NCBI GenBank assembly: GCA_016188355.1
Contig: JACPHY010000011.1
Location: 23,219-87,218 of the forward strand
Source of the DNA: Candidatus Uhrbacteria bacterium
GTDB taxonomy: Bacteria; Patescibacteriota; Patescibacteriia; JACPHY01
DNA: 64,000 nucleotides
Direction: 5' to 3'
In this document: one piece after another, positions 1 through 64,000 of the stretch
How positions within the stretch are numbered: position 1 is the first letter of the stretch
Layout of the letters: the number at the start of each line of letters is the position of its first letter
Program-made: the position numbers and the translations under genes
Notes under the pieces: model-generated
Databases searched by the model: none
What the model was told of the DNA's origin: nothing
The model's input: the letters and a program-made list of their open reading frames with translations, nothing else

Positions 1-501
1 CGATGTTGAATGTGTATCCGCAGGCGTGGCCCTTTTCGGATGCGGTGCAGGGATCGAGTCCAATGCGGGTCTCATTGAGCATGCCCTTCCATTGGATCAC
101 GTTGCCTGGTACCCAATCCGTGCAACTCCAGGAGCCGTCCTCGGTGACGTTTCCACAGAATTGCGATCGGCCCGCGTCTATTGGACCAGTGTACGTGATG
201 TCAAAGTCCCACAGCTCGGCTGGGATTTCCACGCTGCATCCCATGCTGCTCGCACCGAGTGCAATGTGCATCGCGAGCAGTACGTGCGATGACCTCATGT
301 TCCGCTCCTCTCCTCATTGCGCATGAGCCATACCCATGCGCTCGTGGGGTTCGAAGGCTCGCCCACGGAATAGCGCAGGTTTCGCGCGGCGATGTGGTCC
401 GCGTTCCTGCGTGTCAGTGTGGACAGTATGCCACCATCTGGCGTTGCGGTCGAGTGGAAAAAGCAACCCCCTCGCACCCGAAGGTGAGAGGGGGGTAGTG
501 A

Positions 502-1251
502 TCAGCCGATGAATGCGCCGCGAACAGCAACGAAGCTGACGGGGTCGTCGAAGCGCGGGGCGCAGATCACTGGACTGGATGCCAACGTGTAGAGCGCTGC
601 GATGGAATGGCGCTCTTTCCTCCAAACGGATCCACCGAGCGCGGTCCGAGCATTCCGCATGCGCGTGGGATGCTGGAGGTATCCTGCGATGCCCTCGAGC
701 AGGGAGCAGGGGACGGTGTCATCGGAGATCATGTCACGGACATCGTGCATGGAGTGCTCGGCGAACCCACGGAGATTGGCGCGCATCCAGTACTGGTGGG
801 TTCCGGGGTCGATGGATCCGTATGGAACGAATCCAAGGTTGTAGTCGTCTGGTCTCGTCTCTTTTTCGAGACCGTTCACGAGCACGAATCCTCCGAGCTT
901 CGCGTAGCATCTGGCGGTGAGACGCGCGTCCACGAGCACGAGATTGGGAAACTGGGCGAAGTAGCGGTCGGGGAACTCGGGAATCCGTGGCACGGTCGCG
1001 AGGTACTCCGCAAACGATGTGTACCCGAGCTGATCGCCGATCCCGAGCGTCCAGAGGTGGAAGGCCTGCGTTTCTCGCGGGTCCTTCTTTCCCGGATTCG
1101 TGCCGCCTTCGGTCATGCGGCGGATGAATCCTTGAACGTCCGGTCCGATGCCGGGACCACCCGCCCCGCGATTCGCCTTGCAGATGCGTGCGATTTCTCC
1201 GAGTTGATCCGCGCTCACCTGGGTGAGTGGCTGTTGCCTCTCTTTTGTCAT
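502..1251 (-). CDS. hypothetical protein (about 250 aa)
   Basis: Long ORF on the minus strand. The internal ATG (MTKERQ...) is preceded by a GGAGGAG Shine-Dalgarno sequence. No recognisable motif. Confidence 0.5.
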   Translation of the reverse strand: MTKERQQPLTQVSADQLGEIARICKANRGAGGPGIGPDVQGFIRRMTEGGTNPGKKDPRETQAFHLWTLGIGDQLGYTSFAEYLATVPRIPEFPDRYFAQFPNLVLVDARLTARCYAKLGGFVLVNGLEKETRPDDYNLGFVPYGSIDPGTHQYWMRANLRGFAEHSMHDVRDMISDDTVPCSLLEGIAGYLQHPTRMRNARTALGGSVWRKERHSIAALYTLASSPVICAPRFDDPVSFVAVRGAFIG

Positions 1252-1488
1252 GGCAATCTCCTCCATCCGCGGTACGCCGTTGCGGCAGCACATCCGGAGA
1301 TGTGCCAGCACATTGGTCTCCCTTGGGCAGTGGGTGATTTGGAAATGGACCTGTTCGGGTCCTGCCGTCTCTCACGAAACAGCAGGGTGAGAGTAGCATG
1401 GAGCGTTGCTTGTGTCAATGGATTGAATCATGCAAACGAAGATCCTGCCCAGAGGTGGGCAGGATCAGGTGCGTGTGCGGTCGGTGAA

Positions 1489-1983
1489 TTAGAATCCGTA
1501 CCAGAGGTTCACGCCGGGAGCGATCGCCAAGATCGGTCCGTTGTTGAGAGCGACGTATACGAGGGCACTGGGGGAGAGCGTCCACTGCTTCGTGATGAAC
1601 CACGAGATGCCGCCGCCGGCACCGGCGTAGAAGGTGGCATCTCCGAATGCGCCGCCGAGTTGGTCGTGCATGACGGCGACGGCGGCATCGATGCCGATCG
1701 CGTCATTTACGGGGAAGTCTGCGGCGATCGTTGCCATGAATCCCCAGTAGCCGGTATCGGGGGCGAGCTCGATGCCGACTCCGGGGCTGAGACTCACCCC
1801 ATCGAGCGGGAAGGTGAGCGAGACGCCAAGTCCGGGATAGGCGCCAATGTGCGACACGGACGGCGCGACGCCGGCGAATTCCATCGCCCAGACATTGAGA
1901 CCAAGATCTTGCGCGGCGGCGCGCGTGGGAACGAAGGCTGTGGCCGTGAGGAGAAGGCAAGAGAGCGCGATTGAGCGTCGCAT
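1489..1983 (-). CDS. small outer-membrane beta-barrel protein (OmpW/OmpA-like, 8-strand type) with signal peptide
   Basis: The N-terminus MRRSIALSCLLLTATAFVPTRAAAQD has a signal peptide with an AxA cleavage site. It shows alternating hydrophobic beta-strand periodicity and ends in aromatic ...NLWYGF, typical of an OMP C-terminus. Confidence 0.55.
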   Translation of the reverse strand: MRRSIALSCLLLTATAFVPTRAAAQDLGLNVWAMEFAGVAPSVSHIGAYPGLGVSLTFPLDGVSLSPGVGIELAPDTGYWGFMATIAADFPVNDAIGIDAAVAVMHDQLGGAFGDATFYAGAGGGISWFITKQWTLSPSALVYVALNNGPILAIAPGVNLWYGF

Positions 1984-2638
1984 GGGGAGCTCCTTTTGGT
2001 GGGTGAGAATGAACTGTGAGGGGTAGGCGCGAGCACCGTATCAGGGAACTGTTCCAGAGTCAACGGGAGTTGACATTTTGGCTGCCTGATGCTACGGTTG
2101 CGCCAGCCGATGCGGCAGGAGGTGATAATGACCACGATGCGTTTTCGGTTCAATGTGAATTCCGGTGCGACAGCCGTGACCATGGACACGCGGAATCCGG
2201 GTGAGGAGGATGGAAGGATCCGCGACGTGATCGCGCAGTGTCGCCAAGGTCGCTATGGTCGGCTCAGCGAGCTCGTCGCCTTTTCTCGGCGCGTCCCGAA
2301 CGTGCAGCCGCTTTCGTTCTACGAGGTCGAGCCCAGCGAGTTCGAGCGGTGGCAGCAGGAAGCCGCGCGTACGTCGATCGGCTCCGCCCGGTAGTCTCCA
2401 CGCACAGGCCCCGTCGCTCCATGAGCGGCGGGGCGGTTCTTCTTTTATCTCGAGCGGAACGAGTCCGCGAGTGTAGCCGAGAGATCTCGCCGGGGGAGAT
2501 CCTTCGTCACGGATTCCTCAGGATGGCGAACGTTGGGAAGTATAGCCGAGAGATTTTGCCGCCCGTGCCACCGTCCCATGGTGTGGGCTTCTTCGTCGAA
2601 GATTCCTCAGGATGGCGATCTTGGAGATTCGAAGGAAT

Positions 2639-4849
2639 CTATTTTCGGACTACCTGCGTTGCCTCCTCGAGTCGAAGGCTCAGGAGTTTGGATGCACCTT
2701 CGTCGCCCATGGTCACGCCGTAGATCATGGATGCGCGCTCCATGGAGGAGCGGTTATGGGTGACCACGAGGAATTGGGTGTGCTGGGAGAGATCTTTGAG
2801 AATCTCCGCATAGCGGACGGAGTTTGATTCATCGAGCGCCGCATCGACCTCATCGAGTACCACGAACGGAGATGCGCTGGAGGAGATGATCGCGCAGAGG
2901 AGCGCGATGGCAGTGAGGGCGCGCTCGCCGCCGGAGAGCATGGCGATATGCTTAATGCGTTTTCCGGGTGGCGTCGCTTGGATGTCGATGCCTACCACCA
3001 CGCGCTCGCCGCGCTTCGGGGGTACGTCGGAGGGGGGGATGTCGGGAATGGGGGTGCTAGTTTGTTCCGGCGCCGATTCCTCGATGGGCTCCTCACGGAG
3101 GAGGGTGAGTTTTGCATTGCCGCCACCGAAGAGCTGGCGGAAGTACTTTTCAAAATGCGTATTGATCGTGGCGAATGCGGAATGGAATGCGCGATCAATA
3201 TCGAGCTCCAGTTCGGTGATGACCTGTTCGAGCGACGTGGCGGATTTTTGGAGGTCGTCGGTTTGCTGGGTGAGGAATGCGACGCGTTCCTCGAGTTCGC
3301 GATATTCCGCGAGCGTCTGCTCATCGAGCGTACCAATGGTTGCGAGTTCCCGCTGGAGGCGACCAATGCGGAATTCCGTATCCGTCTCCAGCGGGCCCTG
3401 CGGCGCGGGAAGCGTGCTCGGGTCCTCGGTGCTCGGGATATCGCGCAGGATGGCTTGGCGGAGATCCTCGCGGCGCTGCTCGCATCGCGCGAGTTCAATG
3501 CGACCATCATTCGCCCTTGCGGTGGCCTCGTTGAGGAGTAATTGCTGTGCGCGATAGTTGCGTTGCAGTTCGAAGAAGGCGCCTTTCTTCTGCTGTTCTT
3601 CTGCGTGCACCGCGGACATGCGGCGCTGCACTTCGGTTACTTCGCGTTCCACCTCCCGCAGGGCGGCCTCCGTTTCGGTGAGTTCTGGGGCCGGCGTCCG
3701 TACGTCGGGTGGGGTGCAACGCGTGCGGAGATTTGTGATGCGCTGGTGAATGGTGGTGAGCACCGCGAGGGTGGCGGGCACATCAATGGTGGGAGTTTCG
3801 CGGAGCGAATAGAGGAGCATGTCGATATCCTGGAGTGCGATATCGAGATCCGCGATGAGCGCGGTCGCCGGAAGCGCTTGATGTGCGCCGGCGCGTGTTT
3901 GCGCGGCGTTGCGGAGGAGGAGCATGCGCTCGCGGAGTTCCTGCCGTCGGTGCATGAGCGCTTCGTACGATCGTTGGAGATCGAGAAACGCGTCGCTTTT
4001 TTGTTCCTCCTGCTCCAGCGTCGAGAGCTTGCCCTGGATCTGGTCTACACTCGTTTGGAGTTTACGGCGTTCTGCATCGTGCACTTCCCATGCGGTGCGT
4101 TGCCGTTCCATGAGCCGTGCGAGTTCATGCCAGCGCTGTCCGTGAAATTGTGCGAGCCGTTCGCGGAGCTCTTGTTCGAGTGCATCTCGTTGCTCGAGAC
4201 GTTTCACCTGACGACTCAAGCTGCGGAGTCGCGGGGTGAGTTCCGCGAGGAGCGTTTCGCCCTGGCGGAGGTTCTCGTGCGCGCGCTCGAGTTTGGCGAT
4301 TGCCTGGTTGCGTTTGATTTCCGCTGGTCGGATGCCCGCTGCCTCATCGAAGAACGCCTTGCGATCCGTGGGCGATGCGAGAATGAACTCATCCACCATG
4401 CCCTGCCCAATAATCGAATACGTGCGCTGCCCGATGCGCGCGCCAGCGAGCAGGAGGAGGATGTCTTCTCGGCGGACCTTGTTGCCATTGAGGAGGTACT
4501 CGGCATCACCGGATCGATACACGCGGCGCGTAATGGCAACCTCGGTATAGTCGATGGGTGCGCTGCGATCTTCGTTGTTGAGGAGGAGGGTGACTTCGGC
4601 AACGCCCAGGCGCGGACGTCTCGGCGTTCCGGCAAAAATGACATCTTCCGAGGTTTTCCCTCGGAGGAGTTTCATGGATTGTTCTCCTAAGACCCAGCGA
4701 ATGGCATCGACGACGCACGATTTCCCAGAACCATTGGGACCGACGATGGCGGTGATCCCACGCGATCCGGCGGTGGGGGGGAGGAACTCGAGATTCGTCG
4801 CGTTGGCGAACGATTTGAATCCATTGAGGTCAATGCGTTGAAGCCACAT
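2639..4849 (-). CDS. smc: SMC-family chromosome segregation ATPase (short form, 736 aa)
   Basis: The N-terminus MWLQRIDLNGFKSF...GPNGSGKSCVVDAIRWVLGEQS matches an SMC Walker A head. A long coiled-coil middle follows. The C-terminus LSGGERALTAIALL...VVLDEVDAALDESN carries the ABC signature and D-loop. No obvious hinge; the length is far below canonical SMC. Confidence 0.8.
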   Translation of the reverse strand: MWLQRIDLNGFKSFANATNLEFLPPTAGSRGITAIVGPNGSGKSCVVDAIRWVLGEQSMKLLRGKTSEDVIFAGTPRRPRLGVAEVTLLLNNEDRSAPIDYTEVAITRRVYRSGDAEYLLNGNKVRREDILLLLAGARIGQRTYSIIGQGMVDEFILASPTDRKAFFDEAAGIRPAEIKRNQAIAKLERAHENLRQGETLLAELTPRLRSLSRQVKRLEQRDALEQELRERLAQFHGQRWHELARLMERQRTAWEVHDAERRKLQTSVDQIQGKLSTLEQEEQKSDAFLDLQRSYEALMHRRQELRERMLLLRNAAQTRAGAHQALPATALIADLDIALQDIDMLLYSLRETPTIDVPATLAVLTTIHQRITNLRTRCTPPDVRTPAPELTETEAALREVEREVTEVQRRMSAVHAEEQQKKGAFFELQRNYRAQQLLLNEATARANDGRIELARCEQRREDLRQAILRDIPSTEDPSTLPAPQGPLETDTEFRIGRLQRELATIGTLDEQTLAEYRELEERVAFLTQQTDDLQKSATSLEQVITELELDIDRAFHSAFATINTHFEKYFRQLFGGGNAKLTLLREEPIEESAPEQTSTPIPDIPPSDVPPKRGERVVVGIDIQATPPGKRIKHIAMLSGGERALTAIALLCAIISSSASPFVVLDEVDAALDESNSVRYAEILKDLSQHTQFLVVTHNRSSMERASMIYGVTMGDEGASKLLSLRLEEATQVVRK

Positions 4850-5011
4850 AGCGGGCGGGGCTTGAGCGTGTCATCAGTAGTTCTGCTGCGGCCTCTTCTA
4901 GTGTATCGAGTGTGCGCGGGATTGACACGGGATCGGCGGGGTACTACATTCGATTTGCTGAGAACGATGGTTCCGGCGTGTTCTTTGTGCAACCGCGCAG
5001 CGGAGGAGCAG

Positions 5012-5767
5012 ATGACGATGATACAGCTCTCGGAAGCGATGCAGGAACGGCTCAACAAACTCATGCGACCGGCGGACGATGTCAACAAGGTGACCGTCGC
5101 GCAGGGGTTGCTGCGGGCGATCGGGGACCTTCAGACGAACGAGGAACGCGATGCGGCGTTCGCGTACATCTTCGCGAACTCCAGCTACGCGCCAATCTCT
5201 GGACCGCCGACGCCGGCCGAGGAGTACCCGAAGCCATTCGATGTCTCGCCGGATGGACCGGATCAGCGGGCACTCACCCGTGCGGTGGCCGAACACCGCA
5301 TCGATGCCCGTCTGCGTGCGCTCGAGGCGAACTGCGAGGCGGACGGCGCGAATCCCGAGGTGCGCGCGCAGCGCGCGCGGGCATTCGTGATGGATGGTGA
5401 CCTGCCGATCGTTGCGCGGGCTGCGGTGCTCGGATATCTCATCAATTCCGACGCGTTCGCGAATTCGGTGGACTGTCCGAAGGACATTCCGAACGACGAG
5501 CCGGTATCGAAGGACGCGGCCCAAGCGATCGTCTGGAAGCACCGGGGCGTCCTGCGGAGGGTCTTCGGCACGAAAAAGGTCGTCAAGACGCGTCACGCGC
5601 TCGCCGCGTGCATCGATGAAGAGGTGGGTGACATTCCGGATCCGCACGAGCGCGCGATCGTGCTCTCCCACGTGATGTACGAGTGCGGACAGTGTGCCGC
5701 GCGCGAGCACATCCGTTCGATGGTGGATGGCGCGATGCTGCTCGCTGCGGTGCTGCGCGACGACTAG
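5012..5767 (+). CDS. hypothetical protein
   Basis: ORF with a GGAGG Shine-Dalgarno sequence before the ATG (MTMIQLSEAMQ...). No recognised domain. Confidence 0.5.
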   Translation: MTMIQLSEAMQERLNKLMRPADDVNKVTVAQGLLRAIGDLQTNEERDAAFAYIFANSSYAPISGPPTPAEEYPKPFDVSPDGPDQRALTRAVAEHRIDARLRALEANCEADGANPEVRAQRARAFVMDGDLPIVARAAVLGYLINSDAFANSVDCPKDIPNDEPVSKDAAQAIVWKHRGVLRRVFGTKKVVKTRHALAACIDEEVGDIPDPHERAIVLSHVMYECGQCAAREHIRSMVDGAMLLAAVLRDD

Positions 5768-5870
5768 TCGGTCATGCGCGATTGCCCCCGACTCCCGCCC
5801 TGGGAGTCGGGGGATTCTGTATGATGGGGTGGTTTGACTGCCGCGTGGTGGTGACCTATCATCATCGGCT

Positions 5871-6863
5871 ATGCCTCCTCTTGCGATCCCTTCGAACGAA
5901 CGCGCACCATATCGTGCGCTGTGGGATCGTCTGCGCGCGGCACAGGACATCCTCCTGGTTTCCCCGAAGCGACCGGATGGCGACTCGCTGGGATCGATTT
6001 GTGGCATGTGGTCTGCGCTGCGATTTATCGGTAAATCGGCGACGCTGTTCTGTGTGGATCCGGCGCCGCCAACGTACGGCATGCTCCCCGGCATCCACAT
6101 GTTGGCGGTGGGCGCGCCCGCGCTCCATCATCGAACATTCGATGTGATCATCGTCGTCGATGCGGGGGATCTTGATTTCGCTGGCATCCGGGCGGAGCTG
6201 CCGCAGTGGAAGCGCTCGGGCGGTGCGCTGGTGGTCATTGATCATCACGCAACGAACACGCGGTTCGGCGATGTGAATTGCGTCATCACGACGGCCGCAT
6301 CGACCACCGAGGTGATCACGCGGATATTGCAAGTAAACGCAGTGCCGATCACGCCGGCCACTGCAACCGCGCTCCTGTTTGGTCTCGTGTACGACACCGA
6401 CGGTTTTTCTAATCCCGCCACATCGGTTACCGCAGCTGCTACGGCAGCGGCATTGCTGGCAGCGGGAGCGCAGATGGGTCCAATCCTCCGTGCGCAGTAT
6501 CGCTCGAAACCCATCGGCTCGTTCCAATTATGGGGTCGTGCGTTCGAGCGTCTGGTGATGCATCCGCGTTGGCAAGTTGCGACCACAGTGTTGCTGCCCG
6601 AAGATTTTGCGGCATGTGGTGCGGAGTCCACGGAAGGCCTCGCGAATTTTCTCCAGAACGTGCTTCCGGCAAAGGCTGTCCTCGTCCTCAAAGATTCTGG
6701 AACCGGTATGGTGCGGGGCAGTTTCCGCACGCTACGGAACGATGTGGACCTCGGCGCACTTGCCGAGCATCTCGGCGGCGGCGGTCATCGGAAAGCCTCG
6801 GGTTTCGGCGTACCGGGGAGAGTGGTTCGGGAGGGCGATCGTTGGAGGGTTGTGGTACAATAA
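5871..6863 (+). CDS. nrnA: DHH-family phosphoesterase NrnA-like (nanoRNase / pAp phosphatase)
   Basis: DHH motif (VVIDHH) and a C-terminal DHHA1 GGGH motif (EHLGGGGHRKASGF). Confidence 0.75.
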   Translation: MPPLAIPSNERAPYRALWDRLRAAQDILLVSPKRPDGDSLGSICGMWSALRFIGKSATLFCVDPAPPTYGMLPGIHMLAVGAPALHHRTFDVIIVVDAGDLDFAGIRAELPQWKRSGGALVVIDHHATNTRFGDVNCVITTAASTTEVITRILQVNAVPITPATATALLFGLVYDTDGFSNPATSVTAAATAAALLAAGAQMGPILRAQYRSKPIGSFQLWGRAFERLVMHPRWQVATTVLLPEDFAACGAESTEGLANFLQNVLPAKAVLVLKDSGTGMVRGSFRTLRNDVDLGALAEHLGGGGHRKASGFGVPGRVVREGDRWRVVVQ

Positions 6864-6870
6864 ATGTTCT

Positions 6871-7203
6871 ATGGCGAAAGTAAAACAATCTCAGAGCATG
6901 GATACGCCGTTGTCGAAAAAGGATTTTGTTGTTCTCATGCCGAAAATGCTCGGCGAATTTACCGAGGAGGTACTGCTCCCCGCAGTCGAGCGCATCGTGC
7001 AGACGGAGATCGCAAAATCCGAGCACCGCATGAAGGCATGGGTGGAGGAACGATTGGCGGATCTCCGTGCAGAGATTGTGCTCCTCACGCGGAAGGAAGA
7101 TCATAAGGTACTGCGACTGGTCGACATGTTGCGGGCCAAAAAGTTACTCACGGATCACGAAGTCGCGGAGCTCTTGCGCATGGAACCGTTCCCGAGATCC
7201 TGA
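6871..7203 (+). CDS. hypothetical small protein (about 110 aa)
   Basis: ORF MAKVKQSQSMDTPLSKKDFVVLMPK... lies between nrnA and clpP on the same strand. Confidence 0.45.
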   Translation: MAKVKQSQSMDTPLSKKDFVVLMPKMLGEFTEEVLLPAVERIVQTEIAKSEHRMKAWVEERLADLRAEIVLLTRKEDHKVLRLVDMLRAKKLLTDHEVAELLRMEPFPRS

Positions 7204-7209
7204 TTTTTT

Positions 7210-7818
7210 ATGCCTTCCAACACCCTTGTTCCCATTGTCGTAGAGAAATCTCAGTACGGTGAGCGCGCGTACGATATTTACTCGCGCCTGCTCAAAGATC
7301 GCATCATTTTTTTGGGGGACCCGATTGATGATGCGGTCGCGAATACGGTCATCGCGCAGTTGCTGTTTTTGGAATCTGAGGATCCGAAGAAGGAAATCAA
7401 GCTCTACGTGAATTCTCCAGGAGGTTCCGTCACTGCGGGTCTCGCGATTTACGACACCATGCAGTACATCAAGCCTGATGTCGCAACGATCTGCATCGGC
7501 ATGGCGGCATCGATGGGTGCGGTGCTGCTCGCCGGAGGAACGGCCGGGAAGCGTTATTGTTTGGCCAATGCAGAGGTCATGATCCACCAGGTGCTCGGTG
7601 GCGTGGAGGGGCAGGCATCCGATATCAAGATTCGTGCGGATCGTATTTTGAAGCTGAAGGACCTCTTGAATCAAATTCTCGCCACACACACGAAGCAGCC
7701 TTTCGCGAAGGTGGAGAAGGACACGGATCGGGACTACTTCATGTCCGCACCGGAGGCGCTCGCGTACGGGTTGGTCGATAAAATTATTGAGGGGAAAGAG
7801 TTGGTGAAAAAAGAATAA
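7210..7818 (+). CDS. clpP: ATP-dependent Clp protease proteolytic subunit ClpP
   Basis: Full-length match to ClpP: [11 protein letters not shown]..., catalytic Ser context [14 protein letters not shown], and His context MIHQ. Confidence 0.95.
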
Positions 7819-7831
7819 GTACGATCGCAGC

Positions 7832-7870
7832 ACGCATCCGCCGCACTTCAGTGCGGCGGATGCGTATTTA
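7832..7870 (+). terminator. intrinsic terminator hairpin after clpP
   Basis: Perfect inverted repeat cgcatccgccgcac-ttca-gtgcggcggatgcg followed by TATTT. Confidence 0.7.
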
Positions 7871-8446
7871 GCCCTATTTCGGAGGAGCTCTCTGCGTGAG
7901 GAGATCGGAATTGAGCGAATCCCCGGGGGGTCCCAGTTCGGAGGGAAGGGCCAATGTATGGGGCTTTGCTTTGTTGAGCAAATGTTACTCAGTAAACAGA
8001 AAATGTGATGCTAGGCCATTGACTTCTCGGGCGTTCTGTGGTACATTTCTACGTTCCCCGCACGACTGTTCTCAGATAAAGCACGAACCGACGGAACGGG
8101 GAAACGGAGCTCCGGTGTATCCGGATGCCACAATGATTGGTCTCCTGAGCGGGCGCTGCCATCGGAATGCAGCGCATGCCAGATGGGTGAGGTCCTTCGC
8201 TTGCTCAGGGTGACGCATTGGAAAAAGAAAATGAAATACCTCTTCAGGAAGCTGCGCTCGAGAGCACTCGCTCCGTAAGGAGTGAGGGGGAAGTGAACTC
8301 GAGAGGACAGGGCCCTGCGCTCACGACAAGCATGGGGTTTCGTGCTCGGTCGACTTGGCTGCTCCGGCAGCTCGGTCAGGCCCATCACTAAATCTCTTGA
8401 GCGCAGCTTTCGGGAGAGGTTTTTGTATAGTTTTGTACCTTTACTG

Positions 8447-8983
8447 ATGATGGATGATGTGGAGCGAATGCTCCGGGAGGAAGTGATGAACGAGATGAAC
8501 CGCGTGATCCGAACGACCAACGATCTCCGACGATTTCTCGTGACGCTCGCGATTGTACCGCTCGGCGCGGCAGTCGGCTTGGGGGGGATGGAGATGCTCC
8601 CGAAGCTCGACCGACTGGTCGGGTTCCGGGCCTCCGATGCCGGACTCTTCGCTGCGATCGTGGTGTGCGCCCTCGGCACTGCCTGCATCATGGCAGCGAT
8701 GTGCGCCATTCTTGCGGCGCCGTACGAGGCGATCCGGGTATGGAAGCACGAGGCGGAGCGGCACCCGGAGCGGAAGCGCATCGTGCTCCTCGCCGCGTTG
8801 CTCGCGGTGGTGGCGGTCGCGAGCATGTCCGCGATGACCTCGCTCCTCACCGCCGCGTTGCTCGCGGGCCTCGGAGTCATCGTGCCGGCATACGAGCACA
8901 TCTTCGCGGATCTCTTCGAGCAGCCGCTGCTGGGGGTCAAGATGATCCGGTACCTGCCCACGGACCTCGCGAAGCCGCAGTAG
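8447..8983 (+). CDS. hypothetical integral membrane protein
   Basis: Multiple hydrophobic helices (LVTLAIVPLGAAVGLGG, LFAAIVVCALGTACIMAAMCAILAA, VLLAALLAVVAVASM). The overlapping minus-strand ORF is R/S/P-rich shadow. Confidence 0.5.
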   Translation: MMDDVERMLREEVMNEMNRVIRTTNDLRRFLVTLAIVPLGAAVGLGGMEMLPKLDRLVGFRASDAGLFAAIVVCALGTACIMAAMCAILAAPYEAIRVWKHEAERHPERKRIVLLAALLAVVAVASMSAMTSLLTAALLAGLGVIVPAYEHIFADLFEQPLLGVKMIRYLPTDLAKPQ

Positions 8984-9094
8984 GGGCAGTTGATGTGACG
9001 CCGCTCATCCTTCGGGGTGGGCGGTGTTTCTTTTTTTGCGCGTGGACCGCAAACCCTGCCACTCGATCGAGTGGCAGGGTGCTTGGTGCGCGTT

Positions 9095-11062
9095 TTACGG
9101 TGTGGGCGGCGGAGCCGCTGCATCGGGACTAGGTGCCGTGACTGGGGTCGGAATTCCCGCGTCATTGGGTGCGGAGGGAGGTGCGGATCCATCGGTCGGG
9201 GGAGTGGCATCGGGCGCTTTCCCTACGAGGCATACCGCCTGCCACGGGCGATAGTGGCTATTAAAGACGCGTTCCGTCTTTGTGCCGTCCGCGGCGGTCA
9301 CCGTGTACGTGAATCGTGCGTCGACGCCGGTATGCGCCTTCTCGGTGCATTTCTTTTCTCCGGGTTTGAGATCTTCGGTTTCGATGGTTTTCATGGGCGG
9401 AGGTTCTCGGAAATTGAATACCTCCGGCTCTGAAGAGGTGGCCGTACGGCCATCATTCGTTCCCCAGAATTCGTACTCGAGCGTGGTGCCGACGACGCGG
9501 GTGAGGAGGAGGAGATGGGCACCAGTATCATTCACGAATTTGAAGTCCGGTTTTGGTCCGTAGATGGTTGCATCCATCCCGACGGGTGGTTCGTAGTAGG
9601 AGACACGGTACGCATGATTCGACCGTTCGGTGACGGGGAGTCCGGCATTGAGAACGGTGCGGAAGAGGGTAGTGGAGACCTGGCAGAGTCCACCTCCGAA
9701 TTCCGGCGTGGTGCGATTTCCTTTGATGACGAGCTCGGGTTTGTAGCCGCGCGTGTCATCGAATGGAGAGAGTGCGCCCACGGTGGAGAATTCTTCTCCG
9801 GGAGCGATCAGGAGGCCATTGAGGAGGTCGGCACCGACGCGAATATTATGTTTGCGATTCACGGGACTCCCTTTGAAGCTCGTGCTGCCGAAACCGAGGC
9901 GTTCACGGATGCCGAGATCGTTCGTGTCACCGAGCGTGATGGTGGGTGCGGTGGTTTTTGTGGGGAGGGGAATGGTGGGTTCACCGTGCTCGAATAATGC
10001 GGCGGTGATGCGGTGGGTGAGCTCATCCCGGTCAATGGCGAGTCCCTCACGGGGAGACTGGAATTCTCGAACGCGTCGGGTCGTGGGATCAATGGCGAGG
10101 CGTGCGTTTTCTGCGGGGCGCTCGATCGCACTTGTAATGGGTGCGAGGAAGCGATCGAGCGCTTCCATCTGGAATGCGGGTTGTGGTTGCGGCGACACAA
10201 GCACGCTGAGCCAGCTCGCCACCGTTTCACTCTCCGCGGTCCACTGTTGCTTCTCATGGGTGAAGGTGAGCGGGGCGCGGGCGAGCGCGGCATTGAGTTG
10301 CGGCAGGATGCGCTCGATGTCGTTTGCGGTAATCGTGGGTTCTTGGGTGCGAGTGGTGAGTACGATGGGTTGGGTACTCAGGGTGACCATGCGGCGCGTG
10401 GTGATGGCGGGTACATCGGTCACGAGTTGGTATCCCGAGCGACCCGGAATGACGCGCCAGGTTGCGGTCCCATCCATGGCGGTGCGCACGAGGCGAGGAT
10501 TTTGGGGTGGCGCAAGTTCCTGCGCGAAATTCTCATGAATCGTTTTGTTTAGCTGCACTGCATCCACATGAGCGGTCATGGGCACGGTTCGGTTGCGACC
10601 AAAAATACCACGGATGCGCGCGGTCCATTGAGGGACGAGGTGCGTCTCCCGCCCGACGGCAAATGCGTCATCGACGAGCTCAGGAACATCGACATCAACC
10701 AGCGTATAGGAGAGGTCGGGGTCGTTGGGAGCGGAGATGGTGGGATTGATCGTGATGGATCGACCGTTGAGGGTGTAGGTAAATCCTGCAGCGAGTCGCG
10801 TGTCTACGACTTGCCGCATGCGCGCGATGGCGGCGTCCCGCGAGAGGCCGCTCACATCTACTGGACCAATGTGCACGCCCGAGAAGATGCGATCTCGGTA
10901 CGCGCGATCATACACAATAGCGCCTACTCCCATCGCGCAGATGAGGAAGAGCACGAGCGCGGCGGCTATGGACCAGCCGAGGGTGGATGCGATGCGGAAG
11001 CGGGACCAATCGACGGACATACCTTCAGATGGCACATCGTTATTCCGTGCTGAGAAGTTCAT
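9095..11062 (-). CDS. VanW-family protein with N-terminal TM anchor and C-terminal Pro/Ala-rich tail
   Basis: VanW signature region ...TPEFGGGLCQVSTTLFRTVLNAGLPVTERSNHAY..., an N-terminal TM helix, and peptidoglycan-binding-like repeats. Confidence 0.75.
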   Translation of the reverse strand: MNFSARNNDVPSEGMSVDWSRFRIASTLGWSIAAALVLFLICAMGVGAIVYDRAYRDRIFSGVHIGPVDVSGLSRDAAIARMRQVVDTRLAAGFTYTLNGRSITINPTISAPNDPDLSYTLVDVDVPELVDDAFAVGRETHLVPQWTARIRGIFGRNRTVPMTAHVDAVQLNKTIHENFAQELAPPQNPRLVRTAMDGTATWRVIPGRSGYQLVTDVPAITTRRMVTLSTQPIVLTTRTQEPTITANDIERILPQLNAALARAPLTFTHEKQQWTAESETVASWLSVLVSPQPQPAFQMEALDRFLAPITSAIERPAENARLAIDPTTRRVREFQSPREGLAIDRDELTHRITAALFEHGEPTIPLPTKTTAPTITLGDTNDLGIRERLGFGSTSFKGSPVNRKHNIRVGADLLNGLLIAPGEEFSTVGALSPFDDTRGYKPELVIKGNRTTPEFGGGLCQVSTTLFRTVLNAGLPVTERSNHAYRVSYYEPPVGMDATIYGPKPDFKFVNDTGAHLLLLTRVVGTTLEYEFWGTNDGRTATSSEPEVFNFREPPPMKTIETEDLKPGEKKCTEKAHTGVDARFTYTVTAADGTKTERVFNSHYRPWQAVCLVGKAPDATPPTDGSAPPSAPNDAGIPTPVTAPSPDAAAPPPTP

Positions 11063-11243
11063 TCAGGATTGCGCGTGCCTGCGTGTTCGGCGCGGCGGAG
11101 TCCGATGCAAAATGCGCGAAAAGAACATCGCCCAGGTGGAGGGGGGACGGGAGTTCATTCGTCGGTACACGAATCAATTCTCCGTGCTCGGTTCGGAGCG
11201 CGGCAGTATGTTCGGGATCGAGTTGTTCGACGGTGCAGCGCAT
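11040..11243 (-). CDS. small protein, DUF3006-like
   Basis: 67-aa ORF with a pattern reminiscent of DUF3006 (ELIRVPTNELPSPLHLGDVL). It overlaps the VanW start by about 20 nt. Confidence 0.35.
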   Translation of the reverse strand: MRCTVEQLDPEHTAALRTEHGELIRVPTNELPSPLHLGDVLFAHFASDSAAPNTQARAILNELLSTE

Positions 11244-11249
11244 GGGGGA

Positions 11250-11729
11250 TTATCCAAGTATGGTGGTGCTGTCCGCTGGTGTGGCGTCCGTAATGGTGAT
11301 CACTGTTTGTTCGACTAGCTTCGGGAGACGAATTGTGAGAATGCCGTACGAGAGGTCCGCGGTCGCGTGTGGAACGTCCACGGGTTCGGGGAGGAGCATG
11401 GATCGAGAGAATCGTCCCCAGTAGCATTCACGGGTGAGATACGATGCGTCCGCGTCCGGCGTGTTCGGCCGGCGTTCGCCGCGAATGGTGAGGAGGTCGC
11501 GATGGATGGCGATGGAGAGATCGTTTGGTCGTACGCCGCCCATGGCCGTTTGGATCACGAACGCCTCCGTGGTCTCGTATACGTCTACCGCGAGCTCGCC
11601 TTCACTGGCCTCCTCGAACCATTGTGCCGGTTCCTGGACAGGAATGGTGAGTGACTCCGGATTGAGCACGGTGGCGGGGAAAGACGGGAATGTGAATGGT
11701 GAAGTCCCCATAGTACCGTATGCCGGCAT
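11250..11729 (-). CDS. Hsp20/alpha-crystallin family small heat-shock protein
   Basis: Alpha-crystallin domain pattern: LAVDVYETTEAFVIQTAMGGVRPNDLSIAIHRDLLTIRGERR...FSRSMLLPEPVD...GILTIRLPK. Confidence 0.8.
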   Translation of the reverse strand: MPAYGTMGTSPFTFPSFPATVLNPESLTIPVQEPAQWFEEASEGELAVDVYETTEAFVIQTAMGGVRPNDLSIAIHRDLLTIRGERRPNTPDADASYLTRECYWGRFSRSMLLPEPVDVPHATADLSYGILTIRLPKLVEQTVITITDATPADSTTILG

Positions 11730-11927
11730 GCCCGGCCGATGGGAATCGGCGTCCGTCGGGCACCATCATCCTACTTGTTCATAGTACCGGTTTTTGGGCA
11801 ACCGCGAAATCGGAGGCCATTTCGCTCGCCGGTCATGGCGTTGACGAGCGTGGGCGGAGCGCGTATGGTGGTGACGGTTCTTTTGTTTTTCCAATCCGGA
11901 ACGGTAATCGGCGTCGGAGGATGAGTA

Positions 11928-14297
11928 ATGCACATGGAATTGGGACTGCGACAGGTGCTTCGCCAGGAGATTCGGCTCGAGCAGTCGCTCCAGCTTTCGC
12001 TCCGCATGATCGAGCAGTTGGCGACCGATACGGAACGCGAAATCCAGGCGGAGGGGCGGCTCCTGGATGCGATGCTCCGCGATTGCGATCGTGGAACGTA
12101 TGCCTCGGTCGAGGACTTCGTGGACCGCGTGGGGAAGCGGGTGCGCAAGAAGGATCGTACCGATCGGACGCGGTGCCTCGTGGCACAGATCCGTCAGGCC
12201 GTGGCATTGCTCGCGTGTCCCGATCTCGCAGCGGTGCGTGAGCTCGTGCAGTACGGGCGTGACGGAGTGCATTGCTGGATGATGGATCCGATCGTGTGCT
12301 ACGCGCAGCTCCTCACGGTATGGGAGAGTGCGTCGTGCGCCACCATTGATCTGCGTCGCGTGAGTCTCGATGTTCTCTGTGGGCAGCAGCGGAATGCGCA
12401 AGGATCGCCCGCGGTACTTGATTTCCTGGTGGACTGCACAGCGGATGCGCGCTGCACCGCATCGCTCTTCACGATGATCAGTGCGGCGCTGCACCGGTCC
12501 GCGCCGCGTGTGGTGACCGCGTATGCGCACCATCTCCTTGCGGTGTTGCCGGTGGGATCGTGCACGGAGTTGCAGTGCGCGAACGCACTCGAGCTTCTCG
12601 CCGCGTACGATCACTACCTCGGACACGGTGGCGTGCGCGGCTGGCCCACCGATGCATTGCGTGCGTATGTTGCGGGCTGTCCTGATGCCGAAGCGACATC
12701 CGCCACGTCATCCATTCCGCCGCTCGTCCGCGCGCTGTTGCCCTCGGGGACATCCGATGCGGTGATGGAGCGGCTCGCGGCGCGGTTCGGGGAGCCGGCG
12801 CTGCGTGACGCGACGGATGCGGTGCGACATGTGCTCCGCGCGCTACAGTGGCTGCGCGGTGTGCCGATGGGAGGCAAGTATCTCGCGCACGCGGTCATGG
12901 TGACGGAGCATGCGAAGGCATTCCTCCGGGTGATCCAGGCGATCAACTGGGCAGCGTGGTCGAGTGGACGCGGAGAGGAGTGCACCTATCCGCTCGATGC
13001 GCGTACGGCGGAGGAGGTAGTGCTGCGCTTGCGGAATCACCAGCTCGACGTGACGCTTGGACAGCTTCCCCTTCGACCGGAGTATCGTGAGCGGTTCACG
13101 GATGCTGCAATGCAGATGCCGCCGAAGGTGCTCGAGATCGTGCTCCGGTTGACGAGTGTCTACTCGACACACGCGAAGGATGCGTTGCCAGTCCTCGCAC
13201 GGATCGTCGAAGCGATCATGGATGGCGAATTTTCTGCGTGGCGGTATGCACATGACGCGGCATCGGTGCAGCTCAAGGCGATCAAGGCGCATCCGGAATG
13301 GCAGCAGCGCACGATCGCGTACCGGATGCTCGGGGACGCTGAACGGTGCACCGAAACGCTTCGTGCGGTGGCGCTCCTGCAGCCGGTTGCGGCCGCGGCG
13401 TTTGTGCGTGAGTATCACACCGTGTGGAGTCCTGATCTCGGGAGTAAGCTCGAGGAGCAGATTCTTGCCATCGAGGAGCAGTTTCGCGACGGGAGAGGGT
13501 CGTCGGGGGACCGCCGTGCGCTCGCGGAGCAGGCGAAACGCCTCCGCACGATGTATCGGGCGGCGCGGTGTATCGAGCTTTTCGTGTTGGAGCCCGCGAC
13601 GATTGACCACGCACGATCAGTGTGGCGTGAGTTCCTCGGGCAGCCATGGGCTGTGCCGTTCCACGACTGCTGCGCGCAAGCGATTGCGATCCTCGATCAG
13701 CCGGAACTCCGCGCGATGCAATGTGTGACGGTGACGGAGACCGATGATCTCCTCGATCTCCTGCAGGTGGGAGTGATGCCGACGCTCACCTGCCAGCGGT
13801 GGACCGAGCACACGTCGTACAACCACTGCCTGCTCGCGTACGTTGCGGATCCAAACAAGAAGCTCTGGCAGCTCACCTCGCGGAATGGTGAGGTGATCGG
13901 TCGCGTGGTGGTACGGTTGCTCCCCTTCAAACGGAGCGCGCTGCTCCTCATGGAGCCTCCGTACAGTATGCGTTGGTCGGACGACCATACCCGCGTGCTG
14001 CTCGGGGAGGTGCTCCGGAAAGCCGCACGATTGGCGAAAGCGGTAGGCAAGCCGATCGCGGTGGGTTATGTTGGTGTGCGTCGGTGGGGAGAGTGGGGGA
14101 AGATGTTCGAGGAGCTGGCGAAGGGAGTTGAGGTGAAGCCGGTCACCGCGAACTTCCAGCCGAAGCTCCCGGAGAGCTTCAACATTGCGGAGTACTCGGA
14201 TTCGCTGGGCGGATGTCTCCCGCGTGGACACGTGTTGCCGCACGTCGCGCGGCTGACCTATCTCCTGGTGAGTCCGGAGAGGGAGGCGGTGGAGTAG
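11928..14297 (+). CDS. large hypothetical protein (789 aa)
   Basis: Long uninterrupted ORF, alpha-helical and Leu/Ala/Arg-rich, with no recognised motifs. Followed by a terminator. Confidence 0.6.
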   Translation: MHMELGLRQVLRQEIRLEQSLQLSLRMIEQLATDTEREIQAEGRLLDAMLRDCDRGTYASVEDFVDRVGKRVRKKDRTDRTRCLVAQIRQAVALLACPDLAAVRELVQYGRDGVHCWMMDPIVCYAQLLTVWESASCATIDLRRVSLDVLCGQQRNAQGSPAVLDFLVDCTADARCTASLFTMISAALHRSAPRVVTAYAHHLLAVLPVGSCTELQCANALELLAAYDHYLGHGGVRGWPTDALRAYVAGCPDAEATSATSSIPPLVRALLPSGTSDAVMERLAARFGEPALRDATDAVRHVLRALQWLRGVPMGGKYLAHAVMVTEHAKAFLRVIQAINWAAWSSGRGEECTYPLDARTAEEVVLRLRNHQLDVTLGQLPLRPEYRERFTDAAMQMPPKVLEIVLRLTSVYSTHAKDALPVLARIVEAIMDGEFSAWRYAHDAASVQLKAIKAHPEWQQRTIAYRMLGDAERCTETLRAVALLQPVAAAAFVREYHTVWSPDLGSKLEEQILAIEEQFRDGRGSSGDRRALAEQAKRLRTMYRAARCIELFVLEPATIDHARSVWREFLGQPWAVPFHDCCAQAIAILDQPELRAMQCVTVTETDDLLDLLQVGVMPTLTCQRWTEHTSYNHCLLAYVADPNKKLWQLTSRNGEVIGRVVVRLLPFKRSALLLMEPPYSMRWSDDHTRVLLGEVLRKAARLAKAVGKPIAVGYVGVRRWGEWGKMFEELAKGVEVKPVTANFQPKLPESFNIAEYSDSLGGCLPRGHVLPHVARLTYLLVSPEREAVE

Positions 14298-14306
14298 CGG
14301 CGTTGC

Positions 14307-14340
14307 TGCTGGCGGGCCTTTGCGGGCCCGCCTTTTTTGT
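14307..14340 (+). terminator. rho-independent terminator of the 789-aa gene
   Basis: ggcgggcc-tttgc-gggcccgcc hairpin followed by TTTTTTGTT. Confidence 0.75.
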
Positions 14341-14366
14341 TGTGGCGATCAGCCGTTGTCCCAAAC

Positions 14367-14398
14367 AAATGAGATTCCTCGCGCGAGGAATCTCATTT
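14367..14398 (-). terminator. terminator hairpin for the minus-strand tRNA-Glu + trailer transcript
   Basis: Perfect 13-bp stem aaatgagattcctc-gcgc-gaggaatctcattt followed on the minus strand by TTTGTTTGGG. Confidence 0.6.
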
Positions 14399-14399
14399 G

Positions 14400-14587
14400 G
14401 TATTGCTTGTGGACTCCATCCGAACCCGAGCGCAGCGACCGGAGTATGTGGGGAAGAAGGACTTGCCCCGCGAAGCTCCGCAAGGAGCGAAGTGGGGGCT
14501 TTGCCCGACCCCACATACGGAGGGAGCAAGCGACTTGGTTGGAGGGAAGGGGGTACGGGAGGGAAACCGGGAGGTTTCCCCACGATC
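14400..14587 (-). ncRNA. conserved tRNA 3'-trailer element (copy 1 of 3), co-oriented with tRNA-Glu
   Basis: Shares boxes GTCGCTTGCTCCCTCCGTATGTGGGGTCGGGCAAAGCCC, CCTCACATACTCCGGTCGCTGCGCTCGG and CCCCCACTTCGCTCCTTGCGGAGCTTCGCGGGGCAAG with elements after tRNA-Lys and tRNA-Arg. Internal 10-bp hairpin gtatgtgggg / ccccacatac. Confidence 0.5.
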
Positions 14588-14665
14588 TGGTAGCCCCAAC
14601 GGGATTTGAACCCGTGTCCCCGCCTTGAAGGGGCGGTGTCCTAGACCAGGCTAGACGATGGGGCC
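14588..14665 (-). tRNA. tRNA-Glu (anticodon TTC), CCA encoded
   Basis: The reverse complement GGCCCCATCGTCTAGCCTGGTCTAGGACACCGCCCCTTCAAGGCGGGGACACGGGTTCAAATCCCGTTGGGGCTACCA folds as a cloverleaf with a 7-bp acceptor stem, CCGCC/GGCGG anticodon stem, loop CCTTCAA and a GGTTCAAATCC T-arm. Close to E. coli tRNA-Glu. Confidence 0.85.
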
Positions 14666-14777
14666 AAGACAAACATGGGGGAGAACCCTTGATGCGCAGA
14701 AGGGTTCTCCCCCATGGGCCCCCTCTCCATTGGAGCTTCGGTTCGCGGAGTGAATCCGTCGAACCTCAGCGGTCATT

Positions 14778-16043
14778 TTGTATTCGGCACAATGCGGCCA
14801 CACTGCCTTTCGGCGGCATGGGGTGATGGTAGCATGGATTGGTATGCTACGGAAGCGTGTGCTCCAGGTGCTCGGAATTGAGTCATCATGTGACGAAACT
14901 GCCGCAGCGGTAGTGGCGGTCCAGCGTGCGGACGTTGGCCGATCGTTGCAGTTCGGATTTTCGGTGTCGGCGAGCGTTATTGCCTCGCAGGTGGCGATGC
15001 ATGCGAAAACGGGCGGGGTAGTGCCCGAAGTTGCTGCTCGGGAGCATGTCCTGCAGATTATCCCGGTCATTGAGCGTGCGTTGCGCGATGCGTATCCATC
15101 CTGGCGTCCGCCGAAGCACCACGGCAAGCGAACGAAGAGTGCGCGAATGTTCGCGGGACCGCCGATCGATGCGATCGCCGTGACGGCGGGACCAGGACTC
15201 ATTACCGCACTCGGGGTTGGAGTGGAAACAGCACGTGCATTGACGTATGTCTGGCGGAAGCCATTGATTGCAGTGAATCATATCGAGGGGCACGTACTTT
15301 CTGCGCTCCTTGAGCAAGCGGCAAGCGGCAAGCGGCAAGCTTCAAGTCATGCAGGTCCGGAGAATCGGTCGGCTTCGTCTGAGCCTGCGGCTCGCAGCTT
15401 GTCGCTGGTTTTCCCTGCTGTCGCTCTCATTGTGTCGGGTGGCCACACCGAACTCCTGCTCCTGCGGCGGTGGGGTGCGTACCGGTGCGTTGGTGCGACG
15501 CGGGACGATGCGGCGGGGGAGGCATTTGATAAGGTCGCAAAGCTCCTTGGGTTGGAATATCCGGGTGGACCAGCGGTTGCGCGACGTGCGGTGGAAGGTG
15601 ATGTGCAGGCGATTGATTTTCCGCGCGGCATGATTGCTTCGGGGGATTTTGATTTCAGTTTTTCGGGGATGAAAACCGCGGTGCGCATGTGCGTGGAGCG
15701 CGCAACGCATCCCGCTGATCCGAAATTCGTTTCGGATGTATGCGCGTCGTTTCAGCAGGCGGCGGTCGATGTGCTGGTTGCCAAAACAATCACTGCGGTG
15801 ACGAAGTATCGCGCGCGCACCGTATTGCTAGGTGGTGGTGTTGCCGCGAATCGTGCATTGCGCGAGCAGTTGGCTACTGCATTGGCCCTGCATCCGGACG
15901 TTGCGCTGCACCTGCCGCCACTGGCATACTCCGGTGATAATGCTGCCATGATTGCCGCAGCGGGTGGCGTGCGTCTGCATCTCGGCAAGCGCACACCATG
16001 GCAGGAGATTGCCGTGGATCCGAATTGGGAGTTGGGAAGATAG
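14778..16043 (+). CDS. tsaD: tRNA N6-adenosine threonylcarbamoyltransferase TsaD (Kae1/YgjD family)
   Basis: LGIESSCDETAAAV..., ...GGVAANRALRE..., and an HxxH metal-site context. Contains a low-complexity insertion (AASGKRQASS...). The true start is probably the internal MLRKRVLQVLGIESS. Confidence 0.85.
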   Translation: MYSAQCGHTAFRRHGVMVAWIGMLRKRVLQVLGIESSCDETAAAVVAVQRADVGRSLQFGFSVSASVIASQVAMHAKTGGVVPEVAAREHVLQIIPVIERALRDAYPSWRPPKHHGKRTKSARMFAGPPIDAIAVTAGPGLITALGVGVETARALTYVWRKPLIAVNHIEGHVLSALLEQAASGKRQASSHAGPENRSASSEPAARSLSLVFPAVALIVSGGHTELLLLRRWGAYRCVGATRDDAAGEAFDKVAKLLGLEYPGGPAVARRAVEGDVQAIDFPRGMIASGDFDFSFSGMKTAVRMCVERATHPADPKFVSDVCASFQQAAVDVLVAKTITAVTKYRARTVLLGGGVAANRALREQLATALALHPDVALHLPPLAYSGDNAAMIAAAGGVRLHLGKRTPWQEIAVDPNWELGR

Positions 16044-16080
16044 AAGAATCACCGCATCCGTGGGGATGCGGTGATTGGGG

Positions 16081-16683
16081 CTATCGTCGTTTGCGCTTGT
16101 TCGTCCTAATGCAGCTGGCCATGCGACCGTAGAGCACTCGTGCGGCGTGTGCAGCAATGTTTGCTCCGCCGATGATGTGATGGTTCTCGTTGAGCGTTTC
16201 CGGGAGGTATTCTGCACCGATCGTTTCCCGGAGTGATCCGTAGCGCGCGGTATCCTTGCAGAAGAGATGGATATCGAGCCGCCATGGTTTTCGGTACATG
16301 CCCTGGACTGCAAGGTGGCCGTGCGCGCGCGTCTCCTTATCGTCTTCGTCCGCAATGACGAGCCGCATCTCGAATCGCGCGGTGGGCCGCGGTGCATCGG
16401 TGAGTTGGAGGCTCAGGCGCAGTGTTTGGACCCCCGTCCCGTAATAATGATCGAAAAAGAGGAGGTCGTGCGGGCGGTCGTAACTGCGGCCTGACCAGTC
16501 GATACCGTTCGGCGTGTACCTCGGTATGAGCTTATATTGTTGTGCGAGGAGTTCCGCGCATTCCCAGTTGCGTCGTTGCGCCCAGGCGAGCGCCCGTGGA
16601 GTCTGCGCGTGGATGATGCGTGCCGCAGTAGGGAGATTGTTCGTGATCTCCTGAATCGCGTGGAACCAGCTGATCATGTGATG
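16081..16683 (-). CDS. hypothetical protein (about 200 aa)
   Basis: ORF divergent from alr; MISWFHAIQEITNN... The upstream in-frame extension is probably not translated. Confidence 0.4.
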   Translation of the reverse strand, partial: HHMISWFHAIQEITNNLPTAARIIHAQTPRALAWAQRRNWECAELLAQQYKLIPRYTPNGIDWSGRSYDRPHDLLFFDHYYGTGVQTLRLSLQLTDAPRPTARFEMRLVIADEDDKETRAHGHLAVQGMYRKPWRLDIHLFCKDTARYGSLRETIGAEYLPETLNENHHIIGGANIAAHAARVLYGRMASCIRTNKRKRR

Positions 16684-16735
16684 GGTTCTCCTGTGTGCAT
16701 GGGAAGGAGCTCGAGCGAACACGCTACGATAGCAG

Positions 16736-17947
16736 ATGATGATGTGTATGTCCATTACGTCCACTGGTACGCGAAGTTGGGTAGAGGTATCTGCGCGCGC
16801 GTTGCGGCATAATGTGGCTGCGCTACGAGCCATGATCGGCAGCGAGCGCGTACTTTGTGTGGTGGTGAAGGCGAATGCGTATGGGCACGGGATGATCGAG
16901 GTGGCGCGTGTGATCAGCGAGGAGCGGGCGTTTTCTGGTCGGGGACCTGTCCCGCGAAGCGTCGATGCCGATCGACGCGAAGTGGGATGGTTCGGGGTGG
17001 ATAGTCTTCCCGAGGCGCTCGCGATTCGCGCGGTGGGCATTGAGACACCGATGATCATTTTAGGATATGTGCCGATCACGGATGCGCGCGCTGCGGTGCG
17101 TGCGCGGGTGCGGGTTACCGTTGCGGAACCGGCAACGATGCGCGCGTTGTCCGCGGTGGCGGGTCGGCGTGTAGTGCGGGTGCATGTGAAACTCGAGACG
17201 GGAACGCAACGTCAGGGTGTTGCTCCGGAGGCGCTGCCGGCATTTCTGCGGATCGTGCGTCGACTGCCCGGCATATGGGTAGAGGGCGTATCGACGCATC
17301 TCGCCGATGTCGAGGATACCGGTCCGGATGGATTCGCTGCCGTGCAGCTTGCGGCGTTTGATCGTGCGGCCGCGATCGCGGAGCAGATGTGCGGGCGTCG
17401 ATTGCTGCGACATGCGTCTGCGACTGCGGCAACGATGTTACTTGCGGAGGGACGGCATGATTTCGTGCGACCGGGCATCGGTTGTTATGGTCTTTGGCCA
17501 TCTGATCGGACACGTGCCGTGATGGAGCGCCGCGATCCTTCGGCGCGTCTGTTCCCGGTACTCAAATGGAAAACGATGGTGGGTCCTCTGCATGAGGTGC
17601 CCACGGGGGCACCGATCGGCTACGGATGCACGGAACGTGTATCACGACGCACGCGGATCGCGGTACTTCCCGTGGGTTATTGGGATGGGTATGATCGGAA
17701 GCTCTCGAGTACCGGGGAAGTCCTCATCCGTGGTCGTCGGTGCAAGGTGCTCGGCCGCATTTGCATGAATATGTGCATGGTTGATGTGACCGACGTGCCG
17801 CGCGTGCGACTGGAGGATGAGGTGGTGCTCCTTGGGAAGCAGGGTCGTGCGGAGGTCACCGCGGAGGAGCTGGCGGGAAAGGTTGGCACGATCAATTACG
17901 AGGTGGTGACTCGGATCAATCCGTTGTTGCCGCGGCGAGTGGTATGA
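16736..17947 (+). CDS. alr: alanine racemase
   Basis: PLP-binding motif VVVKANAYGHG near the N-terminus, a C-terminal beta-domain, and length about 400 aa. Confidence 0.9.
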   Translation: MMMCMSITSTGTRSWVEVSARALRHNVAALRAMIGSERVLCVVVKANAYGHGMIEVARVISEERAFSGRGPVPRSVDADRREVGWFGVDSLPEALAIRAVGIETPMIILGYVPITDARAAVRARVRVTVAEPATMRALSAVAGRRVVRVHVKLETGTQRQGVAPEALPAFLRIVRRLPGIWVEGVSTHLADVEDTGPDGFAAVQLAAFDRAAAIAEQMCGRRLLRHASATAATMLLAEGRHDFVRPGIGCYGLWPSDRTRAVMERRDPSARLFPVLKWKTMVGPLHEVPTGAPIGYGCTERVSRRTRIAVLPVGYWDGYDRKLSSTGEVLIRGRRCKVLGRICMNMCMVDVTDVPRVRLEDEVVLLGKQGRAEVTAEELAGKVGTINYEVVTRINPLLPRRVV

Positions 17948-18393
17948 GGAAAAGCGACAAGCGTGAAGAGTGGGCGAGTCGTTCTGAGGGGGAAACGACG
18001 CGCATAGCCACGCGCATGGCGCGTACCCTGCGTGGCGGCGAGGCAATCCTCTTGGATGGGGAATTGGGGGCGGGGAAGTCGGTGTTCGTGCGCGGCCTCG
18101 CGCAGGGATTGGGGATTCGTGCGCGCGTGACGAGTCCTACGTTTGTGCTGATGCGAGTCTACGAAACGACGCGCACATGCCCGCGTTTTTTGGTGCATGT
18201 GGATGCGTATCGGGTTCGGAATGCTGAGGAGTTGGTGGCTATTGGGCTGATGGAGTGGACTGGAAGACCGGACTCGGTGGTGGCGATCGAGTGGGGCGAG
18301 CGAGTCGCGGAGATTGCGCACGCGGCGACCAGAATCATTCGTGTGCGTTTGACGAATGTCGATGCCGCGCAGCGCATGATCACGCTTGATTGA
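17944..18393 (+). CDS. tsaE: tRNA threonylcarbamoyladenosine biosynthesis protein TsaE (YjeE)
   Basis: P-loop GELGAGKSVFVRGLAQGLGI and the motif VTSPTFVLMRVYE. Overlaps the alr stop by 4 nt. Confidence 0.85.
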   Translation: MRKSDKREEWASRSEGETTRIATRMARTLRGGEAILLDGELGAGKSVFVRGLAQGLGIRARVTSPTFVLMRVYETTRTCPRFLVHVDAYRVRNAEELVAIGLMEWTGRPDSVVAIEWGERVAEIAHAATRIIRVRLTNVDAAQRMITLD

Positions 18394-18446
18394 GATGCGC
18401 TCCTATCGATAACAAAAAGCGACGTCCGGGAAGGGACGTCGATCAT

Positions 18447-19082
18447 TTATGATGCGTGGGATTGTCGTATTGCGGCGGCGAAGGGAATGGCACCGTCGAG
18501 TTCCACGATACGGATGGCGCCCGGTGTTCGCGGTGGGTCGCATATCGTGCAGTACTCGGTGCACGTGACCATTCCTGGGAGGGTGATGCCCTGCGCGGGA
18601 TCATGTCGTTCGCGTGCGCCGCAGTTCGAGCAGTACGTGCGTGTTTGCTGTGGGGAGGCGCAGAACGTGCAGCATCCACGTCGTTCCGCAAGTCCGCCGC
18701 TCGGTCGTTGGCAGATGATGCAGTGTCCGGGCATTCGCGGCGCAATGTTATGACGCTGCGCGGCGGCGAGGTGTTCGAGTACGGGGATCGTCCGCCCACG
18801 CATGCAGCGCATGGCATACGCCACACCTGTTTTGCGATCGGTGGAGTTCGGAGTGCACTCGATGCATCCTTCAAGACGAACTGCGGTGCCCAGCTCTGGG
18901 GGACTGTGCATCAGCATCTCGGCGAGATAAAAAACTCCCTCTGCAGCGTTCAGGCGTTTTCGATGGCCACATCGCACGCAGAGGACTCGTACCTCGAGCG
19001 GATGCACGCACCACTCGCAGAGAAAATTCGCTGCACGGCCCGGCGGACCGAGCACATGACAGACGGAGCATTTGCCTTCCAA
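18447..19082 (-). CDS. cysteine-rich protein with 8 CxxC pairs (multi-zinc-ribbon)
   Basis: CSVC, CEWC, CVRC, CIEC, CIIC, CTFC, CSNC and CTIC are regularly spaced, which is non-random. The overlapping plus-strand ORF is rejected. Confidence 0.5.
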   Translation of the reverse strand: MEGKCSVCHVLGPPGRAANFLCEWCVHPLEVRVLCVRCGHRKRLNAAEGVFYLAEMLMHSPPELGTAVRLEGCIECTPNSTDRKTGVAYAMRCMRGRTIPVLEHLAAAQRHNIAPRMPGHCIICQRPSGGLAERRGCCTFCASPQQTRTYCSNCGARERHDPAQGITLPGMVTCTEYCTICDPPRTPGAIRIVELDGAIPFAAAIRQSHAS

Positions 19083-19140
19083 GACAGCTCACCTCCTTTG
19101 GGAAGGAATGTGTTTATGATGGAGCGATGCGGACGTGGTG

Positions 19141-19695
19141 TCAAGGACGTCGTGGGGGATGTTCGTGGCGTGCGCTGGGTTGCAAAAAGCGCATTGCTTC
19201 TTTCGCATACCGCGTTACCGCCTGGAGGTACGTATCTTCCTCGGGTGCCGGAAGTTCGCGAATGAGGATATTGGCTTTGCGTTGGTCGGCATCCTTGTGT
19301 TCTTTGAGGGTCAAATCCAGTGTGATGCGTCGAACGTTTTCTGTTTTCTGATCTTGGTATTCGATGAACGCATCAATGCCGTGGAATATGTCGAGCGGTG
19401 ATCCGACTGCAGTGTACGCACGCACACGATCTGCGTCCTGTTCACGGAGATGGAGTTGGTCGATGATTTCCAAACGGAGATCGCGGAGGAGATCCGCATC
19501 GGGATTCGTGGGATCCCAGGGTTGATGTGCTCGCACGAGACGCAGCGCTGCATCGAAGCGAACGAAGCCGTCGGGCGTGGCCACTTTTTGGAGCGCTTCC
19601 TGATATGCGCGGTCCTGTGTGATGCTCCCTACGAAGTCTCTTTCAAACTGTCGGCCGGTGTATGACCATGATGGCTCACCGAAACGTGGGGACAT
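19141..19695 (-). CDS. hypothetical protein
   Basis: 184-aa ORF with no recognised motif. Confidence 0.45.
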   Translation of the reverse strand: MSPRFGEPSWSYTGRQFERDFVGSITQDRAYQEALQKVATPDGFVRFDAALRLVRAHQPWDPTNPDADLLRDLRLEIIDQLHLREQDADRVRAYTAVGSPLDIFHGIDAFIEYQDQKTENVRRITLDLTLKEHKDADQRKANILIRELPAPEEDTYLQAVTRYAKEAMRFLQPSARHEHPPRRP

Positions 19696-19710
19696 ACAAA
19701 GATGGTGCGT

Positions 19711-21393
19711 TCACTCTGCCACCCGGAAGACTTCGCTTACGGTGGTGAGTCCGTCGAGCGCCTTGAGGATGCCGTCCTGCGCCATGGTCACCATGCCGGC
19801 TTTCTGAGCGATCGTTTGCATGTCGTATTCAGAGACTTTCCCCGAGAGGACGACCTCCTCGATGTCTTTGCTCATGGTGAGGATCTCGTAGATGCCGACG
19901 CGGCCTTTGTATCCCGTGCCGTGGCACGTATCGCATCCGTTGCCCTTCATGAAAGCGCGGGGTTTCGTGGCGACTTCGGTGCGTTCGTGTTCCGGAAGTG
20001 CGGCAATGATCTCCTCAACCCGGGCGAGGAGTTCGGGGGTGAGCACATCGGGCGCGGCGCAGTCGGCGTGTACGCGGCGAATGAGGCGCTGCCCGATAAT
20101 CGCGTTCAGTGCGGGTGCGAGGAGGAAGGGTTTCACTCCCATGGAGAGGAAGCGGGGGATCGCGCCCGCGGCGGAGTTCGTGTGGATCGTTGAGAGCATG
20201 AGATGGCCGGTGAGTGCTGCTTGAATGGCCACTTCTGCCGTCTCGAGATCGCGGATTTCTCCCACCATCACGACGTCGGGGTCCTGTCGGAGAATGGCGC
20301 GAAGCCCCTTTGCGAAGGTGTAATCCTTTGCGGCATCGATTTGGCTCTGATTGATGCCTTTCAATTTGTATTCCACGGGATCTTCCAGGGTAATGATCTT
20401 CGTTTCGGAGTCGTTGAGTTTATTGAGGACCGCATAGAGGGTGGTCGTTTTTCCGGACCCCGTGGGACCGGTCGTGATGATCATGCCGTTCGGGCGGCCC
20501 ACTTCGCGTTGGAGTGCTTCGTATGCGCGACCGCGGACGCCGAGTTGCTCAAATTCGAGACTTGCGGAGGACGACATGAGGAGACGCATGACGACGCTCT
20601 CGCCGTATGCAGTCGGCAACGTGGACACGCGGACGTCTATCCTATCTTTGGCGAGACTGATGGTGAATCGTCCGTCCTGGGGAACGTCGTCCACGTTGAT
20701 TTTGAGTCCGGAGAGGAGCTTCACGCGACTGATGAGTTGCCCCCAGCGTTCTTTTGGAATGGTGGCGACCTGCCGGAGGATGCCGTCAATACGGTACCGG
20801 AGGAGAATAGCGTCTTCCTCCGCCTCGACGTGGATATCGGATGATTTCGCCTGGACGGATCCCGCAATGATAAGGGTCACGAGATCAGTGACGGGCGCTT
20901 CGCGAAGGAGTCGATCAAGCGCCTTGAGATCACTGAGAGTTTGGGTGTATCGATCGAAATCGGTCGCACTGATGCGTACCCCGGTTTCTATTTTTTGTAC
21001 GTCGGGAAGCGCGTCGTAGAGTTTGAAGGCGTGGGCGAAGCTCTCTTCCGATATCGCGTATCGCTGCACGTTCGCATGAAAGCGTTCTCCCAGCTGATAT
21101 GCGAGTTCGATGATTTCCTTCTGTTCCGGGTGGAGTGCGGCGATGCGGATTTCTGTTTGCGTGTTGAGAAAGCAAATGACATGCAGTTCAGTCGCCTGTG
21201 CTTTGGAAATGGTCGCGAGCGTTTCGGGCCCGATGGGAAACGCTTTCAAATTGATGTGGCCCACTCCCAAGGATCTTGCATGCGCCGCCACTTCGCGTTC
21301 CCGTGCCGAGAGCTCGAGTTCCCGCATCTTTTCGGCGAATTTTTCCGCCACGTTCTCCGATGAGAGTTGTACCTTCGGGTGATCGGAAGACAT
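19711..21393 (-). CDS. type II secretion / type IV pilus assembly ATPase (GspE/PilB family)
   Basis: Walker A GPTGSGKTTTLYAVL, Asp/His boxes, C-terminal tetracysteine CDTCHGTGYKGR, and an N-terminal GSPII_E N-domain. Confidence 0.9.
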   Translation of the reverse strand: MSSDHPKVQLSSENVAEKFAEKMRELELSAREREVAAHARSLGVGHINLKAFPIGPETLATISKAQATELHVICFLNTQTEIRIAALHPEQKEIIELAYQLGERFHANVQRYAISEESFAHAFKLYDALPDVQKIETGVRISATDFDRYTQTLSDLKALDRLLREAPVTDLVTLIIAGSVQAKSSDIHVEAEEDAILLRYRIDGILRQVATIPKERWGQLISRVKLLSGLKINVDDVPQDGRFTISLAKDRIDVRVSTLPTAYGESVVMRLLMSSSASLEFEQLGVRGRAYEALQREVGRPNGMIITTGPTGSGKTTTLYAVLNKLNDSETKIITLEDPVEYKLKGINQSQIDAAKDYTFAKGLRAILRQDPDVVMVGEIRDLETAEVAIQAALTGHLMLSTIHTNSAAGAIPRFLSMGVKPFLLAPALNAIIGQRLIRRVHADCAAPDVLTPELLARVEEIIAALPEHERTEVATKPRAFMKGNGCDTCHGTGYKGRVGIYEILTMSKDIEEVVLSGKVSEYDMQTIAQKAGMVTMAQDGILKALDGLTTVSEVFRVAE

Positions 21394-21444
21394 ACCTCGG
21401 GAGACGGAAGCACTTAAGGAGGCACGGAAGAACGGAGACGTGCC

Positions 21445-22422
21445 TCAGTTTTTGCGTGCGTATCTGAGGAGCCACGGCTCTGGCTCTGCTCCGGGGCTGG
21501 TGAGGCGGAGGTAGAGGAGGGTCCAGGCGGCAACCAGGAAGATGCCCGCAAGGACGGCGATGCTCGCAAGGAATCCGATGAGCGTGAGCATGCCGAGGGG
21601 AATTGCGATACGCGGGATGAGCGCGATGCGGAGCATGCTGCCGATGCCCACGAGGAATGCGAAGGGCAGCATGAGGAGCGCGGACCCCACCAACCACAGG
21701 AGGAATGCGGCCACATGGGCGGCGGTGAAGAGGAGGGAGTGCTCGAGCACGACGCGGAGATAGCGCGTACATAGCGCGGCGCCATCGCGGAGCGCGGCAA
21801 ACGGAGTACGGCCATCAAGGACGATGCTCGTCAGAGCAAATGCGGTCACGATCTCGATGATGGTCAGTACGGCGGTGGCTGCCAGAAAACCGGCCACTGC
21901 CCATGGTGCTGCAATGGGTGCCGTAGGCTGCGCGACAGCAATGAAGAGTTGCAGCCACCCGGCAAGCACGGCAATGGTGATGCCTTTCGTGATGCAGTGC
22001 AGGATGGTGGTGGGTACGAGGGCGCGCATGGCATCGCGGTGGAGTGTGATGTCCACTGCCGCGCGTCGTGATCGGCGTTCGGTGGCGAGGATGAGCACGT
22101 TCACGCCATGCACCGCCAGAAGCATGACGGCAATGAGTATGGTGCTCAGGAGCGCCGCATATGCAATGAGCGCTGCGGTTGCACCGGTGCCCGTGGCACG
22201 TGCTTGTGCCCAGAGCATGGCGAGCGTACCGAGATACTCGCGGGGAGTAGTGATTGCGCGCGCGACGGAGCTGGTGGGATCAGCGCCGAGCACTTGAAAG
22301 GTCGCGGTACCCACGCCACTCCCGATGAGGAGGCCTCCGAGGAGGGCGACATACCAGAATCGGCGCAGGTGGGTGGTGAGCGACCACGCGGTGGTGAGAA
22401 GGGATCGGTAGGCGACGGACAC
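21445..22422 (-). CDS. hypothetical polytopic membrane protein
   Basis: 6-8 predicted TM helices and no recognised family. Lies downstream of ftsH. Confidence 0.5.
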   Translation of the reverse strand: MSVAYRSLLTTAWSLTTHLRRFWYVALLGGLLIGSGVGTATFQVLGADPTSSVARAITTPREYLGTLAMLWAQARATGTGATAALIAYAALLSTILIAVMLLAVHGVNVLILATERRSRRAAVDITLHRDAMRALVPTTILHCITKGITIAVLAGWLQLFIAVAQPTAPIAAPWAVAGFLAATAVLTIIEIVTAFALTSIVLDGRTPFAALRDGAALCTRYLRVVLEHSLLFTAAHVAAFLLWLVGSALLMLPFAFLVGIGSMLRIALIPRIAIPLGMLTLIGFLASIAVLAGIFLVAAWTLLYLRLTSPGAEPEPWLLRYARKN

Positions 22423-22437
22423 ACGAGATGGGGATGA

Positions 22438-24360
22438 TCACGATGCGCTCGGAGGTTCTGCGGTAGGCGCAGGTGCCTCGGTGGCGGGCGTCGCCTCTCG
22501 CTCGGGGGTGTTACTTCCTGGAGCTGCCCGCCAGTGATGCGGGTGTTCCGTGAAGAGTGCCTCGAAGGCGTCCTGTTCAATGGTTTCCTGAGCGAGGAGT
22601 TCTTGGGCAATGCGATCGAGCTGTGTGCGCCGTGCGCGAACTACCTGCGTTGCCCGCTCCATGGCCTCTCGAATGATGCGGTCGAGCTCCATGTCGATTG
22701 CCTCCGCAATTTTTTCCGAGTAATCCCGTTGCTCGGTTATTTCCCGCCCCAGGAAAATCATCTCCTCCCGCTCCCCGAATGTCCGCGGACCGAGCACATC
22801 GCTCATCCCGTACTCCGTGATGAGGCGGCGCGCAATACGGGTCGCATTGCGGAGGTCATTTGAAGCGCCAGTGGTGAGTTCATCTGCTCCGAATACTTCT
22901 CGTTCCGCCACGTATCCGCCGAGCGCCATGGCAAGCTCATCAAAGAATTCAGCGCGGGTGCGGAAGTGTTTGTCCTCGAGTGGGAGCTTTAGGGTGTATC
23001 CTGCGGCGGGTCCGCGCGAAATGATGGACACCTTGCGCACCGGATCGGTATGCGGGAGTTCGTGTGCGACGAGGGCGTGCCCCCCTTCGTGGTAGGCGGT
23101 GATTTTGCGTTCCCGATCGGAGAAAATACGACTGCGACGTTCCGGACCGAGGAGCACTTTCTCGATCGACTCGAGGAACTCGGTCATGCTAATGCGCTTT
23201 TTGTCGCGCCGTGCCGCGAGGAGCGCGGCCTCGTTCACGAGGTTCGCGAGATCCGCGCCGGAGAATCCGGGCGTCCGTTCCGCGATACGGCGGATGCCGA
23301 CGCCGGTGGCCACCGGTTTTCCTTCGAGGTGCACGTGCAGAATTTCTTCGCGGTCGCGAATATCCGGAAGATCGAGCATGACTCGGCGGTCAAAACGGCC
23401 TGGGCGGAGTAGTGCAGGATCAAGCACGTCGGGGCGGTTCGTTGCGCCGAGCACCACGATGCCAATGTTTGCATCGAATCCGTCCATTTCGACGAGGATT
23501 TGGTTCAGCGTTTGCTCGCGTTCATCGTGGCCACCGCCGAGTCCTGCGCCGCGTTGCCGTCCGACCGCATCCAACTCATCCACAAAGACGATGCACGGCG
23601 CGATTTTTTTTGCGCGCTGGAAGAGCGAGCGCACGCGGCTGGCGCCGACGCCCACAAACATCTCCACGAACTCTGATGCGGACATGTGGAGGAAGGGAAC
23701 ATTCGCCTCGCCCGCCACTGCGCGCGCGAGCAGCGTTTTGCCGGTTCCGGGCGGTCCCATGAGGAGCACGCCTTTCGGAATTTTCGCGCCGAGTGCGGTA
23801 AACTTCTTTGGATGCTTCAAAAATTCCACCACCTCCTCCAGTTCCGCTTTTGCTTCCTTTGCGCCCGCGACATCGGAGAATTTCGTGCGCTTGCCATCTT
23901 TTGCTGCCTCACGCACGCGCGCCTGTCCGAACATGAGCGCCCGTGAGTTCGCGCCCTGCACTTGGCGCATCATGTACATGATGAAGCCGCCAATGAGGAG
24001 GAAGGGGAGGAGGAAGGGGAGGAGCGAGGAAATCCAGTACCCAATACCGCCCTCCTCTTTCACTTCCAGGGGAATGCGCTCGTACGTTTTTGGTTCCAAG
24101 CCGTAGCTGCGAAAGAGTTCCGGGACGGCAACGCCCGGTTCCTTGCGGACGAGCGCGATGGATCCGCTTTCGAGGGTGACGTGCAGGGTGGAGCCGTCCA
24201 CGACGATCGATTTCACTTTTCCGTCCCGGACATGACCGATGAGCGCATCAATACCGATGCGCTCCGGTTTCGTAAGCGGAACGTTGTACAGGCTGAAGAT
24301 CGTGAGAATGGCAAAAAAGGCGACGAGGATGGCGATGGTATGTTTCGGGGGAGTGCGCAT
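22438..24360 (-). CDS. ftsH: ATP-dependent zinc metalloprotease FtsH
   Basis: AAA module [22 protein letters not shown]...[13 protein letters not shown], zinc site HEGGHALV, and N-terminal TM helices. Confidence 0.95.
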
Positions 24361-24465
24361 ACGAAAAACAATCGATTCACCTTCTCCCAGAGTACCGTGG
24401 AGTGACCGTCAACGCCAGCTCGCCCTGCCATGCGGCGGGGCGAGCGGGGAGCGTCCGTGTCACGC

Positions 24466-25650
24466 TTATGACGGAGTCGTTGGCCGCTTCTTGCTGAGTC
24501 CGAGGCGGTGCTCCTTGGGATCAATAGAGATCACGGTGAATTCCATTTCTTCTCCCACGTGGGCAATTTCTTCAGGATTGGTGGGTGGCGGATCGCCAAG
24601 TTCCGAGATGTGCGCCAAGCCGTGGATGTCCGGATCGAGTTCCACGAAGAGTCCGAATGGTTGCACCTTCACCACGCGACCTCGGACCTGCTGGCCCACC
24701 GTGTATCGCTCGCTCACCTTTGCCCATGGATCATCGTGCAGGCGCTTCAGCGAAAGGAAGATTTTGGATCCTTCGATGTTGAGGATTTGCGCGCGTACGC
24801 GATCGCCCATCTTGACGACGTCCCGTGGTTGGTCGACACGTTGCCAGGAGAGCTCGGAGATATGGACGAGACCCTCCAGGTGACTCTCGTCGACCGCTGC
24901 TTCCGCGCCTTCCGGGGGAGCAGGGAACCGTACGAATGCGCCGAAGTCCGCAATAGCGGTGATGATGCCGTCCACCGCATCTCCCGGGTGATACTGCGCG
25001 AGGACCTGTGCCTGCGTTTCTTCCCATGCCGCCTTCTCGGAAACGATCAGTTTTTCTTCGCGAGGATCCACGTCGATGATTTTTGCATCGAGGGTCTTCC
25101 CGACGAACGATTTGAGCTTCTCCAGGATGCGCTGCTTATCGCCACCTGCCACGCGCGGGTAATTACCGGGCGAGAGCTGGGAAACCGGGAGGAACCCCTG
25201 CACGTTGCCGAACTGCACGAGGAGTCCGCCCTTGTTCGCTTCGAGCACGCGGACGGGCGTCACCGTACCGTTGCGGCGCAGCTCCTCGAGCGAACCCCAT
25301 GCCTTCTGGTGTCCTGCCGCGCGGAAGGAGAGCTCGAGCATGCCGCGCTCGTTTTCGAGGTCGAGCACGGTCGCATCGACGGGGTCGCCCACGTTCAGGT
25401 TGGAGGTCATGCCGGACGCATCCAACAGTTCCGGCCCTCGGACAATGCCGGTACGGAATCCTGGGAGATCTACTTTGACTTCATTGCGTCCAATGCCCAC
25501 GACCATGCCGTGGACAATATCACCGACCTTCGGGATTTTTTGGTGCCCCTTTTCGGTGAGGAGGGTTTCCAATTCGGACGGCGATCCGTCCGCCGCTGCT
25601 GGTTGCGCTGCTGCAGTATCCATATCCGATACGCTGCATAGCCGCTCCAT
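24466..25650 (-). CDS. rpsA: 30S ribosomal protein S1 (4 S1 domains)
   Basis: Repeated S1 domain pattern (GDIVHGMVVGI..., GKTLDAKIIDVD..., GDAVDGIITAIADFGAFVRF..., GQQVRGRVVKVQPFGLFVEL). Confidence 0.85.
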   Translation of the reverse strand: MERLCSVSDMDTAAAQPAAADGSPSELETLLTEKGHQKIPKVGDIVHGMVVGIGRNEVKVDLPGFRTGIVRGPELLDASGMTSNLNVGDPVDATVLDLENERGMLELSFRAAGHQKAWGSLEELRRNGTVTPVRVLEANKGGLLVQFGNVQGFLPVSQLSPGNYPRVAGGDKQRILEKLKSFVGKTLDAKIIDVDPREEKLIVSEKAAWEETQAQVLAQYHPGDAVDGIITAIADFGAFVRFPAPPEGAEAAVDESHLEGLVHISELSWQRVDQPRDVVKMGDRVRAQILNIEGSKIFLSLKRLHDDPWAKVSERYTVGQQVRGRVVKVQPFGLFVELDPDIHGLAHISELGDPPPTNPEEIAHVGEEMEFTVISIDPKEHRLGLSKKRPTTPS

Positions 25651-25832
25651 CGATCGTATTGATGGAGAAGCCCCCGCGGGGATGACCCCGTCGAGAAGAA
25701 TGAGGATGTCGGTAGCGTAGGCGATTGCGAGTGCACTGGCAAGGGAGGGGCCAATGGATGCGATTCGTCATAACAAAGAACACCCCCAGCACGGAGCTGG
25801 GGGTGCTGAGGGAGGGGGTGTGGAGTGAATGC

Positions 25833-26711
25833 CTAATTCGCGGTAGCGCTGGGTTTTTGTGGTGCCTTCCGTTCGAGTTCCTGGACGCGCTTTTCGAGGA
25901 ACGTGCTGCGCGCGTGTTCCTGCTGGTACCGTTCCTCGTGCCGCGATCGCCGATCGGCGATGTCCCGGAAGAAGGTCTCCCAGTTGTCCGGGAATCTCGG
26001 TGCGCGGTCGGGATGTTTGGAGTGGTCGGGGAAGCTGCGCAAACGGATTTGCTGATCACGCTCGATATGGTCATCGAATTCGCGGAGCAGGGATTCGGCG
26101 GACAGGGGCAGGGAGTGTCCATGGCAATCCGTGAGGAGAAGGTCCTCGATGCGGTAGTGTCGCTGGAGATTGCGCGCGATCGTCCAGTCAGGGACGGGGA
26201 CGCCCTGGTAGGTGAGGAGCGATGCGGTATGGCGACCACCGAGCGCGATGGTGATCGCGCAGCGGCCGGGGGTCACGTGCTGGAGTGCTTTTCCACGGAA
26301 CCGGGGGGGATGCACGATGCCGTGGTATTCGACGGATTCGTACTGCGTGACGGTGTCCTTTCTGGGGACGCCCCATGCGGTGACCTCGTAGCCGATGTGG
26401 TTGTGACGGTAGACCGCGGCAAGGTATGCGAGTGGTCCGCGGTGCGATTCCTTCTCGGCGCATTGGGCGATCCGGAAGAGCGCGATCATGCCGAGCACGA
26501 TGCCGATGCCGATCGTCATCCAGAACGGGAGGTGCGTGATGATCGGTTCCTCCGCGAGCCAGGCAACGGGCATGGCCACCGCAATGACGAGCGCGGTGAG
26601 CGATCCGCAAACGACCTTGATTCTGCCGTACGGAATGGGGCAATAGTTGGAGACGAACTGCGGGATGGGTTGCGTGGTGCCGTTCGCATCGTACGCGGTG
26701 TTGATCTGCAT
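25833..26711 (-). CDS. hypothetical membrane-anchored protein
   Basis: Two N-terminal TM helices followed by a soluble domain; no family recognised. Confidence 0.45.
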   Translation of the reverse strand: MQINTAYDANGTTQPIPQFVSNYCPIPYGRIKVVCGSLTALVIAVAMPVAWLAEEPIITHLPFWMTIGIGIVLGMIALFRIAQCAEKESHRGPLAYLAAVYRHNHIGYEVTAWGVPRKDTVTQYESVEYHGIVHPPRFRGKALQHVTPGRCAITIALGGRHTASLLTYQGVPVPDWTIARNLQRHYRIEDLLLTDCHGHSLPLSAESLLREFDDHIERDQQIRLRSFPDHSKHPDRAPRFPDNWETFFRDIADRRSRHEERYQQEHARSTFLEKRVQELERKAPQKPSATAN

Positions 26712-26858
26712 GGCCGCTCCTCTTCTTTCGGGTGCGTTGTGAAGGATGCTGCGGGCACCATAACGCCGGATGGGGGAGGAGGTCAATGGCTTGACGCGGG
26801 GACGGATTTATAATATGGTTTCGTCGGATTCCGGTTTTGTTCCTTGTGAAAGGAGGCT

Positions 26859-27719
26859 GTGGTCATGCGTGCATTGCCGAAGAAGTATGACGATGCGGTG
26901 AACGCGGTGAGCCGTGTTGCTGAGTGGTTGCAGCAAGAGCGGGTGCGGCGCATTGATACGGTAGTGGGTCAGATGTCGCTCCCGGGAGAATGGCTGCATT
27001 GGCTCCTCGTGATCGTGACGATCGGTAGTGCCCTGGTGGGGTTGTTGGGCATGTTGGTGGGTATTCCGGTAGATCACCGGGAAGCATTCACCTGGTTCCC
27101 GGCGACGGTGGTGGCGCCCAAGGTGTTCGGCGTTTCGTTTCTCGCGTTGATATTGGTGTACGGCATGCGATTTTCGGAAGTAGCGAGACGGCGATCCGAA
27201 AAGCGTCGCGAGTGCGAGCGGGAAGTGGCGAATGATCCGCTTGCCCGTCGCGCGCAGCTCATCGTGGATGCGGTGCACGAATACGCACGGCATGTGGCGC
27301 AGTACCGCTCGTGGCGTCAGGCGCTGGATGATGAGTTGGTGACGGCGGATGCGCCTGCAGAGGACGCGTACTTCACCTTCATCGATCATGCGCGTGGGCT
27401 ATTGGATCGTGCGATGGTGAATTTCTGGAACGTGCATGAGCGCGTGCAGCGTGCGGAAGCGCTGCGGAAGCAACACGTCACCGGAGAGGCGAGTGGCACG
27501 GGCCTTGCTGCGTTGCTCGAAGAGCTGCGTGTGGACATTGCGTCACCGGCGCTCCCAGGAGGTATCACCAATCCTGCGAGCGCACTCGAGGATGAACGAG
27601 TGCTCGCCAAAGTCGCCGAAGAACTGCGGACGATCGAGTCCGGATTGGCGTTCAACCCGGAGCGCGCGAATCCATCGGCGGTTCCGGCGCAGGACGCGAC
27701 CGCATCGACTCGGTCATAG
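26859..27719 (+). CDS. hypothetical membrane protein
   Basis: Two TM helices (WLLVIVTIGSALVGLLGMLVGI, VFGVSFLALILVYGM) followed by a helical cytoplasmic domain. Confidence 0.45.
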   Translation: MVMRALPKKYDDAVNAVSRVAEWLQQERVRRIDTVVGQMSLPGEWLHWLLVIVTIGSALVGLLGMLVGIPVDHREAFTWFPATVVAPKVFGVSFLALILVYGMRFSEVARRRSEKRRECEREVANDPLARRAQLIVDAVHEYARHVAQYRSWRQALDDELVTADAPAEDAYFTFIDHARGLLDRAMVNFWNVHERVQRAEALRKQHVTGEASGTGLAALLEELRVDIASPALPGGITNPASALEDERVLAKVAEELRTIESGLAFNPERANPSAVPAQDATASTRS

Positions 27720-27726
27720 AACGTGC

Positions 27727-27757
27727 GAACACCCTCGGCAGTGCCGAGGGTGTTTCC
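27727..27757 (+). terminator. terminator hairpin
   Basis: acaccctcggcagtgccgagggtgtt perfect stem followed by tcctatt. Confidence 0.6.
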
Positions 27758-27956
27758 TATTGGTGGTGCTCGTCGTTACGTATGTGCGGCGTCGCGGTGG
27801 GACCGCCCGTGGCGTCGGTGTGCTTGCAGCGAAGGAAACCGCCGCAAGCGGCTGGCCGAATCATCGCTCCTTTCCGCAGAGTTGTTAATGGTTCCCCGAA
27901 TCGGTACCATATGAGTATTCGCGGGGCATCGCCCCGCGGCTTGTAATGGTTATCGC

Positions 27957-28003
27957 TCGAACATCACGTCCCTGGAACGAAAGCGATTTTCGCAGAGGTC
28001 TCT
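27957..28003 (+). repeat. partial copy of the MITE-like element (right arm), directly upstream of the MBL hydrolase ATG
   Basis: CGCTCGAACATCACGTCCCTGGAACGAAAGCGATTTTCGCAGAGGTCTC is about 90% identical to 36137..36181. Confidence 0.6.
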
Positions 28004-28615
28004 ATGCTCATCGCATATCACGGAGATGCGTGTATTCGGTTGACCGGGAAGCACGATGCGGGGGAATTTGCGGTGCTCCTCGATCCGTATGACGTGAAGG
28101 TGACTGGATTGAAACCGATTCGTCCCTCCGCGGTGCATCTCGTGTGCGCAACGGCGGGTACACTGCCCGAATTCGGGGAGGGTCCGTTTGTGGTGCGCGG
28201 GCCGGGGGAATATGAGGTACATGGGGTATCGGTGACCGGATTCCCGGCTGGCGCGACCACGATCTATCGGATCGCAGCGGAAGGACTTTCGATTGGCCAT
28301 CTCGGCAACTGCGCGGTGCCATTGGACGCCGCGATGATTGAGCGGCTCGGGGAAGTGGATGTGCTCACGGTTCCGGTGGGCGGGAACGGCGTCCTGAATG
28401 CGAAGCAGGCATCGGCAGTGATCGAGCAGGTGGAGCCGCGGCTCGTCATTCCGATCCAATATCGCGCTCCCGGGCTGTCATTGCCGTACGAGAGTATTGA
28501 CGCGTTTTGCAAGGAGATGGGGTGCTCGGCAAAATCTCCAGAGGAAAAGCTCCGCGTGGTGAAGAAAGAGCTCCCGACGGACGAGATGTGGGTTCGGGTG
28601 CTCGCGGTTGATTGA
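28004..28615 (+). CDS. MBL-fold metallo-hydrolase (UPF0173-like)
   Basis: About 200 aa. The pattern MLIAYHGDACIRL...DVLTVPVGGN is typical of the short MBL-fold hydrolase family. Confidence 0.6.
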   Translation: MLIAYHGDACIRLTGKHDAGEFAVLLDPYDVKVTGLKPIRPSAVHLVCATAGTLPEFGEGPFVVRGPGEYEVHGVSVTGFPAGATTIYRIAAEGLSIGHLGNCAVPLDAAMIERLGEVDVLTVPVGGNGVLNAKQASAVIEQVEPRLVIPIQYRAPGLSLPYESIDAFCKEMGCSAKSPEEKLRVVKKELPTDEMWVRVLAVD

Positions 28616-28946
28616 TTCGTGCATGCATCCCCGACGTCAGCTCATCGTGCTCGTGGTGGCAGCGGCGGCGCTCATCGGGATCGCATGGGCGGTGCTCTTT
28701 CGTCGGCATGTGCTTGCGCCGCAGGTGGAATGGGGCAGGAGTCGTGGGTTCACCGAAGAGATTTCCCATCGATTCACCTCGGCGGTGCGAAGTTTCACGG
28801 ACGCGGCGCAGCGAGTGCGGGCACCGACGCCCACCACGACTGCCGGGAGCGATGGCGTGATCACTCCGGAGCCGAGCGCGCCGCTCACGAATGCGGTCCC
28901 CGCAGCGACACCTTCGGATGCTGTGCAAGGAACAACGATTCCGTAA
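28608..28946 (+). CDS. small membrane protein, hypothetical
   Basis: N-terminal TM helix LIVLVVAAAALIGIAWAVLF followed by a Pro/Thr-rich tail. Confidence 0.4.
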   Translation: MIDSCMHPRRQLIVLVVAAAALIGIAWAVLFRRHVLAPQVEWGRSRGFTEEISHRFTSAVRSFTDAAQRVRAPTPTTTAGSDGVITPEPSAPLTNAVPAATPSDAVQGTTIP

Positions 28947-28961
28947 TTTGTATCGATTCGC

Positions 28962-31466
28962 ATGGCGAAACTCATCAAACGTACTGCCTCCCGTTCCGGA
29001 TCTCGTCAGGATCCGGAGGCTCCGCGCTCGATTGGTACGGTCGAGCCCATGTCTATTACCCGTGAGATGGAGACATCGTATCTCGATTATGCGATGTCGG
29101 TCATCGTGAGTCGCGCGCTGCCCGATGTGCGTGACGGATTGAAGCCGGTGCATCGGCGCATTCTCTACGCGATGTGGCAAATGGGCCTTCGGTCGAATGC
29201 GAAGTTCCGAAAGTCCGCGGCGATCGTCGGTGAGGTGCTCGGCAAATACCATCCCCATGGGGACACCGCGGTGTACGACGCCCTCGTGCGCATGGCACAA
29301 GATTTTGCCATGCGCGATCTCCTCATTTCTGGGCAAGGGAACTTCGGTTCCATGGATGGTGACGCCGCCGCCGCCATGCGGTACACGGAGGCAAAGCTCG
29401 CGTCCCTTGCGGAAGAGCTGCTGCGCGATATTGAGAAGGAGACCGTGCCGTTCATCCCCAACTACGATGCCACGCATGAGGAGCCGACGGTGCTCCCGGC
29501 GCTCGTACCTAATTTGCTCGTGAATGGCACCGTGGGTATCGCGGTGGGTATGGCGACCTCGATCCCGCCGCACAATCTCGGCGAAGTGTGTGATGCGCTC
29601 ATGCATGTGATTGAGCATCCGGACGCATCCGTGGAGGATCTTCTGCAGTTCGTGAAGGGGCCGGACTTTCCGACCGGCGGCACTATTTTCGATCAAACGG
29701 AGATTACCCAAGCATACGCGACGGGACGGGGATCGATTGTTACCCGAGCGAAGGCGGAGATCGTGGAAGAGGGGAAGGGGACGCAGATTGTGGTCACCGA
29801 GATTCCGTACGCGGTGAATAAGGCGACGCTCCTCGAGCATATTGCGCACCTCGTGCAAGAGAAGAAGATTGAGGGTATTCGCGACCTCCGGGACGAGTCA
29901 TCGAAGGGCGAGGTGCGGGTCGTCATCGATCTCAAAAAAGATGCGTATCCCAAGAAAGTGCTCAATCGCCTGTATCACTCGACCGAGCTCCAGACGACAT
30001 TTCACGTGAACATGCTGGCGATCGTCGATGGGATTCAGCCGCGCATTCTCACGCTGAAGGGTGTGCTCGAGGAGTTCTTGAAACACCGACGTGAGGTGAT
30101 TCGTCGTCGCACGCAGTACGATCTGACGCGCGCAAAGGAGCGGGCGCATATTCTTGAGGGATTGCAGATCGCCATTCTCCACATCGACGACATCATTGCG
30201 ACGATTAAGAAGTCGCAGGATCGCGATGAGGCGCGCGTGAACCTCATCCGGAAGTTTCGACTCACGGAGCCGCAGACGAACGCGATTCTCGACATGCGGC
30301 TCTCGCAGCTCGCGAACCTCGAACGCATCAAGGTGGAAATGGAGCTCAAGGACAAGCTCGCACTCATTAAGGAGCTCGAATCTATTTTGAAATCGGAATC
30401 GCGTATTTTGGGTGTTATCAAGGAGGAGACCAGAGAGCTCCGTGCAAAATTCGGATCCCCACGTCGTACGGAAGTGCGCGTGCAGGGGGTGAAGGAGTTC
30501 AAGCAGGAGGACCTCATTCCGAATGTGCCCGCAATCGTCATGGTGACGCGCGACGGGTATCTGAAGCGGGTGCCGCCAGATACGTTCAAAACGCAGGGAC
30601 GAGGTGGGAAGGGCGTCATTGGGCTCACGACGAAGGAGGAGGATGTGGTGGATTACCTCTTTGCGACCATGACGCATGCGGATGTCCTCTTCTTCACGAC
30701 GCGCGGCCGCTGTTTCCAGTTGAAGGCGTACGATATTCCAGAGGCGAGTCGCACCTCGAAGGGTCAGGCGCTCGTGAACTTCCTCAACCTGTCTCCCGCA
30801 GAGAAGATGTCGGCCATTCTCCCGCTGTCTGATCTTGGCAAAGAGGAGAAGTACCTCGTCATGGCGACGCGACAGGGGGTCGTGAAGAAGGTGGACCGGG
30901 CATCGTTCGAAAACGTGCGTCGTTCCGGGCTCATTGCGATCAAGCTGCGCGGCGATGATCTCCTCGAATACGTGAAGCCCTCCACGGGGCATGATGAAGT
31001 GCTCCTCGTGTCGCGTCAGGGACAAGCGATTCTCTTCAAGGAAAAAGATGTGCGCCCCATGGGCCGTGTTTCTGCTGGCGTGCGTGGCATGAAGCTCACC
31101 CGCGCGAACGATGCGGTGGTGGGGATGGATGTGGTAGGGAAGAGTGCTGCAGAAAATTCCGAGGTGCTCGTGATTATGGATCGCGGGTATGGGAAGCGCA
31201 CCTCACTCGGACAGTACCGAACCCAAGGACGCGGCGGATCCGGTATCAAGACGGCGGAGGTGACGGACAAGACGGGATCGGTGACTACCGCATTCGTCAT
31301 GAACCGCAAGGCGCCCCCGGAAGACCTCATCGTGGTCTCCGCGAAGGGTCAGGTTATTCGTCTTCCGTATAAGCAAATTTCCGTCCTCGGCCGCGCGACG
31401 CAGGGCGTCCGCGTGATGCGGTTCAAGGAAGAAGACGACGAAGTGGCGAGCGTAACGTACGTGTGA
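28962..31466 (+). CDS. gyrA: DNA gyrase subunit A
   Basis: The N-terminus ...YLDYAMSVIVSRALPDVRDGLKPVHRRILYAM... contains the active-site Tyr region. The C-terminal beta-pinwheel repeats are present. 834 aa. Confidence 0.95.
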   Translation: MAKLIKRTASRSGSRQDPEAPRSIGTVEPMSITREMETSYLDYAMSVIVSRALPDVRDGLKPVHRRILYAMWQMGLRSNAKFRKSAAIVGEVLGKYHPHGDTAVYDALVRMAQDFAMRDLLISGQGNFGSMDGDAAAAMRYTEAKLASLAEELLRDIEKETVPFIPNYDATHEEPTVLPALVPNLLVNGTVGIAVGMATSIPPHNLGEVCDALMHVIEHPDASVEDLLQFVKGPDFPTGGTIFDQTEITQAYATGRGSIVTRAKAEIVEEGKGTQIVVTEIPYAVNKATLLEHIAHLVQEKKIEGIRDLRDESSKGEVRVVIDLKKDAYPKKVLNRLYHSTELQTTFHVNMLAIVDGIQPRILTLKGVLEEFLKHRREVIRRRTQYDLTRAKERAHILEGLQIAILHIDDIIATIKKSQDRDEARVNLIRKFRLTEPQTNAILDMRLSQLANLERIKVEMELKDKLALIKELESILKSESRILGVIKEETRELRAKFGSPRRTEVRVQGVKEFKQEDLIPNVPAIVMVTRDGYLKRVPPDTFKTQGRGGKGVIGLTTKEEDVVDYLFATMTHADVLFFTTRGRCFQLKAYDIPEASRTSKGQALVNFLNLSPAEKMSAILPLSDLGKEEKYLVMATRQGVVKKVDRASFENVRRSGLIAIKLRGDDLLEYVKPSTGHDEVLLVSRQGQAILFKEKDVRPMGRVSAGVRGMKLTRANDAVVGMDVVGKSAAENSEVLVIMDRGYGKRTSLGQYRTQGRGGSGIKTAEVTDKTGSVTTAFVMNRKAPPEDLIVVSAKGQVIRLPYKQISVLGRATQGVRVMRFKEEDDEVASVTYV

Positions 31467-31472
31467 TCCCCA

Positions 31473-31505
31473 AAGCGGAGCCCCAACCGGGGCTCCGCTT
31501 TGCTG
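31473..31505 (+). terminator. rho-independent terminator after gyrA
   Basis: aagcggagcccc-aacc-ggggctccgctt hairpin followed by TGCTG. Confidence 0.65.
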
Positions 31506-31539
31506 CCCCGCTTGGTGCGCATCTTTCTTCTGCTCGATA

Positions 31540-32720
31540 TCCTGCCTTGCCTCTGCTCGCTGCCCCGTCCTGCCTCTGCTTGCCATTCTTTCTGTCCCGC
31601 GATCGCCACCCCGTCTTTCTCCTGTTCGCCATCCTGCCTTTATTCTGCTCGCCATCCCGTCTTTCTTCTGCTCACCATCCTGTCTTTCCTCTGTTCGCCA
31701 TCCTGAGCGAAGCGAAGGATCTCACCCCACAGCACACGCAAACAAAAGAGCATCACGATATTGGCGGGAGAGATCCTTCGGCTTCGCCTCAGGATGGCGA
31801 GATGATGATGTGCAATGCGATCGAGCTCGGCATCGTTCCCGTTTTTGCTCGCGATCTTGTCCTTCCCCTGCTCGCCATCCCGTCTTTCTTCTGCTCGCCG
31901 TCTTGCCATATCCCCCCTTCACCATCCTGTCTTTCCTCTGCTCACCATCCTGTCTTTCCCCTGCTCACCATCCTGTCTTTCCCCTGTTCGCCATCCTGAG
32001 CGAAGCGAAGGATCTCACATGATGGCCTCGCCATGGCATATGACGGATCGTGCGTACTACGTCTACATGCTCACCAATGCGGCGCGGACGGTGCTCTATA
32101 TTGGTATGACCAATGATCTCGTGCGTCGTATCCACGAACATCGCATGGGAACGGTCGACGGATTCACGAAAAAGTATCGTTGCGATCGTCTTGTGTATTA
32201 CGAGCAGTACACGACCGCATACGAGGCGCTCGCTCGGGAGAAGGCGCTGAAGGGGTGGACGAGAAAACGAAAATTGGACCTGGTACAAGAGACCAATGCG
32301 ACATTACGAGATCTTTGGGAGGAGATTATTCGGTGACCGTGATACTACCCTTCGCCATCCTGAGGCAAGGCCGAAGGATCTCACGGAATGATACGTGCAA
32401 ACGCCGGAACATCGTAGTTCCCATGGGTGAGATCCTTCGCTTCGCTCAGGATGGCGAAGGGGGTGATGTGGCGGGATGGCGGAAGGGAATGGTGTGGCAG
32501 GGTGACGAAGGGGGGTAGTATGGCAGGATGGCGGGGAGGGTGATGTGGCGGCATGGCGAAATGGGATGATGTGACGTGGAGCGGTGATCCCGTACTGCCG
32601 TCGACTCTCTGCATGTCCTCCATACTTTTGTTCGCCATCCTGTCTTTCTTCTGCTCGCCATCCTGAGCGAAGCGAAGGATCTCACATCACAGCCTCACCG
32701 TGACATATGCCGGATCGTGC
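31540..32720. repeat. repeat-dense region: spacer-less 23-nt tandem repeats (TCGCCATCCYGTCTTTCYTCTGY) plus a 30-nt terminal unit CGCCATCCTGAGCGAAGCGAAGGATCTCAC in direct and inverted copies
   Basis: Three tandem arrays at about 31598-31725, 31868-32018 and 32626-32686. Two long inverted-repeat pairs of the 30-nt unit at about 31696/31770 and 32350/32425. The intact GIY-YIG ORF and its truncated duplicate each start immediately after a terminal unit. Confidence 0.8.
32019..32336 (+). CDS. GIY-YIG nuclease family protein (about 105 aa)
   Basis: YYVYMLTN...LYIGMTNDLVRRIHEHRMG matches the GIY...YIG motif of COG2827-type small nucleases. Confidence 0.85.
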   Translation: MMASPWHMTDRAYYVYMLTNAARTVLYIGMTNDLVRRIHEHRMGTVDGFTKKYRCDRLVYYEQYTTAYEALAREKALKGWTRKRKLDLVQETNATLRDLWEEIIR

Positions 32721-32760
32721 GTTGCTCCGTTCTGTTCTGTCGTGGCTTCGCGGACCCGCA
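32690..32760 (+). pseudogene. truncated duplicate of the GIY-YIG gene 5' end
   Basis: catatgccggatcgtgcgt repeats the first about 20 nt of the intact ORF (catatgacggatcgtgcgt) after an identical upstream 30-nt unit, then diverges. Confidence 0.4.
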
Positions 32761-32814
32761 ATGACCAGACGGGAAAAGAAACCGCACCCAGCCGAGTCGG
32801 CGGGGTGCGTGTGG

Positions 32815-33240
32815 TTACACTTCCGGGAACAGCGTTTCGAGGTGGCGCGCTTCCCCATTGAAGTGTCTTGCGTACAGGTTTCGAATCACGGCGCGGACGA
32901 GGCCTTCGTGGCCGCGCATCGTTTCGGTGGTGAAGTCCGACGCCTGCACGAGGAGCGCGAAGTCCGCCTGTATGCTATCACGCACGAAATCAAATGCGGA
33001 TGGACTTCCACGGCCATGCAGTATCGACTCGTTGAGCCAATCTATTCTCTGGTTGATGCGTTCTAGGAGCAGTACGGCCAGCGGTTTCTTCGAGTTTGCT
33101 TCAGCCAAGGCAGACCTCCATTTGGGTTTGTGTTTGAATATCGCATGAAGATTAGCGTGAATAAGGCCAAAAGTCAAGTTTCGGCCCCACTGCGGGCGTG
33201 TGCCGGCCTTTGTAAGAAGTTCGTGTAGTGTGTGACGCAT
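32815..33240 (-). CDS. HEPN-like protein (possible Rx4-6H motif: RNLYARH)
   Basis: 141-aa helical ORF with a C-terminal R-x5-H, last gene of a six-gene minus-strand operon. Family assignment is tentative. Confidence 0.35.
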   Translation of the reverse strand: MRHTLHELLTKAGTRPQWGRNLTFGLIHANLHAIFKHKPKWRSALAEANSKKPLAVLLLERINQRIDWLNESILHGRGSPSAFDFVRDSIQADFALLVQASDFTTETMRGHEGLVRAVIRNLYARHFNGEARHLETLFPEV

Positions 33241-33298
33241 ATACGAATGCTCCCACCCTCAATGGAGGATGGGAGCTGGGGGAAACGAATTCTGAGCA

Positions 33299-33595
33299 TC
33301 ACAGCAGGGGCGGCGTCGGTCCCTCTGCGTCCGGGTCGAGTTCGTATTCGACGCTGACGATGTCGTCGAGTGCGGCGAGCGCCGTGAGTTTTCCGGCAGG
33401 GACGCAGATGATGGCTTGGCGCGCCTCTCGGAGGAAGCGTCGGAGACTGCCGTCGGCGCTGCGGATGGCCTCGGTGAGCAATTGCTCCGTGGCACTCGAT
33501 CGAACGGTGACCAGGACGGAGATCGGCTCATCGGTGCCCTTGTGCGACATCGCACGAGCTGCGTGTGCACTGAGTTTGTTATGGGCGTTGGTCAT
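33299..33595 (-). CDS. hypothetical small protein (98 aa), possibly ACT/P-II-like fold
   Basis: MTNAHNKLSAHAARAMSH...ISVLVTVRSSATEQLLTEAIRSADGS... Its start overlaps the upstream stop as ATGA. Confidence 0.45.
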   Translation of the reverse strand: MTNAHNKLSAHAARAMSHKGTDEPISVLVTVRSSATEQLLTEAIRSADGSLRRFLREARQAIICVPAGKLTALAALDDIVSVEYELDPDAEGPTPPLL

Positions 33596-33954
33596 GCGTT
33601 CTCCTTGGGGCCATCGTCCTCGAAGAGCGGCGCGCCTCCCCAGAGACGTTTCATGAAGAGCATGGTGTGGACGGGATTGATCGTCGGACGTTGGGGGTCT
33701 GCTGCCTCGGTGAGCAGCGCGCGGTCGATTTTTCGGAGGCGATCCACGATTCTGGTGAGGTCCGATTCGGGGAGTCGCCTCGCGTAGCACACGCAGAGAT
33801 CGAAGAGTTGTGCGCAGCACCACTCGATTTTACCGTGATCCGGATGATCCGGCGGAAGTGCGCGGTAGAGCTCCTGGTGTTGCTCGATTTTGGCCAGAAC
33901 GAGATTGACGGTTTCGTGTATCGCGTTTGCTGCATCATTCGTACGATCGTGCAT
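33592..33954 (-). CDS. hypothetical small protein (120 aa)
   Basis: MHDRTNDAANAIHETVNLVLAKIEQHQELYRAL... Translationally coupled to the next gene by a 4-nt overlap. Confidence 0.45.
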   Translation of the reverse strand: MHDRTNDAANAIHETVNLVLAKIEQHQELYRALPPDHPDHGKIEWCCAQLFDLCVCYARRLPESDLTRIVDRLRKIDRALLTEAADPQRPTINPVHTMLFMKRLWGGAPLFEDDGPKENA

Positions 33955-34025
33955 GGCGTTCCTCTTTTTTGGTGCGTTTGTAGATATCGGCTCATGACCC
34001 GCTGAGCGCGTTGCGATGTGCAGCG

Positions 34026-34256
34026 CTAGCACCGGATATCGGTCACCGGCCGCGGGCCGTCTTCGGTGAGGAGTTCGAGTACGGGCGACGCGAGGTGTGG
34101 ATGGCGCTGCGCACGCTTCTGGAGCTCGCGGAATCGCTGGAGCACCGCATCATTCGACGCATGGGTGGGCAGGATGTGACCGAAGACTACGCCGGCTTGC
34201 TTGCGACTCGGCATGACGATGCGATACCGACCGATCTCGAGTTGAGGTGTGTTCAT
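34026..34256 (-). CDS. hypothetical small protein (76 aa)
   Basis: MNTPQLEIGRYRIVMPSRKQAGVVFGHIL... Its start overlaps the upstream stop as ATGA. Confidence 0.4.
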   Translation of the reverse strand: MNTPQLEIGRYRIVMPSRKQAGVVFGHILPTHASNDAVLQRFRELQKRAQRHPHLASPVLELLTEDGPRPVTDIRC

Positions 34257-34549
34257 GGCTGCTCCTTTGAGTGTGGGGATCGGGAAGATGTGCGTGGATG
34301 GATCAGGTACCAGTAGATCAGCGCGCCCGCAATCGCACCGAGCGTGAGTGGGATGAGCTCGATCGGGGGAAGTGTTGCTCCCGTGCAGCGGGTGAATCCG
34401 TACGTCATGAGCATTGCCGCGCTCACGAAAATCACGAGGAGTGCTTCTGGGCGAAAACGGCGTCGCCACTTCCATGCGCACCATCCGGAGATGGTGATCA
34501 GGAGCAATGTGCTGATCCAATAGGAAATGCAGAGGAGCGCGGTACGCAT
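34253..34549 (-). CDS. small membrane protein (3 TM)
   Basis: MRTALLCISYWISTLLLITISGWCAWKW...LIELIPLTLGAIAGALIYWYLI. Confidence 0.45.
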   Translation of the reverse strand: MRTALLCISYWISTLLLITISGWCAWKWRRRFRPEALLVIFVSAAMLMTYGFTRCTGATLPPIELIPLTLGAIAGALIYWYLIHPRTSSRSPHSKEQP

Positions 34550-34561
34550 GTCTTCTCCCGA

Positions 34562-34963
34562 TTATGATGATCCTTGGGTGCCACGTGCGACGAGTCGTCG
34601 TGCGTCTTCGAGGAGATCGTGGACGGTGCGCGGAATGCCGGTGGCACTGGTGCCGGTGATGAGGGATCCATCTTGCGCGGGAAATGCGCCAACGCTGCAT
34701 GCGAAATCCACGGCGAGCCGGAACCATACACTGTCGGCGTCGATGCCTTCTCGTGGTGGGACGACGTCGTGCCACGTTTCCGCACAAATGGTCGCCGCCT
34801 CATCCGGCGTGCAGTGATCGCGAATGAGGGTGGCCCCCTCCTGCTCGCGCCCCGGGGTGCGCACCAGTCGCGCGCCCTCGTCACAGTAATCGATGCCGGT
34901 TACGGTGCAAGCCGATAGTATGCCGCACGCGATGCAGGCGCTTATGATTGTTCCGATCGACAT
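34562..34963 (-). CDS. putative lipoprotein, Cys-rich (134 aa)
   Basis: MSIGTIISACIACGILSAC has a lipobox-like LSAC. Six further Cys. First gene of the operon. Confidence 0.4.
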   Translation of the reverse strand: MSIGTIISACIACGILSACTVTGIDYCDEGARLVRTPGREQEGATLIRDHCTPDEAATICAETWHDVVPPREGIDADSVWFRLAVDFACSVGAFPAQDGSLITGTSATGIPRTVHDLLEDARRLVARGTQGSS

Positions 34964-35149
34964 CGCGTCCTCCTTTTTGGATTGGGAATGTGCGCGGAGA
35001 GCATACCAGGGGCGGTGCTGATGGTCAACAGAGCGTATGCGGAATTGTCGGATATCGCTATTCATGGCACGATAAAAACACCAGCGGTTGACCGTGTGAT
35101 GGGTTTTCTACTACCCTAGACCTGAGTAACCGCAATCGACTTCACTTTT

Positions 35150-35374
35150 TTGGATATGGGACTTCCTGGACATCGACGCACCTCCTCGCATAAGCGCCGC
35201 CGTGCCTCTCATTTTGCCTTAAAGAAGCAAAATCTCGCTGCATGCGCGCACTGCCAGAAGCCGGTATTGCCGCACCACGCCTGCTTGTCCTGTGGGTGGT
35301 ATGCCGGTCGACAGGTGGTTGCGGGCAAGCAGAAGCTTGTGGAAACGAAAGCGGCGAAGCATAAGAAGGCATAG
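35150..35374 (+). CDS. rpmF: 50S ribosomal protein L32
   Basis: GHRRTSSHKRRRASHFAL plus a CxxC...CxxCG zinc ribbon (CAHCQKP...CLSCGWYAGRQVV). Confidence 0.8.
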   Translation: MDMGLPGHRRTSSHKRRRASHFALKKQNLAACAHCQKPVLPHHACLSCGWYAGRQVVAGKQKLVETKAAKHKKA

Positions 35375-35441
35375 CATGCTCCCTGGCCATCGTGTGTTTC
35401 CGTTTTTGAGTTCTTTAGCCCTTTAGTTCGCTCGTCCGCGT

Positions 35442-36011
35442 ATGGCCAACCGCCACCTCCTCCGCACTGTTGCCATGCAGTCCCTGTTTCAGTGGGATTT
35501 CAATGGTCGACCCGAGGGCGCGCTTCCGGCGATGGTGACGGAGAATGTGAAGGAATTTGCACCTGGTATCGATGACGTGGCCTTCGCATTTGAGGTGACG
35601 AAGGGCGTGGCGGAGCACCTGGAACCGATTGATGCGCTGATCCAGCAGTGGGCGCCTCATTGGCCGTTGGAGCAGATCACGAATGTGGACCGGAGCGTCA
35701 TTCGTCTCGGCATTTTCGAGCTCAAGTATGCCGGCGGCGGCGTTCCCCCGAAGGTGGCTATCAATGAGGCGATCGAGCTGGCGAAGACCTTCGGCGGAGA
35801 TGCGTCCGGCCGATTCGTGAATGGCGTACTGGGCGCGATTTATAAGGACATGCTCGATAAGGGCGAGGTGACGGAACCGCCGGCGGAAGAACAGGGGACG
35901 GAAGAGCGCGGGGAGTCTCCGGTGGAGGAGGTGTCGCGAGCAGTGGAGGGGGATAGTGCTGGTGCTGATGTGGTGCCTCCGGAGGAACCCGCGACGGATA
36001 CCACAGCGTAA
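35442..36011 (+). CDS. nusB: transcription antitermination factor NusB (with acidic C-terminal extension)
   Basis: NusB-type N-terminal helices [17 protein letters not shown]...RLGIFELKY...[13 protein letters not shown]. Confidence 0.8.
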
Positions 36012-36014
36012 TGT

Positions 36015-36181
36015 AAGAGACCTCTGCAAAAATCCAGATTCGCGCCAGGAACGCGCTGTTCGGCTGCGCTGCGTTCCTCGACCGCTCACGAGATCCGCTG
36101 GATATCGCTCGGGTCTGCGTCGCGCAGCTCGCTCGAACATCACGTCCCTGGCGCGAAAGCGATTTTTGCAGAGGTCTCGTA
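36015..36181. mobile_element. MITE-like element with 17-bp perfect terminal inverted repeats (GAGACCTCTGCAAAAAT / ATTTTTGCAGAGGTCTC)
   Basis: The TIRs flank about 130 bp between nusB and rnc. The right arm is duplicated at 27957..28003. Confidence 0.55.
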
Positions 36182-36261
36182 ATTCTCACGTGCATGGCGG
36201 ATAGTGAATGCGGAATTCGTGGTGACGACATTCCGTATTCACTCTTCGTCATCCTTGGTGC

Positions 36262-36951
36262 ATGACCGATCTCAGTGGATTGGAGCAGCAGTTGGGTGCG
36301 ACGTTTGAAAATCGCGACTTACTCCTGCAGGCGCTCACGCATCGCTCATATCTCAATGAGCATCCGAATTTTCCCTTGGGGCACAATGAGCGTCTCGAGT
36401 TTCTCGGCGACGCGGTGATCGAGTTGGTCGTCACGGAATATCTCTACCGCAATTACGACAACCCCGAAGGGGAGCTGACGAATTGGCGCGCGAGTCTCGT
36501 GAATGCGAAGATGCTTTCGGAAGTTGCTCGGGAATTGGGCGTCGAGCCGTATCTCCTCCTCTCCCGAGGCGAGGCAAAGGAAACGGGAAAGGCACGGCAG
36601 TACATTCTTGCGAATGCATGCGAGTCGGTCGTCGGTGCACTCTACCTCGATCAGGGCATGCGCAAGGCGAAAGCTTTCTTGAGCCGCGTGCTCTTGCCGC
36701 GATTGCCGCACATTCTCGCGAATCACCTGTACATCGATGCAAAGTCACGGTTTCAGGAGATTGCGCAGGAACGATTGGGCATCACGCCGAACTACAAGGT
36801 GCTCGAGGAGGTTGGTCCGGATCATGCAAAGCGATTCACGGTCGGCATCTTCCTGGGCCGCGATCTCGTGGCGAGCGGCGGGGGATCATCCAAGCAGGAG
36901 GCGCAGATGGATGCCGCAGAAAATGCACTCAAGGCGAAGGGGTGGGTGTAG
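36262..36951 (+). CDS. rnc: ribonuclease III
   Basis: RNase III signature ERLEFLGDAVIELVVTEYLY, catalytic E/D residues, and a C-terminal dsRBD (KQEAQMDAAENALKA). Confidence 0.95.
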   Translation: MTDLSGLEQQLGATFENRDLLLQALTHRSYLNEHPNFPLGHNERLEFLGDAVIELVVTEYLYRNYDNPEGELTNWRASLVNAKMLSEVARELGVEPYLLLSRGEAKETGKARQYILANACESVVGALYLDQGMRKAKAFLSRVLLPRLPHILANHLYIDAKSRFQEIAQERLGITPNYKVLEEVGPDHAKRFTVGIFLGRDLVASGGGSSKQEAQMDAAENALKAKGWV

Positions 36952-36974
36952 GTTCGCGCGCTCCGGCGCGCCAT

Positions 36975-37046
36975 GCGCCCGTGGTGAAATGGATATCACG
37001 GCAGCCTTCGGAGCTGCTCTTGGGGGTTCGAATCCCTCCGGGCGCA
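36975..37046 (+). tRNA. tRNA-Arg (anticodon TCG), no encoded CCA
   Basis: GCGCCCGTGGTGAAATGGATATCACGGCAGCCTTCGGAGCTGCTCTTGGGGGTTCGAATCCCTCCGGGCGCA folds as a cloverleaf with acceptor GCGCCCG/CGGGCGC, anticodon stem GCAGC/GCTGC, loop CTTCGGA and T-loop TTCGAAT. Confidence 0.8.
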
Positions 37047-37335
37047 AATACAGCATAGGCAAACCTCCCCCACTCCGCTCCTGAGCGGAGCTTCGCGGGG
37101 CAAGCCGGTTTTCCTATGGACCCTTTCCCTTCTGCCGGTCGAAACGACCATGCGGTCGCTTGCCTGCGGGCGCATTCGGGGTCGGCATGAAAGCTGGTGT
37201 CCGGCACCATCCCGAGTCCGCGAGGGACCTCACACCACACATGGGGCATGTGAGATCTCTCGTCGCCCAGCGCTCCTCGAGACGACACAAGGGTCGGCCT
37301 GTCTTCTTTCCCGAACGCGTCCTCGGCGGCACTCG
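37047..37335 (+). ncRNA. conserved tRNA 3'-trailer element (copy 2 of 3), after tRNA-Arg
   Basis: Contains box CCCCCACTCCGCTCCTGAGCGGAGCTTCGCGGGGCAAG (shared with the Glu copy), CGGTCGAAACGACCATGCGGTCGCTTGC (shared with the Lys copy), and GGGGTCGGCATGAAAGC plus CCTCACA...CGTCGCCCAGCGCTCC related to the other copies. Confidence 0.45.
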
Positions 37336-37385
37336 GGTTGGATGGGTACAGTGAGAAGCGCAGAAATTTTCGTACTGAAACGGGC

Positions 37386-37817
37386 ATGAACGTGCCGCTA
37401 CTGATTGGTGGGGCTGTGCTGAGTTTTGGCGTTGCGTTGCTTCATGTCGTGATCATATTTTTTGGAGCACCGGCGTATCGGTATTTTGGAGCCGGGGAGC
37501 AGATGGTTTCCATGGCGGAGCGGGGTTCGGTGATTCCGGCGGTGCTCACGCTTGGTCTCGTCGGAGTGTTTGTGGCGTTTGGCGGTTACGCGCTCGCGGC
37601 GGCAGGGGTGGTGAAGGGACTTCGGCTGCCCTTCGTCCATTGGGTCGTCTTCGCCATTGCGGCAATATACTCGCTGCGCGGCCTCATGAGCGTGAGTGGA
37701 CTGTTTTTGTTGATCAGTGGATTCGATATCGTGTCGTCGTTGATATCCCTCGGAATTGGGGTGGTGCATTTTTTGGGTCTCTATTGGAATCGGGTGCGGA
37801 GGCTACTGATTTCCTGA
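37386..37817 (+). CDS. hypothetical membrane protein (4 TM)
   Basis: MNVPLLIGGAVLSFGVALLHVVIIFFGAP... with hydrophobic helices throughout. Confidence 0.5.
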   Translation: MNVPLLIGGAVLSFGVALLHVVIIFFGAPAYRYFGAGEQMVSMAERGSVIPAVLTLGLVGVFVAFGGYALAAAGVVKGLRLPFVHWVVFAIAAIYSLRGLMSVSGLFLLISGFDIVSSLISLGIGVVHFLGLYWNRVRRLLIS

Positions 37818-37835
37818 AGCAAGGAATTTTGCTCT

Positions 37836-38333
37836 ATGATTCCCGATCCACAAAAGCCCGGCGTGGGGGTTGCGGCGGTGATTTGGCAGGATGAGCGGCG
37901 GGAACGGCTGCTGCTCGGACTTGGGCATGATCCGGCGACCAGAGATTCGATTTACGCGATGCCGGGCGGTCATTGGGATCCGGGAGAATCGCTCATGGAG
38001 GCGGTGCAGCGGGAGGCACGGGAGGAGGCAGGCGTGGCGATTGATCGCGTGACCTTTTTGTGTGCGTTCGATTTTTTTCGAGCAGATAAGCAGCGGAGCT
38101 ACGTGAGTATTTGGTTTCAGTCCTATTGGGCAGGTGGGGAACCGCAAGTGATGGAGGCGGCGAATAAACGGAGTTGGGGATGGTGCACGCCAATGGAGGC
38201 ACTGGCGCTGCCGCTGTGGGAGCTGGATCGCGTCCTTATTGCTCGAGCTATGTCCGGAGTGGAGCGATTCGAGACGAATCCTGCGTTAGTGACGGTCGAT
38301 ATGCGACCGCGGACACCGACGGTAGGTGTGTGA
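37836..38333 (+). CDS. NUDIX hydrolase
   Basis: Nudix box GGHWDPGESLMEAVQREAREEAGV (Gx5Ex7REUxEExGU). Confidence 0.85.
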   Translation: MIPDPQKPGVGVAAVIWQDERRERLLLGLGHDPATRDSIYAMPGGHWDPGESLMEAVQREAREEAGVAIDRVTFLCAFDFFRADKQRSYVSIWFQSYWAGGEPQVMEAANKRSWGWCTPMEALALPLWELDRVLIARAMSGVERFETNPALVTVDMRPRTPTVGV

Positions 38334-38447
38334 GTGGTTGCGGGAATGCAAACTCGACATCGGGCGACCATTAGTATGTAGCAGAGGAGCTGGATCCCAC
38401 GACGATTGACGTGTGAATAAACGTCCTGCATGAATGGAAGAGTGCAC

Positions 38448-38523
38448 GGGTCGCTAGCTCAACTGGTAGAGCAAATCCCTCTTAAGGATAAGGTTCCGGG
38501 TTCGAGCCCCGGGCGACCCACCA
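38448..38523 (+). tRNA. tRNA-Lys (anticodon CTT), CCA encoded
   Basis: GGGTCGCTAGCTCAACTGGTAGAGCAAATCCCTCTTAAGGATAAGGTTCCGGGTTCGAGCCCCGGGCGACCCACCA is close to bacterial tRNA-Lys. Anticodon loop CTCTTAA. Confidence 0.85.
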
Positions 38524-38700
38524 GAATCACGGGACGAACCTCCCGGTTCGCCTGTGGGCCCACTCCCTCCTTTCGGTCGAATCAGCCATTCGGTCGCTTG
38601 CTCCCTCCGTATGTGGGGTCGGGCAAAGCCCTTCTTCCTCACATACTCCGGTCGCTGCGCTCGGATCAGGATGGAGTCCGCGGGGCGCACCAAAAAATGA
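38524..38700 (+). ncRNA. conserved tRNA 3'-trailer element (copy 3 of 3), after tRNA-Lys
   Basis: CGGTCGAATCAGCCATTCGGTCGCTTGCTCCCTCCGTATGTGGGGTCGGGCAAAGCCCTTCTTCCTCACATACTCCGGTCGCTGCGCTCGG. Hairpin gtatgtgggg/cctcacatac. Near-identical boxes to the Glu copy in the same orientation relative to the tRNA. Confidence 0.5.
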
Positions 38701-38711
38701 ACTTTGCATAC

Positions 38712-38745
38712 AAAACACCCGGGCATTGCCCGGGTGTTTTGTATG
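38712..38745. terminator. bidirectional terminator hairpin between the tRNA-Lys unit and hup
   Basis: aaaacacccgggc-attg-cccgggtgtttt perfect stem with T-runs on both strands. Confidence 0.7.
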
Positions 38746-38758
38746 GGTGCGCCACTCT

Positions 38759-39037
38759 TTAGACGCGGAGGGCGTCCTTGAGGGTCTTGCCTGCCTTGAA
38801 CTTGGGGACGCGGACGGAGGGGATCTGGATTTTCTCGGTCGGGTTGCGGGGGTTCACACCCATGCGGCCCTTGCGCTCGCGGGACTCGAAGGTGCCGAAT
38901 CCGGTGATCGTCACCTCGCCGCCGGACTTCAGGACGGAGATGATCGTATCAAAAATGAGATTGACGGTGTCCTCGCCCTGCTTCTTCGAAAGTCCGATCT
39001 TCGAAGCAACGATGTCGACCAGCTCGGCCTTGTTCAT
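38759..39037 (-). CDS. hup: DNA-binding protein HU
   Basis: MNKAELVDIVASKIGLSKKQGEDTVNLIFDTI...GFGTFESRERKGRMGVNPRNPTEKIQIPSVRVPKFKAGKTLKDAL is the canonical HU/IHF fold sequence. Confidence 0.9.
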   Translation of the reverse strand: MNKAELVDIVASKIGLSKKQGEDTVNLIFDTIISVLKSGGEVTITGFGTFESRERKGRMGVNPRNPTEKIQIPSVRVPKFKAGKTLKDALRV

Positions 39038-39122
39038 ACAATGACGAATCAATGGCGGGTATTGCATGGACGATCAGAAATTCGACCATGTAATACTTCC
39101 ATCATTCGTGCACAATTAATTG

Positions 39123-39911
39123 CTAGGAAATAGTGACCTCTCGATGCAGACGTTCCACTGCGACGGCGCGATGTGCGAGCGGATCCACATCCACGAGCAT
39201 CGCATGTACCCATGCCGGACCCGTTTCCGGCCACACGTACCGTTGTGGTATGGCGGTCACGAATTGCGGAATGGAGGTGGCGGGATCCACGCCGATCACC
39301 GAGTCGCGCGCGCCGGTCATGCCTACGTCTGTCACGAACGCGGTGCCCTGTGGCAGGATGCGGGCATCAGCCGTCGGAATGTGCGTGTGGGTGCCGTAGA
39401 TGATCGTCGCGCGACCATCCGCGTACCAACCGAATGCATTTCGTTCGGAAGATGCTTCTCCGTGAAAATCCACAATCACCACGTCCGCGGGATGCTCCGT
39501 CACGATCGAGTCGAAGGTGCGGAACGGATTATCCACGAGGTCCTTCATGAATACCCTCCCGAGCAAATTTACCACAAGCACTGTTTTCCCGTCAACGGAC
39601 AGTGTTTTCCACCCCACTCCCGGAGCACCTGGCGGATAGTTGGCGGGGCGGATGATTCGGGCATCGGGTCGGCGCATGAGTTCGATGCCCTCGGGCTTGT
39701 CCCAGACGTGATTGCCGCCCGTGAGCAGCGTCACACCCGCGTCGAGCACATCGGCGAGTGTCTTCTCGGTCATGCCGAGGCCGTGCGCGAGGTTTTCGCC
39801 ATTCGCAAGCACCACGTCTGGCTGGTATTGCTGGCGCAGTTCCGGCAGCACGCGCGCGAGTGCTTGTCGACCAATTTTTCCAACGACATCACCGAAGATG
39901 AGGAAGCGCAC
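39123..39911 (-). CDS. ymdB: YmdB-family metallophosphoesterase (2',3'-cNMP phosphodiesterase-like)
   Basis: MRFLIFGDVVGKIGRQAL...LANGENLAHGLG...GGNHVWDK... is typical of TIGR00282/YmdB. Immediately downstream of rny, as in Bacillus. Confidence 0.75.
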   Translation of the reverse strand: MRFLIFGDVVGKIGRQALARVLPELRQQYQPDVVLANGENLAHGLGMTEKTLADVLDAGVTLLTGGNHVWDKPEGIELMRRPDARIIRPANYPPGAPGVGWKTLSVDGKTVLVVNLLGRVFMKDLVDNPFRTFDSIVTEHPADVVIVDFHGEASSERNAFGWYADGRATIIYGTHTHIPTADARILPQGTAFVTDVGMTGARDSVIGVDPATSIPQFVTAIPQRYVWPETGPAWVHAMLVDVDPLAHRAVAVERLHREVTIS

Positions 39912-39929
39912 AGGAGGAAGAGGGAAGAA

Positions 39930-41459
39930 TCATCGGGCGTATTCGATGGCGCGGGTCTCCCGGATGGCGGTGACTTTGATTTCTCCGGGGTAGGTGAGTT
40001 CCTGTTCGATTTTTTTCGCAATCTCCTTGGCGGTGCGATACATCGTGAGATCGTCCATCTTTTGCGGGGAGAAGAAGACACGCACCTCGCGCCCGGCCTG
40101 GATGGCGTACGCTTTGTCCACGCCCTCGAAGGAGACGGCGACCCGTTCGAGTTCCTCCAGGCGTTTGAGGTAATCCTCGTAGCTATCTTTTCGTGCACCG
40201 GGCCGTGCGCCCGAGATGGCGTCAGCGGCCTTCACGATGCATCCGACCACCGTCGTCGGCTTATCCTCATGATGGGCGATGGGAGCGTAGCACACCTCCT
40301 CGGACATCCCGAATTTTTTGAGGATATTGTAACCGATCTCGATGTGCGTTCCCGGAATATCGTGATCTACGGATTTTCCGATGTCGTGGAAGAGTCCGCC
40401 GCGTTTCGCGTCGGCGACATTTTGACCGAGTTCCACGGCCATGAGGCCGGCCAGGTTGGCTACCTCGATCGAGTGGAGGAGTACGTTCTGCCCGTAGCTC
40501 GTGCGGTACTTCAGGCGGCCGAGTACCTGGACGAGTTTCGGATCGATGCCCGTGATGCCGAGTTGGAAGAGCGCGTCTTCGCCCGCCTTCCGGACATCCG
40601 TTGCAAGTTCCTTCTTCGCATTTTCTACTGCTTCCTCGACACGTCCCGGATGGATGCGGCCATCCTGAATGAGGTCCTCAATGGCGCGTTTCGCTACTTG
40701 CCGGCGAATCGGAGAGAATCCCGAGATCGTGATCGTCATCGGCGTTTCGTCCACGATGATTTCGCAGCCGGTCAGTTGCTCGATCGCCTTGATGTTGCGT
40801 CCCTCCTTGCCGATGATGCGTCCCTTCATGTCATCAGAGGGGAGGGTCACGCTCGATGTGGTCGTTTCGACCGAATGGGAAGAGGCGAGTCGTTGGATGG
40901 CGGTCGAGAGAATCGTTCGCGCCTTTCGTTCGATTTCCTCCGCATTTTCCTGCTCGAGTTTTCGGAGGCGCGCCGTGAGTGAGTCACGAGTGTCTTCGGC
41001 CACGCGTGCGAGGAGTCGCTCCTGTGCGGCGTCTCGCGGGAGCTGTGCGATTTCTTCGAGCTTCTTGATCTCGGCGTCACGGAGGGACTCGATGGCGCGT
41101 TTCGCTTCCTCTAATTTCGTGCGTTGTTCCTCCACGCGAGATTGCTGCTCTTGCAATTCGATCAGTTTCTGATCGAACAGTGTTTCTCGTTTTTCGAGTC
41201 GTTGCTGCATCGCGGAGAGTTCGCGGCGGCGCTCGGTTTCCTCGCGCTTCGCGTCATCCACGATTTTGAGTCCTTTTTCCTTTGCCTTGAGGAGGAAGTC
41301 ATGCTCCCGACGCTTTGCGTCTTGGAGAATTTCTTCGGCGCGACGCTCCGCCGCAGATACGCGCCGCGCAGCCATCAGGTGGCGATACGCGTACCCCATC
41401 GCGGCGCCGCTCACTAAAATGGCGGCACCACCAATCACAATCATCAATACCTCGGGCAT
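39930..41459 (-). CDS. rny: ribonuclease Y
   Basis: N-terminal TM helix, coiled coil, KH domain (IIGKEGRNIKAIEQLTGCEIIVDE) and HD domain (GLFHDIGKSVDHD...HH). Confidence 0.9.
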   Translation of the reverse strand: MPEVLMIVIGGAAILVSGAAMGYAYRHLMAARRVSAAERRAEEILQDAKRREHDFLLKAKEKGLKIVDDAKREETERRRELSAMQQRLEKRETLFDQKLIELQEQQSRVEEQRTKLEEAKRAIESLRDAEIKKLEEIAQLPRDAAQERLLARVAEDTRDSLTARLRKLEQENAEEIERKARTILSTAIQRLASSHSVETTTSSVTLPSDDMKGRIIGKEGRNIKAIEQLTGCEIIVDETPMTITISGFSPIRRQVAKRAIEDLIQDGRIHPGRVEEAVENAKKELATDVRKAGEDALFQLGITGIDPKLVQVLGRLKYRTSYGQNVLLHSIEVANLAGLMAVELGQNVADAKRGGLFHDIGKSVDHDIPGTHIEIGYNILKKFGMSEEVCYAPIAHHEDKPTTVVGCIVKAADAISGARPGARKDSYEDYLKRLEELERVAVSFEGVDKAYAIQAGREVRVFFSPQKMDDLTMYRTAKEIAKKIEQELTYPGEIKVTAIRETRAIEYAR

Positions 41460-41892
41460 ACAATGCCCACGAGGCTCCGGACGAGGCGTCTCCAGTCCCG
41501 AATGATGTACGAGATCACGCGTCCTCACCGATGAGTGAGGGAATCGATAACGGTACAAGCTCCACCGGAGCGATATCCGGTGAGCGCAGAGCGATCAGCA
41601 CTTCGAGTACGTGCGCGTGCAACATGCGATAGGTCTTCTTGGACGACGCGTTGGAGTGTTCGTGGGATCCATTAACAGAGGAGGGCAGAGAGGCCCTTCG
41701 CATCGAAGCGTAGCATGCAGATATTGGCGGGACAAGAACAGGGGAACGGCGCAACTGAGCCGTTGCGGCAGTATCTCGGGTGCGTGGTTGACGGGCAAGG
41801 AAAACGGAATACGACCGAAATTTCGTATGTCATCGCTTGACTGAGCGGAAACATCGCGGGTACCGTGGAGAGTATTACCGACGCTCGCTGCT

Positions 41893-43911
41893 ATGAACGT
41901 TTCCGAACTCGCACGCCGTATCAATCTCCCCCCGCAGGAGCTCTATGAGCTCCTGCCGCAGTTTGGTTTTGATATTGGTCGCCGTGCGATCAAAATTGAC
42001 GATCAACTTGCGCAGCGATTTTTGAAGCAGTGGCCGCGCATTCGGCGGGAGTACCAACGCCGGAAGGAAAAGGAGCGCGATGAGGAAGAGCGGAAGCAGC
42101 GGCGACGTGCAGTGGCGGAGGGAACCGCGCGGGAGGTGACACTTCCCGCCATCATCAATGTTCGGGATTTTGCGGCGTTGCTCCACATGCCGGTATCGGA
42201 GGTGCTGCAGGAGCTGCTGCGGAACGGAATCCTCGCGAACATGAATGAGCCGATCGACTACGCGACCGCCGCAATTATTGCGGAGGATTTGGGGTTCCGT
42301 CCCTCCGCGAGCGCAGCGGCTCCGGTAGAGGTGGAGCGGGAAGCGGCGAAGCCGACGCCCGCCACAGAGGCATCTGCTCCATCGGGAACAGCCGGCGCCC
42401 TACGTGCGCCAGTGGTGGTGGTGCTCGGGCACGTCGACCACGGGAAGACGTCGCTCCTCGATCGGATTCGTTCCGCGCGGGTGGCCGCTGGTGAGGCGGG
42501 GGGCATCACGCAGCATATCGGCGCATATCAAACGATGCAGCAGGGGAAGCCGATCACGTTCATCGATACTCCTGGACATGAAGCGTTCACGACCATGCGT
42601 TCGCGAGGCGCGCGGGTTGCCGACATTGGTATCCTCGTGGTTGCGGCGGATGACGGCGTGCAGCCGCAGACGAAGGAAGCGTTGAAGATCATTCAGGCAG
42701 CAAAGCTGCCGTTCGTGGTCGCCATGAATAAGATTGATAAATCGGATGCGAATCCGGAGCGTGTGCGGCAGGAACTTGGTGCGCTCGGTGTGCTTTCCGA
42801 GGAGTGGGGCGGGAAGACGCCATTTGTGCCTGTGTCGGCGAAAACGGGCGATGGGGTGGAGCGACTCTTGGAGATGATCCTGCTGGTTGCGGATGTGGAG
42901 CGCGAGCGGTTGCAGGCAGATCCGGAGGCACCTGTTGAGGCTGCCACCGTGGAGTCCCATCTCGATAAGCAGGAGGGTCCCGTGGCCACGCTGCTCGTGC
43001 AGAAAGGAACGTTGCGCGCCGGAGACGTCCTCGGTTTGGACGGCGCATTCGCGGGGAAGGTGCGCGCGATGCGCGATTATCGTGGCGAACTTCTCGATGC
43101 GGCGCCGCCGTCGACGCCGGTTCGTATTTTGGGATTCAAAGTGCTGCCCGAGGTGGGCGATATTGTGACGGTCGCAAAGCATCAGAGTGAGCTCACTGCA
43201 GCGAAGCGCAAAGTGGTGCGCGCGACGAGCGGGATGTCGACGCCGATCGTGGTGTCGTCGTCCACCACCACAGAGTCCGCCACGCCGCCGGCAGTGGTGT
43301 TGCCGATTGTGGTGCGCGCCGACATGCTTGGTTCGCTCGAAGCGGTGTGCAATGAGGTGGAGAAGATCGGTGGGTCGATTGCGCGCGTGCAAATCATTGG
43401 CCGCGGTCTCGGCAACATCACGGAAGCGGACATTGCACAGGCAGAAGCGGCAAAGGGACAAATTTTTGGATTCGGAGTGCACGCGCTCGATCCGATTCTG
43501 CGTCGCGCGCGAGAGGCGAACGTCCCGATCACGACGGAGAAAATTATTTACGAGATTCTCGCGAAGATTCGTTCCACGCTCGAAGCGATGCTGCCGGAAG
43601 AAATCATCCGCGAAGATTTGGGCGTCACGCAAATTCTCGCATTGTTCCGGAAGGAGCCACGTTGGCAAGTGGTGGGCTGCAAAGTGCTCGCGGGTAAAAT
43701 CATCCTTGCGAAGGGTGTGCGAGCGAAGTTGCTCCGCGGCGGCGAGGTCATCGCGGAGGGCCGCCTCCTGGGACTTCAGGCAGGAAAGGAAGAGATACGA
43801 GAAGTGGTGGTGGGCCAAGAGTGCGGCATGAAGATTGGCGGCATCGAAGGGATGGAGGTAGGTGATCAGATCCAATTCGTCCGCGAGGAGAAGCGGAAAC
43901 AGAAATTGTAG
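41893..43911 (+). CDS. infB: translation initiation factor IF-2
   Basis: IF2 N-domain ([21 protein letters not shown]), G-domain [20 protein letters not shown]...DTPGHEAF...NKIDK, and C-terminal domains. Confidence 0.95.
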
Positions 43912-43943
43912 GAATCAGCCGAGAGTGACGCGCAAGTGTACAC

Positions 43944-43980
43944 CACCGGAGTCGCCCTGCGACTCCGGTGGTGTGTTGAC
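43944..43980 (+). terminator. hairpin after infB
   Basis: caccaccggagtcgc-cct-gcgactccggtggtg perfect 15-bp stem with no strong T-tract. Confidence 0.5.
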
Positions 43981-44190
43981 GAGGTTTTGGACAAACAGGA
44001 TCGGGTCGCGTGCGGAGCTTTGGTATACCGGAGGTGGTGGGTTGACGAGGCCGGCGGAAGCGGGTACGGTCAGCGCAGTAGTGCACATTCACAACACATG
44101 GGAACCAGGTCGAAATCGGCGCGAACGACGACACGGCGACGGACCACCCGGAAAAAGGGTGTATCTGCGCGAGAACAGAGGAGGAAGGCA

Positions 44191-45240
44191 GTGACGAGCG
44201 ATCCTGTGACGAGCGCGGTCGCTTTGGATCACTACGCTGCGCTCGAGGTGCATCCCCGTGCGCGGCATAGCGTGATTCGGGCTGCGTATCGCGTCCTGGC
44301 AAAAGAGTATGCTCCGGATAATGCGAGCACCGGGAATGCTGATGCGTTTCGGCGCATCACTGCAGCACATGACGTGCTCGCCGATGCGGATCGGCGCGCC
44401 GTGTATGATGGCGATCGCGGGAAACTCGAGGGCAAGATCGTGGGTGAGCGGTGGCGTGTGCTTTCCCGAATTGCCGAGGGCGCAATCGGGAAGACGTACA
44501 AGGGTGAGCATGTGCTCACCCGGAAGCCGATCTGCATCAAGTTCTGCGCGGAACTCGACCCGCAGTTTGGCGAGATCATGCTCCACGAGGCCGAGGTGAT
44601 GTGGGATTTGCACCACTACGCATTGCCGGCAATTCGTGACGTATTCCTGCACGAGGAGATCGTGACGCTCGTCATGAGCTACGCACCGGGACTCACGATC
44701 GCGCAGCAAGTGGAGCGGTACGGGCGTCTCCCCGCGATTCATGTGGCGTGGATTACGGACCGCATCCTGAATGCGCTCGTCTATCTCCATGATGAAGAGG
44801 TGGTGCATGGCGACCTCAAGCCGCAGAACGTGATCCTGAGTAAACCGAAGAAGCATGTGCTCACCCTCGTCGATTTCGGCCTCGCCATGGCAAAGCCGAG
44901 ACGGGATTCCGAGAATCTCGGATACACGGATTACTTCTCGGCACCAGAACAGGTGGCGATGCGGGGGCCATTGGTACCGGCATCGGATTTCTATGCGCTC
45001 GGCATGACCATGCTCTACATGCTCGGCGGTGAACGGGGGCTGCTCGCGAAGCAGGTACCCGAGGAAACGCCGGATCCGATGAGCAGGTTCATTCAGAAGA
45101 TCATTGTTCGTGATCCACTGGCTAGGCGTTTCCGCACGCAGGAATTGTGCGATGAGTTTCAGGACGTCCGTGTGCGTTCCTTCGGGAAGCCGCGCACGAG
45201 TCTGGAGCCACTCCCCGGCGCAGAGCGCGCGGGGACTTGA
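44191..45240 (+). CDS. J-domain (DnaJ N-terminal) fused to a Ser/Thr protein kinase domain
   Basis: GTG start after the Shine-Dalgarno sequence GAGGAAGG. J-domain: DHYAALEVHPRARHSVIRAAYRVLAKEYAPDN...DVLADADRRAVYD. Kinase: Gly-rich/VAIK-like IGKTYKG...ICIKF, catalytic loop HGDLKPQNVIL, DFG (LVDFGLA), and APE-like SAPE. Confidence 0.8.
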   Translation: MTSDPVTSAVALDHYAALEVHPRARHSVIRAAYRVLAKEYAPDNASTGNADAFRRITAAHDVLADADRRAVYDGDRGKLEGKIVGERWRVLSRIAEGAIGKTYKGEHVLTRKPICIKFCAELDPQFGEIMLHEAEVMWDLHHYALPAIRDVFLHEEIVTLVMSYAPGLTIAQQVERYGRLPAIHVAWITDRILNALVYLHDEEVVHGDLKPQNVILSKPKKHVLTLVDFGLAMAKPRRDSENLGYTDYFSAPEQVAMRGPLVPASDFYALGMTMLYMLGGERGLLAKQVPEETPDPMSRFIQKIIVRDPLARRFRTQELCDEFQDVRVRSFGKPRTSLEPLPGAERAGT

Positions 45241-45252
45241 AAGGAGTGTGCC

Positions 45253-46317
45253 ATGTCCGAATCCGGTGATTATCAGCAATCCTCGTACTGGTCGGGACAC
45301 GATTTCGGTGATGCCTATGCGCGATACGATCAGCACGCCGGGCGGAGCTACGCGCAGGCGCAGTCCGCGGGGGTGACGATTCAGGATCTCGTGCCGAAGC
45401 GGATCAGCACGCAGAGCACGCGACCACTGCTCATTCGCATCGACCATACCGGATCCATGCACGAAGCGCCGAAGAAGATCTTCGAGAAGCTGCCGTACCT
45501 CTCCCATGAGGCGCGCCAGTACCTCGGGGACGACACGGAGCTCAGCGTGGGTGCGATCGGAGATATGAGTAATGGTCAGGTGGCGGGCGAGGGCGATCGG
45601 TATCCGCTGCAGATTCGCGACTTCGCCCAGCTCTCCGTTCCGCAGGCAGGAGCAAAAACGAAGAGGAAAACGGCGCAATGGGAGGATCCCGAGATTGCGA
45701 AGCGCCTCCTCGAGCTGGTTATCGAGGGTGGCGGTGGTGGGCAGATGCATGAGAACTATGAGTTCGCCATGTTGTACGATGCGCGGAATGTGGACATGCC
45801 TCGTGCCATCACTCCGGTCGCCATCTACATTGGCGACGAGATGCCGTATGAGGTGCTCGCACCGGAGTACGCGGAGCATTACGGTCACCTCGCGCTCGAG
45901 AGGTCCATGACCATTCAGGAAGTGGTGGCGGAACTTCAGCAGAAGTACTCGGTGTACTTCATCCAGCTGCCATACAGCGGGCACGTAGATGGCGATCAGA
46001 TGACCGCAGACACGAAGACGGTGCATCGGACATGGGCGAATCTCCTCGGTGAGGATCAGGTGAAGTACCTGCCCGACCCCGCGCGTGTCGTCGATCTCAT
46101 TTTCGGCATCCTCGCGCAGGAGACCGGGCGAGACGCGTACTTCCGTCAGGAGATCGAAGCGCGTCAGACGCCGGCTCAGGTGCGGACGGTGTACAAGGCG
46201 CTCGGAACGACGCACAAGTTGCCGAGCGGCAAGGAGCCGAGGGGGCTGCGATCCGGCAAGTCGACGCTCCATCGACCGTCCTCCGGGAAGAAGACGAAGG
46301 GTCTCCTCGATGACTGA
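45253..46317 (+). CDS. von Willebrand factor type A (vWA) domain protein
   Basis: A beta-strand plus a MIDAS-like motif LLIRIDHTGSM (DxTGS). Followed by a Lys/Ser-rich tail. Confidence 0.5.
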   Translation: MSESGDYQQSSYWSGHDFGDAYARYDQHAGRSYAQAQSAGVTIQDLVPKRISTQSTRPLLIRIDHTGSMHEAPKKIFEKLPYLSHEARQYLGDDTELSVGAIGDMSNGQVAGEGDRYPLQIRDFAQLSVPQAGAKTKRKTAQWEDPEIAKRLLELVIEGGGGGQMHENYEFAMLYDARNVDMPRAITPVAIYIGDEMPYEVLAPEYAEHYGHLALERSMTIQEVVAELQQKYSVYFIQLPYSGHVDGDQMTADTKTVHRTWANLLGEDQVKYLPDPARVVDLIFGILAQETGRDAYFRQEIEARQTPAQVRTVYKALGTTHKLPSGKEPRGLRSGKSTLHRPSSGKKTKGLLDD

Positions 46318-47512
46318 TGCGCGCCCGCTCGATCTCCTCGTGACGCTCTGGCCGAGTTTCCCACACTTCGCGCAGTTCGCCGATGACCCGCGGCTCGCGG
46401 GCATTCGACTGAACAGTGCGATGGTGTCGAATGCGGAAATCGAGCAGGAGCTTGGGATTGCGGCGGCGCATCGGGGATCGGTTCCGCTCTTCTTCGACGT
46501 GAAGGGGCGACAGCTCCGCATAGTCGAGGTCGATGCGCAGCCGGATCATCTCGAGTGCGTGCTCAATCATCCGATTGCGGTACAGACGCCGACGTCCGTG
46601 CTGTTCAAGGGCGGTGAGGATTCCGCTCGGCTCGATCGGTTGGCGGATGGGGGGCGGCGCCTCATCTTTCATCGCGGACCGCGCTTCGCGGTGCGGCCGG
46701 GCGAATCGCTCCACATCCGTCATCCCTCGCTCCGCGTGTCCGGGAACCTCTTCACGGAGCAGGAGCTCCAGAAGATTGCGACCGTACGCGGAGCAGGATT
46801 CACGCGGTACTTCCTCTCGTACGTCGAGTCCGCGCGCGATGTGGATGAATTCCGGGAGCTGGTGGGTCGAGATGCGGAAGTTTGGTTGAAGATCGAGAAT
46901 CCGAAGGGCCTTCAGTATGTCGCCACGGAGTTCCGCAAGGAACCGAACCTCGTGCTCGTCGCCGCGTGTGGTGATCTCTACGTCGAGATGGAACGGCCGC
47001 ATGCAATCCTCGGCGCATTGCGGATGATCGTGGAGCATGATCCCGAGGCATGTGTGGGGTCGCGGATGTTGCTCTCGGTCGTGCAGGAGCCGCTTCCGCC
47101 GATGCTGCGGAGCGCACTCCAGTACATCGCGGAGCGGCGTCCGGAAACGAGTGATCTCCACCGCATGCTCATGGCGGTCCTCCATCGGCCGGTGCCCTCG
47201 CTTGCCGATTTCGCGCAGCTCGCGTGGCTCTACGATATCGGATACCGGCGGATGATGCTCTGTGATGAGCTCTGTCTCAAGGGTGAGTTGCTCACGACCG
47301 CGGTGCATGCATTCGATGCGTTCCGTACGTCGTACGGTGCGCCGATCACGAAAGCGTCGCCGCTGATATCGAAGGGGCATTCGGCGGCGGGATCGACGAG
47401 TGCGCCTGCGGCGACCACTACGCCTCCGCGTCCCACAGTGTCGGCTCCCATCAAGGGTCCGCGTATTCTTTGGACGCCACTACGATCGCCACCGCGCGGT
47501 GGCCCAAAATGA
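46310..47512 (+). CDS. divergent pyruvate-kinase-fold (PK barrel) protein
   Basis: Collinear with PK motifs: IRLNSAM (compare ARLNFSH), FFDVKGRQLRI (compare LLDTKGPEIRT), LKIENPKGL (compare KIENQEG), LVLVAACGDLYVEM (compare IMVARGDLGVEI). Several catalytic positions are substituted. Overlaps the vWA stop. Confidence 0.55.
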   Translation: MTDARPLDLLVTLWPSFPHFAQFADDPRLAGIRLNSAMVSNAEIEQELGIAAAHRGSVPLFFDVKGRQLRIVEVDAQPDHLECVLNHPIAVQTPTSVLFKGGEDSARLDRLADGGRRLIFHRGPRFAVRPGESLHIRHPSLRVSGNLFTEQELQKIATVRGAGFTRYFLSYVESARDVDEFRELVGRDAEVWLKIENPKGLQYVATEFRKEPNLVLVAACGDLYVEMERPHAILGALRMIVEHDPEACVGSRMLLSVVQEPLPPMLRSALQYIAERRPETSDLHRMLMAVLHRPVPSLADFAQLAWLYDIGYRRMMLCDELCLKGELLTTAVHAFDAFRTSYGAPITKASPLISKGHSAAGSTSAPAATTTPPRPTVSAPIKGPRILWTPLRSPPRGGPK

Positions 47513-47656
47513 CGTGATCATCGCACCGGCAGGCCATGCGCCTGCCGGTTTTCTCTATATTGCTTGACATATTGCGTGTGCGGTGAGAAAGTCCAGCTGG
47601 TTCCTTTCTTGCGAAATCGTGCACCGCGCGTCGGTGCAACGAGGAATGGAGGAGGT

Positions 47657-56651: not shown

Positions 56652-57710
56652 ATGTCGATGTTGGTGCTGGATCCGAAGATCACCCGACTTCCTGCTGTGA
56701 CGCAGACGAATGCATGGTATTCCGTCGTATGGTCCCCATCTGGCGCGTACGTGGCTGGGGTACAGGATATGAAGATCATTTCGTGTTGGCGTGGTGATGG
56801 GTCGCTGCTTTGGACGCAGGACTACTCGCGTGAGAGTGTACAGGATTGTGTATTCGCAGGCGACGACACGCTCTATGTGCGGTCCATCGGTTACTTCAGG
56901 GATGGCACACGTCGCGTGCGTATTCGGAGGTGCATGGTGCCGGATCGGCGTGGCCGCAATGCGATGGTGTGTTCCCGTCCGGTGTCTCGGCTGGGGTCCA
57001 TGGCGGCTACTAGGGATGGCGCCCTCCTTTATGCGGAGTGGTTGGGCAGTGGTCTTTCATGGCATCGGTACTCGCAATCATGCTCCCATCCGCACCAGTC
57101 GGTGATACGGGAGATTGCCTCCTGTGCGGATACGTTGCACTTCTCACGTGATGGGCGTTGGTTGTGGGAGGTGCAGCAGTCGAGCATCCAGGTAACGTGC
57201 ATGGTGACCAATGATACGGCGTGCGTCGCAAATTGTGGTGCTTCCATATTGGCGGTAGACGTTGCAGACGAGAGTCACCGTATTGCGGTGGTGCACCGAA
57301 ATGGACGTATTGCGGTCTTTGCGCATGAGCGAGATCCCCGTAACGGTGTGCTTCGAGTGGTGCGCGACCGTCCGGATCGGCGTTGGTGTCGGTCGATGCG
57401 GCATGCGGCAGTGATTTGGGGACCCGGTGATCATCTCTTCTTGTTGATTGGGCAAGAGCATCGCCTGTTGCTCGTTGACGCGGATGCCCCGGACGAACTT
57501 ACGGTCATGGCGGAAATACCGCAGGTGCGGCAGGTGGCGACGATCTCCCCTGATCCGCACGCGCGTCGGGTGTTCGTGCTCGGCTCGCTCTCCACACCGT
57601 CCGCATCGCGTCGCCGCGAATACGACTATGGTTCCGCGCTCCTCGATTTTGGTTCCCCCTACCTCGGCCTCGTTGCGCCCGTGCACTGGGCGGATGCATC
57701 GTTTGGGTAG
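56652..57710 (+). CDS. WD40-like beta-propeller paralog 5; C-terminus ...LDFGSPYLGLVAPVHWADASFG
   Basis: YSVVWSPSGAYVAG..., ISPDPHARRVFVLG. Confidence 0.7.
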   Translation: MSMLVLDPKITRLPAVTQTNAWYSVVWSPSGAYVAGVQDMKIISCWRGDGSLLWTQDYSRESVQDCVFAGDDTLYVRSIGYFRDGTRRVRIRRCMVPDRRGRNAMVCSRPVSRLGSMAATRDGALLYAEWLGSGLSWHRYSQSCSHPHQSVIREIASCADTLHFSRDGRWLWEVQQSSIQVTCMVTNDTACVANCGASILAVDVADESHRIAVVHRNGRIAVFAHERDPRNGVLRVVRDRPDRRWCRSMRHAAVIWGPGDHLFLLIGQEHRLLLVDADAPDELTVMAEIPQVRQVATISPDPHARRVFVLGSLSTPSASRRREYDYGSALLDFGSPYLGLVAPVHWADASFG

Positions 57711-57714
57711 CGCG

Positions 57715-57816
57715 ATTTGGTCCCATCCCCGGATGGGACTTCCCCCGCGGTGATCTTGCGGAAGATCGTTGCGGGGGAGGAATGTGGTATTGGTTCTTTC
57801 CCAAAGGAGGCGTGTC
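57715..57816 (+). promoter_or_regulatory. conserved leader L6 upstream of paralog 6
   Basis: TTGGTCCCATCCCCGGATGGGACTTCCCCCGCGGTGATCTTGCGGAAGATCGTTGCGGGGGAGGAATG...GGTTCTTTCCCAAAGGAGG..ATG. A-T to C-G covariation in the second hairpin. Confidence 0.6.
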
Positions 57817-58818
57817 ATGTCGAATGGATCGGCGGAACGTGGAAATTTGATTTCGGATCCGCGAGTCGTGCTCCTGTCCGGACCGGATCAGCGGGCGGAT
57901 AGTTGTGCGTGGTCTCCCTCGGGAAATCTCGGGGCGACCGTGCACGGGGGTACGTGTGTGTTGTGGGATCTCCATACGGGAGCAGCGACGGTGCGCTGTG
58001 CGACCGGTCGGCTGGTGCGCGACATTGCGTTTGATGGATCGGGTAGACGGATCATGGTCCTGGATGATCACAGCGTTTCTGCGTGGAGCGGTGAACGGGG
58101 AAACTACGAGGGCGTTGTGGTGCTCGCGAATGGATACCAGATGCTCTCCATTGGTGGCTATTATTTGGCTGCGTGGCAACCGGATCGCTGCCTGCTCCAG
58201 CCAATGCGAAGGGACGTGCTCGATCCCATCGAATTTCAGGAGCGGTGGAAGGCGGTAGTGCTCTCCGCGGATGGGTTGCTGACCTGGTTTCTTTGGTCGG
58301 ATGGTGTGGTGGCTGCGCATACGGGAGCGGGATCGGCACATCGTATCGCTGAATTTCCATTGGTCTGTGAGGGCCGTGATCGATCCATTGTCTGTGCGCT
58401 ACAGGGTCGGAGGGCGGTGGTGTGCTGTGGGGGGCATGTGCACGTGTTCGATTGCGATGCGCCGGAGCGTCAACGCGAGCGTATGTGGGCATTGACGGAT
58501 CCCATTCATGCAGCGACGTGGCTTTGGGGAGGACGAGCCCTACTGCTGGCGCATGGTGCATCGCGCGATGCGAGTCGGCTGTGCGGTATCGACGTGGCAA
58601 CTGGTTTTCCGTTTTGGCGCTCGTCGGCCCATACCTTGCAGCAGGTGACGGCATTTGCGTCCGCACCGGATGGCCATCGCGTGCTCTTGAATGCAGCATT
58701 GGTGACGCCGTTCTCGGCATCGGATGCGGAACGTTTTGGCGCGACGGTACTCGACTTCGGTGACCCGCCCTCGTCTTTGGGTGGTTCACTGCATTGGTCG
58801 GACGCGTCGTTTGGGTGA
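57817..58818 (+). CDS. WD40-like beta-propeller paralog 6; C-terminus ...LDFGDPPSSLGGSLHWSDASFG
   Basis: CAWSPSGNLGATVHGGTCVLWDLHTG..., ASAPDGHRVLLNAA. Confidence 0.7.
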   Translation: MSNGSAERGNLISDPRVVLLSGPDQRADSCAWSPSGNLGATVHGGTCVLWDLHTGAATVRCATGRLVRDIAFDGSGRRIMVLDDHSVSAWSGERGNYEGVVVLANGYQMLSIGGYYLAAWQPDRCLLQPMRRDVLDPIEFQERWKAVVLSADGLLTWFLWSDGVVAAHTGAGSAHRIAEFPLVCEGRDRSIVCALQGRRAVVCCGGHVHVFDCDAPERQRERMWALTDPIHAATWLWGGRALLLAHGASRDASRLCGIDVATGFPFWRSSAHTLQQVTAFASAPDGHRVLLNAALVTPFSASDAERFGATVLDFGDPPSSLGGSLHWSDASFG

Positions 58819-58866
58819 TGGAGTGCGAACATGGGATAGGGCGGCGACCGCGTACCAGGTCGACGC

Positions 58867-60003
58867 ATGGGAGGAATGATGGCATTGCTCGATTCCGCGG
58901 TGTCATTATTGACGCCGGATCTCTTTGCAAAAGCACGCGCCATATTGCCGCCGATTACCCTACCGCGGCCACGGCGTCGTTTGCTGGGCGGACTTCCCGA
59001 TCGACCGACTGCGCTGGTTTGGGCACCAGACGGATCACATCTTGCGATGATCTGCCACCCCGCGGAGACCGTGGTTTGGCATGCGACGCGTGATGCGTGC
59101 GATTATTTTCCGCCGGCCATGGCATTTGCGTTTACGGGAGGGGATGCACAAACGTTGTTGTGGGATGATGGGCAGCACGTGCAGCATTCGCGAATGCTCT
59201 TGACGGTGTCGATCGCGGAGGGTGCGTCGACGTCGTGCAAGCGGTGGTCGCGATTATTGCCCATGGATGCGGATCGCTGTGTGTTTGTCGAGGGATTCGA
59301 ACCGGATCGATTTCCTAAATCGGCTCGATGGACGGCGCGTTGCTTGGCGAGTGGTGCGTCCTGGCCCTTTGCGGGTGGGCCGTGTTCCGGGCCCGTCGAA
59401 GTCCTGCGCGACCATAATCTCCTGGCAGTGGCAGATGCGGCGTTATTGCAGTTTTGGGAGGTGCCGTCGCGCGGCGTGGAGCTGCCGAAGACGCTGTTGC
59501 GTCAGCAGGTTGCCATGCCGTGCACCGATGTCATTCGCGCGTTGGCGACCTACCAACACTCCTGCGTGGTGGGATGCGTGCGCGGGCATTGCTACGAATA
59601 CGATTGCCGTGCACAGGCGTGGACGCGAGGGGTCGAATGTCCCGGTAAGGATGCGATCACCGCGCTCGCGGTTTCGTCGGACGGGCGGGTACTGTTCGTG
59701 AGTACGAGCAATGCCGCATCGATGATTGGTATGGACTGGCAGCGCGGCGAGGTGTTGCGGAACATCGGCCCATTCTATCGTCGCCGGTCCCCGCGTCTGC
59801 TCGCGGCGAGCCCCGATTGCCGAGTGATCGCGTGCGATGAATATTTGCCGCCGACCGATGATCGGTGCTGGAGCGATCGGGTGCTCGACTGGTCGGATCG
59901 CATGGGTATCCGTTCTGGCGGACAGCTGCGCCTCGTCACGTTGCTCGATTTCGGCACACCGCATTTCGGGGTGACCCATTGGGCGGATGCGTCATTCGGG
60001 TGA
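58867..60003 (+). CDS. WD40-like beta-propeller paralog 7; C-terminus ...LDFGTPHFGVTHWADASFG
   Basis: No leader and a 48-nt gap after paralog 6. LVWAPDGSHLAMICHPAETVVWH..., AVSSDGRVLFVSTS. The start is ambiguous among three clustered ATGs. Confidence 0.65.
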   Translation: MGGMMALLDSAVSLLTPDLFAKARAILPPITLPRPRRRLLGGLPDRPTALVWAPDGSHLAMICHPAETVVWHATRDACDYFPPAMAFAFTGGDAQTLLWDDGQHVQHSRMLLTVSIAEGASTSCKRWSRLLPMDADRCVFVEGFEPDRFPKSARWTARCLASGASWPFAGGPCSGPVEVLRDHNLLAVADAALLQFWEVPSRGVELPKTLLRQQVAMPCTDVIRALATYQHSCVVGCVRGHCYEYDCRAQAWTRGVECPGKDAITALAVSSDGRVLFVSTSNAASMIGMDWQRGEVLRNIGPFYRRRSPRLLAASPDCRVIACDEYLPPTDDRCWSDRVLDWSDRMGIRSGGQLRLVTLLDFGTPHFGVTHWADASFG

Positions 60004-60061
60004 GGACTCCACAGCACGCGGCTTGACCGCGTGCTGTTTTTCATTCAATACTGAGTAACTT

Positions 60062-61027
60062 ATGGAAGGCGCTCCCTTCGACGTGCTCGTCATCGGCGCA
60101 GGACCTGCGGGACTCGCGGCAGCCATGTTCACGGCGCGCCGCGGGCTGCGCACGTGCGTCCTGTCGAAGGACATCGGCGGGCAGGCGGCGCTCACGGATA
60201 CGATTGAGAACTATCCCGGGATCGCATCGGTGAGTGGACGATCGCTCGTGGAAACGATGCGGGGACAGGCGACGCGCGACGGAGCGGATTGGCAATTCGG
60301 CGAAGCGATATCCATCGTTTCGGATGCATCCCTCCATTTGGTGCGTACGGCGGAGGGAACGACCATTGCGGCGCGGACGATTATTTTGGCTTTTGGGTTG
60401 ACGCCAAATGATCTCGACTGTTTGGGCGAAGCGCCATTGCGGGGGCGTGGGTTGTACTATTCCGCCGTTGCCGATGCGCCGATGCAGGACGGGAAAACGG
60501 TGGCGGTTGTGGGGGGTGGTAATGCCGCGGTCACCGCGGCGCTCGAACTCGCGCCGCGCGCCGCGCGGGTGTACTGCATCCATCGTCGCGAGGAGTTCCG
60601 TGCGGAACAGGTACTGCTCGATCGCCTGCTTGCGCTACCGAATGTGGTCTGTTGCCGGTCGACCGTGGTTGCGGAGGTGCGGGGGGATGATCGCGTCCGC
60701 GAGCTGGTACTTGCGCCGGCGACGGATGGTGCGTCGCGCGTGCTGGCGGTGGACAGCGTGTTTGTGCAAATTGGCTACTCCGCAAAAACGAATTGGCTCG
60801 ATGGCGTGGTCGCACGGAATGCGCGGCGCGAGGTGATGATTGATCGGGATTGCCAAACGAATGCGCCGGGTATTTTTGCGGCAGGCGATATTACGGATAT
60901 CAGCTATAAGCAGGCGGTGATTTCGGCGGGGGAGGGGGTCAAGGCGGCATTGCAGGCATTCAAGTACCTGCAGACGCAAGCAGGTCGTCCGGCGGTGATG
61001 TTTGATTGGGAGGTGAAGACGGTGTAG
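60062..61027 (+). CDS. thioredoxin-reductase-fold flavoprotein lacking the CxxC redox motif (possibly a TrxR-type ferredoxin-NADP+ reductase)
   Basis: FAD motif DVLVIGAGPAGLAAA, NADPH motif VAVVGGGNAAVTAAL, C-terminal GIFAAGD. SAVADA occupies the position of CATCDG. Confidence 0.7.
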   Translation: MEGAPFDVLVIGAGPAGLAAAMFTARRGLRTCVLSKDIGGQAALTDTIENYPGIASVSGRSLVETMRGQATRDGADWQFGEAISIVSDASLHLVRTAEGTTIAARTIILAFGLTPNDLDCLGEAPLRGRGLYYSAVADAPMQDGKTVAVVGGGNAAVTAALELAPRAARVYCIHRREEFRAEQVLLDRLLALPNVVCCRSTVVAEVRGDDRVRELVLAPATDGASRVLAVDSVFVQIGYSAKTNWLDGVVARNARREVMIDRDCQTNAPGIFAAGDITDISYKQAVISAGEGVKAALQAFKYLQTQAGRPAVMFDWEVKTV

Positions 61028-61083
61028 GGGTGGTCTGTTCGCGCACGAAGGCGCCCACGCACGAATGGTGCGTGGGCGTTGGG

Positions 61084-61719
61084 TTACTCGATCTCCTCGC
61101 AGTCGGCGTTGCCGAGGACGTTGGTGTCGAGGACAAAGACATGGCGCGTGCCGCCGTTATCCTCGCTGATGATCGTTCCGGATCCCCAGATGCCGCGTTC
61201 GAGCTTCGCGACGCGGACGACGCTGGGGTTCGCGAACTTCGCGCAGGCGAGGGCGCCGTCCTCCGTGATCCAGAAGTTCCCCATGAGGACGCCGCCTACG
61301 AGGAGGCCGCCGATCCCACCGAAGAGCACGATGATCGTGAGGAGGAGCTCGAGGAGCGTGTAGCCGCGGCGCGAGCGGCGGGTCGACGCTGCCAGCGGAG
61401 GAGGAGTGGCGACGAGTCGGAGTTGCGGAGTTTGTCGCGTCCGCATCTCTTCGATCGCGCGTCTCGTGAACCTTGTGGGGATCTGTGGACGCAGGGAGAG
61501 GAACGCGCTGACTGCAGCACCTGCAACCGCCGCCTGTCCGGCGAGTGGCCACACCGAATATCCGAAGAGGAGCGAGAAGAGTGCGTGCGCTGCGCCGACG
61601 ACGCAACCGATTCCCAGGGAGAGGATCCCATAGGTTCTGCACCACCCGAGCACGCGATCGACATTTTTGTTCCGTTGCTGCACGATATGCCTCCATTTCC
61701 GTAGTGCGGAGATTTGCAC
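61084..61719 (-). CDS. type IV pilin-like protein (prepilin N-terminal motif) with unusually long N-terminal region
   Basis: RRG-YTLLELLLTIIVLFGG matches the class III signal / N-methylation motif (G|[FY]TLxEL). A shorter form would start at the internal MRTRQ... at about 61446. Confidence 0.5.
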   Translation of the reverse strand: MQISALRKWRHIVQQRNKNVDRVLGWCRTYGILSLGIGCVVGAAHALFSLLFGYSVWPLAGQAAVAGAAVSAFLSLRPQIPTRFTRRAIEEMRTRQTPQLRLVATPPPLAASTRRSRRGYTLLELLLTIIVLFGGIGGLLVGGVLMGNFWITEDGALACAKFANPSVVRVAKLERGIWGSGTIISEDNGGTRHVFVLDTNVLGNADCEEIE

Positions 61720-61803
61720 AAAAGGACGCTGCCACTGTAGAGGAAAATGGCCATTTTGTCAAGGGGGTGTACATTCGCCTTCCGCGATTCCTGCTGTGCT
61801 ACC

Positions 61804-63120
61804 ATGGCATCTATGGCGAAACAGTCTCCGTGGCAAGCAGCGCTCACACAACTTGAATCTGCGGCCGCAATCGCACAGGTCCGACCTGAGATCATTGAGC
61901 AATTACGGCGGCCGGAGCGGGTGATTCAGGCGGAATTCCCAGTACGGATGGATGATGGGTCGCTGCAGTTTTTTCAGGGCTATCGCGTCCAGCATTCGAA
62001 TGCCCGAGGACCGTACAAGGGCGGCATTCGATTCCATCCGAATGTCGACATGGATGAGGTGCGCGCGCTCGCGTTTTGGATGAGCATCAAATGTGCGGTC
62101 GCCGGCATTCCGTTTGGCGGCGGCAAGGGCGGGGTGACCGTGGACCCCAAACGGCTGTCCACGGGTGAGTTGGAACGATTGTCGCGGGCATACGTGCGTG
62201 CCATGGGGATGAATTTCGGTCCGCGGCATGATGTGCCGGCTCCGGACGTCAATACGAATGGTCAGATCATGGCGTGGATGGTGGAGGAATGGAAAAAGGT
62301 GGTGGGTCGCAAGCAGCGAGCCGCAAACCAGAACGAGTGGCGCGCGACGTTTACCGGAAAGCCGATAGGGAAGGGCGGTGCGGCGGGACGAGAGCAGGCG
62401 ACGGGATTCGGCGGCATGGTGGTGCTCCGGGAAGCGCTCCGCACGCTCGGAAAGCAATGGGGCATCAGGAAATCGCCCACGGTCATCGTTCAGGGTTTTG
62501 GCAATGTGGGATACTGGGCGGCGCGCACCGCAACGGATTTCGGATTCCGCGTCATCGGGATTTCGGATTCCAGTGGAGGTGTAGTCGTGGATGATGGCGA
62601 TACGGGTCGAGGATTTGATCCCGCGCTTGTCCTTGCGGGGAAGGAGGAGGTGGGGCAACTGGTGCATTTCGTGAGCGGCGGACCGTTCGGCGGAGTGTCG
62701 CATGTGCGGACCGTTACGAATGCGCAGCTCCTCGAAACTCCCTGCGACGTGCTCGTTCCCGCGGCGCTCGAAGGGCAGATTACTCAGAAGAATGCGGCAC
62801 GGGTGCGAGCGAAGCTCGTGCTCGAATTGGCGAATGGTCCCACCACACCGGAGGCGGAAGCGGTACTGCGGGAGCGCGGCATCTCGGTGATTCCCGACGT
62901 CCTCGCGAACGCAGGTGGCGTCACGACTTCGTACTACGAATGGCTGCAGAATATCCGAAACGTGCGATGGACGGAGGCCGCAACACTCCGAAGGCTCGAC
63001 GCCCTGCTCACGGAACAGGCGCGCAAGGTGCTCACGCGCGCCGCGCGATCACGCGTCACCCCACGACAAGCCGCATTCGCGATCGCCATCGAGCGGATTG
63101 CTGATGCGATGGGGTCATAG
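61804..63120 (+). CDS. gdhA: glutamate dehydrogenase (Glu/Leu/Phe/Val dehydrogenase family)
   Basis: GYRVQHSNARGPYKGGIRFHP...AGIPFGGGKGG (catalytic Lys region), and the Rossmann motif QGFGNVG. Confidence 0.9.
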   Translation: MASMAKQSPWQAALTQLESAAAIAQVRPEIIEQLRRPERVIQAEFPVRMDDGSLQFFQGYRVQHSNARGPYKGGIRFHPNVDMDEVRALAFWMSIKCAVAGIPFGGGKGGVTVDPKRLSTGELERLSRAYVRAMGMNFGPRHDVPAPDVNTNGQIMAWMVEEWKKVVGRKQRAANQNEWRATFTGKPIGKGGAAGREQATGFGGMVVLREALRTLGKQWGIRKSPTVIVQGFGNVGYWAARTATDFGFRVIGISDSSGGVVVDDGDTGRGFDPALVLAGKEEVGQLVHFVSGGPFGGVSHVRTVTNAQLLETPCDVLVPAALEGQITQKNAARVRAKLVLELANGPTTPEAEAVLRERGISVIPDVLANAGGVTTSYYEWLQNIRNVRWTEAATLRRLDALLTEQARKVLTRAARSRVTPRQAAFAIAIERIADAMGS

Positions 63121-63170
63121 CGGGAGCTGGGTGATTGCGATACTGTATCCACAGATACCCTCAATTCTCT

Positions 63171-63818
63171 ATGGAGCACGAAATGATCAATCCTCCATCC
63201 GGGCCGCGCATGGTCCGTCGCGTACGCACCGTGCCGCCACCCAGCGCACTACCGGAGTCGCACACTTCTATGTCAATGCGTCCACGTTCCGCATGGCCAT
63301 GGGTTCTCCTGTTGGTGGTAATGGTTGCCGTGGGCAGCGGAGCGGCCATGTACTGGCGACGGCAAGATGCTGCACCAAAGCCGTGGCAGGCGGTGTTCCT
63401 CACGAATGGGCAGGTCTACTTCGGCCATCTGGCGCGATCGCGCGTTGCGACCACGATGCTCCTGACGGACGTGTATTACATTCAAGTTGCTCCGCGGTTG
63501 CAGGCGCAGAATTCGGGCACAGGGACGAATGAGGCGGGAACGGCGAATGCGGCAGATCTCGCACTCGTGAAGTTGGGCGATGAGTTGCATCGACCCACGG
63601 ATGCCATGCGGATCAATCGTGCGCATGTGCTTTTCACGGAGGAGCTCCGTGCGGACGGACCAGTCGTACAGACGATTGAGCGCATGCAGCGTGGCGTGCC
63701 AACGGCAGCGCCGCAGGCTGCTCCCGCAGCCGCCGCGCCCGGCGCCACTGGCGGCGACGCGGCTGCTCCGGCGAACGGCGGAACAGGAAAAACGCCAGGA
63801 GCTTCGGATCGTCGATAG
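63171..63818 (+). CDS. hypothetical membrane-anchored protein with Ala/Pro-rich C-terminus
   Basis: TM helix WPWVLLLVVMVAVGSGAAMYW followed by a soluble domain and an APAAAAPGATGG tail. Confidence 0.45.
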   Translation: MEHEMINPPSGPRMVRRVRTVPPPSALPESHTSMSMRPRSAWPWVLLLVVMVAVGSGAAMYWRRQDAAPKPWQAVFLTNGQVYFGHLARSRVATTMLLTDVYYIQVAPRLQAQNSGTGTNEAGTANAADLALVKLGDELHRPTDAMRINRAHVLFTEELRADGPVVQTIERMQRGVPTAAPQAAPAAAAPGATGGDAAAPANGGTGKTPGASDRR

Positions 63819-63912
63819 CACGCATACGGGCACGCAACGCCAGCCAAACGGCTGGCGTTGCGTATTGCGCCAACAGAGCAATGGCGGTACGCTGCGGAAC
63901 ACGGCCTCCTCT

Positions 63913-64000
63913 ATGCGATACGACCATCGGACCATCGAGCAAAAATGGCAGGATCGTTGGATGCGCATGCAATCGAACGCTGCGCGGGATGGTGATGCGC
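63913..64000 (+). CDS. leuS: 5' end of an aminoacyl-tRNA synthetase, probably leucyl-tRNA synthetase (partial)
   Basis: MRYDHRTIEQKWQDRW resembles the LeuRS N-terminus (..Y.P..IE.KWQ..W). Truncated by the window end. Confidence 0.35.
   Translation, partial: MRYDHRTIEQKWQDRWMRMQSNAARDGDA

Follow-up and report, generated by a model that had tools for sequence, protein, structure and literature searches.

Why should three unrelated tRNA genes in a single Candidatus Uhrbacteria genome be followed by related DNA? The window analysed here (the whole 64 kb stretch of DNA) had been predicted to carry, 3' of each of its tRNA genes and always in the orientation of the tRNA, an element that might be a novel structured ncRNA, a co-transcribed tRNA trailer or a tRNA-linked repeat family.

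Three tRNA genes and the repeat behind them

ARAGORN and Rfam searches of the 64 kb identified three tRNA genes and no further ones: tRNA-Glu(ttc) (14588..14665, minus strand), tRNA-Arg(tcg) (36975..37046, plus strand) and tRNA-Lys(ctt) (38448..38523, plus strand). CCA is encoded by the Glu and Lys genes and is not encoded by the Arg gene. Each of the three is followed by a copy of the repeat unit in the same orientation as the tRNA, starting 7–10 nt past the last tRNA base. When all three copies were used as queries in a low-stringency BLAST search of the window (word size 7, E ≤ 1), no further copies were found outside the three trailers. The original prediction of a co-oriented element behind every tRNA was therefore confirmed, and the repeats form a genuine family tied to tRNA 3' ends. 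By our own arithmetic, which assumes three random insertions among approximately 60 intergenic junctions in two orientations, co-oriented placement 3' of three different tRNAs has a probability of ~4e-6. In this Uhrbacteria lineage, then, the repeat unit fills the slot between the tRNA 3' end and the next feature. The regions upstream of the tRNAs are unrelated, and a promoter or leader common to the loci was not found there.

The Glu and Lys copies end directly before the intrinsic terminator of the tRNA itself. That of the Glu unit (14366..14399, minus strand) is a perfect 15-bp stem followed by TTTGTTT, while that of the Lys unit (38707..38745) is an 18-bp palindrome with the core CACCCGGGC/GCCCGGGTG followed by TTTTGTAT, which is bidirectional and shared with the convergent HU gene. 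Strong terminators had been expected at both places and are borne out by these stems. The Arg copy has no terminator and continues into the next ORF. Co-transcription of the element as a tRNA 3' trailer, also proposed at the outset, is plausible given that no promoter-like site intervenes and that a terminator follows two of the three copies.

All three copies stem from a single repeat unit of ~165 nt, consisting of a hairpin (H1), a C/U-rich linker and an extended, imperfectly paired rod with a 10-bp stem at its tip. The simplest is the insertion-free Lys copy (38524..38687, plus strand), with a 12-bp H1 including a bulge (38528..38556) and a rod at 38575..38679, the arms of which (5', 38575-38608; 3', 38647-38679) flank the apex stem (38609-38618 / 38637-38646). 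The Glu copy (14403..14587, minus strand) begins at the 3' end of the tRNA and stops at the linker ahead of the terminator. Its H1, GGGGAAACC-TCCC-GGTTTCCC (14561..14581), is followed by the C/U-rich linker (14541..14560), which pairs with the 3'-arm segment GGATGGAG in a single-sequence fold. The rod apex (14444..14518) is closed by a 10-bp stem (GTATGTGGGG, 14509-14518; CCCCACATAC, 14444-14453), encloses GGGCAAAGCCC together with a nested mini-palindrome, and is followed by the 3' arm TCCGGTCGCTGCGCTCGGGTTCGGATGGAGTCC (14411..14443). The hairpin of GTATGTGGGG with CC(C/T)CACATAC that had been proposed for the Glu and Lys copies is thus real.

The Arg copy (37047..37357, plus strand) is the most diverged and carries two nested insertions; it reaches about 37357 rather than the 37335 of the original prediction. 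A mini-palindrome splits the arms of H1 (37054-37069 and 37107-37118). The 5' arm GGTCGAAACGACCATGCGGTCGCTTGC (37137..37167) leads to a rod apex (37168..37322) with the stem GGGCGCATTCGGGG (37168-37181) / CCCGAACGCGTCC (37310-37322), in which three compensatory pair changes distinguish it from the Glu and Lys copies, and the 3' arm, ending in CACTCGGGTTGGATGGGTAC, lies at 37323..37349. Within the apex are ~112 extra nucleotides (37187..37298), bounded by the two occurrences (37179-37186 and 37291-37298) of an 8-nt direct repeat, GGGTCGGC.

Sequence boxes said to be shared between the copies were present where stated. The Glu and Lys copies have a 39-nt segment that is 100% identical, although the tRNAs themselves are unrelated, and a 75-nt segment that is 81% identical; the Arg and Lys copies are 78% identical over 59 nt. 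Within the window the 20-mer GCGGAGCTTCGCGGGGCAAG is restricted to the Glu and Arg copies (0.02 occurrences expected by chance), and an indel of ~17 nt between GGTCG repeats also separates the copies. Their mosaic appearance arises because independent secondary indels remodelled each one. A protein-coding reading of the large unit was rejected, given the 37-nt and 17-nt indels between copies and the lack of a common ORF.

The source is a metagenome-assembled genome (MAG), in which repeats can be mis-joined, so chance similarity, an assembly artefact or a chimera had to be considered. That explanation is effectively refuted: independent Logan assemblies of three runs contain the Lys copy without a mismatch as far as a k-mer break, other Logan contigs are 100% identical to stretches of the Arg copy, a second MAG bears diverged copies at the same loci, and the chance expectation for the shared box is the low value given above. 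Logan contigs encoding proteins of the window are short, 100% identical to it and broken inside the repeats, and two contigs of the second MAG (L122 and L132) both terminate inside the repeat. The known copies alone, three in the window and two or more in the second genome, can account for these breaks, and the repeat explains the recurrent contig breaks beside tRNAs in such MAGs.

Folding and conservation of the trailers

The trailers fold in a strongly non-random manner, with z-scores of −6.2 (Lys) and −5.8 (Glu). Double compensatory changes affect 7 of 24 consensus pairs and maintain the pairing of H1 and the apex stem, in an alignment of only three to five sequences for which covariation statistics are weak. 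On the sense strand, G.U cells exceed A.C cells (6 versus 2), and this favours the sense strand. Assignment of the strand from folding energy was indecisive: the sense and antisense values are −71.7 and −68.1 kcal/mol for the Lys copy and −77.1 and −88.6 kcal/mol for the Glu copy, so the strands are about equal, with sense more stable for Lys and antisense for Glu. The lower rod is absent from the consensus fold.

At Rfam gathering thresholds, tRNA was the only family detected in the whole window, and at E ≤ 10 the best match in the trailers was ohsC (31.6 bits; family threshold, 50 bits), which sits on the terminator. The expectation that the element is not tmRNA, RNase P RNA or 6S RNA agrees with the lack of a match to any Rfam family at either stringency. 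A reading of GGGTTCGGATGG in the 3' arm as tRNA-like or as what is left of a T-arm was rejected by eye, as it is unconserved in the Lys copy and has no T-stem.

The large unit is known from the source genome and one sister genome, GCA_016206015.1 (about 82–90% nucleotide identity), which retains diverged copies at the tRNA-Glu and tRNA-Lys loci. There is no element after the sister tRNA-Arg, where homology stops at the last tRNA base (37046 in the window), and five of the six tRNA loci examined across the two genomes therefore carry the unit. In relatives at 77–79% RNase III identity, the tRNA-Arg and tRNA-Lys loci are without the element and have unrelated trailers. Over 88 aligned nucleotides the Glu copy is 93% identical to its counterpart on sister contig L132, compared with 82% for the flanking, mostly coding 5.3 kb, and hence it is more conserved than expected of a neutral passenger. 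The fragment behind the sister tRNA-Lys is 72% identical to the Arg copy of the window and 65.5% identical to the Lys copy. Taken with the identical Glu/Lys segment, this non-orthologous pattern of similarity points to recent copying between loci.

It is possible, if open to considerable doubt, that the hairpin and rod constitute a selected RNA module that is co-transcribed with the tRNAs as a functional 3' trailer. Such a module might provide an entry site for RNase III or RNase Y that splits the tRNA from the terminator, or a barrier to 3'-exonucleases; it might also yield a small RNA whose C/U-rich strands (the UCCC loop and CCCUUCCCUCC) pair with G-rich Shine-Dalgarno regions. The regular start and orientation at five of six loci, the terminators belonging to the Glu and Lys units, the seven double changes that preserve pairing, the G.U excess, the z-scores of about −6 and the elevated conservation all speak for a functional trailer. 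Set against them are the absence of the unit after the sister tRNA-Arg and behind both tRNA-Arg and tRNA-Lys in other Uhrbacteria, the tolerance of insertions of 37 nt and ~112 nt and of a 17-nt deletion, the lower rod missing from the consensus fold, the near-equal folding of the two strands, the non-orthologous similarity and the small number of sequences behind the covariation. The tolerated insertions and the non-orthologous similarity count against a conserved ncRNA gene, and the suggestion of a novel structured ncRNA could not be upheld in that form, the element being missing after the sister tRNA-Arg and in the ~78% relatives. If the trailer is functional after all, it would bear on tRNA maturation in the RNase-poor CPR bacteria.

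Searches further afield, in metagenome, viral, phage and plasmid sequences, returned nothing beyond this lineage. A core pattern fitting all three copies had no matches in JGI metagenome contigs or in IMG/VR, the 3'-arm pattern and the 20-mer each had none among viral contigs, and a distant BLAST search with the Lys copy gave no match in phage or plasmid collections. A looser pattern, GTCGCTTGCN{12,16}GGGGTCGG, gave at least 120 chance matches in genome contigs, and none of those listed resembles the element by BLAST. The TsaD cluster contained same-strain members only, and literature searches on MITEs associated with tRNAs, or on RPE-like repeats, in CPR bacteria found nothing relevant.

Ends of the copies and origin of the repeat

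The 5' ends of the copies differ (GATCGTG, GAATCAC and AATACAGCAT), as do their 3' ends (CACAAGCAA, GCGGGGCG and CAGTGAGAA). Comparison of the three copies revealed no clear terminal inverted repeats, the ends being neither conserved nor mutually inverted, and a classical DDE-type MITE is therefore unlikely. What the copies do share is a distal 5-nt repeat of the tRNA terminus: TACCA for tRNA-Glu (14398..14402, minus strand), a possible target duplication, GCGCA for tRNA-Arg (37358..37362, plus strand) and CACCA for tRNA-Lys (38688..38692, plus strand). These repeats end 23–24 nt past GGATGG in all three copies, for which the chance is 5e-4 to 1.5e-3 per position. At the place of TACCA the sister Glu copy has CAACA, and the putative 5-nt duplication is not preserved there; nor did the comparisons recover an empty site for the large unit.

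Repeats of this kind raise the question of whether the copies are integration scars, that is, att-like ends or mini-islands of elements that recombine at tRNA 3' ends. Consistent with this, each copy is bounded by its tRNA terminus, the homology with the sister genome breaks precisely where tRNA-Arg ends, and the cargo beyond it differs, with the element and a 159-aa ORF here and a 371-aa ORF in the sister. (The 159-aa ORF was considered as a truncated homologue of the 371-aa ORF and rejected, as they have no similarity.) In one relative (L123), moreover, the tRNA-Lys 3' end is duplicated 75 nt past the tRNA-Lys gene. Integrases, however, typically have specificity for one tRNA and duplicate 15–50 nt rather than 5 nt, so that the repeats are shorter than the 15 nt or more expected of an att scar; there is no integrase nearby, a single 165-nt unit follows three unrelated tRNAs, and the Glu and Lys copies are without cargo, lodged behind the tRNA and ahead of the terminator that belongs to it. 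We consider integration scars very improbable.

In our assessment the large unit is probably a palindromic repeat of the MITE/REPIN/BIME type, young and non-autonomous, that is restricted to this lineage and, within it, to the 3' flanks of tRNA genes. The REP, REPIN and BIME sequences of Proteobacteria, among which REPINs are mobilized by RAYT transposases (PMC3116915, PMC3337134), are comparable in several respects. They too are built from short imperfect palindromes that form longer hairpins and mosaic arrays, they are extragenic and found at the 3' ends of transcription units near terminators, and they are multi-copy, lineage-specific, non-autonomous and conserved above neutral DNA. Inverted arms, a long imperfect hairpin and extragenic copies, as in REPINs, are likewise seen here (three copies in the window and two or more in the sister). 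On the other hand, the host is a Patescibacterium, no RAYT or HUH gene is present among the window ORFs, the arms lack an adjacent 5' GTAG tetranucleotide by eye, and REPINs, unlike the large unit, neither depend on tRNA 3' ends nor keep one orientation with respect to the upstream gene. More generally, Pfam searches found no transposase, integrase or RAYT-like gene among the ~50 ORFs of the window.

Correia elements of Neisseria and the ERIC/IRU elements of enterobacteria, which are MITE-like palindromic repeats, resemble the unit in size (100–170 nt) and in forming a long hairpin when co-transcribed with a neighbour. Correia transcripts are cleaved by RNase III, which is the processing we propose for the large unit. 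Correia elements, however, are bounded by terminal inverted repeats of 26 bp, duplicate a TA target and contain an IHF site, whereas the large unit has no clear inverted termini, shows 5-nt repeats of the tRNA end and is found in tRNA flanks only.

As a selfish repeat, the unit would have spread from one tRNA locus to another as DNA, either by transposition in trans or by gene conversion. Since no promoter-like site lies between, it would be transcribed within the tRNA precursor and could be removed during tRNA 3' maturation, the rod being a long duplex of the type cleaved by RNase III; the rnc gene is itself in the window (36262-36951). Removal at this stage would make the trailer a harmless niche for an element in a very gene-dense genome. 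The strict start 7–10 nt past the tRNA, the co-orientation and the G.U excess weigh against a selfish repeat to the extent that they also fit a function at the RNA level. Functional tRNA 3' external transcribed spacers do exist, as with 3'ETS-leuZ of E. coli, which is similarly co-transcribed 3' of a tRNA and releasable by tRNA processing, a property that is putative here. It differs in that our unit is one module behind several unrelated tRNAs and is gone from the orthologous loci of relatives.

The preference for tRNA ends, together with 5-nt repeats that equal the tRNA terminus, hints at targeted insertion with a staggered cut. Less likely than not by some distance, the large unit may home to the ends of tRNA genes generically, with a 5-bp target duplication and always landing before the terminator, and its exported trailer RNA may have acquired a role, for instance in offering RNase III a processing site or in acting as a C-rich small RNA against Shine-Dalgarno sequences. 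Several mobile elements are known to insert in a set orientation at or immediately behind tRNA genes and to leave them intact, among them tyrosine-integrase islands, type V-K CRISPR-associated transposons and the eukaryotic Ty3/TRE elements, and Tn7-like elements make 5-bp target duplications. Unlike these, the unit measures ~165 nt, follows three different tRNAs, has no recombinase, transposase or CRISPR component nearby, and lacks the TGT...ACA ends and repeated TnsB sites of Tn7. Were the targeting true, it would represent a small non-autonomous bacterial element that recognizes tRNA genes generically.

The nested mini-palindrome

One box attributed to the tRNA-linked element, CCCCCACT..GCGGAGCTTCGCGGGGCAAG, proved not to belong to it and is instead a separate mini-palindrome, nested secondarily and also found inside coding genes. 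It is 37 nt long, with the form CCCCACTNCGCTCC-loop-GGAGCTTCGCGGGGCAAG, and family members range from 30 to 43 nt. Our model R1 detects it in the Glu rod apex (14461..14497, minus strand, 61 bits), in the Arg H1 loop (37068..37104, plus strand, 59.8 bits) and, as a third copy in the window, in alr (16946..16987, minus strand, 50 bits), where it lies in frame, oriented antisense to alr, in a stretch of 18 aa that PDB 4y2w lacks. The orthologous Glu copy on sister contig L132 is without the 37-nt module, and at the level of sequence this comparison proves that the module is a nested indel in the Glu copy. The mini-palindrome entered the Arg H1 loop and the Glu rod apex secondarily, and the Arg apex also gained its ~112-nt insert flanked by the 8-nt direct repeat.

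Other coding genes tell a similar story. The PGK gene in L140 has an in-frame mini-palindrome (R1, 59 bits) and an intact ORF, and PGK orthologues occur both with and without the insert. An MBL-fold gene of relative L123 carries an in-frame 30-nt version (R1, 33 bits) and is exactly 30 nt, or 10 aa, longer than its orthologue in the window, in which the site is empty (GGG/AAC junction, 28382..28387, plus strand). The antisense insertions in alr and in this MBL-fold gene read in a single frame (..PRS..EVG). Further copies are found in 5' UTRs and beside another tRNA, and no Rfam family matched the mini-palindrome loci. Judged from these genomic comparisons, the mini-palindrome is an independent element, widespread in Patescibacteria and mobile or polymorphic elsewhere.

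The closest match to this sub-module is provided by the Rickettsia palindromic elements (RPEs), reportedly described by Ogata et al. in 2000. RPEs are selfish palindromes, present intergenically and in frame in ORFs, where they add a peptide loop; the 37-nt module likewise has intergenic and in-frame copies, and in both cases filled and empty orthologous sites occur with the reading frame intact. The mini-palindrome differs in length (30–43 nt versus about 100–150 nt), is unrelated in sequence, resides in a different phylum (Patescibacteria) and nests in another repeat.

CPR/Patescibacteria genomes, at about 1 Mb, are extremely gene-dense and usually called repeat-poor. Two palindromic layers, a tRNA-flank repeat and a gene-dwelling mini-palindrome, would revise that picture: selfish DNA would persist even in streamlined symbiont genomes, and the tolerated niches pointed to are tRNA trailers and enzyme surface loops (PGK, Alr and the MBL-fold protein). 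A stronger proposal, which we think unlikely, is that a homing unit and the mini-palindrome, which colonizes hairpin loops, UTRs and coding genes across Patescibacteria, together form a layer of selfish palindromic sequence, so far undescribed, in the ultra-small genomes of CPR bacteria. With respect to the immediate surroundings of the mini-palindrome, GTAG adjoins three metagenomic copies (L133, L136 and L137), though not every copy, and insertion was 5' of CC or CCC in five of ten copies.

A repeat unit at the 3′ side of tRNA genes

The window (G+C 60%) belongs to a Candidatus Uhrbacteria (Patescibacteria/CPR) genome, and its RNase III matches an NCBI Uhrbacteria protein at 100% identity. 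It carries housekeeping genes, including SMC, FtsH, GyrA, IF-2, RNase Y, TsaD/TsaE, Alr and S1, and exactly three tRNA genes, identified by ARAGORN and Rfam: tRNA-Glu(ttc) at 14588–14665 on the minus strand, and tRNA-Arg(tcg) at 36975–37046 and tRNA-Lys(ctt) at 38448–38523 on the plus strand. The original prediction placed a conserved element directly 3′ of all three, on the tRNA strand, and this was confirmed, the sequences being present as described. Repeat searches found two matching segments in the Glu and Lys copies (named after their tRNAs), one of 39 nt at 100% identity and one of 75 nt at 81%, and a segment of 59 nt at 78% in the Arg and Lys copies. Within the window, the 20-mer GCGGAGCTTCGCGGGGCAAG is confined to the Glu and Arg copies (0.02 expected by chance), and when the three copies were searched against the window as a whole by permissive BLAST, no match lay beyond the three trailers. 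By our own arithmetic, which assumes approximately 60 intergenic junctions, the chance is about 4 × 10−6 that three random insertions would land immediately 3′ of three different tRNAs, all co-oriented with their tRNA. All five copies seen in two genomes lie just 3′ of a tRNA in its orientation, and two of those in the window sit between a tRNA and that tRNA's own terminator. This niche is an unusual feature of the repeat, referred to here as the large unit.

The Lys copy (38524–38687) is the simplest of the three. A 4-nt spacer precedes hairpin H1 (38528–38556, loop TCCC), which is followed by a C/U-rich linker and a long imperfect duplex, the rod. The latter consists of two arms, 5′ (GGTCGAATCAGCCATTCGGTCGCTTGCTCCCTCC) and 3′ (TCCGGTCGCTGCGCTCGGATCAGGATGGAGTCC), on either side of an apex stem of 10 bp (GTATGTGGGG / CCTCACATAC) that closes around GGGCAAAGCCC; a strong terminator, bidirectional and separated from the 3′ arm by a short linker, occupies 38707–38745. 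Module content and order are unchanged in the Glu and Arg copies, and the differences are discrete indels, so what appears as a mosaic reflects a single ancestral unit modified by secondary events. A 37-nt module, CCCCACT(T/C)CGCTCC..GGAGCTTCGCGGGGCAAG, is found in the Glu copy at the rod apex (14461–14497) and in the Arg copy at a second site, the H1 loop (37068–37104). The Arg apex is longer by approximately 112 nt, the extra sequence being bounded by a direct repeat of 8 nt, GGGTCGGC, and the Glu copy lacks approximately 17 nt between two GGTCG repeats. Once insertions are removed, pairwise identity is 75% for Glu/Lys, 65% for Lys/Arg and 58% for Glu/Arg.

At the distal boundary of each of the three window copies, 5 nt (TACCA, CACCA or GCGCA) repeat the last 5 nt of the tRNA, ending 23–24 nt after a conserved GGATGG. 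These look like a putative 5-bp target duplication which, if real, would make the ancestral state a tRNA followed directly by its terminator. Against this, the sister genome's Glu copy has CAACA at that place and the termini of the large unit are not conserved; no empty site was recovered in the genomes compared here. An origin as an integrase scar is improbable, given a repeat of only 5 nt, the lack of an integrase nearby and the presence of one unit at three different tRNAs.

Several further features were observed around the tRNA genes. A perfect 17-bp hairpin, CATGGGGGAGAACCCTT..AAGGGTTCTCCCCCATG, lies directly upstream of tRNA-Glu at 14674–14716, before the divergent tsaD. The CCA end of tRNA-Lys is encoded in the window genome (38521–38523) and not in the sister (L122 8675), while tRNA-Arg lacks an encoded CCA in both; the tRNA-Lys/element junction cannot be aligned between the two.

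Relatives, folding and probable origin

The closest available genome is the MAG GCA_016206015.1 (contigs L122 and L132), with an RNase III 98% identical and common loci at 82–90% nucleotide identity. At its tRNA-Lys locus (L122), H1 and the C/U linker follow the tRNA before the contig ends within the element; at tRNA-Glu (L132), the contig ends within the element from the opposite side, preserving the apex, 3′ arm, linker and terminator. The sister Glu copy lacks the 37-nt module, which is therefore a true insertion/deletion polymorphism. At tRNA-Arg (L122), the sister has no large unit: homology with the window ends at the last tRNA base and restarts at the NUDIX start codon, with an unrelated 371-aa ORF in place of the element and a 159-aa ORF. 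The sister tRNA-Lys fragment is 72% identical to the window Arg copy, compared with 65.5% to the window Lys copy. In five other Uhrbacteria (L123–L127; RNase III identity 77–79%), the trailers after tRNA-Arg and tRNA-Lys are unrelated. A core pattern fitting all three copies had no matches in JGI metagenome contigs or IMG/VR, and the Lys copy had no BLAST match among phage or plasmid collections. No Rfam family was matched by the large unit, which the original prediction had not recognised as tmRNA, RNase P RNA or 6S RNA. Same-strain Logan contigs end at the 39-nt repeat.

The large unit shows the traits expected of a young palindromic repeat family that is non-autonomous and similar in kind to REPIN, BIME, Correia and ERIC elements: lineage restriction, near-identical segments beside unrelated genes, presence or absence between sister genomes, non-orthologous similarity among copies, tolerance of nested insertions and a hairpin architecture with compensating changes. 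Such intergenic palindromes are known in kind; here one occupies an unusual tRNA-3′ niche in a CPR genome. We consider it somewhat probable that a selfish or neutral repeat has been copied between tRNA 3′ flanks, is transcribed as a tRNA trailer and is discarded during tRNA maturation. The rod would be a plausible RNase III substrate, and rnc lies in the window at 36262–36951. Of the earlier interpretation, a tRNA-linked repeat family and probable trailer stand, and a conserved ncRNA gene does not.

The main rival, a processing or regulatory trailer maintained by selection, appears rather unlikely. It would account for the position just after tRNAs, the co-orientation and a conservation above that of the coding flanks (identity to the sister is 93% in the 88 aligned nt of the Glu copy and 82% in the neighbouring 5.3 kb), but fits poorly with the absence of the unit from orthologous loci and the tolerated indels. 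The selfish-repeat and selected-trailer readings are compatible, not mutually exclusive.

Covariation also favours a selected trailer. The predicted RNA folds of the Lys and Glu trailers consist of H1 and a long irregular rod (−109 and −102 kcal/mol; z = −6.2 and −5.8, respectively). An RNAalifold consensus of the three trimmed window copies and two partial sister copies retained H1 and the apex stem, but not the lower rod. In this small set, 7 of 24 consensus pairs had pairing-preserving changes on both sides; in the apex stem, Glu/Lys and Arg differ by U-A to C-G, G-C to U-A and U-A to C-G. Drawn from very few sequences, this covariation is supportive of a conserved structure, not conclusive. 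The tRNA-sense strand has six G·U cells versus two A·C cells (G·U on the opposite strand), a balance that leans slightly towards sense-strand RNA; whole-element folding energies did not discriminate the strand.

As a separate observation, in L123 (8608–8720) the sequence CCCCGGGCGACCCA lies approximately 75 nt beyond tRNA-Lys(ctt). It corresponds to the 3′ end of another tRNA-Lys allele, the one carried by the window, and resembles a scar left by recombination at the 3′ end of the tRNA.

A separate, widespread mini-palindrome

One of the four boxes originally assigned to the tRNA-linked element proved to be an unrelated mini-palindrome found in unrelated contexts. Scanning metagenome contigs with the 20-mer gave 11 loci, nine with the whole module; these nine have variable, compensating apical stems, unrelated contexts and a G+C of 45–56%. 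Mini-palindromes lie upstream of an HPF-like gene (L133, L134 and L139), antisense and abutting the 5′ end of tRNA-Ile (L135 and L143), after a synthetase-like gene (L137), in L136 and L142, and in-frame within a phosphoglycerate kinase (PGK) ORF (39 nt, L140 6311–6349).

A covariance model, R1, built from these copies found a third window copy (42 nt, 16946–16987, minus strand, 50 bits). This palindrome, of the CCCAC-TTCGC...GCTTCG-CGGG family, is in-frame and antisense in alr (16736–17947, plus strand), within an 18-aa insertion (RAFSGRGPVPRSVDADRRE) of Alr relative to PDB 4y2w. R1 also matched a 30-nt copy in an L123 MBL-fold gene (370–399, minus strand). The window ortholog lacks exactly those 10 codons (GPAPRSLGEV; site 28384/28385), giving a filled/empty pair: GGG/AAC in the window versus GGG/CCTGCCCCTCGAAGCCTTGGCGAAGTGGGG/CAC in L123, where GGG precedes the insertion and recurs at its end. 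Among Patescibacteria PGK orthologs, one loop after the SHRGRP motif has three states. It contains the GCTTCGCGGGGCAAG mini-palindrome in L140 (39 nt) and, as a shorter version, in L144; in L145 it contains another palindrome, a perfect one of 14 bp (TATCGGCTTATTCG/CGAATAAGCCGATA); and in further orthologs it is empty. The loop seems to be a hotspot where palindromes insert in-frame.

Copies lie in either orientation with respect to transcription, so the mini-palindrome behaves as a selfish palindrome acting at the DNA level. Its behaviour is analogous to that of Rickettsia palindromic elements, although it is three to four times shorter. No description of RPE-like mini-palindromes in CPR was found in the searchable literature, and these 30–43-nt in-frame palindromes in Patescibacteria genes are a by-product meriting separate study. 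An IleRS-like gene (L124 11880–11975, also L125 and L126) holds a composite palindrome, CCCTGAGC..GTCGAAGGG / CCCTTCGAC..GCGGAGC..GCTCAGGG, which scores weakly with R1 (19.9 bits) and may be a related in-gene insertion.

Other repeats in the window

An intergenic stretch of approximately 190 nt (8230–8430, plus strand) has ends that pair over 31 nt, followed by a T-run. Positions 8280–8425 are 98.6% identical to the sister, with flanks at approximately 82%, and contig L132 begins within the counterpart; the stretch has no Rfam match and may be a structured ncRNA or a further repeat. Positions 31500–32700 form a dense block of pyrimidine-rich direct repeats with a 23-nt period (..TTCGCCATCCTGTCTTTC..) and several 31–37-nt inverted repeats with CCTGAGCGAAGCGAAGGATCTCAC; the left end of contig L122 stops in a repeat of this type. 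Tandem paralogous genes of approximately 350–380 aa, some matching WD40/beta-propeller families, occupy 50300–60000; segments at their C termini and between the genes are conserved, and a hairpin, TGTCCCATCCCCGGATGGGAC, recurs in the array.

Follow-up and report, generated by a model that had tools for sequence, protein, structure and literature searches.

The repeat region between gyrA and rpmF on a Candidatus Uhrbacteria contig is very probably an Ssn locus, that is, a GIY-YIG nuclease gene lying amid its own hairpin repeats, and a further example of a known system. Within the 64,000-nt stretch of DNA that was analysed (hereafter the window), this region contains a 98-aa GIY-YIG gene (hereafter ssn), a 38-nt relic of the ssn 5′ end, six 30-nt units and four tandem arrays. 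The Ssn family was described in 2025 with the layout SRM-ssn-SRM (Chenal et al., Nat Commun, PMC11893778). Its members are single-domain GIY-YIG proteins that bind their cognate hairpin solely in single-stranded DNA and introduce a nick a few nucleotides before its 5′ end, in one strand sense only; the characterised members ignore double-stranded DNA and RNA (PMC11893778). In Neisseria, to which the described role in natural transformation is confined, incoming single strands are shortened and recombination is lowered around repeat-rich loci (PMC11893778). The present analysis establishes homology, intact catalytic residues, architecture, family-wide association, stem covariation and rapid local change. 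From these sequence data, we infer that the ssn product would cut the repeats of its own locus and that it may act on incoming or replicating single strands in its CPR host.

The ssn gene (32040..32336, + strand) encodes a single-domain nuclease (Pfam GIY-YIG, 2.4e-17) whose domain covers residues 13-85 of a 105-aa reading, with no second domain. An Uhrbacteria protein at NCBI, likewise 98 aa long, matches the product at 100% identity, and homologues measure 93-100 aa. The first-pass annotation had placed a terminal repeat unit immediately before a start codon at 32019. The unit does end at 32018, but conservation singles out ATG 32040, the start also annotated by NCBI; the ATG at 32019 lacks conservation, the closest relative having ATCACC in its place. 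The product aligns without gaps, at 47% identity, to the N. gonorrhoeae orthologue of SsnA (pairwise BLASTP, E 4e-30), which was used in place of the meningococcal protein itself, and its Y9, Y20 and E67 fall on Y6, Y17 and E64 of the gonococcal protein. The orthologue was taken from two chromosomes mislabelled as plasmids in PLSDB; its 94-aa ORF carries Y6, Y17 and E64 and has canonical NTS repeats on its flanks, as described for SsnA (PMC11893778). In tblastn against the N. gonorrhoeae chromosome, the ssn product gave an E value of 5e-20, and the 98-aa protein thus falls within the published definition of an Ssn homologue, E < 1e-10 to Neisseria SsnA (PMC11893778). All of Y9, Y20, R30, H34, E67 and N86 are present; among 25 homologues, the last five are invariant and Y9 is kept in at least 90%. 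A large protein search returned at least about 8000 close homologues among the matches listed, none of them a named Neisseria protein, and a search of NCBIfam gave no match.

Other GIY-YIG proteins resemble the ssn product less closely. A PDB sequence search gave only remote UPF0213 and UvrC matches and no solved Ssn structure. Proteins of the UPF0213/YhbQ type (PDB 1YWL, 1ZG2) share size and fold class with it, but the similarity is remote (E 1e-4 and 4e-3) and they form a different subfamily; we know of no hairpin repeats associated with them. GIY-YIG homing endonucleases such as I-TevI and Seg have the same catalytic domain and are likewise suspected of selfishness. However, they carry an extra DNA-binding domain, make double-stranded cuts and occur sporadically, whereas the ssn product is a bare domain encoded at a conserved locus.

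The six 30-nt units comprise four exact copies of CGCCATCCTGAGCGAAGCGAAGGATCTCAC and two variants. The exact copies are SRM1 (31696..31725, +), SRM3 (31989..32018, +), SRM5 (32427..32456, −) and SRM6 (32656..32685, +, after the short array 4); none is expected by chance (100 shuffles), and no further exact or near-exact copy (≤3 mismatches) occurs elsewhere in the 64 kb. SRM3 lies in the sense of the gene, 21 nt 5′ of its start codon. SRM5, 91 nt past the stop codon, is its inverted partner across ssn, forming with 31982-32018 a pair of 37-nt arms that are 95% complementary. The variants are SRM2 (31770..31800, −; from an inverted-repeat search) and SRM4 (32352..32382, +; 16 nt past the ssn stop), which contain the mini-hairpins GGCGAAGCC and GGCAAGGCC, respectively. 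As the first-pass annotation had seen, two inverted pairs result, SRM1/SRM2 (31696/31770; doublet 1) and SRM4/SRM5 (32352/32427; doublet 2), with 38-44 nt between the left and right arms. A second, smaller cluster is found 29 kb away from the locus (2497..2620, −; arm detection, exact half-sites at 2519 and 2608). It consists of a full copy and a degenerate one, each headed by CGCCATCCTGAG, and 2497-2530 is a diverged relative of the 30-mer.

A full repeat is made up of a 3-nt head, a 9-bp stem, a GAA loop and a C directly after the stem. Tandem G·A mismatches occur within the stem, ATCCTGAGC/GCGAAGGAT. All eight copies of the window (six at the locus, two near 2500-2620) carry a GCC head, and stem and trailing C are present in every one. 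When a single arm is folded with nearest-neighbour parameters, an alternative TTCGC/GCGAA stem is preferred over the expected solo hairpin. This alternative was rejected, because other genomes do not conserve its 5′ half and the Y/R covariation would be left unexplained. Support for the solo hairpin is comparative and not thermodynamic. A hammerhead-like reading of CUGAG...GAAG was also rejected, its CUGANGA box being incomplete and Rfam giving no match.

The association of gene and hairpin was tested on homologues in other genomes. Among 77 homologue loci picked by protein alone, with a repeat scored as head, stem of at least 5 bp and C, a same-sense hairpin stands upstream in 54 (70%), an inverted hairpin downstream in 49 (64%) and hairpins on both sides in 39 (51%). 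Shuffled flanks under the same criterion gave about 3, about 4 and about 0.2 loci, respectively; the published figures are 71% and 42% (PMC11893778). In a set of 163 copies collected with a pattern that leaves two stem positions free, these positions form Watson-Crick pairs in 161 (96 T-A, 65 C-G), with one T·G. In addition, Ssn proteins that share a repeat class are more alike (55.2% vs 50.5%), a difference reached in 0 of 2000 permutations. That repeats and gene form one unit, as the first-pass annotation had proposed, is supported; inverted hairpins bracket the gene, and gene-less doublets exist besides.

The repeat of the window departs from the family in its head, which is GTC in 154 of the 163 copies. 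As the three head nucleotides control cleavage in N. meningitidis (PMC11893778), the GCC sites may be bound and yet poorly cut; alternatively, the specificity of the enzyme could have shifted. The partner arms have longer hairpins in place of the central mini-hairpin, in agreement with a repeat loop that is dispensable and tolerates extensions (PMC11893778). The published degenerate SRM string, HGTCWYN(0-2)YYVSBRHN(0-5)WNVSBRGN(0-2)RNCYNB (PMC11893778), matched none of the six locus repeats. Its two matches in the window (31234-31265, inside gyrA, and 54477-54507) overlap no repeat and look like chance. As implemented here, the string matches 8 of 80 protein-selected loci and under-detects the repeat class of the window. 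Literature searches on GIY-YIG with MITE, REP or RNA motifs, or with the window repeat string, gave no match; the link to the Ssn literature came through variant repeat strings from the flanks of homologues.

Overall, the likeness to the Ssn/NTS/SRM system (PMC11893778) extends to a single-domain GIY-YIG protein of about 95 aa with equal spacing of the catalytic Tyr/Tyr/Glu, to oriented hairpin repeats that bracket the gene, to a repeat built of 3-nt head, palindromic stem, dispensable loop and C past the stem, and to repeats found in clusters and also without the gene. The window locus, known from its sequence alone, differs in its GCC head, in a stem with tandem G·A mismatches and a GAA loop that the published string misses, in its CPR (Patescibacteria) host and in tandem arrays of 5′ half-hairpins beside full repeats; neither this host group nor such arrays appear in PMC11893778. 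The dRS3 and NIME elements are also short palindromic repeats in intergenic clusters, mixed with other short units, and NTS contains dRS3. However, dRS3 reads ATTCCC-N8-GGGAAT, as against the stem-GAA-stem of the window, and NIME units measure 50-150 bp, as against 23-nt half-sites.

Four spacer-less arrays are present at the locus, one of them on the minus strand. Array 1 (31522..31695, +) has about 7-8 tandem 23-nt units (TRF: period 23, 8.0 copies over 31522-31705), each made of 12 nt of flank (TCTTTCYTCTGY) and the 11-nt 5′ part of the hairpin repeat (TCGCCATCCTG). Array 2 (31846..31988, +) has about 6 units of 23 nt (TRF: period 23, 6.6 copies over 31846-31998, 77% matches). Array 3 (32447..32573, −), 5′ of SRM5, has 5 units of about 26 nt (TRF: period 26, 5.0 copies), in which a different local flank (CACATCACCCCCT) precedes TCGCCATCCTG. 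Array 4 (32617-32665, or 32617..32685 with SRM6; +) has about 2 units. The first-pass annotation had counted three arrays of 4-5 copies; they are real and spacer-less, but the copy numbers are 8, 6.6 and, in the third, only about 2, and the minus-strand array at 32447-32573 had been overlooked. Allowing at most one mismatch, the window contains 21 occurrences of the 11-mer, with 2.7 expected; 15 of these half-sites are at the ssn locus and 2 in the cluster near 2500-2620.

Every array sits 5′ of a full repeat, on the strand of that repeat. Similar arrays are found beside the same hairpin in unrelated genomes, where the flank sequences are unrelated, and the pattern recurs across phyla. The arrays are probably local tandem amplifications of 12-15 nt of local 5′ flank plus the 11-nt 5′ half of the hairpin. 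An origin from repeats nested inside repeats was rejected, as matching arrays of 3′ halves are absent. At the position of array 1, the 8 units of the window face a single one in the closest relative (L001); at array 3, L001 has at least two units before its contig ends. The alignment of the two genomes is collinear as far as 31544, and a perfect 14-bp hairpin 3′ of gyrA (31471..31502, +; inverted-repeat search), kept in L001, bounds the variable repeats on the left.

The gene itself has been copied in part. At 32686..32723 (+), 21 nt of leader and the first 17 nt of coding sequence recur, 30 of 38 positions being identical to 32019-32056 and 31 of 38 to the gene start in L001; the homology ends at about 32723. 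A degenerate copy of the first nucleotides near 32690 had thus been recognised correctly, but since the relic keeps the ssn 5′ end, it is truncated at its 3′ end and not, as had been stated, at its 5′ end. The stretch 32617-32723 is a partial duplicate comprising array, unit and the first 38 nt of the gene stretch. Local duplication is supported at two levels: arrays amplified in place and a partial gene copy.

These elements can be arranged in a simple scheme. The Ssn protein would bind the hairpin in DNA made single-stranded by replication, repair or uptake of transforming DNA. The sense repeat ahead of the start codon and the inverted repeat past the stop would make up the bracketed gene, around which the two gene-less doublets and the four half-hairpin arrays would have grown through local amplification, a partial duplication leaving the gene relic behind. 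As to the route by which the arrays arose, it is possible, although rather doubtful, that Ssn action yields them as a by-product or employs them as a working part. This idea draws on the position of the arrays on the 5′ side, which is the side that Ssn enzymes nick, on the pattern across phyla and on the eight-fold change in length. In one version, nicking by Ssn followed by slipped repair would generate new half-sites, so that the enzyme would shape its own repeat landscape. In another, the arrays would be sites cleavable only once paired in trans, because Ssn can cut a stem built from two separate half-sites.

The layout also raises the question of mobility. The first-pass annotation had suggested a selfish cassette, duplicated locally. 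In its strongest form, ssn would be part of an active selfish mobile element, IS-like or a homing cassette, with the doublets as MITE- or REPIN-like derivatives and the copies produced by recent transposition. We consider this unlikely. A gene between inverted repeats does recall an insertion sequence, a likeness remarked on by the authors of the family description (PMC11893778), and the repeats do occur far from ssn, in the cluster 29 kb off. A near-identical 25-nt motif recurs in over 120 genome stretches, drawn from many phyla, and in 32 IMG/VR contigs as well, suggesting horizontal spread, and gene-less inverted doublets account for 78 of 154 motif copies elsewhere. However, the gene is nearby in just 2 of 152 motif-selected loci, and it is the sole gene between the arms, with no transposase or integrase found. 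No target-site duplications were detected around the doublets or the gene: doublet 1 is bordered by CCTCTGT and GATGATG, and the flanks of doublet 2 merely extend the palindrome. The locus thus lacks the marks of an insertion sequence or MITE, and local tandem amplification of local flank accounts for the growth of the arrays. The activity demonstrated for the family is site-specific single-stranded cutting at hairpins, not transposition (PMC11893778).

The relatives point in the same direction. The conserved left neighbour, gyrA (28962..31466, +; Pfam DNA_topoisoIV 3e-164, with GyrA C-terminal repeats), directly precedes ssn in all three Uhrbacteria genomes examined (the window, L001 and L002). 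GyrA of the two relatives is 94% and 81% identical to that of the window, and Ssn 90% and 69%; recent transposition is hence unsupported. The shared position and these identities fit a gene that has long resided here, passed on vertically and, at a dN/dS of 0.25 between the window and the closest relative, under purifying selection. The gyrA dN/dS for the window against L002 was discarded as invalid, an indel having been left unaligned. Between the window and L001, dS is four times lower in ssn (0.20) than in the adjacent gyrA (0.81), which could speak for recent arrival, but the low dS reaches into the last ~900 nt of gyrA, and a homologous-recombination tract fits better than insertion of a cassette. 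Local duplication in the first-pass proposal consequently stands, whereas a cassette that moved here does not. The picture set against it there, a single copy with repeats conserved as ordinary intergenic sequence, also holds in part: ssn is single in the window and relatives keep the locus, but the repeats do not behave as ordinary conserved intergenic sequence, since their number changes sharply between close relatives (1 vs 8).

REP/REPIN/RAYT systems (IS200/IS605-type Y1) offer the closest parallel among mobile DNA, with a single-copy gene between inverted hairpin repeats, repeats also dispersed as solo copies and inverted doublets, and recognition of single-stranded hairpins. The parallel is one of layout only: RAYT proteins have an HUH/Y1 transposase fold as against GIY-YIG here, and Ssn has no known strand-transfer activity. 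Moreover, REPs are species-specific, whereas the repeat sequence of the window is common to several phyla.

Still less probable is a function at the RNA level, with the hairpins as terminators, mRNA stabilisers or translational regulators, like REP, and the nuclease incidental. Folded as single-stranded DNA, the inverted-repeat modules are strongly structured (doublet 1, −35.2 kcal/mol, z −8.6; doublet 2, −40.8 kcal/mol, z −10.0). They are intergenic, after gyrA and after ssn, and one T·G combination among the 163 copies would also suit RNA. The unit right before ATG 32019 contains AAGGA, which an ATCCT/AGGAT stem could mask, but that ATG is not the conserved one, and the real start, 21 nt on, has no AAGGA-type motif. 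The hairpins are not followed by T-tracts, and a terminator scan found none there. An Rfam gathering scan of the whole window identified tRNAs elsewhere and no family at the repeats; a more permissive scan, limited to 31400-32850, yielded over the long hairpins no more than weak chance matches to microRNA-precursor models. N. meningitidis SsnA shows no binding to the RNA form of its repeat (PMC11893778). Finally, the repeats keep a fixed orientation relative to the gene both upstream and downstream of it, and conservation reaches beyond the stem to the head and the trailing C, which argues for protein recognition of a strand-specific site.

That the tandem repeats are themselves the functional unit, as a degenerate CRISPR-like array or as protein-binding iterons, is highly improbable: regular 23- and 26-nt periods in four spacer-less arrays would suit such a role, but the units are merely 70-77% alike (TRF), each is flank plus 5′ half-hairpin with a flank part that varies by array and, between genomes, is unrelated beside the same hairpin, one unit in the closest relative corresponds to eight here, and units that abut without spacers, with no cas genes found near the arrays (six neighbouring ORFs had no Pfam match), do not make a CRISPR.

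Relative to the published description (PMC11893778), the Ssn locus of the window brings three new elements: a GCC-head, G·A-mismatch repeat variant, a CPR host, and half-hairpin arrays that recur across phyla. Because the published string fails to detect a class of repeats whose sequence hardly varies across many phyla, surveys may under-count Ssn systems. The enzyme and its repeat, with a natural GCC head variant, form a candidate single-stranded-DNA cutting tool, and the half-site arrays provide a testable handle on how repeats multiply. The Ssn/hairpin-repeat system is now placed in a bacterium of the Candidate Phyla Radiation. CPR bacteria are widely regarded as dependent on imported DNA and nucleotides, and given this dependence, a single-stranded-DNA nuclease could be relevant to them.

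Positions 31519-32723 of the window consist nearly entirely of repeats surrounding a single small gene, ssn (32040-32336, plus strand), whose GIY-YIG product matches an NCBI protein from the same organism, the CPR bacterium Candidatus Uhrbacteria, at 100% identity. On the left side, gyrA ends at 31466 (plus strand) and is directly followed by a perfect 14-bp hairpin (31471-31502). The 30-nt repeat unit, CGCCATCCTGAGCGAAGCGAAGGATCTCAC, is present in four exact copies (31696, 31989 and 32656 on the plus strand, 32427 on the minus strand), where none is expected by chance, and inverted-repeat analysis identified two variant units (31770, minus; 32352, plus). The units, arrays and inverted pairs that the first-pass annotation had noticed around the gene are confirmed, with corrections. 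Paired in inverted orientation, units 31696/31770 and 32352/32427 make up two doublets whose arms lie 38-44 nt apart, and these fold as single-stranded DNA at -35.2 kcal/mol (z -8.6) and -40.8 kcal/mol (z -10.0), respectively. A unit does abut ATG 32019, but this codon, previously taken as the gene start, is not conserved (ATCACC in the closest relative), and the length of about 98 aa given by the NCBI annotation and the homologues places the start at 32040. A 173-aa reading frame from ATG 31815 crosses the second array into ssn without a stop (31815-32336); judged by the 23-nt period and the homologue lengths, it is almost certainly spurious. After the last unit lies a relic of the ssn leader and first codons (32686-32723, 30/38 identical). 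A gene copy is indeed present there, as had been proposed, but it is truncated at its 3' end, not at its 5' end.

The plus-strand arrays are spacer-less, as described earlier, but the copy numbers are not 4-5. Two are built of 23-nt units (31522-31705, 8 copies; 31846-31998, 6.6 copies) and a short one contains 2 copies (32617-32665). A fourth array, with five 26-nt copies on the minus strand (32447-32573), had been overlooked. Each array unit combines the local 5' flank with the opening 11 nt of the repeat (TCGCCATCCTG), hereafter named half-site. Because the flank part differs between the plus-strand arrays (TCTTTCYTCTGY) and the minus-strand array (CACATCACCCCCT), the arrays appear to have arisen separately at each repeat.

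A literature search with variant repeat strings led to the Ssn proteins, which are single-domain GIY-YIG proteins of about 94 aa (CDD family cd10448) (Chenal et al. 2025, PMC11893778). SsnA of N. meningitidis binds the Neisseria hairpin repeat NTS (CGTCATTCCCGCGMAVGCGGGAATCYRG) solely as single-stranded DNA and in one sense, and cuts a few nucleotides upstream of it; cutting is governed by the three bases preceding the palindrome, and binding by the C following it (PMC11893778). The NTS loop is dispensable, extensions are tolerated, and cutting persists when the stem is formed by two half-sites that are separate; in N. meningitidis, repeat-bearing DNA transforms less because of the Ssn system (PMC11893778). 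Access to an SsnA orthologue came from PLSDB, in which two 2.17-Mb Neisseria gonorrhoeae chromosomes (NZ_CP119140.1 and NZ_CP119142.1) are filed as plasmids; both were matched by tblastn (E 5e-20). The gonococcal ORF (94 aa) is flanked by canonical NTS copies and contains Y6, Y17 and E64, the SsnA residues mutated in PMC11893778. The window protein aligns with it gap-free (47% identity, E 4e-30), with Y9, Y20 and E67 falling on these three residues. The window repeat also resembles the NTS in its build: a 3-nt head (here GCC) precedes a 9-bp stem ATCCTGAGC/GCGAAGGAT, which contains two G·A mismatches at its centre and is closed by a loop of GAA, and a C follows the stem. Judged from these sequence features, the locus is a further member of the system of Ssn and Ssn-related motifs (SRM) described in 2025.

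The reverse test used 80 metagenome and 8 viral loci selected by protein similarity as the sole criterion, the metagenome set being 46-59% identical. With a strict detector for the window repeat type, 26 of the 80 loci yielded a total of 81 repeats (about 1 in shuffles), nearly all of them just 5' of the start in sense orientation or just 3' of the stop in inverted orientation. Loci lacking a strict match carry variants of the same design, such as GTCATTGCGAGG...GAAGCAATCTC, GTCATTCCCGCGAAAGCGGGAATCC and GTCACCCTGAAC...CAGGGTCTC. With a more general grammar (GTC head, stem of at least 5 bp, C directly after the stem), a sense repeat was observed upstream in 54/77 loci, an inverted one downstream in 49/77 and both in 39/77, as compared to about 3, 4 and 0.2 with shuffled flanks. 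The median gap is 36 nt on the start side and 11 nt on the stop side. These counts reproduce on an independent sample the published association, in which 71% of Ssn homologues have at least one nearby motif and 42% have motifs on both sides (PMC11893778). Proteins with a common repeat class show 55.2% vs 50.5% similarity, a difference reached in 0/2000 permutations; this slightly higher likeness fits enzyme-repeat co-evolution, with shared ancestry as a confounder.

A search pattern that spans 25 nt of the unit and leaves two positions of the stem free matched 32 IMG/VR contigs and had at least 120 matches in species-representative genomes. Among the matches listed, the repeat is found in Acidobacteriota, Nitrospirales, Chloroflexota, Bacteroidales, Clostridia, Verrucomicrobiota, Planctomycetota, Cyanobacteria, Saccharimonadia and several Proteobacteria. 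Within these listed matches, the free stem positions are Watson-Crick in 161/163 copies (96 T-A, 65 C-G; the remainder one T·G and one C·A), the head is GTC in 154/163, and an inverted partner lies within 200 nt in 78/154, the central GCGAAGC mini-hairpin of the partner arms being frequently swapped for longer hairpins. The nuclease gene is nearby in only 2 of the 152 pattern-selected loci among these matches, so that the majority of the listed copies are distant from it. In Acidobacteriota loci L039, L057, L077, L114, L134 and L149, a longer palindrome, CAGGCTGCGGAAAAA...TTTTTCCGCAGCCTG, encloses the doublets and has the appearance of a composite MITE-like element. A contig labelled Saccharimonadales (L053) carries a nearly identical copy, which reflects either transfer or binning contamination. 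The window itself contains a second small cluster (2497-2620, minus strand) between ORFs 607-1974 (plus) and 2639-4849 (minus), where a full copy (GTTCGCCATCCTGAGGAATCCGTGACGAAGGATCTCC) and a degenerate one are each followed by the direct repeat ATCTCTCGGCTAYACT.

The locus had been proposed to be a selfish cassette duplicated locally. Gene and repeats do form one system with local duplication, but the locus is better explained otherwise than as a selfish mobile cassette. In two further Uhrbacteria assemblies (L001 and L002), an ssn homologue is located immediately 3' of gyrA. In both L002 and the window, rpmF and nusB are downstream; the L001 contig stops about 145 nt past the gene. Identities to the window are 93.8% (L001) and 81.4% (L002) for GyrA, and 89.8% and 69.4% for the nuclease, and the gene has therefore long been resident at this locus. 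The authors of PMC11893778 likened NTS-ssnA-NTS to insertion sequences and REP/RAYT. Here, the conserved synteny, the lack of target-site duplications or a transposase at the locus and a dN/dS of 0.25 (ssn, window vs L001) argue against recent transposition. Synonymous divergence from L001 is 0.20 for ssn vs 0.81 for the adjacent gyrA, and nucleotide identity, initially about 82%, increases to about 92% across the last ~900 nt of gyrA (window 30500-32336 vs L001 6900-8297). Some recent exchange in the gyrA-ssn region is thus likely, and the gyrA 3' end with ssn resembles a tract of homologous recombination more than it does an insertion.

The three Uhrbacteria genomes share one repeat family, but its arrangement differs. 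Upstream of the gene, L001 has one 23-nt unit, orthologous to the first unit of the 31522-31705 array, and one full unit, in place of the eight units, the doublet and the second array of the window; L002 has an upstream doublet, and a 21-nt array and a doublet downstream. In L003, where a more distantly related homologue lies in a different gene context, the gene is simply flanked by one unit and an inverted counterpart. The ssn-rpmF interval (32815-35100) contains minus-strand ORFs that match nothing in Pfam; ORF 32815-33240 does not resemble the gene at the equivalent place in L002, and this segment is therefore variable among relatives.

The published degenerate SRM string matched 0/6 window repeats and, as implemented here, 8/80 protein-selected loci. 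The head is GCC in every window copy, including the 2497-2620 pair, and in the L001 copy, as compared to about 1% elsewhere among the matches listed. Neither tandem arrays nor Patescibacteria are mentioned in PMC11893778. Three features are undescribed: this variant of the repeat, a host within the CPR, and arrays built of half-sites. Over all loci, at least two extra 5' half-sites occur within 120 nt upstream of 25/364 full repeats, and downstream of 8; such arrays recur in unrelated genomes with periods of 19-27 nt. Beside gonococcal ssnA (L286, ~500-545), a full NTS has a partial 5' half-site (CATCATTCCCGC) on its 5' side at a distance of 19 nt, repeating the arrangement of flank plus half-hairpin seen in the window arrays. 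The array side coincides with the Ssn nicking side, and on this basis the arrays might be a by-product or a working part of Ssn action, which we consider rather unlikely. Hairpin repeats are also called as small ORFs (32180-32518, 31640-31909) or peptide tails (C-termini of P0024 and P0118), giving strings such as ...DSSPRSE, ...DPSLRSG and ...EILRFAQDGE. In hypothetical proteins, such strings are markers for this hairpin-repeat family.

Follow-up and report, generated by a model that had tools for sequence, protein, structure and literature searches.

A 64-kb stretch of Candidatus Uhrbacteria DNA (64,000 nucleotides, here called the window, whose numbering is used throughout) has in its nusB-rnc spacer an element of 162 bp whose terminal inverted repeats are perfect over 18 bp; it is very probably a non-autonomous MITE derived from, and mobilised in trans by, a DDE transposase of the IS5 family. 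A miniature transposable element had been one of the options of the original prediction, and it is upheld by the terminal inverted repeats, a 4-bp direct repeat, the lack of a coding role, an empty site in the closest relative, ends of IS5-family type, and the target duplications found across the family. We infer mobilisation in trans, and likewise current activity and any effect on expression. The element and its surroundings are made up as follows.

35442-36011, plus strand: nusB, the upstream neighbour (Pfam NusB, 7e-32), whose stop codon precedes the element by 5 nt
36013-36016, no strand: direct repeat GTAA, left copy, a putative target-site duplication (read directly from the sequence)
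36017-36178, no strand: probable complete MITE, a non-coding imperfect long palindrome (from its fold and its absence from the nearest relative, locus L124)
36017-36034, plus strand: left terminal inverted repeat GAGACCTCTGCAAAAATC
36161-36178, plus strand: right terminal inverted repeat GATTTTTGCAGAGGTCTC, perfectly complementary to the left one
36179-36182, no strand: direct repeat GTAA, right copy (read directly from the sequence)
36262-36951, plus strand: rnc, encoding RNase III, the downstream neighbour (Pfam Ribonucleas_3_3 and dsrm), which starts 83 nt past the element

The inverted repeat had been correctly recognised, but as part of a 167-bp element with 17-bp repeats, into which flanking bases had been drawn; the arms are 18 nt long, enclose 126 nt, and reach 21 nt if one mismatch is allowed. 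With up to three mismatches, the 17-mer occurs three times in the window, versus 0.05 expected. The genes named as neighbours (nusB, rnc and, for a second copy described below, an MBL hydrolase gene) are all borne out by Pfam, and a Candidatus Uhrbacteria (CPR/Patescibacteria) protein at NCBI matches the RNase III of the window at 100% identity. The check proposed for target-site duplications turned up the 4-bp GTAA on both sides of the element.

A second pair of arms (36039-36073 and 36123-36157, 80% complementary) continues the first, such that the whole 162 bp is predicted to form one hairpin of 62 pairs at about -93 to -94 kcal/mol (shuffled sequences, -62 +/- 4; z = -8.3), the stem of which comprises an 18-bp perfect helix and then an 11-bp helix. 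The "internal palindrome" CGAAAGCGATTTTCG to which attention had been drawn is merely a 5-bp stem with a 5-nt loop, perfect in the partial copy only; the full copy reads ...TTTTTG. The only open reading frames that run across 36017-36178 are long ones, judged spurious, which overlap nusB on one strand or the other, and no coding role for the element was found among them.

The family to which the element belongs can be read from its ends. Genomes, one per species, were scanned for exact matches to GATTTTYGCAGAGGTCTC, and at least 116 loci were listed. One of these, in a Verrucomicrobiae MAG (L027), contains a 1193-bp insertion sequence (4336-5528) that has the same 18-mer at both ends (1 and 0 mismatches relative to the scan consensus GAGACCTCTGCGAAAATC); its 322-aa transposase has DUF772 and DDE_Tnp_1 domains, reaches 241.7 bits against the NCBIfam model NF033581 (IS5 family transposase; cutoff 140), and has plasmid homologues annotated as members of the IS5 family. 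Transposases 54-55% identical to that of L027 are encoded by two other insertion sequences of about 1157 bp (16 loci taken, L131-138 and L139-146), whose ends are GAGACCTCTGCAAAAC... and ...TTTTGCAGAGGTCTC. Perfect 5-bp target duplications flank these insertion sequences at six distinct sites (TACTT, GGGGT, GACTA, AAGTA, AATTT and GATAT), and the L131 insertion sequence has a further one, CGTCT. The window's left repeat agrees fully over its first 15 nt with the left ends of the IS5-family insertion sequences in L131-L146, and departs at 3 of 18 positions from that of the L027 insertion sequence. Thus, the inverted repeat in the window is the conserved end of a subgroup of the IS5 family. The transposase-bearing insertion sequences with these termini (L027, L131-138 and L139-146) are all from Verrucomicrobiota, with none found so far in Uhrbacteria.

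The same ends also bound many short elements. At least 50 short inverted pairs, 74-372 bp apart with a mode of 128-131 bp, were found among the matches listed; those listed come from about 20 genomes of at least five phyla, with hosts that include Thermodesulfobacteriota, Sphingomonas, Bacteroidota, Verrucomicrobiota and two Uhrbacteria MAGs. Many Thermodesulfobacteriota MAGs have such pairs, one of them alone at more than 20 of the loci listed. A perfect 5-bp direct repeat, typically AAGTT or AACTT, flanks 24 of the 50 listed pairs (1 of 50 in a displaced-flank control). Judging from these ends, the short pairs are MITEs of that IS5-family subgroup. Their interiors, among the matches listed, vary between groups, and a BLAST search of the whole element of the window against the at least 116 listed loci returned nothing in common beyond the 18-27-nt end; therefore, the internal sequence is private to the window's own subfamily. 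The other complete Uhrbacteria example among the matches listed (L012) is 129 bp long, folds into a long hairpin and is flanked by TATT on both sides, a 4-bp repeat like GTAA. The duplications of 4 bp in the two Uhrbacteria MITEs, versus 5 bp in the characterised insertion-sequence copies, count against the assignment to this family and are compatible with a different transposase subgroup.

Several other features of these loci were noted. One Desulfobacterales MAG (CAZUBT01; L002, L013, L025, L056, L065, L099, L104 and L106) has many copies of a 192-193-bp MITE that share one 15-nt target, ATACC-AAGTT-CTGTT, of which AAGTT or AACTT is duplicated, a pattern of either strong site preference or repeated insertion into another repeat. 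In the Candidatus Uhrbacteria MAG JACRJU01, a 46-nt minimal hairpin (L088, 1276-1321) consists of two related ends back to back, AAGATCTCTGCAAAAGTCGC aagat GCGACTTTTGCAGAGATCTC, and may be the smallest member of the family. The palindromic motif that also surrounds a GIY-YIG-like ORF in the window (see below), ...TCATCCTGAGCGNAGCGAAGGATCT..., occupies the interior of several MITEs with GAGACCTCTGC ends in other phyla (L003, L023, L085, L098, L105 and L116), and in L005 the motif stands on both sides of a MITE (1304-1329 and 1480-1502); both of the short repeats thus associated are very widespread. The many exact 18-mer matches in Arthrobacter/Specibacter, Marinobacterium and Roseibium/Labrenzia were set aside as chance, each genus having one conserved coding context with no partner repeat, and a Prevotella locus (L001), in which the 18-mer and a partner with 4 mismatches surround an IS1595-type transposase, was treated as coincidental.

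The genomes of relatives were examined for the same gene string. The nearest, GCA_016206015.1, encodes RNase III, NusB and MBL proteins that are 98%, 79% and 87% identical to those of the window, and has the same rpmF-nusB-rnc order with a nusB-rnc spacer of 80 nt that lacks the 162-bp element (L124); it lacks the partial copy also (L129), so that both copies are presence/absence polymorphisms. More distant Uhrbacteria have nusB-rnc spacers of 35 nt and 3 nt. Because the spacers of relatives are short and without the element, the hairpin is not conserved in the nusB-rnc operon, and the 162-bp element is a lineage-specific insertion rather than a conserved nusB-rnc structure, which the original prediction had named as the finding that would speak against a mobile element. 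That the hairpin might be a native regulatory structure of the operon (a processing site, an attenuator or a terminator) was suggested by its position within a conserved gene string, just before the gene for a double-strand-specific RNase, and by its folding far better than shuffled sequence. This explanation is highly improbable and is largely refuted by the empty sites, neither the closest relative nor three more distant ones (spacers of 80, 35 and 3 nt) having the structure; moreover, there is no T run, a scan for intrinsic terminators found none in either copy and none between nusB and rnc, and the ends are common to insertion sequences and MITEs of unrelated phyla. A search of Rfam 15 gave no match at gathering thresholds, the best below threshold being MIR918 (35 bits versus 268), a generic match of long-hairpin miRNA models.

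The spacer of the relative, TAATGAGTTGACGCG, has diverged from that of the window, TAATGTAATTCTCACGTGC, which after removal of the element and one GTAA reads TAATGTAA joined to TTCTCACGTGC. The pre-insertion target and the GTAA duplication are therefore not exactly readable from the empty site, and in this short spacer the target duplication is not checkable, a point against the reading of the element as an IS5-derived MITE.

A separate hairpin of 59 nt (36194-36252, arms of 23 nt) lies just 5' of the rnc start codon, and the 78 nt around it (36185-36262) are predicted to fold at -37 kcal/mol (z = -5.4). The 69 rnc-proximal nucleotides that include this hairpin are 96% identical between the window and the MITE-free GCA_016206015.1, in which it is thus kept; it is missing in the more distant relatives with 35-nt and 3-nt spacers. 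This hairpin is a candidate for a native RNase III autoregulatory stem.

The copy number of the element within the window is low, and this too weighs against its being a MITE of the IS5 family: nothing else in the 64 kb resembles it, leaving one full and one partial copy, and tblastn with an IS5 transposase found no IS5 transposase encoded there. No other copy of the window's subfamily was found among the at least 116 genome loci listed, a scan of JGI metagenomes with a subfamily pattern that matches both arms and the partial copy yielded two unrelated elements only, and a scan of viral contigs for the inverted repeat yielded no match.

Further copies are implied, however, by the way in which the locus was assembled elsewhere. 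In Logan contigs of run SRR12113419, the NusB and RNase III of the window lie on separate contigs, one ending at 36043 and the other starting at 36149. With k = 31, the value that we take Logan assemblies to use, these breaks are exactly k-1 = 30 nt inside a block, 36014-36178, that extends from TAA and the left repeat to the last base of the right repeat. The rule was checked at two other contig ends, the start of L117 at 32658 and the end of L119 at 31720, which are predicted to the base by the exact in-window repeats behind them (32655-32687 and 31691-31727). No other exact 30-mer of the element's ends is present in the window. Since the breaks fall k-1 inside both ends, the block would occur elsewhere in the sample with different flanks, which implies at least one further copy in SRR12113419 outside the window; such a copy could belong to another organism there, and to that extent the breaks count for less in favour of an IS5-derived MITE. 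The boundaries of the block would fit other copies in xTAA targets in which x is not G, that is, a 4-bp duplication and a preference for NTAA reminiscent of the IS5 target, YTAR. An empty-site strain or a flip inversion of the middle was also considered as the cause of the breaks and rejected, as these would place them at 36016 or 36034, not at 36043 and 36149.

The same contigs bear on whether the element might be an artefact of assembly (a fold-back chimera, for example) or an inverted repeat that arose by chance. None of the independent Logan contigs retrieved covers the central 105 nt (36044-36148), as an artefact would allow; against this, an independent assembly agrees with the window at 100% identity across the two junctions, with 27-30 nt of the element at each, the right arm recurs 8 kb away, and the ends match a widespread family of insertion sequences and MITEs. 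The chance expectation for a perfect 18-nt inverted repeat within 200 nt is, by arithmetic, about 2e-4 per 64 kb. An origin by chance or by misassembly is scarcely credible.

The recurrence of the right arm, 8 kb away at the start of an MBL-fold hydrolase gene, had been described as 47 nt long at 27957-28003; it is real, with corrected coordinates of 27953-28002 and a length of 50 nt. Its features are the following.

27946-27956, plus strand: ATGGTTATCGC, a remnant-like upstream copy of the start of the MBL gene, out of frame, with the real start 58 nt downstream
27953-28002, plus strand: partial copy of the element, right arm only, with no left inverted repeat (50 nt, 47/50 or 94% identical)
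27985-28002, plus strand: terminal repeat of the partial copy, GATTTTCGCAGAGGTCTC, with GAGG at 27995-27998, 5 nt before the ATG at 28004
28004-28615, plus strand: the MBL-fold hydrolase gene that the partial copy abuts (Pfam Lactamase_B_3)

The inverted-repeat end at 28002 is followed by a single T and then by the ATG at 28004, which is the conserved start of the gene, because nearly every close MBL homologue (at least 59% identical) is, like the window's protein, 203 aa long, and these homologues cover that protein in full. The partial copy is identical in three samples (sequencing runs). Where the relative (L129) reads ...GCCCCGCGGCTTGTA TGCGCT ATGGTTATCTCG..., the window has, in order, GCTTGTA, ATGGTTATCGC, 46 nt of the MITE right arm ending in GAGGTCTC, T, and ATGCTCATCGC ATATCACGG, such that a near-copy of the gene's first 11 nt stands on either side of the fragment. 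The upstream one, ATGGTTATCGC, matches the start of the gene in the relative, ATGGTTATCTC, at 10 of 11 positions and the real start in the window, ATGCTCATCGC (28004-28014), at 9 of 11. No left arm was found beside the partial copy even with 4 mismatches allowed, and since there is neither a left repeat nor a 4-5-bp duplication, the partial copy is not a canonical insertion. We read the 50-nt fragment as the rearranged remnant of a second, diverged full copy, left by deletion or repair; a TCGC microhomology at its left junction is compatible with this reading.

The terminal repeat might instead have been retained before the MBL start by supplying a promoter or a ribosome-binding site to the adjacent gene, which would explain why the right arm was kept there. 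The GAGG lies 5 nt before the ATG, the native upstream sequence of the relative, GCTTGTATGCGCTATG, has no such motif, and the fragment is the same in all three samples. The GAGG is weak evidence, however, because Shine-Dalgarno-like motifs precede only about 6 of the 37 crude ORF starts in the window, with none at rnc or gyrA, and so are not evidently needed; in the full copy, moreover, the same end is 83 nt from rnc. A scan for sigma-70-like promoters found none in, or reading out of, either copy, and the earlier suggestion of a promoter or 5'UTR donor has thus gained no positive support. Donation of expression signals is improbable, and the fragment is best regarded as a remnant of a MITE.

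The position of the full copy next to rnc raises a further question of function. Because the nusB-rnc spacers of relatives are only 3-80 nt, co-transcription of the two genes is probable, and a read-through transcript would carry an imperfect double-stranded RNA of about 62 pairs contributed by the element. It is plausible that such a transcribed hairpin would be a substrate of the RNase III encoded downstream. The element, a MITE by origin, might then have been co-opted, RNase III cutting the hairpin so as to uncouple the nusB and rnc mRNAs and exert feedback on its own message. The short intergenic distances, the empty terminator scan and the 18-bp perfect helix followed by the 11-bp helix would all suit such a role, and in Neisseria the hairpins of Correia elements (CREE) are substrates that RNase III cuts at the inverted repeats, with possible changes in the expression of neighbouring genes (PMC2649163, PMC10969869). 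Against this, the insertion is recent and confined to a single lineage, and there is therefore no sign of selection; the hairpin at 36194-36252, conserved in the MITE-free relative, could fill the role; and the position beside rnc may be coincidence. Co-option is thus unlikely. Should the adjacent RNase III process the hairpin, the element would illustrate in nature how a MITE can alter the expression of an operon. Rather improbable is the more elaborate proposition that the MITE was captured as a self-targeting device (a feedback loop on RNase III in a reduced-genome CPR bacterium) while the fragment re-wired translation initiation of the MBL gene. As a weaker variant of such speculation, the near-identical 18-bp ends in Uhrbacteria and in Thermodesulfobacteriota and Verrucomicrobiota could reflect transposon traffic between episymbiont and host.

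Other repeats were noted in the window. Between 31520 and 32720, a GIY-YIG-like ORF (about 32022-32336) lies amid 23-nt tandem repeats of TGCTCGCCATCCTGTCTTTCCCC (31522-31705 and 31846-31998), beside an inverse-type 26-nt array (32447-32573), and CGCCATCCTGAGCGAAGCGAAGGATCTCAC occurs five to six times around the ORF, in either orientation. The CGCCATCCTGAGCGAAGCGAAGGATCTCAC motif likewise brackets a GIY-YIG gene in two relatives (L128 and L129), which suggests that gene and motif together form a mobile unit. Repeats and perfect palindromes just downstream of tRNA genes (38593-38745, 14366-14534 and 37067-37104, beside tRNA-Lys 38448-38523, tRNA-Glu 14588-14665 and tRNA-Arg 36974-47) are common to these loci in inverted orientation, and the end of a Logan contig (L118) at 37087 implies a repeat start at about 37058, right after tRNA-Arg. 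Stretches of 80-160 nt with 80-91% identity recur between 50324 and 57782 among consecutive ORFs of ~350-380 aa (50271-58818), which look like a tandem array of paralogous genes.

For the origin of the 162-bp element, the preferred reading remains transposition as an IS5-derived MITE. An IS5-family transposase would recognise the GAGACCTCTGCAAAA... terminal inverted repeats and then cut the element out; the excised element would insert at a staggered cut in the target, and repair of that cut would leave a short direct repeat, here GTAA. The insertion, 5 nt past the nusB stop codon in the rpmF-nusB-rnc string, would have followed the split from the nearest sequenced relative. For annotation, this means that the hairpin is to be entered as an inserted mobile element rather than as a terminator or regulatory RNA of the nusB-rnc operon. 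The two lineage-specific insertions since the split from a relative with a 98% identical RNase III point to recent transposon activity in Candidatus Uhrbacteria (CPR), and the 18-bp end GAGACCTCTGC(A/G)AAAATC offers a signature by which a subgroup of IS5, together with the MITEs derived from it, can be recognised across at least five phyla. A search of the available literature library turned up no prior description of MITEs in Candidatus Uhrbacteria or CPR, nor of these end sequences. An IS5-derived MITE is an ordinary kind of element, newly seen in the Uhrbacteria/CPR lineage, and no new mechanism is suggested.

Among known systems, the element most resembles the IS5 family (NF033581 type) and the MITEs derived from it: three insertion sequences that carry a transposase share GAGACCTCTGCAAAA at their ends without a mismatch over 15-18 nt, the element has a short target duplication, and its mobilisation would occur in trans. 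It differs in having no transposase, in an interior unrelated to those insertion sequences beyond the 18-mer, and in the 4-bp duplication that it shares with L012, where the insertion-sequence copies have 5 bp; IS5 of E. coli itself makes 4-bp duplications. Like CREE of Neisseria, which are intergenic MITEs of roughly 100-160 bp, it has terminal inverted repeats and would form a hairpin in transcripts, but its end sequences are unrelated and its direct repeat is GTAA, with no promoter predicted. CREE duplicate TA and create promoters at their junctions, and neither the characteristic Correia inverted repeat nor a TA duplication was found in the window element. The small, intergenic, hairpin-forming REP/BIME, ERIC and RUP repeats are similar in general form; REPs, however, are not known to have terminal inverted repeats or target duplications, and they are associated with RAYT (IS200-like) proteins, whereas the ends in the window match DDE-type IS5 elements with duplications. 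Finally, the double-stranded stem that the transcript would carry just upstream of rnc recalls the rnc leader of E. coli, which is cut by RNase III in autoregulation; the stem of E. coli is native and conserved, whereas the hairpin in the window is a recent transposon insertion.

Follow-up and report, generated by a model that had tools for sequence, protein, structure and literature searches.

A gene in this stretch of Candidatus Uhrbacteria DNA (64,000 nucleotides, called the window below) was first read as a chaperone J-domain fused to a Ser/Thr kinase. We asked whether this fusion is genuine, which neighbouring genes belong with it, and what the resulting system may do.

An intact gene fuses a J-domain to a Ser/Thr kinase

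The gene, called J-kinase here, has the following features.

44180 to 44188, + strand: Shine-Dalgarno-like GGAGGAAGG, with GGAGGA at 44180-44185, 5 nt 5' of the kinase GTG (direct reading)
44191 to 45240, + strand: J-domain::Ser/Thr kinase gene, 349 aa (translation and Pfam matches)
44227 to 44409, + strand: J-domain, residues 13-73 (PF00226, whole profile covered)
44311 to 44319, + strand: APD in place of HPD, residues 41-43, codons GCT CCG GAT (family comparison)
44458 to 45045, + strand: kinase catalytic domain, Pfam-matched residues 90-285 (PF00069)
45169 to 45219, + strand: conserved C-terminal tail, residues 327-343 (column frequencies)

Positions 44191-45240 hold a single unbroken frame of 349 codons. 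Its GTG start at 44191 was also chosen by an independent gene caller. The Pfam DnaJ model (PF00226) matches residues 13-73 over profile positions 1-63 of 63 with 53.1 bits, against a gathering cutoff of 27.8, and TIGR02349 (DnaJ_bact) also matches this region. After a linker of about 10 residues, the Pkinase model (PF00069) matches residues 90-285 with 106.5 bits against a cutoff of 31.7. With both Pfam domains above cutoff in one polypeptide, the J-domain::Hanks-kinase fusion proposed by the sequence-only reading is genuine. The motifs quoted in that reading are all present: APD at residues 41-43, HGDLKPQN at 206-213 (44806-44829), DFG at 228-230 and SAPE at 250-253. It had named a sub-threshold J-domain score and a frameshift between two genes as the ways in which the fusion could fail. 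Neither applies: the score is well above the cutoff, and there is no frameshift.

Could a frameshift or misassembly nevertheless have joined two genes, or could the real gene be the 810-aa antisense ORF at 44089-46521? That ORF is very long, and a naive GC3-based gene picker favoured it. However, it translates into a low-complexity, Arg-rich sequence of the sort that the complementary frame of 60% GC DNA should give, and the Pfam matches fall on the + strand. More than 150 homologues share the architecture and length of the J-kinase. Two Logan contigs, each assembled independently from a separate sequencing run, also encode the identical 349-aa protein, as does an NCBI record, where the exact match is labelled 'protein kinase [Candidatus Uhrbacteria bacterium]'. 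The strand of the Pfam matches, the homologues and the independent assemblies refute an artefact. A longer ORF starting at 43936 (434 aa) was also rejected as the gene: it would cross the hairpin downstream of infB described below, and homologues and gene callers begin at the J-domain.

The window copy has lost the HPD motif

The signature residues of J-domain helices II, III and IV (Y15, L18, A24, A59, R69, Y72 and D73) are conserved across the J-kinase family. The HPD tripeptide lies in the loop between helices II and III and is needed to stimulate the Hsp70 ATPase. It is present in 139 of 177 (79%) non-redundant relatives and missing from about 21% of the family. The closest relatives of the window protein carry HHPD, and APD occurs in the window copy alone. 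These comparisons identify HPD as the ancestral state of the family and the window APD as a unique, recent loss. The earlier suggestion that APD is a non-canonical motif kept in orthologs therefore fails. Nor is APD a single-base error, since the change from Ala (GCT) to His (CAY) takes two base changes.

Changing the HPD histidine is known to be inactivating and abolishes the functional interaction between J-domains and Hsp70 (PMC3486835). Where HPD is present, as in most of the family, the J-domain may dock DnaK (Hsp70) in its ATP form; this would either remodel the complex or take the kinase to DnaK clients. In the window copy, the His-to-Ala substitution should abolish stimulation of the Hsp70 ATPase. 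J-fold residues are still conserved in family members that lack HPD. Some members have no J-domain, or have a Cys-rich N-terminus in its place. The absence of HPD in about a fifth of the family and of the whole domain in some members indicates that Hsp70 coupling is dispensable for the core function. The window J-kinase most likely acts independently of DnaK, and its J-fold would then survive as a structural attachment to the N-lobe of the kinase.

The fusion had also been described as rare in bacteria. It is unusual: we found no J-domain in any of 38 generic bacterial kinases from the same genome scan, and among the kinases examined the fusion was confined to the J-kinase family. The word rare needs some qualification, however, since this family is itself large, with hundreds of 90%-identity clusters. 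A limited literature search for J-domain kinases in CPR bacteria or DPANN archaea and for Hanks-DnaJ fusions returned nothing relevant.

The kinase domain is complete and followed by a conserved tail

By its residue complement, the J-kinase is a catalytically complete Hanks-type Ser/Thr kinase. K117, E133, H206-G207-D208, K210, N213, D228-F-G, E253 and D266 are all present, and the catalytic ones are invariant in the family alignment. Among them are the beta3 Lys (K117), the alphaC Glu (E133), the Asp and Asn of the catalytic loop (D208 and N213), the DFG Asp (D228) and the APE Glu (E253). The Gly-rich loop reads AEGAIGKT. Because H206-G207-D208 is invariant and places no Arg before the catalytic Asp, the enzyme belongs to the non-RD class and not to the RD class, which depends on the activation loop. 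Matches to PD-T4-6, mad6, PglW, LanL and PknB in PADLOC and NCBIfam were far below cutoff or covered only the kinase domain, and we rejected membership of a defence system on these grounds.

The C-terminal tail is basic, with the family consensus R-x-x-S-F-G-R-x-R-[ST]-x-M-K-P-I-P-G. R327 and F331 are each conserved in 100% of sequences, G332 in 97% and Ser or Thr at position 336 in 98%. With this pattern, the tail may serve as an autophosphorylation site, a pseudosubstrate or a docking motif.

The J-kinase is the first gene of a three-gene operon

Two genes follow the J-kinase on the same strand, and hairpins lie on either side of the group.

43940 to 43974, + strand: 16-bp GC-rich hairpin just 3' of the infB (IF-2) stop codon (RNA fold)
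45253 to 46317, + strand: vWA-fold protein gene, 354 aa, with AAGGAG 7 nt 5' of its ATG
45442 to 45456, + strand: MIDAS-type motif D64-H-T66-G-S68 of the vWA-fold protein (invariant residues)
46261 to 46263, + strand: Ser337 in a G-K-S motif of the disordered vWA C-terminal tail, candidate phospho-acceptor (conservation)
46310 to 47512, + strand: pyruvate-kinase-like (PK-like) gene, 400 aa, with A and B domains, no C domain and a disordered tail at residues 356-400 (profile and model)
46889 to 46897, + strand: K194-I-E196, the PK 'KIE' motif of catalytic Lys and Mg-ligand Glu (invariant in PK-like alignments)
47523 to 47556, + strand: intrinsic-terminator-like hairpin and U-run, 11 nt past the PK-like stop codon (fold and sequence)

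The vWA gene begins 12 nt past the kinase stop codon, and its last 8 nt, stop codon included, are also the first 8 nt of the PK-like gene (ATGACTGA). Upstream, the infB hairpin has a folding energy of -37.1 kcal/mol (z = -4.7; 0 of 200 shuffles as stable). It has no U-run; it may nonetheless act as a terminator, and it probably marks the upstream boundary of the transcription unit. Downstream of the PK-like gene, a 10-bp stem with 8 GC pairs is followed by TTTCTCT (z = -3.5; 0 of 200 shuffles as good). The kinase, vWA and PK-like genes are a translationally coupled three-gene operon between these hairpins, with the kinase gene first.

The sequence-only reading had given the gene order correctly, as vWA, PK fold, radical-SAM activase, then propellers and AAA+ proteins, and the two genes after the kinase do encode vWA-fold and PK-fold proteins. 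Its proposal that the kinase heads the whole radical-SAM/propeller/AAA+ system is contradicted by the terminator-like hairpin after the PK-like gene and by about 80 related loci, which share only the vWA-like and PK-like genes. The comparison with PkwA, in which a kinase is joined to WD40 repeats, is likewise unsupported, because the hairpin and the related loci separate the triad from the propeller genes; no propeller, AAA+ or radical-SAM homologue lies beside the kinase in any other locus. Whatever its function, the J-kinase belongs to a three-gene unit and not to the propeller/AAA+ array.

The window is otherwise an ordinary segment of a CPR chromosome, with genes for SMC, GyrA, FtsH, S1, RNase Y, IF-2 and tRNAs. 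We found no phage genes near the triad in the window. GC content is uniform across it and thus gives no sign of an island.

The second gene encodes a previously unrecognised vWA-fold protein

The vWA fold of the second protein was identified by structure prediction only. Scans of 39 vWA-like members with the Pfam vWA and TerY models and with PADLOC gave no matches, and the family sequence profile had no match in the PDB. The family comprises 1414 clusters at 50% identity (E<=1e-10). The protein was previously unrecognised and represents a large family without a Pfam model. Distant relatives are fused to U-box E3 domains, indicating that this vWA domain has repeatedly partnered protein-modifying enzymes.

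D64, T66, S68, E167 and D195 are all invariant, and the MIDAS-type motif that includes the first three is likely to bind metal. In the C-terminal tail, where pLDDT falls below 50, S337 is conserved in 95% and G335 in 86% of sequences amid otherwise variable positions. This conservation makes S337 a candidate site of phosphorylation. S337 and kinase residue S/T336 share a [KR]-S-x-[ML] context. When the motifs of the two tails were compared, no covariation emerged.

The third gene encodes a truncated pyruvate kinase

The PK-like profile matched pyruvate kinases in the PDB at E 4e-13. The best match was 8iw2_A, an unusually short PK chain of 321 aa; a limited literature search on entry 8IW2 returned nothing relevant. 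The predicted model (pLDDT 86.8) retrieved pyruvate kinases, including PKM2 and PykA, in Foldseek at E 1e-17 and probability 1.0. As a single sequence, the protein scores 25 bits against Pfam PF00224, under the cutoff of 30. Some sources label its relatives 'pyruvate kinase'.

Counterparts of the PK motifs are found along the protein as GIRLNSAM, FDVKGRQLR, KIEN, AARGDLYVE, GSRxLLS and PVPSCAD...CDELC, with K194-I-E196 lining up with the 'KIEN' motif of yeast PK. R33, N35, D63, K65, R70, K194, E196, G221, D222 and S251 are invariant. We take these residues to fill the roles of the RLNxS Arg and Asn, the DxKGxxxR Asp, Lys and Arg, KIE, GD, and the ATQ Thr/Ser. Homologues are 300-370 aa long and stop after the barrel, and the additional residues 356-400 of the window protein are predicted to be disordered. 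No C-terminal allosteric domain (PK_C) was found in the protein or its homologues. Gene 3 thus encodes a truncated pyruvate kinase with all phosphotransfer motifs, and its product may have pyruvate kinase activity.

Canonical pyruvate kinases such as PykF and PKM2 have the same A (TIM barrel) and B (lid) domains and share the phosphotransfer and metal motifs of gene 3. They differ in having an allosteric C domain, which gene 3 lacks, and gene 3 scores below the Pfam gathering threshold. Unlike them, gene 3 is always encoded with the kinase and the vWA protein.

The three genes are inherited and transferred as a unit

Using tblastn, we found vWA-like and PK-like genes beside essentially every orthologous kinase with available flanks (45 genome and 26 IMG/VR loci), in collinear or divergent arrangements. 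When neighbours were clustered across 80 loci, the three triad families occurred in 79, 65 and 60 loci, and the next family in at most 13. More than 60 loci with very different flanks carry the triad, spread over CPR bacteria, DPANN archaea and huge-phage contigs. At 23 cellular loci, these flanks are housekeeping genes, including those for aminoacyl-tRNA synthetases, NAD synthase, NAD kinase, Pol III and DnaB. At a Woesearchaeota locus, L038, both the kinase and a PK-like gene are present, and no gene for a vWA protein turned up within 8 kb.

The three proteins have correlated pairwise distances (r = 0.67-0.82), and none of 500 Mantel permutations gave a correlation as high. Conservation is strongest in the PK-like protein, where pairwise identity averages 56%. 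In a tree of the concatenated triad, DPANN and CPR sequences group in clades of their own, and several further clades consist of IMG/VR contigs only. We conclude that the three genes are passed on together, by descent and by transfer, among CPR bacteria, DPANN archaea and huge-phage genomes, and that this set of J-kinase, vWA and PK-like genes is an undescribed three-gene unit.

These results bear on the simplest account of the locus, in which the J-kinase is one of many Hanks kinases with a decaying accessory domain, its neighbourhood is meaningless and the PK-like protein is the glycolytic pyruvate kinase. The plain 'protein kinase' label at NCBI, the lost HPD of the window copy and the 'pyruvate kinase' annotations of some PK-like relatives fit this account. 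It does not explain why the three genes are translationally coupled, why they stay strictly adjacent in more than 60 loci with differing flanks and sometimes divergent arrangements, or why the three proteins diverge together. It also sits poorly with the J-fold residues kept even without HPD. Synteny and co-variation already disfavour it, and we regard it as very improbable.

Related kinase and vWA genes occur in cultured phages

Besides the 26 IMG/VR contigs, one deposited huge-phage genome of 485 kb carries the triad. Homologous kinase and vWA pairs are found in about 141 cultured Bixzunavirus genomes (Bxz1-like, cluster C mycobacteriophages). There, the 'kinase' gp257 and gp258 are homologous to the J-kinase and the vWA protein and are adjacent in the same order; they match PHROGs families phrog_3043 and phrog_2971. 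With hhalign, gp258 matched the vWA-like profile at a probability of 99.95 (E 6e-38). gp257 matched the J-kinase profile at 99.3 (E 1.5e-20), with the J-helix-II and HPD segment 'SLASAVHPD' aligned; its J-like region has no helix IV and is missed by Pfam DnaJ.

The Bixzunavirus kinase reads HGAITPDN, with HGA/T for HGD/K, and is probably a pseudokinase because the catalytic Asp and Lys are lost. Phosphorylation is thus not the shared activity in these phages. They also have no PK-like gene, which indicates that the J-like (pseudo)kinase and vWA pair has a role independent of the PK-like enzyme. Near the pair lie Pnk and an adenylosuccinate-synthetase-like gene.

These relatives raise the possibility that the J-kinase is primarily an early phage protein, taking over host DnaK by means of its J-domain and phosphorylating host machinery as T7 gp0.7 does, with cellular copies domesticated or derived from prophages. 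A precedent exists in RB43 Rki, a phage-encoded J-domain protein that binds DnaK and in which the HPD histidine is essential (PMC3486835). This small type III protein brings a phage-carried J-domain to bear on host DnaK; it lacks a kinase domain and is not accompanied by vWA or PK proteins. The Bixzunavirus pairs and the IMG/VR-only clades fit such an origin. However, the window is an ordinary CPR chromosome without phage genes near the triad, and the separate DPANN and CPR clades suggest long residence in cells. The mycobacteriophage kinase, without its catalytic residues, also fits poorly with a role in phosphorylating host machinery. We consider phage takeover quite improbable.

The triad resembles TerY-P and may control a minimal pyruvate kinase

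TerY-P is defined as a vWA protein, a PP2C and a Ser/Thr kinase (STK), and is proposed to act as a phosphorylation switch in cellular and mobile contexts (PMC11090510). The triad is similar in being a compact operon in which a MIDAS-bearing vWA protein is encoded beside a Hanks-type kinase with a small accessory domain. One triad variant (L044), with a Cys-rich, Zn-ribbon-like N-terminus instead of the J-domain, also recalls TerY-P. The two systems differ in several respects. In place of PP2C, the triad has a PK homologue, and no PP2C is found among the window or shared neighbours. The TerY-P kinase has a C-terminal Zn-ribbon or OB fold, whereas the J-kinase has an N-terminal J-domain and a short conserved C-terminal tail. 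The vWA protein falls outside the TerY-like family and defence models (39 members scanned), and cellular triads are flanked by housekeeping genes.

We propose that the triad is a TerY-P-type vWA/kinase phospho-switch that controls or feeds the minimal pyruvate kinase, a reading to which we give a probability of about 40%. The kinase would phosphorylate the near-invariant Ser in the disordered vWA tail, and probably also the R-x-R-S/T motif of its own tail, the PK-like enzyme or both. The vWA protein would be an adaptor that assembles the complex through its MIDAS metal site, and phosphorylation would take over the allosteric control lost with the C domain of the PK-like protein. Beyond the conservation of the triad and its motifs, this reading draws on the housekeeping flanks of the 23 cellular loci, on the U-box fusions of distant vWA relatives and on the patchiness of canonical pyruvate kinase in CPR: it is found in only about one-third of CPR genomes, and HMM thresholds could miss divergent substitutes (PMC7304191). 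Counting against it are the Bixzunavirus pairs without a PK-like gene, the L038 locus, the lack of covariation between the two tails and the loss of HPD in part of the family.

The same likeness to TerY-P is open to a reading as conflict. Modules of a vWA protein and a kinase that resemble TerY-P work as antiphage systems on their own (PMC11090510), and the triad could be such a defence or counter-defence cassette. The kinase would sense infection or host defence via the vWA protein and mass-phosphorylate targets that include DnaK clients, and the PK-like enzyme would refill ATP and NTP pools. The triad is sporadic across CPR, DPANN and odd bins, and is carried by the huge phage and IMG/VR contigs. 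Its neighbours in the phage-like clade encode RNA ligase, CYTH, ADP-ribosylglycohydrolase, NUDIX, HNH and R2K ATP-grasp proteins; the Bxz1-like pair has Pnk and the adenylosuccinate-synthetase-like gene beside it, and in the window the triad adjoins a diversifying propeller/AAA+ array. Set against this are the lack of a PP2C partner, the housekeeping rather than defence genes at the 23 cellular loci and the uniform GC content of the window. The best PADLOC matches of the kinase domain are the PD-T4-6 and mad6 kinases, but these reflect generic kinase-domain similarity, and neither the vWA nor the PK-like protein matches any PADLOC model. A conflict role therefore seems unlikely to us, though it keeps a real chance.

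The phospho-switch reading can be extended. The triad might be a self-contained minimal PK, coupled to a chaperone and gated by phosphorylation, and as such the 'missing' PK that escapes HMMs in many CPR and DPANN organisms. Huge phages would carry this PK with its two regulators to seize host ATP/NTP regeneration; a limited literature search on huge-phage pyruvate kinase returned nothing relevant. The J-(pseudo)kinase and vWA pair would be an ancient protein-modification adaptor whose vWA domain was later joined to eukaryotic U-box ubiquitin ligases. This extension is speculative, and the odds are clearly against it. If the phospho-switch works as proposed, the last ATP-yielding step of glycolysis would be under a new form of regulation, with a dedicated kinase and a vWA adaptor replacing the allosteric domain. 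This regulation would operate in CPR and DPANN, where energy metabolism is least understood and canonical PK is patchy.

In that case, the rare combination of kinase and J-domain known from eukaryotic GAK would also gain a counterpart in prokaryotes and phages. GAK/auxilin-2 (cyclin-G-associated kinase) is the one well-known protein that combines a Ser/Thr kinase with a J-domain, and its J-domain brings Hsc70 to the site of kinase action. The comparison with the J-kinase covers these two generic domains. In GAK, the kinase is N-terminal and the J-domain C-terminal, the reverse of the J-kinase, and the protein exceeds 1300 aa with PTEN-like and clathrin-binding regions. In Sulfolobus, the zinc-ribbon-FHA and vWA proteins ArnA and ArnB are under Hanks-kinase control. 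This pair has no J-domain or PK-like partner and resembles the triad at the level of folds only. Among the relatives of the triad, the homologous pair carried by phages of Mycobacterium smegmatis, which can be cultivated, offers an immediate experimental handle.

A single frame encodes a J-domain and a kinase

The J-kinase gene is a single open frame of 349 codons, and its translation contains every string quoted in the sequence-only reading, which had proposed that a J-domain is fused to a Ser/Thr kinase. Pfam searches bear out this proposal. The DnaJ match scored 53.1 bits (cutoff 27.8) across residues 13-73 and covered all 63 profile positions, and the Pkinase match scored 106.5 bits (cutoff 31.7) across residues 90-285. 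Only about 10 residues separate the two domains. The exact protein is recorded as "protein kinase [Candidatus Uhrbacteria bacterium]". Two contigs assembled independently, each from a different sequencing run, encode it as well, with the same start assigned by an independent gene caller. We therefore conclude that no frameshift is present. The fusion, with neither a sub-threshold J-domain nor a split gene, is thus confirmed, and its architecture is unusual. The gene and its surroundings are arranged as follows.

44191-45240, + strand: J-kinase gene (gene 1); GTG start codon at 44191, 5 nt downstream of GGAGGA
45253-46317, + strand: vWA-like gene (gene 2); start 12 nt past the kinase stop codon, AAGGAG ahead
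46310-47512, + strand: PK-like gene (gene 3), a pyruvate kinase homologue; start in an 8-nt overlap with the end of gene 2 at its stop codon
After infB, upstream of the three genes: 16-bp hairpin
After gene 3: GC-rich 10-bp hairpin with a U-run

An antisense ORF of 810 aa (44089-46521, - strand) spans the kinase and vWA-like genes and is preferred over the real genes by a naive GC3-based gene picker. The translated sequence is rich in Arg and low in complexity, and homology is confined to the + strand; we therefore judged this ORF to be a high-GC artefact.

The kinase belongs to a conserved three-gene operon

The kinase gene had been proposed to head a cluster of vWA, PK-fold, radical-SAM activase, propeller and AAA+ genes. 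We drew related loci (L-numbers) from 185,579 species genomes, IMG/VR and exact-protein look-ups, and searched them by tblastn with the window's neighbour genes. Homologues of genes 2 and 3 lie beside the orthologous kinase wherever flanks exist, usually collinear with it; in a few cases the pair and the kinase gene are transcribed divergently. Homologues of the radical-SAM activase, propeller and AAA+ genes were absent from every related kinase locus. The vWA and PK-fold neighbours therefore travel with the kinase as proposed, but the rest of the proposed context was wrongly assigned: the downstream cluster is distinct from the triad.

Unsupervised ORF clustering of 80 loci gave the same picture: the kinase was found at 79, gene 2 at 65 and gene 3 at 60, and the next family at 13. 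Only these three families are widely shared around kinase loci. Pairwise distances of the triad proteins are correlated over 53 loci (r = 0.67-0.82; 0 of 500 permutations as high), and the unit has therefore been inherited or transferred whole. Shared families, covariation, gene spacing and hairpins thus identify the conserved entity as a three-gene operon.

Variants of the triad exist. The kinase lacks a J-domain at L042 (7974-10897), where the vWA-like gene is tandemly duplicated, and at L043 (7998-8792). A Cys-rich, Zn-ribbon-like N-terminus replaces the J-domain at L044 (7764-8804). L038 (7989-10059) has a kinase and PK-like pair, with no vWA gene found within 8 kb.

The HPD motif is conserved in the family and lost in the window

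A search of 5.8 billion proteins recovered 450 clusters of J-kinase relatives at E<=1e-5. The best 120 of these show 42-55% identity at 92-98% coverage, have lengths of 327-353 aa except for one 396-aa protein, and nearly all contain both Pfam domains. In a 31-sequence alignment, the kinase residues K117 (beta3 Lys), E133 (alphaC Glu), D228-F-G and E253 are invariant, as is H206-G207-D208-x-K210-x-x-N213, whose HGD motif places the J-kinase in the non-RD class. The C-terminal tail is also conserved (R-x-x-S-F-G-R-x-R-[S/T]-x-M-K-P-I-P-G), with R327 and F331 at 100% and S/T336 at 98%.

The window protein carries APD at the HPD position, which had been suggested as a possible non-canonical Hsp70-stimulating motif. 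The family consensus is canonical HPD, present in 139 of 177 non-redundant members (79%); in the remaining 38 the motif is variously replaced or the region is missing. APD occurs in the window protein only, and its nearest relatives have HHPD. The Ala codon (GCT) is two substitutions from His. Changing the histidine of HPD is the classical way to inactivate a J-domain (PMC3486835). Because HPD is the consensus, changes of its histidine are classically inactivating and structural J-fold residues remain conserved among HPD-less members, we take APD to reflect a recent loss of Hsp70-ATPase stimulation specific to this lineage; the alternative-motif proposal is unsupported.

Gene 2 encodes a vWA-like protein and gene 3 a minimal pyruvate kinase homologue

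The window gene 2 protein and 39 relatives gave no Pfam or PADLOC model matches, and the gene 2 profile matched nothing in the PDB. Searched against 1.84 billion 50%-identity representatives, the profile recovered 1835 members at E<=1e-3, 1414 of them at E<=1e-10. The C-terminal ~35 residues are disordered and contain a G-K-S motif with a 95% conserved Ser; the protein terminus is L-[LIV]. Distant relatives are fused to a C-terminal U-box (four representatives), a NUDIX domain (one, from a marine eukaryote transcriptome, MMETSP) or a RanBP2-type zinc finger (one), which suggests a eukaryotic or giant-virus branch that pairs the vWA-like domain with ubiquitin ligases. N-termini of the fused proteins P0460, P0486, P0469, P0468, P0463 and P0476 read MGG(D/G)YY(E/D)R.

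Gene 3 scored 25 bits against the Pfam PK barrel, below the cutoff of 30. Its family profile matched pyruvate kinases in the PDB at E 4e-13, and its structural model (pLDDT 86.8) matched PKM2, PykA and other PKs by Foldseek (E 1e-17, probability 1.0). The protein consists of the A and B domains without the C (allosteric) domain. The family exceeds 1164 clusters, and some sources name members "pyruvate kinase". The best PDB sequence match of the family, 8iw2_A (321 aa, deposited as "pyruvate kinase"), is close in size to this truncated architecture. The alignment retains the PK motifs, listed below with their PK counterparts; their residues are presumed to have the roles that they have in PK.

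Aligned motifs of PK-like proteins and pyruvate kinases (PK)
PK-like GIRLNSAM; PK ARLNFSHG
PK-like FDVKGRQLR; PK LDTKGPEIR
PK-like LKIEN.KGL; PK SKIEN.EG
PK-like AARGDLYVE; PK VARGDLGIE
PK-like GSRxLLS; PK ATQMLES
PK-like PVPSCAD...CDELC; PK PRPTRAE...SGETA

Mycobacteriophages carry a related gene pair

Adjacent genes gp257, annotated as a kinase, and gp258 occur in about 141 Bxz1-like mycobacteriophages (Bixzunavirus). By hhalign, gp258 is clearly homologous to the vWA-like protein (probability 99.95, E 6e-38). The alignment of gp257 with the J-kinase profile (probability 99.3, E 1.5e-20) begins at J helix II, runs across an intact VHPD and extends into the kinase fold; gp257 lacks J helix IV and reads HGAITPDN where the J-kinase has HGDLKPQN. 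It is probably a J-like pseudokinase. PHROGs assigns the pair to phrog_3043 and to phrog_2971, which carries no functional annotation, and the window proteins match both families. No PK-like gene was found in the Bxz1-like phages that carry the pair. In evolutionary terms the J-(pseudo)kinase and vWA pair is therefore the core, and CPR, DPANN and huge phages have the PK-like enzyme as a third member. The phage pair offers a cultivable system for testing the module. In Mycobacterium phage LinStu (NC_023714.1; L170 3233-5361), it adjoins Pnk and an adenylosuccinate-synthetase-like gene.

A proposed phosphorylation switch

The closest described design is TerY-P, in which a vWA protein is combined with a PP2C phosphatase and with a Ser/Thr kinase bearing a small accessory domain; TerY-P is proposed to act as a phosphorylation switch, and some versions are antiphage systems (PMC11090510). 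The triad lacks PP2C, its vWA protein lies outside the TerY sequence family, and its accessory domain is different and sits at the opposite kinase end. The triad is thus not a TerY-P member, yet it plausibly works in a similar way.

We propose that the non-RD kinase would phosphorylate the conserved tail Ser of its vWA partner; its own R-x-R-S/T tail and the PK-like enzyme may be further substrates. Assembly of the complex would take place through the MIDAS site of the vWA protein, and the output could be either regulation of a pyruvate kinase that has lost its allosteric domain or the ATP which that enzyme supplies. HPD-bearing J-domains would couple the triad to DnaK; the window copy, judging by its APD, is probably uncoupled. 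We regard the triad as a new take on the vWA/kinase switch that includes a J-domain and a minimal pyruvate kinase. It occurs widely in poorly studied lineages and appears to be undescribed, as we found no account of it in the searchable literature.

Distribution and neighbourhoods

Orthologous triads occur in CPR bins (Parcubacteria, Microgenomates, Saccharibacteria and Peribacteria, including one complete Sungiibacteriota genome), in DPANN bins (Woesearchaeota and Nanoarchaeota) and in a few oddly labelled bins. They are also present on 26 IMG/VR contigs of 4-485 kb, all but one at least 45 kb, and in a deposited 485-kb "uncultured phage" (LR745208.1). One contig clade (130-491 kb) looks phage-like, with dense, small same-strand ORFs and CYTH, ADP-ribosylglycohydrolase, NUDIX, HNH, R2K ATP-grasp and RNase HII genes. 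Clustering of concatenated triads resolved a DPANN clade, several IMG/VR-only clades and CPR clades; the window triad is a singleton with ~53% identity to its nearest neighbours.

The flanks of 23 cellular loci are housekeeping genes (aminoacyl-tRNA synthetases, three NAD synthases, two NAD kinases, Pol III alpha, DnaB) with almost no defence-model matches. Sporadic distribution, anti-defence-looking neighbours in phage-like contigs and the phage pair without a PK-like gene keep conflict-related readings alive. We favour a cellular, metabolic role over defence because the flanks are housekeeping genes, the PK-like protein is highly conserved and canonical PK is patchy in CPR, where about one third of genomes encode it (PMC7304191).

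The window itself is an ordinary CPR chromosome segment of uniform GC (~60%), encoding SMC, VanW, alanine racemase, a PilB-type ATPase, FtsH, ribosomal protein S1, GyrA, TsaD, YmdB, RNase Y, IF-2, thioredoxin-reductase-like and glutamate-dehydrogenase genes and three tRNAs. The stretch 47659-49042, which separates the triad terminator from the propeller array, contains ORFs of 182 and 75 aa and an NrdG-like radical-SAM activase (called as 204 aa, longest ORF 351 aa; Fer4_12; TIGR02491 score of 70 bits, under its cutoff), with no glycyl-radical enzyme visible beside it. In the array (49183-60003), seven divergent paralogues, 350-383 aa long and 24-43% identical, share a C-terminal region and give weak WD40/beta-propeller matches; they are interleaved with an AAA+ protein of 912-967 aa (50271/50436-53174). 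The array lies beside the triad at no other locus.

In the window (39123-41558), as on an unrelated 781-kb contig (L005 5176-7626), RNase Y and YmdB precede the triad by a few kb, which may be a conserved-neighbourhood remnant or coincidence. The association of the triad with NAD genes is weak: the 122 cellular-locus neighbours (L001-L039, alignment A6) include three NAD synthases, two NAD kinases and two cytidylyltransferase-like genes, and the phage-like clade has NUDIX, ADP-ribosylglycohydrolase and a faint NAD synthase match (L169 3565-4647) near the triad. In several IMG/VR contigs, a small GTPase-domain gene with 28-32% identity to the IF-2 G domain directly follows the PK-like gene (L089 11263-11670; L090 10951-11337; L092 11073-11615; L094 10989-11531). 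An R2K-clade ATP-grasp gene occupies the position after the PK-like gene in the L003/L169 clade.
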